A stretch of 64,000 bases of DNA from Perna viridis (taxonomy: Eukaryota): the NCBI GenBank assembly GCA_037379345.1, contig CM074511.1, positions 43,406,862 through 43,470,861 on the forward strand. The letters run 5' to 3'. Below, piece by piece: positions 1 to 64,000 of this stretch. Below the pieces are notes generated by a model, which saw only the letters and a list, made by a program, of their open reading frames with translations, ran no database searches and was not told where the DNA came from. Both the position numbers and the translations under genes were made by a program. The stretch's first letter is position 1. Every line of letters begins with the position of its first letter.

Positions 1-209
1 TGATATAATGTGACTTCCACACTTTATAACTTAAAACATTTCTGTTCTGTTAGCACATGTGTTCTTAATATATGTACTTAACAAATTGTTCAGTAGACTG
101 TTACTACCAGCATGACTTGCTCTTGTAATCAGGACTTGTACAGCTTGTACCACAATCAATGATTGGTTATTGGTAAATGAGAATTGGATACCATTGATAG
201 CCTCCATGT

Positions 210-3200
210 TCAATCAACAGATCCATTAGTGACAGGGGCTGAAAAAAAAGACAAGAGGGTTTTAAATACATGTACCTTCACAATGAATTTTCTGATAGCA
301 GTGGATAGGCAGTTTGTAACATCTAAATACTGAAAATGTATTAATTTTCACAGTTGCTAATTTTTTCACGAATTCTGTAAAGTGAACATATAAACAGATA
401 TCAATTTTCAGTTTAAAAAAATGATAAGTGTTTATCTGGTGTTTAAAATCAATTCGCAGGTACTTTTTTGGGGGTTTTATGTTCACCTCGAAGATCTTCC
501 ATGTTTACAATTTTTCATAATATCTCATAGGTACTTTAAAACTTATTTCATATAATACTTGACAGGTATAATGACAGGGAAATGACTATAACCTTTACAA
601 ATATTCACAATAATTTTACTAATACATACCTTAGGCTACAAGTGAACGTAACTTGCATAAATAAGTTCCTTGTATTAATACAAACTACTAATTGCACAAA
701 CTTACGTTTTGTACACAGCAGTGTGTTGCCATGACTACAAAAAAGATCCACTACTGTAAAAGGATCATCTCCAATGAACTCAATTTTACCAGGTTCTGTT
801 GTATTCTCCTCTGATCTTCCTAAACGACCTCTTGAACTTTTACCCCATGAATATACATCCTTTCCTATATTAAAGGAAATATTTGAAATTTGGGAAGTTT
901 AAGATTTGAATAGTTTCATATTAGTTCAAGATCATTTGAAGATGTATGCTGTACTGGCTGTTATATTTAGAATAGCATCATGATAAAACAATCAAACACT
1001 TTCCATATTTTGTCCTTTCTTTATATAAAAAAAAAAAACAGTTTGAAACAACTATATACTGTACCACAATACCACCTTAAAGTCATGTTGAATAAATCAA
1101 TCACAAAAGGAACATTTCTTAAATATCTGTCTACTGATTTATTACCTTCAACAACTGCTACTGTAAATATATCCCCACAAGCCACAGATGTGACATTCTC
1201 TAAGGCCTTTAGAAGTTGAGGTTGACGACTGTTCCCATGACTACTGTTACCAAGTTGACCAAACTGATTTGAACCAAACATATAACAAGTTCCTTCAGCT
1301 GGAAGTAGAATAAGAAACTGAGTTAATATAATAAACAAATATTTTTCACTAAAGAAAATTCCAATTTTTAGCTGTGCGAGATCTCATTATCTCACCAACA
1401 GGTTGAGACAGAACATGTGTGCATTGCCAAAAAAATTGGCACGATTAAAGAAGAGTTAATGAACGATCATATCATACCAATATCTAAAATATGTTTGAGA
1501 GAGTAATCAAGGGAACCAAGATGCAAGCGGAAATCAGAAGAATGTAATCCAAGACAAGTCATGGAAAACAAAGAGGACAAAGATTAAAAGCAACTAAAAT
1601 AATACATACAAAGTAACAAAATTACATGAAATTCTTTTAAAATAACATTTTATCGAGAACAACCAGTGATTGCTTAATTCTTGCAGTTTTTTTTTATACT
1701 GTTTTGAAGTGACCTAAATTTTACACCTAGTTGTGACTTATTAGCTGTAGAATGCAGGTCACTTAATTCAAAAATTTTATCAAAACTAACTCCATTTTGA
1801 GAAAAAGAATCAAACACCTCCTTTTCTCATGCAAGGTTGGGGAAAATGAAGTCCCAAAAATTAAAGTCACTGTTGATCATAAGTTATTCAAGTACTAAAT
1901 AATGGAAAAAGATGCAAGAAATTAGAAGTACATGTATAAAAATCTAAAAAAAACTCAATTACCAGTAACTGCAGCAGAGTGTGAAGTTCCCATGGCAACC
2001 TGTTGGATCCTTAGATTGATGAGAGGATGAGAAGCTACAGGGGAAAATGAATGAATCTCCTCCACAACTCTCATTGTAGTACCATCAGGGGAGATTACAT
2101 CTAATCCTAATTTATTAAATCTAAAATGGAACAAGAAAATGATGGTATAGAAACCAGATATATGAAATATATAAAGAGGAGGGGTTAAAGACTGAGTGTG
2201 GCAGAGGTGCAAAAGCTTTGAAATAGCAAATATACCCTGTAAAATATTTCTATTGTAATGTATTCATTCCCAAGTTTTATAGGGCCTAAAACATGTCAGT
2301 ATATTTTTTTACAAGCATACTCCTTTCATGGCACCAACTACTGATATATAAGCTTTTTAAATGATATTCAAAGTGCCAGTGAATCATACAGCAAGTTGAT
2401 CAAGCCATGTATTTTGCCTGGTTTTTGTTTTTATCATAGCAAATTAGCCTGTTACCTATTACTTCCACAACAAAGTAGTTTGTTATCATGAGTCAGGATC
2501 ATGGAGCAATCAATACCACAGCAGACTTTAGAAGGCTGAAAATGTTCTGGTATCGGAACAGGCATAGGGGAGGCATGTGATTCATGCATTCCCAATCCTA
2601 GTCTTCCATTATCTCCCCGGCCCCAGGAGAACACTTCATGTTCATTGGTCACTGCTATAACATGAGAGGCTCCACAGGATACCTGAGTTACTTCACATCC
2701 TAATAATGCTTCTACTATTTTAGCCTGAAAAACCATATTGGAATGGATAACCAGTAAAGGAAAATTAAATCTAAATATAGCTTTATATCTCTTATTAATG
2801 AAGTAAATACAAGTAAAAGAATGTTTTACCATCTTCTTTAAAGGAGACGTGGCACAAAAATTTCCTTTTTTCAATTTTTGGTTTATTTATTACACCTAAT
2901 ATATATCATAAATATGCCCCTTGTAGTCACGTTGTTAAATTGAAGATAAATTGATTTAAAATCAATGATGACCCTGGCCATACAAATTTTAATTAGACAT
3001 GTAGTCACATGTTACATCATTGGTTCTCAATTCATAGATCTAGTGGTAGAAATGTGTGGGGCTTCTACATTTTTTTAACAATTTCTACAACTGAGAGTGA
3101 AAATATTGAAAGTTTTGGTTTGCCAGTGAATATACACATACAGTTGTATCAATTTAAACCTCTTCGAGAGAAAAAATATAAACAATGTCAGAAATATTAA

Positions 3201-6200
3201 ACTATTACATGAATGAAGACTAGACTATCCACAGTAAGACGACACCACTTCTGAGCAAAGATTACATAGAAATGTTTCATTATGTTCAGCCATGTAAGAT
3301 TGAAGTTTTTACATAAAGTAAATCAAATTCATATTCTTAGATTTAAACTGTTCTGATCACAATCTTCAATGAAAATACTGACTTCACCCCTTTTTGATGG
3401 ACCGTTACTCCTGACAAGTCTACTAGTACCAGGGAGTGTAATATAAAGTCCCTGCAAGTACAGAGGATAATACGAATATGTTTATTTTTTATTGGTTTTT
3501 GATCCTTTCATTTGATAAACCATAAGGGTTTCATGCTGAAGCTTCCTCGTGTTCTAAATCTTTTTTGCTAAAATTAAATATTTTAACTGACTTATAAAAA
3601 AATATTGTCTGTACCAGAAAAGCTTCCTTAAACTCACCTTGCGTCACCCGTTATATACTGTGTATTGTGTCAATTTCTCCAAGTGAATTGTTTTATTTCA
3701 ATGTACATAAGACAAAAGAAATTCAATTATATCTCAATTATTATAGAAGTCATACACCTGTATCGACACCTGTCATGGGTCACCGAACCACATGAAGATA
3801 AAAGAAGCTGCCCATGCCTACTTAGTCTACCGGGCTTGTTTATCAATATAACCCAGTGGCAAAGAAAGAACGATACACAGAATGTCACTTTTTTTATTTG
3901 TACCCCCAAGTTAAAGTCTTAAAAATAGTGTGCAAAGTAGTTGTATATTTACCAAGTGGGGATGTATGCCTAACAAAAATGAAAAGCTGACAGAAAACAA
4001 GATCTTGTGTCTTCTTATTGTCTAAACACAATTACTGCACCCATACACAGATCAGAGGACCACTTTGCATCATATTTACAAGCTATTTTCGAAGATTTTA
4101 AAATTTTTTCTGGTACATATAAACGTTTATAAAATGTTTTTTTTGTGTCAGGTCTCCTTTACAGGTAAGGAAAGTCCAAAAATGCAGGATGGAAAATTAG
4201 TGAACCCTAGAGCTTGAGTTGCTTCCCTACAAATCTTGACAATTGCTTGGGTTGAACCCGCAATGTGTTATATGTAGTGATTAAAAGTTCAGTGCTATTA
4301 CCACTTGGCAACTACACTGTCTTATACAAATTTATCTGAAAGCAATTGTTTTACAAGAGTTCCATTACATCTTCTTAACTAATGAAAAAAAATTAATAGT
4401 TGAGACTGTTACAGGTTTCTGTCATTACACTTAACAATAGTAAAACAAACCTGAGCTACATCGTTATGATTGCCATGTCCCAGACAGCCATTAGCACCAC
4501 TTCCAAATGTCATCAGAATACCTCTGTCTAAAAAAGTTCAGTGAGGTGATACTTTAAAAGACCTGTTTCTCAAGTGTTTTCAAAATAATTTTTACTGTAA
4601 TCTGTATGTACCATCTTTGAAAATATGCTTTTTTTACCTTTCTGAATGTGCATCCAAAATCTAATGTATCATACAAAACGATTCAAACAACTGAACTACT
4701 ATGTTATGGCTTTATATCTTTATGACCCAATTTACACCATGATTGTGAACCAGTCTCTCAATTACTCTAACCTGTAAGACAAGCTGTATGGAAGTCTCCA
4801 CAAGCTACATGCTGTATATTGACAGCTGATTGTCCCTCCAGGTATCTTGGTATAAAGGTAGGAGCAGGTATATCTGTTGCACCTGGTATTAAAGTATCAG
4901 TTCCTGCCACAGATGAAGACTGTAAAAAAAAAACAAAAGGGAACTCCAATCAATAGACAGAAACAGTCCACCAAAGTTTCACTAAAATAGGCAGCATCAG
5001 TTTTGAGTTATTGTGGCAGTTTATGACAGACAGAACCTCTTAACTACTAAGACAGGTCTATTATTGTCTGTGCAAAAATCTGTGTGTGACATTTCTTTGA
5101 ATTTCTATAAGTATAAAGAAAAATACTAATATGGCGTGCTTCAATCTCTTTAGACCACAGCCATTATAAAAAGAAGTAAATGGCCAACATCAAAGACTGT
5201 CTATTCAAAAATATGAAGAATCTAGTATTATTAGAATCGAAATATATCACGAAAACTATTTACCAGTATGTCATTATTTAACCCTCGCTATTGCTCATAG
5301 TAAAACAATTCAACATAAATGGCCAGCCCGTGGTAAAACATTGATAAAATAGAGTTTCAAAGATTTATTTCTTAAATAATAACAAATAATATCTGCATAT
5401 GATATGCCCATCCTATCTTTTTAGATGCTAATACTAAAATTATTCTACAATGTAAAAGAAAACAACCAAAACAAAGAGAAAGCTTCCTTCCATGAAGACA
5501 AATATTGGGCTATTAAATCCCAAAAAGTGTCTTTTTTTTTAAGGTCAACAGTTGGTAGCAGTAAACTATAATTAGTTGGCATACAAAAATTGAGTGAGGT
5601 CTCTAATATTTAGTTCCAACAAATATATATTTTAATTAATAACTACCAATGATACAGGTAATTTCCTGGAGAAAAACCCACCAAACAATAAATACAATAA
5701 TTACAATTTCATATACAATCTTAATAATTTTCATCATGAAAGTGCAACTATGAAATCACAAGCTAAGACTGGTTATTTGGTCTTTAATGTTTCAGAATAA
5801 GAATAATAGGATAATTAATTGGACAGAGTGAAGAACCAAAATATTATCATGAGTGCCGAGGAACACCTTTATTACACGAGCGTGCAGAAACACACGAGTT
5901 AAATCTTCAAGCGTTCTTAGCACCAGTGATCATATTTTGGTTATTCATGATAACCAACTGATTATCCTATTTATTATATAGATTTTCTTCATAATTAATC
6001 AATATTTTTATTATGATTTTTAAATTGTGATTGGAGGATTGATATCAAATTTGTTATGTTTTGGTGGAAGAAAATCTGAGAGTGAAATTACAGAACTTAT
6101 TTCACAATGTGGAATATCAAAATTTATTACACTGGGAGCATTCAATAAAACACAGTTATCTATACAATAAATGGAAGTAAATTTGGAGGGTTAGTGACAT

Positions 6201-9200
6201 TAATGAATTACTTCCTGTCTGATATTTATATAGACTGCTACTTGAAGTAATTTCCCCAATTAAGAAAGCATAATCTGAGTTTTATCATAATACATGTATA
6301 AAACACATATATTTTAAAAAAGCATATTAACCTCCCAAACAATTAATCGTCCATTCTTTGTGACACCAGCTTTCTGTGTTCTACCTGTTGATACTTGTAT
6401 GAGTTGCGTGTCTGTGGAGGGCAGTCCCATCTTTACAGGTCTACCAATACCTCCTCCCCAGTAAAATGCTGAGCTGAGAGTGGCAGGTTTGGTGGGAATT
6501 GATTCTGCAAAAATGTTTCATATACTGAAAATTCAGAAATTATTATGTGAATTTACTATTGAGATTTTGAAATTTAAAACCAAAATGAAATTTCAATTTT
6601 TTTAGATTTCAAGACTAAGACTGATACATCATATTAAAATTTCAGAATATGAGTATCCATGATAAAAAAGTCACAAGAAATTTCAGAACTTACACGATAA
6701 ACCCATTACAGTAGGTTCTTCTTTGTAAACAAACTGTTTACCATTCTGCAATACACCCCATACACAACATTTTAATTCATACAGTAGGGGTTTTTGTCAA
6801 CTTTTAATACTTTGCAAGATTTTGTTCTTACTTCTCCACAAAATATTCTTTTACAAACAACACAGTTTCTACCACAATCCTACCTACACTTTGTGTATTT
6901 GAAGAACAAGTTTCTTCCCATTGTATCTGATCTTTTATAGTGAAGTATAGTATCTGAAAGATTTTTTGTCATCCCTTCATGAACAAAGTGGTTGATATGG
7001 AATTTTTTTTTTTAATTATGGAGAAAGTAATTGATATGTACATAGTTTTTTTTAGATCAAGAGATTTTTAATTCCTTGATACTAAACACTGTACATCATA
7101 TCACCACCTTATTTGTCAATGTAAATTGAAAATTCTTTTACTCATTCAGCTGACATTTTTTATCCTGGCACGGTTGTTGTCTCTTGATATATTCACCATT
7201 CTCGTTAGACTGAATGTTCAAAGCAATGAAATTGATTAGACTACAAAATTTGTTTAAAGTAATATTAATTTGACAATTGCTATTCATGATTTTTTAATGA
7301 GTTCAAGGTTTCTTACCTCTAGATGGATGACTACCTCTGGTTGACATTCTGTTAAATGTGGTTGATGATGGCAAGGGTCGATGGATTCTAAAACAGAGCA
7401 ATTAAATTCAAGCTTAAAATCATTAAAACACTTGGCACTAAAAAATCATCTCTGTTAACTACTAATATATTTCATTTATGATGTGTAAATATGCTTGCAT
7501 GTAATATCTGTACCTGTACACAATGGTGATGAGAATAAAGATAAATAAAGGTTTGTTGTCTTTAAATGATTAATTTGTACAAAAATATTGCATCACACAA
7601 CACTTAAATAAATATAGTTCCATTCATTTTCAAATGTCTTTTTTATGCCACATCAAGTTAATTTGTAGATTCTCATCCACGAGGTGGGAGGATTTTTTTT
7701 TATTTTTCCAAGATTTGTAAAATCTTAATAAATCAAAGCGGTGAACTTTAAATTTGTCTGTATTTGGTTTATTACTTGTGCCAATATTGAGGCTCACTGT
7801 CAATTTCATATTCAACATAATAGCTGAGACAGGAGATGACATCATGTGTTTGCAGGGAGGGGTCAACTTCTGTAAATTCATTCTTTATTTTGCCTACAAA
7901 AATAGTTATTCTTGAGTTGTTGTCGTCGTAGTCCATGGGGCCTTTCTTATCAACAATCAGGCTCAGAATTCCTGGAAATGTGTACTTTCGGCTATAGTAC
8001 ATGGGCTGAGATAAACCCCCTGTACCCCCACCCCATTCATCAACCAAAATATGATTTTCAGGTACCCTTGCATTTTACCTCAAAACCCAAATTATTACCC
8101 CAACTTTCTTGGTACCATTGTAAAGCTAAGACATTGGACTATATGATGATACCTAACTATGTTTAGTTTATTTTAACATGCTATTCCAGGAAGACTAAAA
8201 CGCTCAAACAATGGAGTCACAAAAATCTTGGCTTTTTGAACCAGTAAGTACAAATATAGGCTTATACTGAAAAAGATTCTGACAAATTGATTCAGTAATG
8301 GGAGGTTTAAAGATTCCTAAAAATCACCATGAAGTTGATGAGTGGGGGAGGGGTGCACAGTGGACCCATCCAGCCCATGGACTGTTATGTTTGTGCCATA
8401 CAAAGGCTTTACTGACAACAAAAATCATTATGAGATCTGCTAAAAAATATCAAGATATTCTGTAAACATACACCACGTTACTCGTTTTTTGAACGAAAGT
8501 CTACAGTATTGTGTATAAGTAGAGTTGTGACGGAAATGGACATAAAAGAAATCTGGAAATTTGAACCACTGTAAAAATATCAAAAATAAGAAAAAATTGG
8601 GGCTGAGGATGAGAATCTACAAATTAATTTGATGTGGCCTAATCTAAAATTAACTTTTCAGAAATACAGAAAATTGACTTGCTTTTTTAAGCTACACGTA
8701 CCTTGTAATGTTGATTTTGCCCATATCAGTATGTAGATACATCAAAGCATTAATCAATATAGGCTGTGCCATGATCTGGTTAATGGTGGGTCGTTTGTTT
8801 GGATCAAGATGCAGCATACTCAGTATCAAACTTTTCAACTCATCGCTGTAGTTAACTGATATAGGGGCAAATGTGCCTCTCATGATTTTCATCACTAAAG
8901 CTGGTAAATTCTACAATCAAGTGAAACAAAAGTTGCATACTCAAAGAACTCATTATCCCACAACTTCCATTTTTTACTAACATAACCTGCCAAAACATTT
9001 AATTACTAATTGAAAAAACCTAATCTATCAAAAATTATGGCTTTATCTAAGCATTTAAGAATATAAATAACTTCATAATAAATTCATAAGGTTAACTTCT
9101 TTTAAAGTGTATAATAATACATTTTGTACATACTGCTGCTTCAAAAGCTCTTTTAAGACTAGCCAATTCATACAACACACATCCTAATGCCCATATGTCA

Positions 9201-12200
9201 CTCTTCTGATTATATCTATTTGGTGTTAAGGGCTCTTTTTTTCAAGCATCATTTTAACTAATATATACTGTAACTTTGACCCTGTACTACATTTATAATG
9301 TATAAATTATTGATTTTTATATTAACCACAACTTCAGCATTAACATTCCAACACAATTACTAAAAATCAACAACCCAAAGAAAATAGCAAGCAAAGCAGT
9401 GACAGAAACAGCTAAGATGGACAAAATCGGCATTATAATACAGAAACATCCATGGTGGTAGTGGATTTGTCATGTTCTGATGATACATTTAGATGCAAAC
9501 TCATGAATTGCACTTGACTAGAAAGTAAAGGAGAAAAGAAAGTGGGGAAGAACAAAAGAAACTAGATTGTGTACCATTGAAAAAGAAAGGAAAGAACCAG
9601 GTTTTGAAACATAGACAGAGGCAACAAATACAGCCTAGGACTGATATAAATAGAATGGACTTGTTTATTGTTCTATTCTCCATTTGAGGAAAAGATCTAA
9701 GTCAATAGACAGTGCTACTAGTAATTATACTTCAAGGATACGGTTTTCCTTCACAAAGTTCTGGAGATATATAACATGGTGTTCCAACAACCTACAAAAA
9801 TACACAAAAATTAACAATAATAGTGATCATGTTTACTTCCCTGTACTTTGATATATACACACTTCATTACTTTTAAAGCAACAGCAGAAATTATTATGTG
9901 CAGAATCACTTTTTGCTTCATGCTTTAATTATTAAAAAGTCAAAATAAATATGCATGTCATTTGTACAAGAATCCAATAATAGCAGTGAGAAAACTATCA
10001 ATTTGTAACATATAGTTTGAATTATACTCTGAAAATTTTTTCTCAACAAACATTCTAATAAAACTTAAGACCACAGTTGACAAAAATATGGCAAATAATA
10101 TAGACAAGTGACTGTCTTACTTCCTACATCTTAAATAAGTTTTAAACAATTTTACCAATGTCACAGAAGAATATGGTCTACAATAGTTAACACTTCTTGC
10201 AATACCAATTCTACATATTATTATAAATATGAAAAGACTAGTCCTATTTTAAACCAAAATAATTCAAAAAGGCCTACTTTAACATTGTTTTACCACAGGC
10301 TGATTTTAATATCATTCATTTATTCTGTGCTAAAACTTAGGATTAAATAAGTCGACATAAATGGCCAGCTTATGGTGAAACAATAGTAAAATGAAGACTC
10401 CATGAATTATTTTTTTTCAATTAAACCTTCAATAAAGTACTTCCTTAAAGGAGATTACACAAATATGTTTACATAAGTTAAGTTTTAATTTTTTTATTTT
10501 ACTTACAGTATATGCTTTACTTTTGCTGCTGAGAACTTTTGAGATTCCAAAGTCTCCAATTTTAACAACTTCTTTTCTTTTGTCCAGCAAAATATTTTGT
10601 GTCTTTAAGTCTCTGTGAAGAATCTGTTTGGAGTGAACATGTTGGAGGGACAAAACCATCTGAGCAAAATACTTCAGAATTTCCTATGAACACCATATAA
10701 AACCTCAATATAAATAGAAGTAAACCCTAGATAATTCTTAATAATTTATACATCTTTCACATTTATTATATTGAACTACGAAAGGACTTACTAAAAATGA
10801 TGCACACTGCATGTAAGTCAACTATACAATTGATTCAAATTTATTACATTTCATTCATAGTTGTTTTACCTGTAATTTAAAATTAAGTGTAAGTGTTTGT
10901 AAGAAACAGGCAAAATAGGAAAAATCAGAAACATGCATGCCAAATCCCCACCGATCTGACAATGTAATATCACTCAAGGATACTTTCTCTATTTGAAAAG
11001 ACCATTATTTGATCTCTAAATCACTGGCTTTGCGCAGAAGTTTTTCAATAGAATCCTAGAAAAATTAGGTTTTTGACAGAGTTATCTGCCCTTCAAATGT
11101 TCATTTTCAGTGCATTTCAATGAAATTTTAACTCAATGGTCCAGCATAATATGGAAAATCTTGTCTGTTTTCCTTGATTCTGATGGTGCAGAAAGTCAAA
11201 TTACACTTTCAAATTGATCAGTTTTTTTTTAAATCATGTTTCACCAACTGCCTGATTCTTACAGAGACTGGCACTTAAGTCATGAAACTGTCTAGATTCA
11301 TTACACCAAAAAAGTTTGCTAAAACTAGGTTAAACTGTCTAGTTTGGGGTAGCTTTTTGTAGACTTATGATTTTGAAAAGTTACAGGGTGTGGAGTCAAA
11401 ACAATGATAAATCTTTATTTAAATGAGCCACCTCTTCTTCCAGAAGAATTCCATTTCTCTGTTGTAAGAAGTCCATTAATGTTCCACCTGGGAAAAGAAA
11501 CAGTTGTCCATCAAATATACAGATTTTATGGTGACAATATAATGTATACATAAAAAAATGTAAATAAATTCACTGAAACATGTAATTTTTTTGTATAATT
11601 AATTCATAAATAGTATCCTCATTTCATTTCTATAGTAGCAAGTAATGGTATATGCATGTTTGTAATTTATAGCGCAGTATGATAAACATAACATACATAT
11701 ATGTACTGTAATTCAATCATTGTACCTCCACAGGCCTATGATTGATAGATTGGGGTTTTACTACCTACATTACAGCAGTCAGCAGACATTTCATGCATTT
11801 CAGAATGAGAACGCTTGATCAATCCAACAGACCCTGCTTTGTACAACCCTGACACTCTGGGCCTATTTTTTTTTATGTGCATGCAAAAAGAAGCAAAAGT
11901 TCACAGGTAAGAATGTCATCCCATTAAACCCAAAACCTACCTGTTTTCACGCCATCTATGCAATGCTGTGTGCTTTGTGACCGTGTAAAAGCAGTGACAA
12001 CCAATTTTAAATTACTTGGTATTACTCAGTTAAGAATCAAACCCATGACCTACTGAACTGAAGGAGAACACACTACCATATGTCTACTGATGTTTTTAAA
12101 GGCTTACTGGTATGACCCACTACTAGCAAGCATCAAGTGACAGAATGCTATACTTGTAAACTCATAATGAAACAATTTTTTTATAAGACAATGTGTGGAT

Positions 12201-13201
12201 CAGTTTTTTGTACAGAATCTGATAATAATCTCTTCTCAGACTAATTCATTGTCAGTCTGTAAAGTTAGAAGAATAAAGAATGAATAGTAATGATTGTAAA
12301 ATATACCTTGAGCATATTCCATCACAATCATCAATGCTTTGTCTTCCAAAAAGTTCTCATAATACTGTATAATATTGGGATGTGATAACATGGACAGAAC
12401 TTTAACTTCATTCAATGCAGCTTGTCTCTCTTCCTTTGTCATCTGTTCTACAGGAATTTGTTTAATGATTATCAACTTCTTATCAGCAAGTTTTCTACAT
12501 AAATGTACTGTGCTGTAAATAACAAAATACAAATTTTAATAAGAACTTTATGTTCACCCTCCAGACTTGCCACATGGGCAAGAATTTTTTTTTAAATAAT
12601 CATTAATGTTTTGTGGCCTTTCACAGTTTTTCCTCAAATTTGCAACTAAGCCACTGTAAATCTTATTTCTTGCCCCTGATAAAAGTACAAGTAGCAGTCT
12701 TTATAAATGTCGGACAGGAGGTGAGTCATGCATGTCAAAAACCCACCGATCTTACTTTTATTTCTTGTTCAGAAATAGTTACTGATCACATAACCAGTCT
12801 TAGTTTTTCATTTGGTTGTTGTGCTTTTATACCAAGTGTGGTGTTTCTAGAAAAGCAGAGGATGCTTATTCTACCAGCACAACTGGTCCATGCTCCCAAT
12901 ACCATTTGCTTTTGTTACTTTGTATGCATTATTTTGGTTATTATATTTTCTTTGTTGTGTGTGTCTGATTTCCATGTCTGGCTTACATTCTTTAGATTTC
13001 CGCTAGAATTTTGGTTCCCTTGATTACTATTTTCTGTGCCATAAATTTGCCTGTATTAGTCCATTCGCCGATTGCACTGACGTTGTACGCTTATCTTTTA
13101 GATTGTACGGTCTTTAGATAAAATGCTTCCAACTCGTAATTTTACAATAGTTACCCATAAGCTCCTCGACCAACAACTCTTATTTTCTCATAGTTTTCCA
13201 T
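210..13201 (-). CDS. NEK8: Serine/threonine kinase NEK8 (NIMA kinase domain + RCC1 repeats), 16 coding exons, 687 aa
   Basis: Exons (minus): 13155-13201, 12307-12512, 11432-11487, 10507-10683, 9742-9791, 9134-9215, 8702-8910, 7317-7387, 6332-6504, 4772-4919, 4451-4527, 2456-2724, 1963-2120, 1146-1298, 706-864, 210-238 (TGA). All introns are GT-AG and phases are consistent; total 2064 nt. Translation gives [81 protein letters not shown], then RCC1 repeats ([27 protein letters not shown]). This matches NEK8. Confidence 0.96.
1500..1622 (-). mobile_element. Very short 3'-end copy of the Penelope-like element (further copies at 28994-29117 and 37042-37165)
   Basis: agagtaatcaagggaaccaag ... gaatgtaatcca ... 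catacaaagtaac. Confidence 0.75.
5805..5970. repeat. Fold-back (palindromic) element
   Basis: ataggataattaattgg..gaaccaaaatattatca versus tgatcatattttggtta..ccaactgattatcctat; arms of about 60 bp. Confidence 0.65.
7996..8382. mobile_element. MITE with about 50-bp imperfect TIRs in NEK8 intron 7
   Basis: agtacatgggctgag...cattcatcaac versus gttgatgagt...cagcccatggact. Related right ends occur at about 25588-25636 and 35374-35422. Confidence 0.65.
9216..9741 (-). other. U12-type (minor spliceosome) GT-AG intron, NEK8 intron 5
   Basis: Donor GTATCCTTG; branch site CCCTTAAC (9225-9232) about 10 nt before the terminal AG; no polypyrimidine tract. Splicing restores GK-P-YNQKSD in frame. Confidence 0.9.
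12838..13030 (+). mobile_element. Short 3'-end copy of the Penelope-like element in NEK8 intron 1
   Basis: gtgtttctagaaaagcagaggatgctt ... ttggttcccttgattact. Confidence 0.8.
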
Positions 13202-15159
13202 GTTAAATGTTTTTCAGGGGTAATGTTGATGTTTCAGGGGTATTATAGTATAGGGGAGAGAAACCCATTACAAAAGGTGTGGAAGATTTTTTGGGTATTT
13301 AGTCATATCATATCTTGAACGGACCTTTTTACTTTCCTTTGAGTCGAGTACTTTATCATTTATATAATTTTTTTTTAATAATTTGATCATGTCACTTTTA
13401 CTCTATTTTTTCCCAATAAAACATGGACTTGATATTTCTAATAGTAAGTATTATATAGTCTCTGAGTAAAGCTATATCCAACCTCTGAATTAAACTGAGT
13501 TCCACTTGATAAAGGTATTTCTGCTTTATCATAGACGTTAAACGGAACCAAGTATGGGTTTAAAAATCAATGACATCTTTATTGAAAAGTTGTGTAGGAT
13601 ATGATAACATTTTTAGGTGTACACTCTGGAAGACCAATAGACTACTAGATTTTTCACTTTTTGTTTTTGTTTTGTGTTTTGGAACTCAGGAGTAAAATAT
13701 ACTTTACGAGGCATTGCATAACATGTACGTGTTATAGTCTCATGAAATTGTGTGTATCGATTTCGATTGATGTCAATGGTTTTCCTAAAAGTACTTCAAG
13801 ATCTGAAGATTTTTAAAATAAAACATAAAGTAAGCCTTATTATTTTCTTTTCAAAATAAACTCTTGTAGTTAAAAAAAAGACTGATTTTTCATAGGTTTG
13901 CTTTAAAATAAGTCTCATGATTACACCCAGATTCACTTCACAGGGTCTGTCAATTAAAACGTGTCATGTCTGTAGTAATTGACCGGGCTAAAAATCATTC
14001 ATAAATATATATTTAACTCATATATTTATTCAGATCTAAAACTTTATCGTAAATATGTCCACAGTAAGGCAAGTTAACTCCAAAGTCTATCTTCCTCCAC
14101 ATAAGACCTAAAACAAAGAATATTAGTTTAATCAATAAAGAGTAGGAAAGTCTTTATAACATAGGAAAAAATTCAATGACCAGATAAGTCAGAAGTTTCG
14201 TGCCGCATCACAATCAGTCCAAAAAAGATGATCAATTATACTTCAACTCAACAATGCGTATTCATCTTATTCAACCAATTGGATTTATTAACAATACCTT
14301 TAAATTCAATGTGAACATATCAAATGGTATTATGCTATAATTTGATTTGCAAAATTATCAGTAGTACTATATGATTTGGCACTTAAAACATTTTGTTGAA
14401 TAGCAAAAATATATAATATCCATACAAATATGAATAATATAACTATAACGTCATAATTTTCACATTAATTGTTCAAAGTAATTCACTAACAACCACTAAG
14501 ACAGACAACTCTGTCTAAGCTGAAAGTAACAATCACCACATAAACAATGGGGGTGTTTGTAAACACACAAAAATATATTGATATTTACTGATGGTTTTAA
14601 AACGACCAAATTTAATAGTAACACATTTCTACACAGTTAAGAAGTCACAGATATTGACACGAAAGTAATATTATACGAAGATATTCAATGATATTCCTAA
14701 ATTTCTTTTCTGACAAAATTTGTCGCTGGAACTCTCCGTTACTCCCCATTATAAGCAAAATTTCAATTTTTGATTTCGGTAATTAATATACGTCATTGTA
14801 CAGCTATTAAAAATAAATAATTAAAATTTATAGGCACATACAAATTTTTGCTCTCGAAATGAGTCTGATATATGCATGGAGTTAAGAGAAATCACACTTT
14901 TATCTCGCTATTCTTTACCTGAATTAGTCGAATCACCATCTTGGTATACTTAGTTGCACAAATCTGTATGTTTTGTTGATAGTCAATGTCAAAGCATAAC
15001 ATAGGAATATGTAGCGATTAACCTTTTAAAAAGCGCTTATGTGATAATTAAACACTAAAAAAAATGTAATTACAATATAAAAACAAAGTACTGTAATAGA
15101 TACGAAAAATATTTACCGGGTTTAGATAAGGGGCGCCGAATGGGACTTTTGTGGTTTTG

Positions 15160-15630
15160 TACTCAAAATTCAATTTTGTACAGAAAAAAGTGAATTTCGT
15201 TCAACAAAAATGAGTTCAGACTAACAAAATTTACAACATACTACAAATTTAAATTTTGTAATGCAAAGTAATCTGCCAGTGGACGAGTTACTTTTTGTAT
15301 TTTGTAACCTAATTTGAATATTGGGTAACAAAAGTCAATTTTGTATGCAAATTAGTTTAGTTTAGTTCTGTGAACTAATTTGCATACAAAACTGAGAAAT
15401 ATTATGACAAAATTAAATTTTGTCACAAAATTCAACTTTGTGTTTACAAAATTGAATTCTGCCATAACAAAATCACTTTTGCATGCAATTTTACACAAAT
15501 TCACTTCTGTGTCACATAAGTCAGTTTTGTGAGACAAAAGTCTATTTTGTGTTACAAAGGTCAATTTTGTATGCAAATTATTTTACAGAATCCTTTAGGT
15601 ATGCAAATGAATTCTCTCGTCACGATTTTG
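15160..15630. repeat. Degenerate 19-21-bp minisatellite of self-complementary units (CAAAA-N5-TTTTG)
   Basis: Repeated caaaattcaattttgt / caaaagtcaattttgt / caaaattaaattttgt / caaaagtctattttgt. Confidence 0.65.
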
Positions 15631-15776
15631 TAAGTATACTCGATCGGTATAGAAATTTCACGTATTTTTATAAGTGTATTTTTTATCTAAAACAATGCGA
15701 CAAAAATGACCAGCCCGTGATAGAACAATGATAAAATGGAGTTTCCGTGATTTATTTCTTATTTCTTAAGTATTAC

Positions 15777-16243
15777 GGTTACAGATCACCAATTCAACCA
15801 ATGAGCATTTGGAACGTACGCAAAAATAGTCCTACACAGAAATTACCCCTGTTCCTCATAGTGCTGTGAAAAAAGTTCTCATCTTATTTAAAAAATTTAA
15901 ACAGTTTCTGAAAGGAAAAACATTTCTGTACATTTTATAGGTGCATTTTGCTTCTTGTGATGTGAAGCCTAATCTCCATAATGATTTTTAAATATACCCC
16001 TATCTTGTGAAAACACTGGGATTTCCCATGCTATTTATAGACCCTTCACTTCCGGTGACCAGTACTGCACTGCAAGTCTGCTAACCCCACATGCCATTCT
16101 GAGGATTGTGAGCTGACATATGTAGAATCATGCTGATATATAGTCATCTGCAGGTTAAAGTTAAGGTAAAGTCCAGAGAAGCCATTGAATATTGTGAAAT
16201 TAGCATAGAAGCCTATGGGAAGTGGAATTAGTGGTTTTTAGCC
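15777..16243. mobile_element. 467-bp non-autonomous TIR element (MITE) with a 4-bp TTAC duplication
   Basis: Imperfect terminal inverted repeats GGTTACAGATCACCAATTC / GAATTAGTGGTTTTTAGCC, TTAC on both sides, and a near-identical copy at 23725-24191. Confidence 0.85.
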
Positions 16244-16384
16244 TTACTATCCTGAGGATATATACATATTCAGTTTGTATCGATCCGAATTAACTTATTT
16301 GACAAAAACAGCACTGAAATCGGTGATCATTCTTATACATTAATGAGATTTCAGGTTAAACTTTTTACATTCATTAAAACTAAG

Positions 16385-17250
16385 ACAAGAGGCTCCCAGG
16401 AACCTGAATCTCTCACCTGGTCAAATTTTTACCTTTCAATGGCAATAATTGTAACAAGGAGTTATCCGTCAATTTTGACTCCAAGAAGACTTTAGTAGGA
16501 CTTACCATAAGGATCATTTCATCAATAGAAAGTTCCATTCTAACTATTAGAGTTTTCAAGATATTGGCTGAAAACTGCTAAAATGTATTTTTTTTGCATT
16601 TCAAGGGCAATAACCCTTACACGGAGTCGTCTGACAATTTTGATCCCTATAGACTTTTGTAGGCCTTATAATAAAGATCATTTCAGCAATTGAAAGATAT
16701 TGGCTAAGCCTAACATTTTTGGAGATATATGCAAAAAACTTCTGTCTGACCCCTATGTTCTATTTTAACTAACGACGGTCATGTTTTTTAACCGATCAAA
16801 AATTATTTTGTTAAGGATACCCTAAAAACAAAAATGCCAACTTTCATTGAATTCTGTACAGTAGTTTCTGAGGAAAAGATTTTTTAAAGTAATAACAACA
16901 AATCCAGCAAAAAAACACCCAAAAAGGGCAGTAACTCCAATATGGGTCAACATATTTTCACCAAAATTTGACCACAGATAAATCTCATCATGCTAATTAC
17001 TTTAACTTGTTGTCAAAATTTGGTTAAACTAAGGGTTTTGGAGATATATGCAAAACTTTGCTGTCTGACCCCTATGTTCTATTTTTAATAACGACGGCCA
17101 TGTTTTCTAAGTGATCAAAAATCCAAACGGTCATTTTGTTGTAGGATACTCTAAGGAATAATCATATAAAGTTTCATCTAAATCTATTCAGTAGTTTCAG
17201 ATGAGATGTTTGAAGAAATTGTTAACGACGACGACGGACGCCAAGTGATA
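16385..17250 (+). mobile_element. Helentron/HINE-like non-autonomous element with internal tandem repeats
   Basis: Starts acaagaggctccc...ctcacctggtc (a related start is at about 47958). Internal repeats ctgtctgacccctatgttctatt at 16742 and 17062; gacgacgacggacgccaagtga near the end. The family assignment is from recalled resemblance to bivalve elements. Confidence 0.55.
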
Positions 17251-18153
17251 TGTGATGTTAAAATGTAGTAGTAAACTAAATTTTATAACCTTCCGCTGCC
17301 GAAAAAAATAAATTATCGTAATTTGACACTAGAATTACGATAATTTAGTCAGAGCAGACAGATTTGCAATAGCTGTCTCTCTATTTGTTATACATTCTAT
17401 CTGTTCTTACTATTTCTGATAATTATCAGAGATCAAATGGACAGAAAAAAAATCACACGAAATGTGTAAGGACTTAACCAATAAAATTACAAAGTATCGG
17501 TCAAAACTTAACATCATATCTTTTCCTATGAATATGTTTACTACTAAATTTGACCAATATATTTATGCCATGTTATGTCTTCATAAAAACTGGAACTTTG
17601 CACCTTAATAGTGTATAACTACTTGAACGTTTATCATGTGATAATTGCATGATCAACAGTTTATATAACACTTAAAGGAGAAGACTATATTATTGTGTAA
17701 GTCATAAATATCGAAACTAATCTATTAAATATTCATGAAAATTAAATTGAAACAAAATAATTTCTTTTTCTTAACTAATTAATCGAGATTTATAATTAGA
17801 AAATTTGATTCCAGATGAAAGTACTTTAAGTAAAAAATTAATCAATTATCATATAAAAAAACTCCTTTATATGACTTTTATGAGTGACGTGGAATTGAAA
17901 TATGAAAATAACTCTGCATTTGCTCTATATAATTGTATGCAATTTAATACCAGTTATTACTTGTGCACATAATTTGAAAGTATTAGTATTAGTATTTAAA
18001 TAGACTATCTTTATTTTATTTTTTGTGCTCACTTAGCATAATATTGTATTATGCGTGAGTCATCTCAGATTTCATAAGGTATGAATACCTTTTTGTCTTT
18101 AAAGAATTTTTATACATCCGTTGAATGAACGGTATTACAAAAAGCAGACAAAA

Positions 18154-21100
18154 ATGAGGTAAATATTTAGTTTGTAAATTGCATAAGTTAAAGCAAATTA
18201 TAGAATGCATATGATTTTGTTTATAAAATAAATTCTAAAGTGAATTTTCGGTGTTCTTATTGTTGTAATCTAATTATGCACGGTAAACTATTATTTTCAT
18301 TAGTATATATGCAAATCTTATGTGGAAAATAATACAACACGAAGATAACTTTACATTAGATTAAAAGGGGTATGGGCTGTGTTTTACATGTTTGCAGCTA
18401 GTACTGAATAGGTTAAAATTTTTGAACAACTTGGTGTTATATAAAACACTATGAGTGGACTAAATTGTTAGTTACTGCTTTTCTAGTCGTGGTTCAGAAC
18501 CAATGTTTCAAAAATCCTCATCCATGTCTGGTCAGACCGGCAAACGGATTCTAAAACCCCATAAAACCAAGGGTAAGAGAGGACCACGCTACAGCTCTAA
18601 TATATTTGCTATGTTCGAGGAATCACAGATTCAGGAGTTCAAAGAGGCCTTCAATATGATTGACCAGAATCGCGATGGTCTTATTGACAAGGAAGACCTT
18701 GGTGATATGCTAGCGTCATTAGGTGAGTTGTCTGTATACGAAAGTAGCTTAGTATTTCAAGTCCGTTGGCAGTCTCATCGGTTATACTGCGTAAAACATT
18801 CGAAAAAACTTTCTATAAACAAAACATAACGAACTGTTAACATAGGGAGATCACGCAACAGTGCATGAGCCATTTTTTTTTTGTCATACAATAGTATACT
18901 GTTGAATAAAGATATATGTACATTTGTATATGAATACCTTTTATGAAATCATCAAATTCTTCAAGGTAAAAACCCGACTGACCACTACCTGGAGGAAATG
19001 ATGAACTGTGCACCAGGCCCTATTAACTTTACCATGTTCTTAACTATGTTTGGGCAGAAACTCCAGGGAACGGACCCCGAAGACGTGATCAGGAATGCAT
19101 TTGCCTGCTTCGATGTTAGTGGATCAGGTAAAAAAGCTATTGTTAGTGGATCTGGTAAAAAAGCTATGAGTATCACCATGTATGGATCAACGAAATTAGC
19201 GAGCAACGTTTCTCTTTTCCTTTTTATTGTGTATTTTTTTTCTTTTTTTATATTTTTTAATTTTCTGTATCATTTACTTTAGATGTGCCTAAATTGCACA
19301 TGAGCGTTTTTATTATTTTTTTTTATTTATTTTTTTTTCGTTTATCATAATTTTTCTTTTGATAAGTTCCTAAAGAAGTGGACATTTGAAAAATAAAAGA
19401 TGCACATCTATATTCTATTTTGTATCAACAATTTACCAAACAGTAATGGGAAAGTTTTTTCTTTTATTAAATTCTTGTATATAAGAACAAGTTTTTAATT
19501 AACAAGATTGATTGTTCAATTGTGTTTTTTTTCTCTCTTTATTTTAATGTCGCAAATGGATAATCAAGCGTAAAAAAATAATCAGAAACTCGAAAGACAA
19601 TAATCATATCACACACAACATGTAGAAACAAGAGATACACACTGATGTATTTATGTGTTTACGTGCTGTACTAAATATAGGTCGTGCTGCAAGGTCTTCA
19701 TTTTGAAAATAAACACCCAAAACCTATAAACGATTTTTTTTTTCAGTACTTCATGCACACAAATCATTTTTGGATTTAGAATGTACAAATGTATTTTGTA
19801 CTAATGCTGCTGATGAGCTATACTCTTTAAAACATGCGCACAACATATCGAACTAAAGATCCCCAAGGCATTCACCAGCTCAGTAGGCAGACTTGTATGT
19901 TCCCGAATTTATCATAGCTCATTAAACGAAAATTGTATTATTACGAATTTAAAAAGCCATAAACAATGAAGTTTCATTTCTTGTACTGCACTTAATAGAA
20001 TTTGAATCGCACTTTGTAGATTTTTTTCATACTAAATTTGACTTCCCATTTGAATTTTTGAGGGATTTTGGGAACTTCTTGCACAATTTACTTTTGGATT
20101 TAGATCATCCTAGATATATATCCCTATGTATTTGGTTCTTATACTGCTGATGGAATTGTGGTATTTTTCATTGATTGCTATTTATCTTCTGTATACTTCC
20201 CCAAATTAAATAGTCCGGGTGTCAAAAGAATAGGCCTGCAGCAGCGCTAAGCTTGTCGTAAAAGGAGACTAAATAGTGAAAGATGCCACGTTTCTTGCAT
20301 ATTAAAAAAAACCCTACTGTGGTATTCTCCCGGAGTAGGAACCATAGGGCTCCGCCGTAGGAGGCTAAATTGTCCCGCCCTACCCACCTCTCCCTATTTC
20401 TAGTGGCAATCAAAATTTGTCGACCTTGTGTCCCATCCTTTTTTTTTTCATTTCATCATCATTTCATGTTCATTTTATCATCCATTTCATGTTCATCGCC
20501 TGAATGTAGCTGAAATATTGCTGCTCGGGCTTTAAACCCAACGATAAGTACCTGAAATGAATTAATACTTAAATTTTACGAACAAATAATACCATATATT
20601 TTGATAATTCAATTTCGAATGTATTCTAACCATATTGTAAGGTGATTAATGTAAATTGATATGACATGGATTTCAGGTTTAATTGATGAACATGAACTAA
20701 GGGAGCTGCTTACGACAATGGGAGAACGTCTCACACAAGACGAAGTAAGTTTCAAAAGAAGCATAAAAAAATCACCAAAACAACAATATAAAACAATCAT
20801 TATAATCACTTTCATAATCATCTAACTATTAAAAACTTCTGAAAAGCATCCGTGATTTTGATATCTTTACGAGTTTTTTTTTCAAATTGATAATACAATG
20901 TAAAAATGCGAAACCGATTTATCTCGGTTCCTATGTTCGCTTGATTGAGTTCATGCTGCAATTGATTGGTTTAAACATATTTTATTACTTATTAAGTAAT
21001 GAATCTGACACAAGTTATACCAACTTATATAGTTTTCTCCAATATGATATATTTAACAATAATACGAGCATGACAGACATGTACAAGTTCATAAACATTT

Positions 21101-21353
21101 TATCAACAGAAGAATGCATGGAAAATAAAACGAAATGCATCCATATATAGATGTTTCTTCCGATGACGACGATGATGGTGACGGTGACGATGCGATTGAT
21201 TCAGGTGATAGCAACAAAATTCTATAGTTGTCAATGGTTAATATATTACAGGTAGATGAAATATTACGGGAGGCACCATGTTATGGAGGAAAGTTTGATT
21301 ATGTTGCCTTCTCTAAAATGCTTAAACATGGTAAACCAAGCAAGAACACATAG
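18154..21353 (+). CDS. Myosin II regulatory light chain (sqh/MYL9/MYL12-like, divergent), copy A, about 190 aa
   Basis: Exons 18154-18158 (ATG AG, inferred start micro-exon with donor gtaaat, in frame with the acceptor ttctag at 18486), 18487-18722, 18966-19127, 20677-20744, 21252-21353 (TAG). Motifs [85 protein letters not shown]. The first micro-exon is less certain than the rest; ATGs at 18503 and 18524 are alternative starts. Confidence 0.9.
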
Positions 21354-23279
21354 ATATTCAAAAAAAAAGAGCTGGAATATGGAAATGATATGGCATGAAA
21401 AATAGAATATTCTAAATCGTTCTTTATGTGTGATACTATACACCAATTTGCATCGTATCATTTTTAATTGTATTAAGAGTCATTATCTTTAAAAATCAAG
21501 TAATGGCAGATACCTCTGTCGTCTGGACATGTTATGTCATGTCGTGATTTATTTTGCGCATTCTGTATGTACCATATAGCAAAATAATTGATCACCTCAC
21601 CCTTTTCCGAGAGTCGCTTTTCAGGGCAACTGTTAATTCCATATCTGGACCTAAAATGATACTCAGAAAATGCATGTAAATCTGCTCATAGAAATTTTGT
21701 TGAAATTTGCTTCAGCTTTGAACAAATTATCACATTTTTTTCATTTGTTTACCTTCAAAAGTAATATGACTTAGTGTATAGAGTAAATATTGCTGTATAC
21801 TTTTTTTTTTATTTCGTCCCAAAGAACCCGTCTTCAGCCAACTGTGTAGGACACTTTTCTTCTCTACGACAGAGTCACTGTTATATATTTTTTGGTTTTT
21901 TTAATTTCGATAAACGTGCGCGTTCTACAGAAAGTTGATGTATTCAATCAATCTCATATTTCATAGAGATATGTTTTGCCGTCAAGGACAAATATGTCAT
22001 TTCAAAGGTGAGGCATTTGCCTCTTTTGCCTCCATTGCGCCACTGCCATGTTATTCACATTAAGGTATACAAATTGTAAAAAAAACGAATATGGTGAAAC
22101 GCAACATAACCAAAAGCCAAAATAGTAAATTATACTTTCAGAAATCACCGGAAGGTCTTCAACAAGCATAAACACACCTTTAGGTAACTATGACATCAAA
22201 AACCAAAAACCATTTTTAATCACAGTTGTTTATATTTAAAAGTTTTAAAAATAAAACATACTTTTTTCTACACGTGATTTTCTTTGTCCAGTAGAATCAA
22301 TTTACATTGAACTTGAGCTTTAAATAACCCAATCAAATGACGGAACTTTTTTTATAAAAGTGAATATATAAGTATTAGGAGTACCCACACAACTTTATAT
22401 CGCTGTACTAGTGTAGTGTCAAAATTATATAGAAGAAGGTAAGTATTTTGTTACAGCTATCGAAAACCAGCTTTAGTTTCTCAGTTATATTTTCCTGCGT
22501 TTATGAAATGTGAATACATCTTATTCATACGGAGCTCTTTTCATATATTTATTCTTCCTCTATCTACATTCGAATGATTTTTTTTAAATGTATTATAGGG
22601 ACATCTATGTGAGAAATGGTCTGGTGGGCCCAAATTATGATTTAGTTTTTCTATTATATTTTCCTGCTATCGAATGGCTCAATTCAAATTTCATTTTAAT
22701 TTTGGACAAAGGGAATATTTAACAATTTTATGTCATAGCAACTTGATATTTAGGCCCCATACTGCATTGACTAAATTCAGATCTTATTTAATGGAATTCA
22801 CTTCCTGCCCACTAAAATGTGCATAGTTTCAAGCCTTTATGATAAAAATGACAACTTCGTCTGTGTTCGTTTACGATGCAAACTGATATTTTCCATGAGT
22901 TTCTGTGCAAAGTTTGAATAGATACAAAAATAACCCTTGTTATTTTACAAATTTTGAAATGCTGTACACGTGTTTCAAAGAGAAATCGATCATCGGCAGC
23001 ATTAGAACCATATACATAGGAAAATCTGACTTAAAGAAAATAAGTAGTATAAAAGATTCGAAGTGCTCAAAACAAAAATAATACCGAATTAGGGAGCCAC
23101 ACCCAGGAGATAAAAACCTAGTATGTACACGTAGATCAGATCACATATATATAAGAAGAAATAAGTTCTTGCATATAAAGGAATAACGAGTAATCTAAAA
23201 TTGAGAAGTGTTTAGATGTTCCATTCAGCTGGAACATCTTATGTTTGAACACTAGAACACATATATATAATGAGAATAG

Positions 23280-23400
23280 GTATGTCAAAGAGACAACAAC
23301 CCAACCGTGATGAAAATATCAGCCCTAGGCCACCCATTGGTCTTCAATTAACGAGAGGAAATCCTCATACCTCAGGGCAGGCTGCAGCTGGCCCATAAAC
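23280..23400 (+). repeat. Dispersed repeat fragment (also 34538-34655 and, inverted, about 60948-61045)
   Basis: tgtcaaagagacaacaaccc ... ggtcttcaa ... gcagctgg; reverse complement found in a TMC intron. Confidence 0.6.
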
Positions 23401-23519
23401 ATCATTATACACGGTACAGCGAATGAGTTGCACCGATATACTTGATATATAATGTTTCCTCAAGTTCCCTCAGGTTTATCAATACTGGAGTGATTTAGGT
23501 GTGGAAAATCTTATTTTAA

Positions 23520-24544
23520 GGTGCATCATTACCTTTCAACAAATATGGCCCAAATTTCACCACTAATTTTCTTCTGACTACAGACAAACCTGCGTATATA
23601 GAAATGAAAAAAAGATGCGTCAAGTTTGTGTAAAATTAAATCAAAGACTTTTGCTGGGTTATTTTTTTTGTAAATTCTGCAGAGAGTGCAAAAATAAACA
23701 AGCACGTGAGATTCACTTGATTTAGGTTACAGACCACCAATTCAACCAATGAGCATTTGGAACGTACGCAAAAATAGTCCTACGCAGAAATTACCCCTGT
23801 TCCTCATAGTGCTGTGAAAAAAGTTCTCATCTTATTTAAAAAATTTAAACAGTTTCTGAAAGGAAAAACATTTCTGTACATTTTATAGGTGCATTTTGCT
23901 TCTTGTGATGTGAAGCCTAATCTCCATAATGATTTTTAAATATACCCCTATCTTGTGAAAACACTGGGATTTCCCATGCTATTTATAGACCCTTCACTTC
24001 CGGTGACCAGTACTGCACTGCAAGTCTGCTAACCCCACATGCCATTCTGAGGATTGTGAGCTGACATATGTAGAATCATGCTGATATATAGTCCTCTGCA
24101 GGTTAAAGTTAAGGTAAAGTCCAGAGAAGCCATTGAATATTGTGAAATTAGCATAGAAGCCTATGGGAATTGGAATTAGTGGTTTTTAGCCTTGATATGG
24201 TCCACTCATTTACGAAATTCAAATCACATATTGTGTATAGGTGGTTATTATCCTTCTGTTGACCTGCATGTTAATGTGAATAGAGTTTACCTTTAATACC
24301 TAGGGAACATCTCAAAACATTCTACAGGCTTATTTCATTTTTGCCCTCGCGGTAGAATTGATGAAATTAAAACAGGAAAAGTCAGTCCAGTTTTTGACAC
24401 AGTTTTACATAAAATGCATGCAACTTTCTAATATCTAGGGGATGCCGTGCCTTAAAATTCCTCTAGATACACAGTTCTGTCTCTAGTCAGACGGAAATTA
24501 GTGTTGAAACTGAGGCCATATTTGTTGAAAGGTAATGATGAACC
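23520..24544. mobile_element. Non-autonomous DNA transposon with TTAA target duplication and about 60-bp TIRs (Kolobok-like)
   Basis: TTAA|GGTGCATCATTACCTTTCAACAAATATGGCC ... GGCCATATTTGTTGAAAGGTAATGATGAACC|TTAA. Only the left end survives in unit B (34775). Confidence 0.8.
23725..24191. mobile_element. Second copy of the 467-bp MITE, nested in a TTAA element
   Basis: Near-identical to 15777-16243 and absent at the matching site of unit B (about 34970). Confidence 0.85.
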
Positions 24545-27500
24545 TTAATGCGCCCGAAACACATACCTTAATTTCATATAATTTATTTGAGAAATTTCGT
24601 TTTTTTCTAGAATGGTAAAAATGTAAATAAAATCAATAATTTTCATTCTGTGCATTTAAGTAGTGTAGTCATAATAGCACTTTTAATTGGGCATTTATTC
24701 GCTAACTCATTGTATACAACTAATATTTTGATTATGATCTTCCTACATATTAGATTTTAATGCTGCTGATGAGAGGTTACTCCTTTAAATACGTGTACAG
24801 CATACTTTTCTTTCTATACAACGAAGTACATTGACCCCAAAGTATAACCCCAAAGTATAACCCCAAAAGGAAAATCTAAGCGCCTAGATTGATCAGATAT
24901 GCTGGGTACATCATTATCTTAATTATGAATGCCAAAAGTATGAGTTTTACAGTGTCGATGTGCTTTGAATGAGAATTCTGTTTGATATTGAGACCAGTTT
25001 TCTAGGTGTAGGGGATAATATTTTCAACATTTTTTTAAAATTGTTTCCTGAAAATTAGTTTTTCGTGATTTCTTCATGTAGACAATAAGATTATCTATCG
25101 AATAATACCATAATTTAAACGTTTTAGCTGAGCAATAACTCGTAGAGCCGAAATTATACGACCTTTTACAGAGAAATCGAAAATCCGAAGAAAATGGCCA
25201 CAAGTCATCAAAATAAGCCATTTTTTACGGAAGCGTAAATACTCTAGGGGTTTTGAATTGAAAAATATGCCAATTTAAGCGATTTTTCGGTGGGGTAGGG
25301 GTTCATTTTTTTTTAAAATTACTCCAAAAACTTGTTACTGCAACTTTCTTGACACTATTGTAAAGCTGAGACATTGGGCCACATGTTTATACCTATATAT
25401 GTTAATATATTTCGCTGTGTAGAAAGAAGAAGTTCGAAGAATAAAAAAAACGTAAAAATATAGAAATTTGCCTCAACGATGTATAAAAATAGCCAAAAAA
25501 TACAAAAATGCTTCAGTATATTTTTTAGCGACAAAATAATCGTAAATGGGAGGTATAAGAGTTATCAAATTTTCTTATCATATTTTGGTTGATGAGTTGT
25601 GGGGAGTGCAAGGTGGACCCACCCAGCCCATGGACTAAAACATCTATTGAATAAAACAGGTTAGATTGTGAGGAGGTGATATAAGATTTTGAAAAAAAGT
25701 TGTAGGAAGCCTTTAGATTTTCAATTGACTATTTTTAAAATGTAAAATGTATTCTCGCGTTCATTTCTAGTAAGCACTTCGTTTTAGTGCTATTTCTAAA
25801 ATATAAATACAGGCCTTTAACTTTGTTTCTATTTTTTTAAAGATTGACATGGTATGTATTGATTCAGTAGAGCAATCAGTACAGGAACAAATATGGGTAC
25901 GTTTTGAAAACTGACCGAAATACTACATGACTGAATTTAGTGTTATTATTTTGATGGTATTTAAAAGGCGCTTCCATTAAAGTCTGTTGTAGAAGTTTTT
26001 TCTTAGTGCAATTTCCGAAAATTCGAGGTTAAAGTTACAAATTTTGTTCATTTACGTCATTTTCCAAGGACATTCCTGCAAAGTGTTAAATAGTCAAATA
26101 TCATATTTTGTCTCTTTCATTGTCAAACTATGAACTCTCCTGGAAGACCAAAGGAGAGCATAAATTTAAAAAATAAATGCAAAACCATAGATTGTTTGCT
26201 TTGAATTGTAAACAATTGTACATTTGTATTTTTTTTTGTCGAAAATTCGAATGAAATCCTTCAAAATACAAAGCCACAAGTGTGTGTAAAAAATACCTGC
26301 GTTTACACTTATTGAAGACCTTTTGGTGATCTCTGTAAGTATTTACTATTTTTATGAAGGAGTTATGATGGTACATTTGTTGCATTTCATCATATCTGTC
26401 ACTTTTTTTCTTATCTTACAACATCTTAAACCAAAATTACAAATTTTGTCGTTATCTTCAATTGATGGCAATTGTTTGAATGTAAACTATATTGATTTTG
26501 GTAGACAAATTCAAAGGTGAATATCAAAGTATACAAAGACTTTAGGACAGATTTTTCTTTCCAAAATTAACTAAATTGGAATAAATATATCACTTATCAT
26601 TACAATATCGTATGTAAATACTTTTAGGCAGCTAAATTTTTTTGTTGAAATCTATTACATATGAAATATTAAACCTACGTGTATTTATGTAAAATTATTG
26701 AGAAAAAAAACATTTTCAAAGGGGCGTTTTCAAGTTGCATTTTTTTTTGTAAACCTCTCCCCAAAAAATTCTTGTGGTGAAAATTCTGTGTCTGTCGGTC
26801 ATCTCTTGAAATGGCACTCAATGTCAAATTGATGTAGTATCAGTACAACTCAATGCAACTAAGAATGATAAAATAGTGGTATTTAGAATGGAATATACCA
26901 ATTTTAATTTATCAAACTTAGTTATGATATCTTTGGTACATTTACCTCTTTAAGAAATATTGCACTCGAATGAAACTCTTGGTAAAATTATACTTTTGAT
27001 TTCATTGCCACATATGATACTTTTTAGAAATTAATTTCCAATATAAAATAAAACGAATAGTACCACAAGGTTGTATCGTGTCACCAATATGTTGCCTATC
27101 TATACCTTTACGAAATAAAACTACAAAGGAAAACATAACAAAATCAATATAATAAGGAGCCCTTTATGATAAGCTTGGCATATAAAGAAACAACGCCAAC
27201 GGTTGCTCAGAATCGACTAACAAACTTACCACCAGTTAAAATAGTACTCTGCGGAATGACCAAATCATTAGGGTTGAAGACAGTATATACCTAGGCTTGT
27301 AAAGTTAGATTTAACCACAAAGCCATGCATAGCAAATACGCGATTGGAGCGACAAAATATTCTATAATGATTATCCCTTTGTTATGAACAATGAAGGGAA
27401 CATATTGTAAAATAAATGGATTTTATTAACTTGTAGTTAAAGAATAAAGCAAGTGAAGTGAATATACATTTAAATCCAAGTATCTGAAAATGTCATCCAT

Positions 27501-27571
27501 GGTTAACGAAGTTAAAATTACTGACTGGATGAATGTATAATTAAAATGGGATATCTATTTATTTCTAATAA

Positions 27572-27882
27572 AGAGTAATCAAGGGAACCAAGGTTATAGC
27601 GGTAATCAAAAGAATGTAATCCAGGGACAAAGACCAGACATGGAAAACAGACATACACAACAAAGAACATAAAGTAACTAAAATCATACATACAAAGTAA
27701 CAAAAGTAAATGAGCAACTCGGACTCCACTAAAACTGGGAGCATGGACCAGGTGCACCGGTAGGGTAAGCGTCCTCTGCTTTTCTAGAAACACCCGCCGA
27801 GTTGCTCATACAAAATCAAGACCGGGGTAGACAAACGAGGAAAGGAAAACTATAACCCGTTGAATAAATCAGTTTTCATGGT
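27572..27882 (-). mobile_element. Short 3'-end copy of the Penelope-like element
   Basis: Matches 43350-43660 and ends at the common terminus GGTTCCCTTGATTACTCT. This is the best-preserved copy of the structured module. Confidence 0.85.
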
Positions 27883-29879
27883 GCTGATGGATACACCAGA
27901 AAAGTGCCAAAATTATTTTGGAACCAATAATACAACCATATTTTACATAGCTACAACATGAACATTGAAAAAAGGGAATGCTATGGTAAAGTCTTGGACC
28001 GACGATAAAGATAGTTAATACAGAGTAGGAAGAGATTAGAGATCGACACCAAATGTACTAAGGACTAATGAATGTGTAAATGAATGACTTGGCTAAAATA
28101 AATTCAAATCTGTCTCTTTTGAAAATTATACCAAAAACTGTATGGAGAACATAAACCGAGTTGTTGAATAAACATGTAATCTAATTGTAAGATTTTGTAA
28201 TCACATTTATAGGATTTCATTCAAACTTTCCATAAATGCAAAACCTAAAATTAATCAGTGCGGTAGCCACATATTTTGAAAAAGGTTGTACTTGTAAACA
28301 GTTTCATCTTTCAAAGGGGATGCACATCCAATTTTAGCTGATTTTCTCTAGAATTTTGAAATATTTTAAACAGAGAGAGGGTACACTTGCACCCATGGCA
28401 CTCCCTTTGGCTACGGTCATGTTAACCACAAAATGTTGATGGTTTTTGCATTTGTTTTTACAATTTTTGAATGTCTTGGGTCTTCCAGGCAAAAGAATCA
28501 AAAAGACAAAGTATAATATTTCAAAGAGAATGACAAAATGCAAGAATTATTTTACCCTATTGAACATTTAATGTTGACCTTTGACCTCGAATTTTCAAAA
28601 ATTCCATCAAGGATTTGGTACAAGCTTTAACCTTCAAAATATTACCTAATTCAGCCGTATGGTATTTTAGTCCATTAAAATTTCCTCCACTACAGGGCTG
28701 AAATATGTTCTGATCGGTAGCCATCAAAAACCAAATTATATTTTCTGCAAAAGTAGATCATGCAACAAGATATGTATATTTTGGTTAATTTCTCATTCAC
28801 ACTTATTTGAGGAAATCTATGAGTCTTCATTTTAATCGTAAAAGATAGTATTAAATATGATATTAAATAAATACCAGTTGTTGCAGTTATGAATATTTGC
28901 TTAATAATATATAATGTTACCATATTTACAAAAAAATTATGTTATTGTCCAAAATGAAAACAAAACTACTGAAAATTCCATCAAATATTTGATAGAGTAA
29001 TCAAGGGAACCAAGGTTATGGCGGTAATTAAAAGAATGTAATCCAGGGACAAAGACCAGACATGGAAAACAAAGACACACAACAAAGAACACAAAGTAAC
29101 TAAAATCATACATACATAGTATAAAGGTATTTTGACTCGAACGCTATTAAAATATTTTAAAAACTTAATATACACACAACATAAAAATCGCAAAAAAACT
29201 GTAATAAAACAATACATGCCCTACAAAATAACTCCTTTGACTATTTATTAAAATTAGTACCTTTATTCAGGATTTCTTTTTAAAAAATGAACCATATAGC
29301 ACCACAAACTATCTATAGTACAAATCAATCTGCAGAGTACTTTTCGGAATGCTATTTGTACATGTATACAACTACAAATAAACTATTACGAATTGAGGTC
29401 CATTAAAAGCGAGTTTGACTAAATGCATCGTTCAATCTTCAATGCATAATTATTTATATGAAACAACGTAACGTCGACCGTAACGTTAAAGGATGGGAAA
29501 TATTATTACTAATTTATTCAAACTTAATGGGTAATTTAAAATATAGGGAACTTTTCACAACACTCTAGGGGCCTCAAAATGCTTGAAATTTACTACATCT
29601 GAAAGTGAGGCAATTATAATGCAAATTTCTAGAGGGTCTACTTTAATAATTGGTCATGTTGAAACTGGTCCATTAGAAGGTCGAATTTAGCAGCTGTGGG
29701 TCTCGAATATCAGACGAAATATAAGTGGTCAATCGATTGTAAAAGGGGTATGGGCTGTGTTTTACATATTTGCGGCTAGTACTGATTAGGTTAAAATTTT
29801 TGAACAACTTGGTGTTACATAAAACACACTGAGTGGACTAAATTGTTAGTTACTGCTTTTTTGTCGTGGCTCAGAACCG

Positions 29880-32822
29880 ATGTTTCAAAAATCCTCATCC
29901 ATGTCTGGTCAGACCGGCAAACGGATTCTAAAACCCCATAAAACCAAGGGTAAGAGAGGACCACGCAACTGCTCTTATATATTTCCTGTGTCCGAGGAAT
30001 CACAGATTCAGGAGTTCAAAGAGGCCTTCAAAATGATTGACCAGAATCGCGATGGTCTTATTGACGAGGAAGACCTTGGTGATATGCTAGCGTCATTAGG
30101 TGAGTTGTCTGTATGCGAAAGTAGCTTAGTATCGTAAGTCCGTTGGCAGTCTCGTCAGTTATACTGCGTAAAACATTCGAAAAAACTTTCTATAAACAAA
30201 ACATAACGAACTGTTAACATAGGGAGATCACGCAACAGTGCATGAGCCATTTTTATTTTTCATACAATAGTATACTGTTATAAAGATATATGTACATTTG
30301 TATATTAATACCTTTTATGAAATCATCAAATTCTTCAAGGTAAAAACCCGGCTGACCACTACCTGGAGGAAATGATGAACTGTGCACCAGGCCCTATTAA
30401 CTTTACCATGTTCTTAACTATGTTTGGGCAGAAACTCCAGGGAACGGACCCCGAAGACGTGATCAGGAATGCATTTGCTTGCTTCGATGTTAGTGGATCA
30501 GGTAAAAAAGCTATTGTTAGTAGATCTGGTAAAAAAGCTATGAGTATCACCATGGATGGATCAACGAAATTAGCGAGCACCGTTTCTCTTTTCCTTTTTA
30601 TTTTGTATTATTTTTTCTTTTTTTATATTTTTTAATTTTCTGTATCATTTACTTTAGATGTGCATAAATTGCACATGAGTGTTTTTATTTTATTTTTTTT
30701 TTTCGTTTATCATAATTTTTCTTTTGATAAGTTCCTAAAGAAGTGGACATTTGAAAAATAAAAGATGCACATCTATATTCTATTTTGTATCAACAATTTA
30801 CCAAACAGTAACGGGAAAGTTGTTTTCTTTTATTAAATTCTTGTATATAAGAACAAGTTTTTAATTTACAAGATTGATTATTGAATTGTGTTTTTTTTCT
30901 CTCTCTCATTATTTTAATATCGCAAATGAAAAATCAAGCGTAAAAAAATAATCAGAAACTCGGAAGACAATAATCATATCACACACAACATGTAGAAACA
31001 AGAGATACACACTGATGTATTTATGTGTTTACATGCTGTACTAAATGTAGGTCGTGCAGCAAGGTCTTCATTTTGAAAATAAACACTCAAAACCTATAAA
31101 CGATTTTTTTTTCAGTACTTCATGCACACAAATCATTTTTGGATTTAGAATGTACAAATGTATTTTGTTCTAATGAGCTATACTCTTTAAAATATGCGCA
31201 CAACATATCGAACTAAAGATCCCCAAGGCATTCACCAGCTCAGTAGGCAGACTTGTATGTTCCCGAATTTATCATTAAACGAAAATTGTATTATTACGAA
31301 TTTAAAAAGCCATAAACAATGAAGTTTCATTTCTTGTACTGCACTTAATAGAATTTGAATCGCACTTTGTAGATTTATTTCATGCTAAATTTGACTTCCC
31401 ATTTGAATTTTTGAGGGATTTTGGGAACTTCTTGCACAATTTACTTTTGGATTTAGATCATCCTAGATATATACCCCTATGTATTTGGTTCTTCGGTTCT
31501 TATACTGCTGATGGAATTGTGGTAATTTTCATTAATTGCTATTTATCTTCTGTATACTTCCCCAAATGAAATAGTCCGGGTGTCAAAAGAATAGGCCTGC
31601 AGCAGCGCTAAGCTTGTCGTAAAAGGCGACTAAATAGTGCTCAGAACCTTAGCCGGGGGCTAGGGCGCTCTGCCCACAGCAACTGGGTTGTGTGCCCCAG
31701 GTGGTGGAATGGGGTACCCCTGGCTTGTAACATGCTGGGGTTGTCAGGCTATAATACGGAAAACCTGACCGCAAACCACAGTGGTGCACCGTGTAGAGAA
31801 AGATGCCACGTTTCTTGCACATTAAAAAAAACACTACTGTGGTATTCTCCCGGAGTAGGAACCATAGGGCTCCGCCATAGGAGGCTAAATTGCCCGACCC
31901 TACCCACCTCTCCCTATTTCTAGTGGAAATCAAAATTTGTCGACCCTATTATCCTTGTGTCCTATCCTTTTTTTTTTCATTTCATCATCATTTCATGTTC
32001 ATTTTATTATCCATTTCATGTTCATCGCCTGAATGTAGCTGAAATATTGCTTTAAACCCAACGATAAGTACCTGAAATGAATTAATACTTAAATTTTACG
32101 AACAAATAATACCATATAATTTGATAGTTCAATTTCGAATGTATTCTAACCATATTGTAAGGTGATTAATGTAAATTGATATGACATGGATTTCAGGTTT
32201 AATTGATGAACATGAACTAAGGGAGCTGCTTACGACAATGGGAGAACGTCTCACACAAGACGAAGTAAGTTTCAAAAGAAGCATAAAAAATCACCAAAAC
32301 AACAATATAAAACAATCATTATAATCACTTTCATAATCATCTAACTATTAAAAACTTCTGAAAAGCATCCGTGATTTTGATATCCTTACGAGTTTTTTTT
32401 CAAATTGATAATACAATGTAAAAATGCGAAACCGATTTATCTCGGTTCCTATCTTCGCTTGATTGAGTTCATGTTGCAATTGATTAGTTTAAACATATTT
32501 TATTACTTATTACTTATTAAGTAATGAATCGGACACAAGTTATACCAACTTATATAGTTTTCTCCAATATGATATATTTAACAATAATACGAGCATAACA
32601 GACATGTACAAGTTTATAAACATTTTATCAACAGAAGAATGCATGGAAAATAAAACGAAATGCATCCATATATATATGTTTCTATTTAGTAAATAGTTGT
32701 CAATGGTTAATATATTACAGGTAGATGAAATATTACGGGAGGCACCATGTTATGGAGGAAAGTTTGATTATGTTGCCTTCTCTAAAATGCTTAAACATGG
32801 TAAGCCAAGCAAGAACACATAG
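29880..32822 (+). CDS. Myosin regulatory light chain copy B (5'-truncated duplicate; ORF intact, possibly a pseudogene)
   Basis: Exons 29880-30099, 30340-30501, 32197-32264, 32721-32822; no stops or frameshifts. Near-identical to copy A (9 replacement and 2 silent differences by my count). Lacks the upstream micro-exon, and the acceptor ttctag has become tttttg. Confidence 0.75.
31572..32062 (+). mobile_element. SINE-like GC-rich element in light-chain intron (internally deleted copy at 20212-20541)
   Basis: GC-rich island with gcttgtcgtaaaaggcgactaa and a 3' end tagctgaaatattgct..taaaccca, resembling bivalve SINEs. Confidence 0.5.
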
Positions 32823-35800
32823 ATATTCAAGAAAAGAGCTGGAATATGGAAATGATATGGCATGAAAAATAGAATATTCTAAATCGTTCTTTATGTGTGA
32901 TACTATACACCAATTTGCATCGTATCATTTTTAATTGTATTAAGAGTCATTATCTTTAAAAATCAAATAATGGCAGATACCTCTGTCGTCTGGACATGTT
33001 ATGTCATGTCGTGATTTTGATTTATTTTGCGCATTCTATATGTACCATATAGCAAAATAATTGATCACCTCACCCTTTTCCGAGAGTCGCTTTTCAGGGC
33101 AACTGTTAATTCCATATCTGGACCTAAAATGATACTCAGAAAATGCATGTAAATCTGCTCATAGAAATTTTGTTGAAATTTGCTTCAGCTTTGAACAAAT
33201 TATCACATTTTTTTCATTTGTTTACCTTCAAAGTAATATGACTTAGTGTATAGAGTAAATATTGCTGTATACTTTTTTTTTTTATTTCGTCCCAAAAAAT
33301 CCGTCTTCAGCCAACTGTGAAGGATACTTTTCTTCTCTACGACAGAGTCACTGTTATATATATATTGTTTTTTTTTAATTTCGATAAACGTGCGCGTTCT
33401 ACAGAAAGTTGATGTATTCAATCAATCTCGTATTTCATAGAGATATGTTTTGTCGTCAAGGACAAATATGTCATTTCAAAGGTGAGGCATTTGCCTCTTT
33501 TGTCTCCATTGCGCCACTGCCATGTTATTCACATTAAGGTATACAAATTGTAAAAAAAACGAATATGGTGAAACGCAACATAACCAAAAGCCAAAATAGT
33601 AAATTATACTTTCAGAAATCACCGGAAGGTCTTCAACAAGCATAAACACACCTTTAGGTAACTATGACGACAAAAACCAAAAACCATTTTTAATCACAGT
33701 TGTTTATATTTAAAAGTTTTAAAAATAAAACATACTTTTTTCTACACGTGATTTTCTTTGTCCAGTAGAATCAATTTACATTGAACTTGAGCTTTAAATA
33801 ACACAATCGAATGACGTAACTTTTTTTTATAAAAGTGAATATATTTTAGGAGTACCCACACAACTTTATATCGCTGTACTAGTGTAGTGTCAAAATTATA
33901 TAGAAGAAGGTAAGTATTTTGTTACAACTATCGAAAACCAGCTTTAGTTTCTCAGTTATATTTTCCTGCGTTTATGAAATGTGAATACATCTTATTCATA
34001 CGGAGCTCTTTTCATATATTTATTCTTTCTCTATCTACATTCGAATGAATTTTTTTTTAAAATGTATTATATGGAACATTTATGTGAGAAATGGTCTTTT
34101 GGGATCAAAATAGAAATTATGATTTAGTTTTTCTATTATATTTTCCTGCTATCGAATGGCTCAATTCAAATTTATTTCAATTTTGGACAAAGGGAATATT
34201 TAACAATTTTATGTCATAGCAACTTGATATTTAGGCCCATACTGCACTGACTAAATTCAGATCTCATTTCATGGAATTTACTTCCTGCCCACTCAGTTGT
34301 GCATAGTTTCAAGCCTTTATGGTAAAAATGACAAATTCGTCTGTTAGGGAGCCACACCCAGGAGATAAAAACCTAGTATGTACACGTAGATCAGATCACA
34401 TGTATATAAGAAGAAATAAGTTCTTGCATATAAAGGAATAAGGAGTAATCTAATATTAAGAAGTGTTTAGATGTTCCATTCAGCTTGAACATCATATGTT
34501 TGAACACTAGAAAACATAAATATAATGAGAATAGGTATGTCAAAGAGACAACAACCCAACCGTGATGAAAATATCAGCCCTAGGCCACCCATTGGTCTTC
34601 AATTAACGAGAGGAAATCCTCATACCTCAGGGCAGGCTGCAGCTGGCCCATAAACATCATTATACACGGTACAGCGAATGAGTTGCACCTATATACTTGA
34701 TATATAATGTTTCCTCAAGTTCCTTCAGGTTTATCAATAGTGGAGTGATTTAGGTGTGGAAAATCATATTTTAAGGTGCATCGCTACCTTTCAACAAATA
34801 TGGCCCAAATTTCACCACTAATTTTCTTCTGACTATAGACAAACCTGCGTATATAGAAATGAAAAAAGATGCGTCAAGTTTGTGTAAAATTAAATCAAAG
34901 ACTTTTGCAGGGTTATTTTTTTGTAAATTCTGCAGAGAGTGCAAAAATAAACAAGCACGTGAGATTCACTTGATATGGTCCACTCATTTACGAAGTTCAA
35001 ATCACATATTGTGTATAGATGGTTATTATCCTTCTGTTGACCTGCATGTCAATGTGAATAGAGTTTACCTTTAATACCTAGGGAACATCTCAAAACATTC
35101 TACAGGCTTATTTCATTTTTTGCCCACAAGGCAGAATTGATGAAATTAAAACAGGAAAAGTCAGTCCAGTTTTTGACACAATTTTACATATACTTCGCTG
35201 TGTAGAAAGAAGAAGTTCGAAGAATAAAAAAAAAACGTAAAAAATATAGAAATTTGCTTCAACGATGTATAAAAATAGCCAAAAAACACAAAAATGCTTC
35301 AGTATATTTTTTAGCGACAAAATAATCGTAAATGGGAGGTATAAGGGTTATCAAATTTTCTTATCATATTTTGGTTGATGAGTTGTGGGGAGTGCAAGGT
35401 GGACCCACCCAGCCCATGGACTATAACATCTATTGAATAAAACAGGTTAGATTGTGATGAGGTGATGTAAGATTTTGAAAAAAAAGTTGTAGGAAGCCTT
35501 TAGATTTTCAATTGACTATTTTCAAAATGTAAAATGTATTCTCGCGTTCATTTCTAGTAAGCACTTCGTTTTAGTGCTATTTCTAAAATATAAATACAGG
35601 CCTTTAACTTGGTTTCTATTTTTTTAAAGATTGACATGGTATGTATTGATTCAGTAGAGCAATCAGTACAGGAACAAATATGGGTACGTTTTGAAAACTG
35701 ACCGAAATACTACATGACTGAATTTAGTGTTATTATTTTGATGGTATTTAAAAGGCGCTTCCATTAAAGTCTGTTGTAGAAGTTTTTTCTTAGTGCAATT

Positions 35801-37717
35801 TCCGAAAATTCGAGGTTAAAGTTACAAATTTTGTTCATTTACGTCATTTTCCAAGGACATTCCTGCAAAGTGTTAAATAGTCAAATATCATATTTTGTCT
35901 CTTTCATTGTCAAACTATGAACTATCCTGGAAGACCAAAGGAGAGCATAAATTTAAAAAATAAATGCAAAACCAATAATACAACCATATTTTACATAGCT
36001 ACAACATGAACATTGAAAAAAGGGAATGCTATGGTAAAGTCTTGGACCGACGATAAAGATAGTTAATACAGAGTAGGAAGAGATTAGAGATCGACACCAA
36101 ATGTACTAAGGACTAATGAATGTGTAAATGAATGACTTGGCTAAAATAAATTCAAATCTGTCTCTTTTGAAAATTATACAAAAAACTGTATGGAGAACAT
36201 AAACCGAGTTGTTGAATAAACATGTAATCTAATTGTAAGATTTTGTAATCACATTTATAGGATTTCATTCAAACTTTCCACCATAAATGTAAAACCTAAA
36301 ATTAATCAGTGCGGTAGCCACATATTTTGAAAAAGGGTGTACATGTATACAGTTTCATCTTTCAAAGGGGATGCACATCCAATTTTAGCTGATTTTCTCT
36401 AGAATTTTGAAATATTTTAAACAGAGAGAGGGTACACTTGCACCCATGGCACCCCTTTGGATACGGTCATGTTAACCACAAAATGATGGTTTTTGCATTT
36501 GTTTTTACAATTTTTGAATGTCTTGGGTCTTCCAGGCAAAAGAATCAAAAAGACAAAGTATAATATTTCAAAGAGAATGACAAAATGCAAGAATTATTTT
36601 ACCCTATTGAACATTTAATGTTGACCTTTGACCTCGAATTTTCAAAAATTCCATCAAGGATTTGGTACAAGCTTTAACCTTCAAAATATTACCTAATTCA
36701 GCCGTATGGTATTTTAGTCCATTAAAATTTCCTCCACTACAGGGCTGAAATATGTTCTGATCGGTAGCCATCAAAAACCAAATTATATTTCTGCAAAAGT
36801 AGATCATGCAACAAGATATGTATATTTTGGTTAATTTCTCATTCACACTTATTTGAGGAAATCTATGAGTCTTCATTTTAATCGTAAAAGATAGTATTAA
36901 ATATGATATTAAATAAATACCAGTTGTTGCAGTTATGAATATTTGCTTAATAATATATAATGTTATCATATTTACAAAAAAAATATGTTATTGTCCAAAA
37001 TGAAAAAAAAAAACTACTGAAAATTCCATCAAATATTTGATAGAGTAATCAAGGGAACCAAGGTTATGGCGGTAATTAAAAGAATGTAATCCAGGGACAA
37101 AGACCAGACATGGAAAACAGAGACACACAACAAAGAACACAAAGTAACTAAAATCATACATACATAGTATAAAGGTATTTTGACTCGAACGCTATTAAAA
37201 TATTTTAAAAACTTAATATACACACAACATAAAATTCGCAAAAAACTGTAATAAAACAGTACATGCCCTACAAGATAACTCCTTTGACTATTTATTAAAT
37301 TTAGTACCTTTATTCAGGATTTCTTTTTAAAAAAATAACCATATAGCACCACAAAGTACGTATAGTACAAATCAATCTGCAGAGTACTTTTCGGAATGCT
37401 ATTTGTACATGTATACAACTACAAATAAACTATTACGAATTGAGGTTCAATAAAAGCGAGTTTGACTAAATGCATCGTTCAATCTTCAATGCATAATTAT
37501 TTATATGAAACAACGTAACGTCGACTGTAACGTTAAAGGATGGGAAATATTATTACTAATTTATTCAAACTTAATGGGTAATTTAAAATATAGGGAACTT
37601 TTCACAACACTCTAGGGGCCTCAAAATGCTTGAAATTTACTACATCTGAAAGTGAGGCAATTATAATGCAAATTTCGAGAGGGTCTATTTTAATAATTGG
37701 TCATGTTGAAACTGGTC

Positions 37718-39340
37718 CATTAGAAGGTCGAATTTAGCAGCTGTGGGTCTCGAATATCAGACGAAATATAAGTGGTACGTCGATTGTTGATCACACATTT
37801 GATTTCGACGAGAACAGTACGTAGTACATCAGAATCGACTTGGACATTCCCGAGGACTTTTGTAGTGTCGTTTTCGTTAGGTCTACTAATCTTTCCTACC
37901 ATCCTCCATACTATGGTGCTGTTCTTGGTATGAATTTCCAGTTAATGTAAATGTTCTGATTCTTGGTATCTCGTTGTCAGCTGTTTGAAAGTGGATGCGT
38001 TATCGGAATATATCGTTGTCAGAATGCGTCTCCTGTTGATAAATTGTCTAAACGCAACCATAAATTATTCTAGTATCTTGTCTGGTATCAACTCAAAATG
38101 GGCTGCTCGTACATTTTCACTAACAGCCTGTTTTTCTTAAGATAAGCGGTCATGCGGATACATCTCTTGATGCAGCAAATGGGATATCAGACACCATATG
38201 TTTTGGCAACGGCGGCGATTCAGTTTTTTGTGTTTCTTACACTTAACACATTTTTTAAGCATGTAATTAACACTTTAATGGATAGACGGTATCCAAAACG
38301 TTTGTTGGATGTCTGCAATTGTCTGTCCTGCTCCCGAATGTAGCACCTTTTCGTGTGCTACCAGTATAATGATATCAATAAACTGGTGTTTCTTTGGCAA
38401 CAATTTTGCAAAATTTGTAGCACCGTCCAAATTCGAATTTTGTTTGTCCTCTATATCGTATGATATTATCGTCCTCCATGTAAGTCTTTGTTGTCTCACT
38501 AATGTCGATCCAGTAGCCTTACGGTTCTTTTCTATTTCAAAACGATCGCTTCGTGTATTGGTAATTCATAGACGTGTCGCTAGTTGAATGTCGATTCTTT
38601 TGATTTTCTCTCGTGTTTGTCGACAAGTGCTTGTAAGATTGTATCTCTTCTTGTTTCGGCATATTCATACAAATTACAGTACGTATCATGTTTTACGTAG
38701 TTACTTACCGAGTGCTGAGTGCTGAAAATCTCGCTAGCTAAATGATTTTCATTATGATCAGATTCCGTCTCCCCTTTTACGTCTGTCGATATCAATAAGG
38801 CAGTTTTGCCCGTAATGTTAAGTGTCCATTCTGGCCACTTGCTTTCATCAGTAATCCATGATGGTCCATGTATCCACAGCGTTGACTCCGTGTACTATTG
38901 GGCTGTAGATCGACTGGGTTGGATTATGTTGGTACGTATTTCTAAACGAAGGACTTTGTTGATTTTCTTATTTCAATTACACGGCTCTGAACAAATTTTC
39001 TAAGTGGTTTTGTTCGTGAAATCCAGTGCAAGACAATCTGACTATCGCTCCAAAATACTGCTCAGCGAATATTCAAGTTCTGTATTGTGTAGCTATGTAC
39101 GTCCCAATAAAAACGGCGATTTCATCAAATTTCGGCAGTGTTACTTTTTTAACCGGTGTGACGCGATTTTTAGCCATGACTAAAGAAGAGATATCGCCTC
39201 TACACAAATAAGTACCCGCTCCGTATATTTCGCTGTTTCTAATTTTGATTCATCAAAGTAGTAGCGTGAAATGCTAGTGTCTCTAATCACATCTTGAAAG
39301 TTGAACCGAATATCTGTCCACGACTTTAATATGTTGCTAA
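37718..39340 (-). mobile_element. Decayed BEL/Pao LTR retrotransposon pol remnant (RNase H + integrase)
   Basis: Minus-strand fragments with stops and frameshifts: YGAGTYL..LVMAKNRVTPVKKVTLPK, WIHGPSW, LLPKKH..AHEKVLHSG..QTFWIP, IYSDNASTFK, WKFIPRTAP*YGGW, LRTVLVEIKCVINNR. Confidence 0.9.
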
Positions 39341-42185
39341 AAATTCCCCCTAACTTGGGACAGTGGTGAGAAAATAAAAAAATTATAAAAATGTGTGGTA
39401 TTCGGATTTACTTCTTGAGATCGATACAGAATACAAACACCTTAACAAATATTAAAGGCAAAGGCGACAAGCTCTACCTACCTAGAAAGAGTACTCGCTT
39501 TTTCTGTTAGCCACTTCAAAATCCAAACACAACTGATAAGCACACATAGTTCTCTCAGATAAAAGTATTAATAAAAACACGTCAGGCAGGATTTAGTGAA
39601 AACATATCATAAAATGTCTACGAAAAACAAGGTCTTCGTGCAAATGCCAAGATAAAAAGTATTGGCAGGAAGTAGGACGAAATGTAATTACAAGTGTGAA
39701 CACGGACTGATATTGCCCGCAAGGCAAGTATGGACTTAGACTGGTATTACCCGAAGAGCTAAGTCGCTTTGTCTTGAATGTGTTTGCATTGGCTAGAAAA
39801 CAAACTGTTGTAGTATTTAATATTAACAGCAATTTATGGGTGGGACATTCCCAATACATCCTTTATAGGGGTGCCGCTGTGATTCTGTACCCCAACCTCT
39901 TCAAATGCCAAATTTCAAATTTCAAGCTAAAAGATTGTATGACAGTTTCATTAAATATCACTTAGTGGTGTAGGAGGAGTAAAATCAAGACATGGAATCT
40001 CCTCTACGTAACGGGAGGAAAGAGGAATAGCCACCTATGTCACTATAGACCCCACTAAAATTAAGTCGATATTTCCTCTGCTATACATAGAGGAAATGGA
40101 GGTACTTGTTTTTCAGAGTTGGTGTCCTATTTCTCAGGAACTAAGGTTTAGATTTATATATTATAAGACAAGTTATAAACATATGCATTTCAATGCTTCT
40201 TTCTTTCCCGAGGGTGTACTTGCATGGATGTCTTGAATTTTGCTATGTCATATTAAGGATTGACCATTTCCCTTAATTTAGGTTGTTGATCTATGATTTT
40301 TTAGTTTAACAGTGTGGTATCTATCAGTTACATTGAATAAGAATATTTCTGTATTGAAGTTTTCAAGTCCTACAACTCTGGAAAAGCTGCATAGTTATAT
40401 GAAGTTACGTGTATTAGAACTTTTCTAACATTTTGTGTAAAAATCAAAGCAATAGAGTTGGTGTCATTTTCCTGACATTTAGGAGAAAAATACATAAACT
40501 TCCTGCAAGCAATAATTTATTTCAAGCAACAATTTCCTGTGCATTTCAGTACTGGCTCTTCAGAGACTGTAAAAAATAGTGTAAGATGATATATTGTTCT
40601 ACAACAAATGAACGTGTATACGTTTGGACCATCAATAGTTCCACACAATCAATGTCAGCATGTTGTAGTTTTGTGTTGGGATTTCAAGACAGCTTTGTGT
40701 TATAAATTCCCCGTACACTTGGTGCCAATTGGACTAGTATTATTACTACAAATATTTTGAAAGAAATACATAATATATTCAATTTGGATTATATTGTTAA
40801 ATTCAGTACAAAATGTACTTCAGTTTAATTGGTTGAAAATGTAAAACTGCCCTAGTATAATAAGAAACATACCTCTGTAGGACCCTATGTCAGAATTAAC
40901 TTCTACTCAAATGACCTTTTAAAACAATGATAACTGCACTGTAATTCCCTGCAAAAAAAAAACACACCTACACAGTGTATGTTATACACTTAAATATTTG
41001 TACTCTAAAAATAAAAACTGTAAAATAACCATAACCCATTAAAATATGTCCTCTATGACAGTTTCATATGACTGCAGGGTTGAACCTCGAAAAAGTAGCG
41101 GCAGTATAGACGCACTTTTCAAGGTTTATACAGCTTTGAATTTTGATTGCATTGACACAGGATGAGAATTTCACTAGAATCACTGTGGCCCTTTTTTGCC
41201 CTCATTTTGTTTAAATCAGTCTGAACTTTCCTTTGGAGAAAGGCACATTGTGGTACAAATTCAAACTTGAGCAACCAACTAATACTTATATTTCATGTAA
41301 TTATCACACGAAACTAAATGTCTATGGACATGCATTAGCAACAGGGAACAATGTCAAATCATTATGTGACAGCAAATTTTCTAAGTCGAATAAATTGTCC
41401 GTAAGATCTCCTTCTTCTCAGGCAATGGCGGACACTACTAATTTCCCGCACAGTATACATATATGTGACCGATGACTTACAATAATTAGCAATCTAAAAT
41501 GCATTTGCACCGTTTGTTGAACACTTTATTGTTAATTTAATCTTTAACTTATTTTTTTTTATTTTGATGAAAAAAAGAAATGAAACACATAAAACCATCA
41601 ATTTGATTCTAAGAAATGATAAACACCTCTATTAGAATTGTTAAAGACTCACCTATATTGATGCGGAGAAACTACAATCAACAGCTGCACGTGTAAAATT
41701 GAAATATTCCAATATGCAGGTGTCCGAGGGACTACAGTTAAATTTGTATTTAACAAATCTAGTATCTTTCTTTAAATCGTACATCACACGAAATATTAGA
41801 AGATTAGAACACTAAAATATACATATAATGTATAATAATATAAATACTCAACTTTCTTAAGTTAGACATTTACACAGAATGTAAACTTTAATAACGCCTC
41901 CATGTGTTTAATTATATTATAATATTTTTTTCATATTTTCCATAACTTTTCAGGGTTGACCACTGAGGTTGTATCAAGCTGCGCCCTGCGAAGCATTTTA
42001 TTGATTAAGTTACAACAAGAACTACCAAAGATTAAGTTACGACAAGAACTATCAAACTACAGCATCAATTCATATCAATGAAAGAATTTAGTAAAAGTTT
42101 TAACTATTTATAATAAAAAAAAACAATTAACGATTAACGATAAGTATTATAAAATTTATATATTTAATCAGACTTTGATGGATCT

Positions 42186-42330
42186 CTATGCTACAAACTG
42201 AGATTCAAAATAATACAGGAATATATCTGCTATCAAAGGAGCAGAATGTTTGCTCATCGCAATTCCAACAACCTGCAGATATGTTTTATCGCCAAAATTA
42301 ACGTTAATGTCAGAAAAATAGGCTGTTGTA
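42186..42330 (-). mobile_element. Older Penelope-like RT fragment
   Basis: FGDKTYLQVVGIAMSKHSAPLIADIFLYYFE is a degenerate version of the same RT motif. Confidence 0.75.
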
Positions 42331-42729
42331 ATGGTATATTTCTTTAAGGGAAATCTTTTATTAAAGTCGGTAAGTTGCTTCAAATGTGGCAGCGTTGAAG
42401 AAAGACAATCTGGGTGGTCGGGTTTCCATGGAAATTCATGTCCTAGAGAGAAATACACTAGATTCCAAGTATGCTTCCACATCCGTTTTTGCTAACATAA
42501 CATAAATTGTTTTCACGTTTTGTTCCATACGATTCAATTATCTCAAATTTGTGAAGTTATATTCATTGCATATATAAAATCCTGACTAAAAAGCACTATA
42601 CTTCGTTGTTACTCCAAAAATGACGGTACACCTAGATAAAATATGTAGTTCTTGGTAGATATTCCTCATACTTTGAAAAAAATATTCCATATCAACTTTC
42701 AAATATATGTTTTAAAATTGCTGGAATTT

Positions 42730-43660
42730 TCGATCAATACAATATTTGTCCAGTGAAGTGGACGCATTTTTCAACAACAGTCGGTATTCCAATGGGAACC
42801 AATTGTGCTCCTCTACTTGCTGACCTATTTCTTTACTCTTATGAGGCTGTCTATTGCTGATCTGATCCAAAACAGGAGCATCGTTTAGTTAGGTCCTTTG
42901 ATCTCAGTTTCCACTATATAGATGACGTATGAACATTAAACAATCCTAGTTTCGCTTATTTGATACATCCTACAAACTTGAAAAAAGGATAATATTGACA
43001 CCATGAAGTTAGCCACATATCTTGACCTACACGTAGAGATGGATGGTAAAGGAAAACTATCGACCAAACTTTATGACAAACGCGATGACTTTTCATTCCG
43101 TATTTTCAAATTTTCTTTCATTTGTGGCAACATCCCTTCAGCGCCTGCGTATAGAGTTCTCATATCACAACTTAAACGTTAAGCCAGAGTTTGCCTAAAC
43201 TACGCTTCCAGAATTTTTGTATGTATCGCTAGTCTTCTTTCAATTAGGTTTCTGGAACAGGGTTATGTTGCTACAAGATTGAAGTCATCACTACAGAAGT
43301 TTTATGGTAGTCATCATGAACTCATGGACCATTACAGTGTCTCCATCTGCACCATGAGATTTGATTTGTTCAACTTGTCATAGTTTTCCTTTCCTCTTTC
43401 GACGACCCTGCACTTTTTATGAGCAATTCGGCCGGTGTTTCTAGAAAAACAGAAGATGCTTATCCTACCGGTGCACCTGGTCTATGCTCCCAGTTTTTAG
43501 TGGAGTCCCAGTTGCTCATTTGCTTTTTTTACTTTGTATGTATGATTTTAGTTACTTCATGTTTCATGTTCTTTGTTGTGTATGTCTTCCATGTCTGGTC
43601 TTTGTTTCTGGATTACATTCTTTTGATTACCTCTATAACCTTGGTTCCCTTGATTACTCT
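42730..43660 (+). mobile_element. 5'-truncated, decayed Penelope-like retroelement: RT C-terminal half + 3' UTR
   Basis: VGIPMGTNCAPLLADLFLYSYE, YIDDV, YLDL, LYDKRDDF, NIPSAPAY, KFYG..HHEL. The ORF remnant ends at TAG 43381-43383 with no downstream endonuclease. It is followed by the 3' tail shared with many short copies. Confidence 0.85.
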
Positions 43661-43870
43661 TCCAGAAGATCTTTCGAATGTTACAGGGACCACATTGAAT
43701 TTATACCTGTACAGGAGTAACAAGTGTCGTGGTAGGACCGGAGACCTTCTTTGACACCTGTGAGTATAGAGGTTAGAAGTTTTGAAACAGGTTTGGTGAT
43801 AAATTTTGCAAATCTAGCTATGAAGCGTTGTTTTTATGGATTTTTGTGGAGTTTCGAAAGACGGTAGATC
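43661..43870 (-). mobile_element. Penelope-like RT N-terminal fragment, inverted and abutting the previous element
   Basis: Minus strand reads KLHKNP*KQRFIA..TKPVSKLLTSILTGVKEGL..GINSMW..SKDLLE. Confidence 0.8.
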
Positions 43871-44229
43871 GCGATCGTCGACTTTGGTAGAACCATTTTA
43901 TAACATGTTTAGGTATTTTCTTTTAAATTATTTAGCTAATGATTGAATTAATTATCATCATGCTATGTGAATCATATTAACTGATATAAATTCAGTTGAT
44001 TTTTTTTCTAAAAATCACTGAAGTTAATTCTACATGTTCATGTATTTAAGAAGAATCCTCAGGGTGAATTAGTCAAATGAACATACCAATTGAGAAATAT
44101 TTATGTATATTGAAATACACTATTTGAAGTCAAATAAGTATGGCACAGGTTCTAATGTCTCTGCGATTGGAAATTTAAATATAATTTTATAACAAATTTA
44201 TGTTTCAATAGAAGAAGCTCCCTTTCAAA

Positions 44230-44536
44230 AGAGTAATCAAGGGAACCTTCTAGCGTAAATTAAAAAAATGTAATCCAGGGACAAAGACCAGACATGGAAG
44301 ACAGACACACACAACAAAGAACATAAAGTAACTAAAATAATACATACAAAGTAACATAACTAAATACGCAACTCGGACACTAAAATATTGGGAGAATGTA
44401 CCAGGTGCACCGGTAGGGTAAGCGTCCTCTACTTTTCTAAAAAACACCCACCGAGTTGCTCATAAAAAGTCAAGTGCAAGGCAGACGAAAGAGGTACGAA
44501 AAAGTATGACAACTTGAACAAATCAGTTTTCATGGT
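44230..44536 (-). mobile_element. Short 3'-end copy of the Penelope-like element
   Basis: Same terminus (agagtaatcaagggaacc on the plus strand) and same internal sequence. Confidence 0.85.
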
Positions 44537-46190
44537 CCGTAACTAGGTCTGGATTATTTGGGAATTTATGCCAAGTTCGGATTCGTTAATCAGGACGGCT
44601 TTTCAGTTTCCCAGAGAGGTTGCGATTATACGAGACGGATTGTTAATGAATACGTGCAACCTTTTTGTCTTCAATTAATTTCTTATTGGTGTCGTTGCCC
44701 CCGTACTAATAGAAACACGCAGGTAGCTTCTTGTAACATTCAGACGTGCCGTCGACCTTCATGTTCTCAAAATCCGTTGGTTGACTAATAATTGATTGAC
44801 TGTGAGATTCTGGTATTTCTCTCATACTTACATGATAATGTAACATGACAGCAGGTGACTTAGATTGACTAATAAATGAAACGTACTGGGCATATGTTGC
44901 TCCTTGCTTCCCTTTCCGCTGGTCTAGAATAGAATTTCAGTGTGGTATTTGTCCATGGGAAGCAAAATTTTCCCATTGGGTTGAAAGAACCTTAGAGATA
45001 GCTCAAGATTTTGTGGAACTAAACTACTTCAGGTGCTGTACTTTTACCTTTGTCTTCAGGAATGTTGTCTTACGTTAAAATTGTTGGTAGTATGATTTGA
45101 CGTACTTATTGGTGGATTCTATTATTATCTCCCAGAACGTAAGGTGCGACATCACCACAGCAGGTATTTAGCATGAAGGTTTCTGGTTCGGTCAGATTCC
45201 TTACTTTGACAAAGTCGTAGAAGGTAGGGAAATCGAGGGAACCGCTTGATCGTCAGTGATGCCATAAATATTGAGCACTGTGCTAAGATCTTCTTTAATT
45301 AAACGTTCACTGGCAGTACTGTGGCTCCCGTAGATGTTTCTGTTCACTCTGACCTCTGATCTCGGTTTATCCTTTCAGTTTTTGACCATTGCCTCAAGTG
45401 TTAAATCAGTTCTGTTATTTTGTGTTGCTTATGGTAATATTATTTGCCTACGGTCAAGATTGTACTCAAGGCGGTATTAAGGTTACACTCGATCATCTGG
45501 GAAAACAACAGATCCTTCGTGAACGGAAACCTTGTTAACATTAATAAAGTATTAACAAGAAGTACTCAAACCCAAACTCAAAATGAAAATTTCAAAATAT
45601 GAAACAAATCTAGAACGCACAATTTCTACTAATATCTAAGCGCTTCATTATGGTCGCTAAGAACATGCTTAATACAATGAATCTTTGGGGTTTCCAATTT
45701 TGTGCTACTCATATCTATGGGTCATCCAAGTCTAACCTTTGGCCTGATGAATACACTAGGGGAAATATAGTCCACTTGTAGTAGATCGACCCAGTGGCTT
45801 CTAAATACAAAAATGCAATTTTTACACCCGCTTTGTTTCCCGTCGAAAGTCAATTCTGGTAAAAGAGGAAGAATTTAAAATTAAAATTTATGTCGTTAAG
45901 TCATATCGGAAATTATCATTTAATATCGGTCGCGACCGTAGAAGCAGGGTTTAACTATTGACAACATAATTTTTTCCAGTAGCTTATTTTTGTTTACCAT
46001 TGAACTTTTTATCTAGTAATTTTGTGTAAGGATCTAAATTTCTAACTGAATGAGTAAATTTAGCGATAGAAACTCATTAATAGCCATAACAAAATGACTT
46101 TGAATATCAAATGTATAATTGATAAAAAAATATCATATATTACCTACTTATTTTTATTTTCGTTTTGCAGGGTAGGAATTTCAGAGATAA

Positions 46191-47795
46191 ATGGCTCTCA
46201 CCAAAGAAAAACTAACCCTGTCACTATTAGTCTTATCTTGCAACGCAATGAATGACTTTGAATGGGCAAGACAATTAATTGCAAAACTAAGGGACAATGG
46301 ATGGAAAAACGTATTAACAACCTATGAATTTCCCCCTGGAAGTGAGTACTTTTCCATGATTGATGAATACATTAGGGCCGCCGATATCCTTCTAATCATT
46401 CTATCTCAATCTTCAGAACAAGAAAAGACTTTCATGAAAACAGTTAACTGTTCCATAAAAACAATTTTAGACAATGATCTAGCATGTAGAGTAATTCCAG
46501 TGGCTCTGCATCCAAAGTCAACAATACCATTTGCTTTACAAGATGTCGAAGTATTTCGTGCATGGCAAGAACAGGATGATTCAAAGCTTATTCGTGCTTT
46601 ACTAGAGACACCCGGGGAACAGGTTTTGACAAAATTTATTTCAACTCTTGTTTCTCTAAACGTCAATGAGGAAAAGGTTCGTCGGTTAAACAAAATATCG
46701 CTGCCAAGCAACTTATGCACGGACATTTCAAACATTGGGAAAAATATACTTAAACACTGGGGTGTGCGTCTTCGTGGGAACTTGTTAATCGTAGACATGT
46801 TAAAGCTTCAAAATAATGCATCGTACAATAGAATATGCTTATTTGATTTATTTTCGACTTTTTTTGGAACTGAAAGTTCAAACATTTGCTTTGTGAGACT
46901 ATATAATGTAAAGAGGTTTAATTTCCATAACTTATTTCAAAATGGACAGGTTTACGGTGACCTCGAAGGAATCTACCACACAATAATGACGGATGCTATT
47001 CCATCATTTCAACATTTTTGGTACCAGTACCGTAGAAATGGCCTGTGCCCAACAGATAATGCAGAACTAGCATTTAAACCAGTAGTGCAAGCAAAATTTG
47101 CTTGGCATAAAGATGAAATACATTCACCCCAATATGAAAAATATGAGGAACGCATGAAAACACTAGAAAACTTTGTAGTTGACAATTTTCTCGTTAAACA
47201 TGCTTTAGCAATTTCTGGGTTCTTCGGAGTAGGAGTTTTAGATTTCGTTCAGTGCTATTACTGTGGTTCTTGCATTCGGATACTTAATTTAAAATATCAT
47301 GAGGGGTTTTACTTTGGCAAGTGTCCATTAAACGACATGAAGATGTCAGTGATGAAATCAGTGTGTGAGAATACTGTTATGCTGAAAAAATTAGGATTGG
47401 CAACATTCGAAACTAGGAAGGAAAGAAAAGATTCCTTCAAGCCATTGCTTGAAAATGACCAGTCTTATGATATAAATCTTCTAGACAGGTTTGTAGATGC
47501 AGGCTTTTTCTATAGAGGGACTCGTGAGGATACAATATGTTATGCATGTGATTTAAGTCTTACAAATATCAAAGATTATACAAACCCAGAATTGATTCAC
47601 AAGACATTCTCACCCGATTGTTCCCACATGAGGACCGTGGAAGTGAAAAACCCAGAGTCCGGTCTTTTGAACAAGAATGTACATCCCTATCTAGAACTAG
47701 AAATACTGTGCAGAAATGAAAACATGTTTCCAGAACTTAACAACAATACTGCTACCGTCGATGATGATACGCAATCATATTTTTACGAAGACTAA
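46191..47795 (+). CDS. TIR-like domain + two BIR (IAP repeat) domain protein, 534 aa, single coding exon
   Basis: Long uninterrupted ORF in AT-rich DNA, preceded by a splice acceptor (ttttgcag, 46170) and followed by AATAAA near 47946. aa 10-138 follow the TIR pattern (LLVLSC..DFEWARQLIAKLRDNG; EFPPG..IDEYIRAADILLIILS; RVIPVAL; IPFAL). aa 315-380 are a degenerate BIR (EERMKTL..LAISGFFGVG..VQCYYCG..H..C). aa 406-480 are a canonical BIR (ERKDSF..AGFFYRG..CYAC-x16-H-x6-C). Confidence 0.88.
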   Translation: MALTKEKLTLSLLVLSCNAMNDFEWARQLIAKLRDNGWKNVLTTYEFPPGSEYFSMIDEYIRAADILLIILSQSSEQEKTFMKTVNCSIKTILDNDLACRVIPVALHPKSTIPFALQDVEVFRAWQEQDDSKLIRALLETPGEQVLTKFISTLVSLNVNEEKVRRLNKISLPSNLCTDISNIGKNILKHWGVRLRGNLLIVDMLKLQNNASYNRICLFDLFSTFFGTESSNICFVRLYNVKRFNFHNLFQNGQVYGDLEGIYHTIMTDAIPSFQHFWYQYRRNGLCPTDNAELAFKPVVQAKFAWHKDEIHSPQYEKYEERMKTLENFVVDNFLVKHALAISGFFGVGVLDFVQCYYCGSCIRILNLKYHEGFYFGKCPLNDMKMSVMKSVCENTVMLKKLGLATFETRKERKDSFKPLLENDQSYDINLLDRFVDAGFFYRGTREDTICYACDLSLTNIKDYTNPELIHKTFSPDCSHMRTVEVKNPESGLLNKNVHPYLELEILCRNENMFPELNNNTATVDDDTQSYFYED

Positions 47796-50534
47796 TGCGT
47801 GATATAAAAATGTTCATCCTTTTTGTACTTTTACTTGTTAATATTTAGATAGATAACCGAGTATTTAACAATGCTATAATATTGTGTTCATACAAAATGG
47901 GTTTTTTTTATATTTGGTATCACGATTATCATGTATTTGAAAGGGAATAAATAAATTAGAGGCTCTAGAGAGCCTGGATCGCTTACATGGTCAAAAATAG
48001 ACTTTTAACATTACTGTACTATTGTCACAAGAATCATTTAATCAATGGAAAGCATTTAACTTATCTACCTGGTTTTCGTATCATAAAATAAGTCTGTCGT
48101 TGCCTTCTACTTAAAGTTTACAGCACTAAGCCATACTTTTCAATTTTTAATCCCTAGGGACATCTCTAGCAACATCCCTTTCAGTTTTAGTGGGTCAGAT
48201 TAATTTGTACAGATACCGGAGACGTTGCAGTTCTCCCCAGATGGTGGGAATATTTTATACATATAATGTGACATAAACAAAAGTCCGACGCAACTGACAG
48301 ATGTAAATTCCAAAAAGGAAACGATTGCCTTTCCTATCTTAAAACAGCTATGTTAGTATTTGTATAATGCAATCGGAGTTATATTTTTTTTTCGAGGACG
48401 GTTAAGTTCTTGACAACAGCAAAAAAGAAGAGCCGAGATACACGTATGCACATCCACGTTTTCCCGTAAAAAGTGAAAAATATAGAAAAGACTCGAAAAC
48501 TTTCAGAAAAGATTTTTAATTTTTACTGAAACGTAATCTTAACCTTTATATATATACTGATATTACGTGTATGTCGGTCATCTTTAGACATGAGCCTCCG
48601 TTCTATGCTTAGTGCAGTTAAGAATGATAATAAAGTGATATTTAATTTTCATTATTTAAACTAAGTTTTGAATTTTTTGTTAAATTCATTGACCACTGAA
48701 AGAAGTATTGCACTTAAATGAAACTTTTGGTAAAATAAAAAAATTGATGTCATTGTCGCATATGATACTTTTATGAAATTACTTTACATTTCACTTTGAT
48801 CAAGCCAGGATCATAGTGGCTATTTTCATTTTTTCTGCTTCATTCTTAACTTTGCCTTTTCGTGTATCATTTAAGGTTCCCTTAAAGTCCATATCTATAA
48901 AATTCTCGTTGAATTGTTTTATTTCACCAGTTAAAGTATGAATTATATATAGCTCTGAAACTTTGTTACAAGTCTTGATGTGTGATTCAAACTAAAACAT
49001 GTTAAAAAAAATAAACAAAAAATTGACTTCTACATTTCACAACAAATACAATTGGTAAACAACATATTTTTTAAATAAATCTTCAGCTTTAAAGACGCAA
49101 ATTTACATATTCCTGATTCTAACATCAATAATTAATAAAATATTATAATATTCATTAAAATCTGGTTATTATTTCATATAAGCGCACGCTTGCCCTGCAC
49201 TAGATTTTTAGGTCACAGAATATGTGCACCTCCAAACAAAACTATGCCCTGGTAAAGCTATACATTTATATACAATTTGTATTAACACTAATGTTGTTTG
49301 CAAAATATATCAGTATTAACATGTTTTATTAAACAATAGACCATGCATATGGGTAGATATCTGTATTAGGAAGTATTTGGTAAGTTGTCTGGGATTTATC
49401 ATTCATATTAGTGAATTGTAAAAAGAAATAATTTGTGTTGTAATATCCTGGATTTTGATTCTAACTTAACCTTAATATATCCCTCCAATTTGTGATATAT
49501 TTTCAGTTCTGTAATTTTGTTATTACCTTAATATACGATGTAAAATAAAACGAAAAGTACAACGAGGCCATATCATGTCACCAATCTGTTGTCTACCTGT
49601 ACTTTTATGAAATAGAAGAAATACATAACCAACTGAATAGTGAAACACAACATGCGCTTACAATCAATGCAGAAAGAAGACCAGAACTATTTTACTCTTG
49701 TGACGAAAGAAACTTTATTATTTAAACCAGTACAATAAGAGATATAAAGGATTTACTTTGTAAATTAAGGATAATCGAAGCAAAGCCAATGGAACGAAAA
49801 ACATTCAGAAGACTACATTTCGAAGTCAAACCAGTTCAGCTTGGTACGACAACTAAGTGAAAGATGTTGAGAATTTTCGAAACCTCGCTAAAGTAACTCG
49901 AAAAATACAGTTCAGTGACGTATGGAAAGAATGCAGTGTCATTTCTTATTCTACTCTCATTTTTGAATGAAGTAGGTGCCCTTGCTCGTTAGTTTTTTTG
50001 TATTTTTTAATCATTGTTTCTTTTAAAAACGTCAGTTGAACTTTTGTATTTTCACATTAAATCTTTCATTTGATTTTTGTCCATTTTACCGTTTTGACCC
50101 ATGTTCTCTGTTAGAGACGTCTGTTACACTTAAAAATGTCTGTTTCTGTTGATGAACAATGGAGGAAAACATCTTGTAAAATTAGCGGATTTTATTAAAA
50201 TGCAGTTTAAGAATAAAATCTAGTGAAGTGAATACGCATCTAAAAATGTGCTTATTTGAAAGCTTGTACGTAAGAACACTTAGTCTTCTGTATTCTAATT
50301 TTTTTGTATGTTAGATTGTAATCCAAGCCTCTGTAAATGCCACCCGTGGGTAATGTAGTTGAATTTATTGACAATGTAACCATATAAACGTAGCTGGCAT
50401 CTATACTGTTCTCTGAACTGCTTTCGGTGTGTAGGATTTTTGACAACCATAAAATAATACCACCAGAGTAATAATTAATATAAGACTTCTGAATGTTATA
50501 ATTACCAAGCAATCAAACACACTGTTTATATATA

Positions 50535-50701
50535 CAGTAAAACATGTCTAAACCGAACCCTTTTCGACAATTAGAATATGTTCAGTTCAGACAGATGTGC
50601 GGTTTACAAAGGATCAACATGCATTTCAATTAATATTAAGGGTATTAAAAAGGGCCTGGTGTAGTAGATTAATCGGGGTTCGGTTTAGACAGGTTTCAAT
50701 G
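50535..50701. mobile_element. 167-bp Tc1/mariner/pogo-type MITE
   Basis: TA|CAGTAAAACATGTCTAAACCGAACCC ... GGGTTCGGTTTAGACAGGTTTCAATG|TA. Confidence 0.8.
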
Positions 50702-51515
50702 TACAACATAAAAAAACATCAAAGGAGATGGACTGAATCGGTATATACCAATAGCACACGTTACATTGTAACAATAATAATTACGAATGTTCCATAAAAA
50801 GTTCCAAGTATGATATCAGACGCAGTATCTAAAATACCTACCTAAAATTGAAAAGTAGTAACCTTATTATATGGTCCCGGACCGATAAAAAAGGTCAATG
50901 TAGGGGCATAAATCAGTGATCAACCCAAAACATGTAGCTGTAAGGACTAATGAACCTGTAAATGAACGTATTAGCATTGACTTCTTAAAGAAATGTACCA
51001 AATTGGAAATGAAAACCGAAACCGTGTTTTGACTTGACATGGATGATAATGGTTATATTTGTCATCCAACTTGTCGCTTTGTTTTATGTACGACTTCATT
51101 CAACCTTTTCACAAAATATCTTGATACAACATTGAGTATATTTCAAATGCAAAAATGTCGACAGAAACTGCATTTGTTTTCTTATAATATTTTCAAAATG
51201 ATACCAAATTCAGCTGTGTGGTATTTCGGTCCATTACACTCTTAAAATAAGTTGTTTGGAGTATTTTCCCATGTAATATGTAACAAAGTGTCTTTGTAGC
51301 TTCGGCATATTATTTCACGTGAGCTACATAATTGTAAATAACAAACACAAAACGAAACAAAAAAGTAAACGGTAGCATTTTTAGTGCTCAATTTGATGTA
51401 AAGTTATCTTTCACCATCGTTTTATTGTAGAAAATAGTGCTACATTGAGTTTGCTTCTATCTATCTATTTATTCTTTCCTGGTTGATATGCAAATACATA
51501 GTGCTTTATTCTTCC

Positions 51516-51721
51516 CTATACATTTTTTACATCACTACTGTCAATCTTTGTACCTGTTTTATTGAGAAGTTTTGCAATCCTCTTTGCAGCAATAACTGAA
51601 TAGGCTACAATAAAAAGAATGACAGAATGAAGATTGCCATTACGTACGTAGTTTAAACGCTGATATAATGGTTGGATAATTCTCGTATTCTGAAAGTTGT
51701 GCTGGAGTCTCTTTCTCCGCT
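51516..51721 (-). CDS. Probable further 3' exon of the TMC gene
   Basis: Acceptor tacag at 51722 in the right phase (MAN-E-RRKRLQHNF...). The frame is open to a stop at 51516, but internal donors at 51647 and about 51553 leave the true end unresolved. Confidence 0.4.
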
Positions 51722-51908
51722 CTGTATGTAAAAAGGAAAGTGCTTTGTTTAATTTTATATTAGTTTTGTCTTGTTTTTTGGGGGGGGGGGCTTTTTTATA
51801 TGTCAGTAGCTGATTGGCCAATTTGTGGATATTAGTTATATCATATCAAAGGGAAGTAATTCCATAGAAGGACAATAATTTTTGTACAATCAAAAGCATT
51901 GTAGTAAT

Positions 51909-51909
<1 letters not shown>

Positions 51910-51969
<60 letters not shown>
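51910..51969. repeat. (CT)30 microsatellite
   Basis: Direct reading of the sequence. Confidence 0.98.
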
Positions 51970-51970
<1 letters not shown>

Positions 51971-52994
51971 ATAACTTTCTAAAAATAATCTGAATTCTAA
52001 AAATGCAGTAATCGAAAAATAATGCTTAGACAGTCTTGTTTGATTTTCCATTTGTCTATGGAATGTGGCAGACCATTTTTTATTTAAACAATAATGTTTA
52101 ATTTTACATCTGATACTTGGAATGATAGCTCATGTTATAAGAGCAGAAATAATGCAATGTATAATTGAAAACTATTATTGAGGCAGTACTGTAGTAGAAA
52201 AAATATTATTGTAAACTTAAAACTTATTACCAGCACTTGACATATTGTCATTCTTGTACTTTTTATTTCCCACAAGAGATGCTCCTGATTCTATATCTCG
52301 TTTAACTGAAAGGAAATCTAATACTGATTACTATGTTAGAGATTTGGTCCAGTCTGAACAATTTTTATGGCGAAAAAATTGCAACAATATATATTTAGAT
52401 TCAAAATTACTGACGTGTATCGTTTACCCTAAATATCTTTTAAAAATTCCACCAAATGTATGACCATAACAAATTGTAAAAGTTGACTTCATTTCCTAAT
52501 GTTCGGCTGAAAATAACTCTGGTTACCAGCTCAAACAATTTTGTTAGTTGATTATTTTTACTTCTCATTAAATTAACTAAATATCGTAAAAGTTTTGGGA
52601 CAAAGAGATTTTGACAATTCTTAATTTCAATAAATATTTTTTGGCGGTTATATAATCTACCAACCACCACTTCAGATAGATATTTTTTCTTAGTTAATTA
52701 TTGTACATTTCTTTTTTGCAAAATCGTATTTATTGCTTCTGTAGCTCAAGTTAATTTGTTAATGAACAATAAAGTTGCTGGATTGGCTGACTTATTACTA
52801 CCTAAAACAGTGTCATCATTATATCAGCAACAAAAGACATGAAATAGTTTAAATCTACCATGTAATTGATTACAAATTCTTCACGAACTATAAAAGCATG
52901 GTGAAACTTGGTTGTACTTATATTTACTTTTAGAGCTTTTTGACCAAACACAAAGATTTTGAAGAAAATAAATTATTTTGTTTTTCAAAGTTAC

Positions 52995-63171
<10,177 letters not shown>

Positions 63172-64000
63172 CTGCAATAAATGTACACCTAAGGAGTCAA
63201 CATTTTACTTACTACAACTATAGAGTTGCCCCTATATAATCAAGTGACATAAATAAAAAAGATAAAAACGAAACAAGACATACAGAAGCCAGAAATCCCT
63301 GACTTGGGACAGGCGCAAAATATTCGGCGAGGTTTAAGTACTTTAGCGTGATCACAACCACCCCCTTCAAAATCTGGCCAGTGTGGAAAAAAATTAAACA
63401 CACCTAACAATCAGTTCAAAAAGGCGTGAGTCCCTAATTGCTACAACGAAGATAGAGAAACTGGATATAAATTACAAAAATGTACAAACTAAGGACTACT
63501 AGCAGTTAACTGACATACCAGCCCCAGACCACTTTAAACCTACAAAAAGTTGTGTCCCCATCATATGTAAAATCAATCCCATTCTTCCCATGCGGGTTTG
63601 AGAATCACGGTACCTCATATTAAATTATTTAATATTTTTTCAACGAGAGGAAGTTTCTCATGCTCATCTCGTGGAGCGGCTTCGCCATGAGAAACCCCGC
63701 TGAATTGTAAGGTATTAGTTTTCTTTTATTTTCAGTTTTCCTAACCTAAATATGTAAGTTTTATAAGCGCTGCAAAGTTTCCTTTTCTGCGGAGTGCTAC
63801 TTGACGTCACGTTATGTTGTGCCGCTATACGATAATTTTCAATCTCACCCGAGTGGGGTGAGATTGAAAATTATCGTATATGTCAAATGGATTTTAAACA
63901 AAAATAGCGATAATAAGTCATACTATAAGGACACAATCTATGTCATGCCAAAATCTGCTTTAAAAGATAGTGTTTTAATTTATATGTAAACCTAATGAGA

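What the first reader, a model, noticed from the sequence alone, without database searches (positions are those of the whole stretch)
46191..47795. Intronless TIR-BIR fusion gene: candidate adaptor joining Toll/TIR signalling to an IAP-type module
Seen: a 534-aa single-exon ORF with a TIR-pattern N-terminus (aa 10-138, BB-loop-like EFPPG) and two BIR repeats at the C-terminus, with no RING. Established: TIR domains nucleate TLR/MyD88 signalling, BIR domains define IAPs (normally combined with RING, CARD, UBA, UBC or NACHT), and both families are expanded in bivalves. I do not know of a characterised TIR+BIR architecture. Inference: a lineage-specific domain fusion that could recruit BIR partners (TRAF, TAB, caspases) directly to TIR assemblies and so link pathogen sensing to cell-death control. 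The ORF is intact while all neighbouring elements are decayed, which suggests it is under selection.
Basis: partly seen in the sequence, partly recalled or inferred. Interest (0 to 1): 0.85.

Follow-up and report, generated by a model that had tools for sequence, protein, structure and literature searches.

The report
Mussel TIR–BIR fusion gene, expressed
A real, transcribed mussel gene encodes a cytosolic protein that joins a Toll-type TIR signalling domain to two IAP-type BIR repeats; it belongs to a small undescribed family so far seen only in mytilid mussels, and its function is untested.

Summary
Window 46191-47795 (+) is an intact 534-codon ORF, the only long ORF in 64 kb of 32% G+C DNA. 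It encodes a TIR domain (Pfam TIR_2 above threshold; the model matches MyD88, TRAM and SARM1 TIRs), an unassigned alpha/beta middle domain, two BIR repeats and no RING.

Three corrections:
- The gene is not intronless. A splice acceptor lies 20 nt before the ATG, and RNA-type assemblies from three studies break exactly there and carry other 5' letters. Only the coding part is single-exon.
- Only BIR2 has the canonical zinc spacing. BIR1 has a shortened zinc loop. Neither keeps the Trp/acidic residues of the caspase/Smac-binding groove.
- It is not unique. A search of 1.84 billion proteins found about 14 relatives with the same layout. Every named one is from Mytilus, filed as 'BIRC' or 'uncharacterized'. 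Two carry an ectodomain and a membrane helix in front.

This genome has one copy. I found no paper describing TIR+BIR, but Gerdol et al. 2017 could not be read.

Most likely it is a cytosolic TIR adaptor or regulator whose BIRs act as protein-docking modules, not caspase inhibitors. Constraint is weak (dN/dS about 0.5 in a sister clade). I rate it a new variant of known kinds, of moderate interest.

The parts
46150..46170 (+). 3' splice site of a 5' UTR intron: polypyrimidine tract with the AG at 46169-46170
   Evidence: Sequence read. Contigs of runs X1, X3 and X6 start matching at 46169 and carry 1654, 47 and 27 further 5' letters that are not on 42400-46168. Depth is 0 over 45946-46142 in all three runs, about 0 back to 44567 in X1 and X3, and only 1-4 there in X6.
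46171..46190 (+). 5' UTR part of the coding exon, with in-frame TAG (46173-46175) and TAA (46188-46190) that close the frame upstream of the ATG
   Evidence: No coding exon can join in this frame. The closest relatives P0002 and P0003 start at the same position with M-A.
46191..47795 (+). Coding sequence, 534 aa plus stop, in a single exon
   Evidence: Covered end to end at even depth (17-50) by one contig in each of three RNA-type runs. In the stranded RNA run X21, reads lie only in the first-mate-on-minus orientation, which points to a plus-strand RNA.
46218..46604 (+). TIR domain (aa 10-138). Box-1-like strand LLVLS, BB loop EFPPG at aa 46-50, box-3-like FRAW at aa 122-125
   Evidence: Pfam TIR_2, E 6.9e-12. 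Model pLDDT about 80. Foldseek target TM-scores: MyD88 0.70-0.71, TRAM 0.63-0.66, SARM1 0.57-0.61. A family profile hits the TLR15/TLR2 TIR at E 2.9e-5 and the oyster TIR-STING at 5e-4.
46605..46706 (+). Linker or long helix (aa 139-172), modelled with low confidence
   Evidence: pLDDT 41-66; poorly conserved in alignment A2.
46707..47108 (+). Conserved middle alpha/beta domain (aa 173-306) of unknown family. Motifs: WG (189-190), ICLxDLF, FVRLY, WYQYRRNG (277-284)
   Evidence: No Pfam hit. Conserved across the family. Model pLDDT 77-85. No significant Foldseek match. Best VIA Z is 5.4, to the STAS-like SiaC, with several STAS folds at Z 3.3-3.9, all below the noise level the tool states.
47127..47324 (+). 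BIR1 (aa 313-378), degenerate. Zinc-site spacing is CX2C-X11-H-X7-C; the Trp position holds Leu365
   Evidence: Matches to solved BIRs stop at about aa 362-364. Clade-mates P0002 and P0003 share the 3-4 residue deletion, while the other clades keep the canonical spacing.
47415..47630 (+). BIR2 (aa 409-480). Canonical C450-X2-C453-X16-H470-X6-C477. The Trp position holds Ile460 and the acidic position holds Thr464
   Evidence: Best Pfam BIR stretch is aa 430-480. Best sequence matches among solved structures are NAIP and cIAP BIRs. Foldseek: cIAP1 BIR3 and XIAP BIR2, target TM-scores 0.6-0.7. The reference motif is taken from the papers seen.
47685..47702 (+). Family-wide C-terminal motif PYLELE (aa 499-504), predicted as a beta strand at 500-507
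   Evidence: Present in every full-length family member in alignment A2. Strand E500-507 has pLDDT about 77. Its function is unknown.
47946..47955 (+). Two overlapping AATAAA signals 150 nt after the stop; use not shown
   Evidence: RNA-type contigs run on past 48300 at similar depth (X3 by 1015 nt), so the 3' end is not fixed.

Best explanation
This is a functional, transcribed gene of a bivalve, most probably a mytilid mussel. It encodes a soluble cytosolic protein with this layout: TLR-type TIR domain, a conserved middle domain of unknown fold, a degenerate BIR, a canonical-spacing BIR, and a short conserved C-terminal strand (PYLELE).

Shown here:
- The gene model, including a 5' UTR intron and a single coding exon, plus splicing and plus-strand transcription.
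- The domain identities.
- A homologous family in Mytilus that includes forms with an ectodomain and a membrane helix.
- A single copy in this genome.

Inferred mechanism:
- The TIR joins heterotypic TIR-TIR assemblies below Toll-like or family-own membrane receptors.
- The middle domain plus the BIR pair serve as a docking platform for signalling proteins, in the manner of type I BIRs (XIAP BIR1 with TAB1, cIAP1 BIR1 with TRAF2). They do not act as a caspase/Smac-binding inhibitor or as an E3 ligase, because the protein has no RING and no IBM-groove residues.
- Whether the protein passes the signal on or damps it is open.
For: - The ORF is intact and far beyond chance.
- TIR_2 and BIR both score above Pfam thresholds.
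- The TIR fold matches MyD88, TRAM and SARM1. The family profile is closest to animal TLR, TIR-STING and SIGIRR TIRs. The BB-loop Pro-Gly is kept.
- It is spliced and expressed. Three RNA-type assemblies from three studies cover the exon evenly, stop at the acceptor and carry foreign 5' letters, and the intron is silent. Stranded RNA reads have one orientation. 20 runs from 7 studies hold the stretch.
- There are full-length relatives at 23-37% identity with the same domain order. They form four well-supported clades.
- In M. trossulus the whole TIR-to-BIR2 module is one exon behind five exons that encode signal peptide, ectodomain and TM helix. The intron lies at the position matching the window's UTR intron.
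- TM helices occur in P0006 and P0151 and not in the window protein.
- No RING. Trp and the acidic residue are replaced in both BIRs (with the motif).
Against: - No functional or interaction data exist, and no expression data after immune challenge.
- Constraint looks weak. Polymorphisms are 4 non-synonymous (L10P, T223S, K307E, D423V) against 1 synonymous. dN/dS is 0.51 between M. coruscus and M. californianus orthologues of a sister clade, and the M. californianus copy has a frameshift.
- The BIR1 zinc site may be broken.
- The BB loop is not conserved in all relatives; P0002 lacks the Pro-Gly.
- The runs X1, X3 and X6 are labelled RNA only by the tool's guess. My reading rests on their depth profile and small assembly size.
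- The one certain RNA run shows only 1-4x depth.
Confidence: 0.55

Rival explanations
1. Enzymatic 'executioner' TIR. The TIR is an NAD+-cleaving enzyme like SARM1, plant and bacterial TIRs, and the BIR pair or middle domain is the sensor or regulatory part, so activation would cause NAD+ loss or signal-nucleotide production and cell death.
For: The Pfam match is to TIR_2, the model that also covers SARM1 and bacterial TIRs. Foldseek lists SPARTA TIR-APAZ and SARM1 among the hits. Most relatives have a conserved Glu early in the predicted alpha-C helix, in a V-E motif.
Against: In the window protein that family Glu is Asn86, and residues 82-93 of the helix hold no acidic residue. The family profile sits nearest to TLR, SIGIRR and TIR-STING TIRs, not to enzymatic ones. 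I could not superpose residues, so the catalytic position is not settled.
Confidence: 0.1
2. Classical IAP aimed at TIR complexes. The BIRs bind and block caspases or IBM-bearing antagonists, as the first reader suggested for caspases, and the TIR brings this anti-death activity to receptor complexes.
For: The BIR domain is detected above threshold, and BIR2 has canonical zinc spacing. Foldseek matches cIAP1 BIR3 and XIAP BIR2. In the clades that include the membrane-bound relatives, BIR1 keeps Trp and Glu/Asp-Pro at the groove positions.
Against: In the window protein the groove Trp is Leu365 in BIR1 and Ile460 in BIR2. The acidic residue four positions on is Tyr or Thr. BIR1 lacks 5 residues of the loop. 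There is no RING for ubiquitylation.
Confidence: 0.1
3. A gene drifting towards loss. It is transcribed and still open but no longer has a function, being the single remnant in this species of a family that is larger in Mytilus.
For: Single copy here against at least four clades in Mytilus. Degenerate BIR1. Polymorphism ratio of 4 non-synonymous to 1 synonymous. dN/dS 0.51 and a frameshifted copy in a relative. Low depth in the one certain RNA run.
Against: A 534-codon frame in 32% G+C DNA cannot stay open for long without selection. Start position, all domains and the C-terminal motif are kept at 36-37% identity to the Mytilus clade-mates. The gene is spliced, and the stretch is held by runs of seven studies.
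Confidence: 0.12
4. A recent retrocopy of a multi-exon parent. This would make the single-exon coding sequence a by-product of retroposition.
For: The coding part is one exon. Song et al. 2021 report that many bivalve IAPs are intronless retrocopies.
Against: A 5' UTR intron is present and used. The M. trossulus relative has the same module in one exon inside a six-exon gene, so the single exon is ancestral. There is no other copy of the TIR or middle part in this genome that could be a parent. No poly(A) tract follows the 3' end.
Confidence: 0.03

Closest known systems
Cytosolic TIR adaptors of the Toll pathway (MyD88, TRAM/TICAM-2, TIRAP) and the uncharacterised bivalve 'TIR-DC' proteins
   Same: A soluble protein with one TLR-type TIR. 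The fold matches MyD88 and TRAM. BB-loop Pro-Gly and box-like motifs are present. Bivalves are reported to have many uncharacterised cytosolic TIR-DC proteins.
   Different: It has no death domain. Instead it carries a novel middle domain and two BIRs. I could not check whether any of the TIR-DC families of Gerdol et al. 2017 corresponds to it, because the paper is not held.
RING-less IAP/BIRC proteins, and type I BIRs such as XIAP BIR1 and cIAP1 BIR1
   Same: Two BIR repeats, one with canonical CX2CX16HX6C. There is no IBM-groove signature, as in type I BIRs that bind TAB1 or TRAF2 (established knowledge). The best sequence matches among solved structures are NAIP and cIAP BIRs.
   Different: An N-terminal TIR and a middle domain are found in none of 85 other BIR proteins scanned and in none of the IAP surveys read. 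BIR1 has a shortened zinc loop.
Ig-ectodomain TIR receptors (IL-1R/SIGIRR type)
   Same: The relatives P0006 (M. trossulus) and P0151 have a signal peptide, an ectodomain with an Ig-like Cys/Trp/Tyr-x-Cys pattern (my reading), one TM helix and a cytosolic TIR. SIGIRR is among the profile hits.
   Different: The window protein has no ectodomain or TM helix. The relatives carry the middle-BIR-BIR tail, which IL-1R-type receptors lack. Pfam does not call the ectodomain.
Oyster TIR-STING and other lineage-specific TIR fusions in bivalves
   Same: A bivalve-specific fusion of a TIR to a second immune module. Oyster TIR-STING (6wt6) is the second-best solved-structure hit of the family profile.
   Different: The fused module is BIR, not STING, and there is no evidence of nucleotide sensing.

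Membership tests
TIR domain superfamily | Profile match above the curated threshold | tested here: met
   Pfam TIR_2: 46.4 bits against a cut-off of 28, covering profile positions 4-121 of 122. PF01582 TIR is below its cut-off, at 15.9 against 21.3.
TIR domain superfamily | Flavodoxin-like alpha/beta fold that superposes on solved TIRs | tested here: met
   AlphaFold2 pLDDT is about 80 over aa 12-125. Foldseek probability is 1.00 with target TM-scores of 0.57-0.71 to MyD88, TRAM and SARM1 TIRs; SPARTA TIR-APAZ chains also hit (probability 1.00) but score only 0.23-0.30 because the chains are far longer than a TIR.
TIR domain superfamily | BB loop with conserved Pro-Gly, plus box 1 and box 3 motifs | tested here: met
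   EFPPG at aa 46-50. G50 is invariant in alignment A4. Box-1-like LLVLS and box-3-like FRAW are present.
NAD+-cleaving TIR enzymes (SARM1, plant and bacterial type) | Catalytic Glu in the alpha-C region | tested here: inconclusive
   The family-conserved Glu is Asn86 in the window protein, and there is no acidic residue at aa 82-93. No residue-level superposition was available.
IAP/BIR-containing proteins | BIR profile match above threshold | tested here: met
   Pfam BIR: 56.2 bits against a cut-off of 22.9, in two stretches.
IAP/BIR-containing proteins | Zinc site CX2CX16HX6C in each repeat | tested here: inconclusive
   BIR2 meets it (C450, C453, H470, C477). BIR1 does not: its spacing is X2, X11, X7. 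Zinc binding itself cannot be tested here.
Type II (IBM-binding) BIR | Trp six residues after the second Cys, and an Asp/Glu four residues further on | tested here: not met
   BIR1 has Leu365 and Tyr369. BIR2 has Ile460 and Thr464. The motif is as quoted.
RING-type IAP E3 ligases (XIAP, cIAP) | C-terminal RING | tested here: not met
   No RING hit at E up to 10. The C-terminal 45 residues are low-confidence and hold only one Cys.
MyD88-type adaptor | Death domain beside the TIR | tested here: not met
   No death-fold hit in Pfam or in Foldseek.
Mytilid TIR-middle-BIR-BIR family (defined here) | Collinear full-length homology, WYxYRRNG motif and C-terminal PYLE(L/I/V)E | tested here: met
   A single phmmer stretch covers aa 1-506 to P0002 (E 1e-94) and aa 17-505 to P0006. 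Motifs are seen in alignment A2. The window protein groups with P0002, P0003 and P0009 at 100/99 support.
Retrocopy | No introns, a poly(A) tail and a multi-exon parent | tested here: not met
   A 5' UTR intron is used. No parent exists in this genome. The single coding exon is shared with a six-exon relative.

The most novel reading that the evidence does not exclude
The family is a mussel-specific signalling system of its own. Ig-like membrane receptors carry a cytosolic TIR-middle-BIR-BIR tail, and soluble paralogues such as this gene co-assemble with them through TIR and/or the new middle domain. This would couple pathogen sensing directly to a BIR platform (TRAF/TAB-like or cell-death partners) without the MyD88-IRAK route. 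The middle domain and the PYLELE strand would then be new interaction modules.
Probability: 0.2. Interest if true: 0.75.

Novelty: new variant of a known kind. Interest (0 to 1): 0.55.

Why it matters
Bivalves have the largest Toll-like receptor and IAP repertoires known, but how the many receptors connect to downstream pathways and to cell-death control is largely unknown. This family joins the two expanded domain types in one protein. It exists in both soluble and membrane-receptor forms, so it is a concrete and testable candidate link between them.

The finding also has an annotation consequence. Current annotation files these genes as ordinary 'BIRC' or 'uncharacterized' proteins, and the TIR goes undetected by Pfam in about half of the relatives.

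The caveats are that function is untested, the family looks narrow (mytilids) and fast-evolving, and domain shuffling in bivalve immune genes is itself well known.

Tried and rejected
- Word-indexed protein searches found only the protein itself, whether I used the whole protein, aa 1-300 or the family profile. The exhaustive HMMER search was needed to find relatives.
- The ESM Atlas gave only generic TIR clusters at scores of 0.78 or less for the whole protein, and nothing for aa 140-534.
- Middle domain: no Pfam hit and no significant Foldseek hit. The best VIA-align Z is 5.4, to the STAS-like SiaC, below the tool's stated noise level. I therefore do not assign a fold.
- No remnants of ectodomain or TM exons like those of P0006 or P0151 were found anywhere in the window (tblastn, best E 0.07).
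- Two Logan contigs that encode the protein (L001, L035) are collinear with the genome, intron end included. They are DNA or unspliced RNA and did not give the 5' exon.
- The sequence and position of the 5' exon could not be obtained, because the single reads call did not print those loose ends.
- The species name could not be obtained. Exact look-ups of six other ORFs of this genome returned no named record. 'Perna viridis-like' is only my memory of a 723-Mb, 15-chromosome mussel genome and is not used as evidence.
- Gerdol et al. 2017 (TIR-DC families) and Huang et al. 2008 (amphioxus) are not held. The supplement of the 2026 IAP survey is not held either.
- I sent no complex prediction, because I claim no specific binding pair.
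Full report
**1. The observation**

Window 46191-47795 (+) is an ATG-started ORF of 534 codons. It is the only ORF longer than 140 aa in the whole 64-kb window. The window has 32% G+C, so about 7.6% of random codons would be stops, and 534 open codons have a chance of about 6e-19.

Pfam finds three things and nothing else:
- TIR_2 at aa 16-137, E 6.9e-12, 46.4 bits against a gathering score of 28.
- BIR in two stretches, E 5.2e-15, 56.2 bits against 22.9.
- No RING, CARD, UBA, UBC or NACHT.

The description is therefore correct in its main points.

**2. Gene model and expression**

- Acceptor: immediately upstream of the ATG lies a textbook 3' splice site, a polypyrimidine run ending in AG at 46169-46170.
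- Start codon: in-frame TAG and TAA codons lie between the acceptor and the ATG, so the protein must start at this ATG.
- Runs that hold the stretch: 20 public runs from 7 studies.
- Contigs: I laid four runs on 42400-48300. In each of X1, X3 and X6 (three studies) one contig covers the exon at even depth (17, 21 and 50). Each begins to match exactly at 46169 and carries 1654, 47 or 27 further 5' letters that lie nowhere on the 3.8 kb upstream.
- Intron depth: 0 directly before the acceptor (45946-46142) in all three runs, about 0 from 44567 in X1 and X3, and 1-4 there in X6.
- Nature of the runs: they are labelled RNA only by the tool's guess. An exon-shaped profile, together with total assembly sizes of 60-100 Mb for a 723-Mb genome, makes RNA the only sensible reading.
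- Strand: the one run on record as stranded RNA (X21) gives low depth (1-4) over the ORF and only in the first-mate-on-minus orientation. This is what a plus-strand RNA gives in most stranded libraries.
- 3' end: contigs run on beyond 48300, so the 3' end is open. Two overlapping AATAAA signals sit at 47946-47955.

So the gene is transcribed and spliced. 'Intronless' holds for the coding part only.

**3. Domains**

An AlphaFold2 model built on the family alignment has mean pLDDT 74. It shows a TIR-like alpha/beta unit at aa 12-125, a low-confidence helix, a well-predicted alpha/beta middle domain at aa 173-306, two BIR-like units, and a short strand at aa 500-507.

TIR:
- Foldseek against the PDB gives TRAM, MyD88 and SARM1 TIRs with target TM-scores of 0.57-0.71, plus SPARTA TIR-APAZ chains (target TM-scores only 0.23-0.30 because those chains are much longer than a TIR). 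It also gives cIAP1 and XIAP BIRs at 0.6-0.7.
- A profile of the family's TIR region hits the TLR15/TLR2 TIR (E 2.9e-5), the oyster TIR-STING fusion (5e-4), SIGIRR and Hydra TRR-2. This is an animal receptor/adaptor-type TIR.
- Most relatives have a Glu early in the predicted alpha-C helix. The window protein has Asn86 there and no acidic residue at aa 82-93. I could not superpose residues on SARM1, so the NADase question is open, but it leans negative.

BIRs:
- BIR2 has the canonical C450-X2-C453-X16-H470-X6-C477.
- BIR1 reads C355-X2-C358-X11-H370-X7-C378.
- The alignment shows that the window protein and its two closest relatives share a 3-4 residue deletion in this loop, while the other clades keep the canonical spacing.
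- The published motif is C-X2-C-X6-W-X3-D-X5-H-X6-C (quoted). Against it, the Trp is Leu365 in BIR1 and Ile460 in BIR2, and the acidic residue is Tyr369 and Thr464. Neither repeat looks like an IBM-binding (type II) BIR.

Middle domain: it has no Pfam hit and no significant Foldseek hit. It shows only a weak, sub-noise resemblance to STAS-like folds, with best Z 5.4. I leave it unassigned.

**4. Relatives**

Word-indexed searches found only the protein itself. The exhaustive HMMER search of 1.84 billion representatives found a distinct set of proteins that match from the TIR through BIR2 in one stretch:
- P0002, 514 aa, 36% identity, E 1e-94.
- P0003, P0004, P0005, P0006, P0007, P0008 and P0010.
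- Fragments P0009, P0011, P0014, P0016, P0019 and P0029.

Every member that carries a name is from Mytilus (M. edulis, M. coruscus, M. trossulus, M. californianus). They are annotated 'BIRC4/XIAP', 'BIRC2_3', 'BIRC1/NAIP' or 'uncharacterized protein'. Pfam detects the TIR in only about half of them, and then mostly below threshold.

The alignment shows these conserved family features:
- WG, ICLxDLF and FxRxxxV.
- WYxYRRNG.
- Both BIRs.
- A C-terminal PYLE(L/I/V)E.

A maximum-likelihood tree gives four well-supported clades. The window protein groups with P0002, P0003 and P0009 at 100/99 support.

P0006 (M. trossulus, 734 aa) and P0151 (834 aa) have an N-terminal hydrophobic leader, an ectodomain and one strong TM segment before the TIR. 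The P0006 ectodomain has an Ig-like pattern by my reading, but Pfam does not call it.

In the M. trossulus genome the whole TIR-to-BIR2 module (aa 210-734) is one exon. It is preceded by five exons for leader, ectodomain and TM. That intron lies within a few codons of the position of the window gene's UTR intron. The single coding exon is therefore the ancestral structure and not a sign of retroposition.

In the window's own genome, the protein and the family profile hit only this locus with the TIR and middle parts. More than 70 other loci match the BIR part only. No ectodomain-like exons lie in the window.

Among 85 other BIR proteins from the hit list, none carries a TIR.

**5. Selection**

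Evidence for constraint is indirect. The frame is open, the start position is conserved, and all modules are kept at 36-37% identity.

Direct measures are weak:
- Alleles in other runs differ by L10P, T223S, K307E and D423V, against one synonymous change.
- The M. coruscus and M. californianus orthologues of a sister clade give dN/dS of 0.51 over 488 codons. The M. californianus copy is frameshifted within BIR1.

This is a fast-evolving family, as is common for lineage-specific immune genes.

**6. Literature**

- No paper in the searchable library contains 'TIR-BIR', 'BIR-TIR' or similar phrases in this sense.
- The oyster IAP study (Witkop et al. 2022, PMC8917759), the hard-clam IAP study (Song et al. 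2021, PMC7831173) and the 2026 survey of 2,843 metazoan IAPs with 121 architectures (PMC13159474) do not mention a TIR partner in their main texts.
- Saco et al. 2023 (PMC10279657) state that bivalve cytosolic TIR-DC proteins are largely uncharacterised.
- The key catalogue of bivalve TIR-DC families (Gerdol et al. 2017) is not held. I cannot exclude that the architecture is listed there.

**7. Reading**

Most likely (0.55) this is a cytosolic TIR adaptor or regulator. Its TIR would join receptor TIR assemblies, and its middle domain and non-IBM BIRs would dock signalling proteins. The direction of the effect is unknown.

Rivals:
- An NAD-cleaving TIR with BIR as sensor (0.10).
- A true caspase-directed IAP delivered to TIR complexes (0.10).
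- A transcribed gene drifting towards loss (0.12).
- A retrocopy (0.03).

The organism is a bivalve whose nearest protein relatives are all Mytilus at 37% identity or less, so probably a mytilid of another genus. The species name could not be established with the tools.

**8. Verdict**

The gene is real and expressed, and the domain combination is genuinely unusual. It is part of a small, apparently mytilid-restricted family that includes receptor-like members and a new middle domain. It is not described in the literature I could search, but it is already present, mis-named, in public databases. I rate it a new variant of known kinds (TIR adaptors and receptors, IAP-like proteins), of moderate interest, with function entirely untested.

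Noticed in passing
window 43250-44540: Two inverted arms (43351-43638 and 44248-44536, 81-85% complementary) belong to a very high-copy element. Summed contig depth in the RNA-type runs is 1e4-1e5, with many joints and loose ends. It is probably a MITE/SINE-like repeat pair about 1.7 kb upstream of the gene.
   Followed up: partly
window 47685-47702 (aa 499-504) and alignment A2: A PYLE(L/I/V)E motif after BIR2 is kept in every full-length family member and is modelled as a beta strand. It contains a Y-x-x-L pattern. Its function is unknown.
   Followed up: partly
own genome G000: C14 at 14.9, 19.9, 20.5 and 22.7-23.2 Mb; C6 at 1.7, 2.3, 16.5-16.8 and 30-35 Mb; C3 at 1.7-1.9 Mb: At least 70 BIR-matching loci lie in clusters. 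Many are single open frames of 400-570 aa, for example L023 with 541 aa, two BIRs and no RING called. This is a large IAP expansion, as reported for other bivalves.
   Followed up: partly
P0012/P0161 (not in the window): One of the best BIR hits is a 1297-aa protein with six BIR stretches from the bacterium 'Candidatus Endonucleobacter bathymodioli', a parasite of deep-sea mussels. BIR repeats in a bacterium suggest uptake from the host.
   Followed up: no
P0030 (not in the window): A 1314-aa protein carries seven BIR stretches followed by FIIND, UPA and CARD, that is, an NLRP1/CARD8-type C-terminus on an IAP. I did not look up its source organism.
   Followed up: no
L037:4100-4540 (M. californianus) and L036:2701-3000 (M. 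coruscus): Annotation problems in two relatives. The M. californianus gene model stops inside BIR1, but BIR2 and the PYLEIE tail continue in the +1 frame, which means a frameshift or an assembly error. The M. coruscus model starts about 100 codons too late and cuts off the TIR, although the frame is open upstream.
   Followed up: partly
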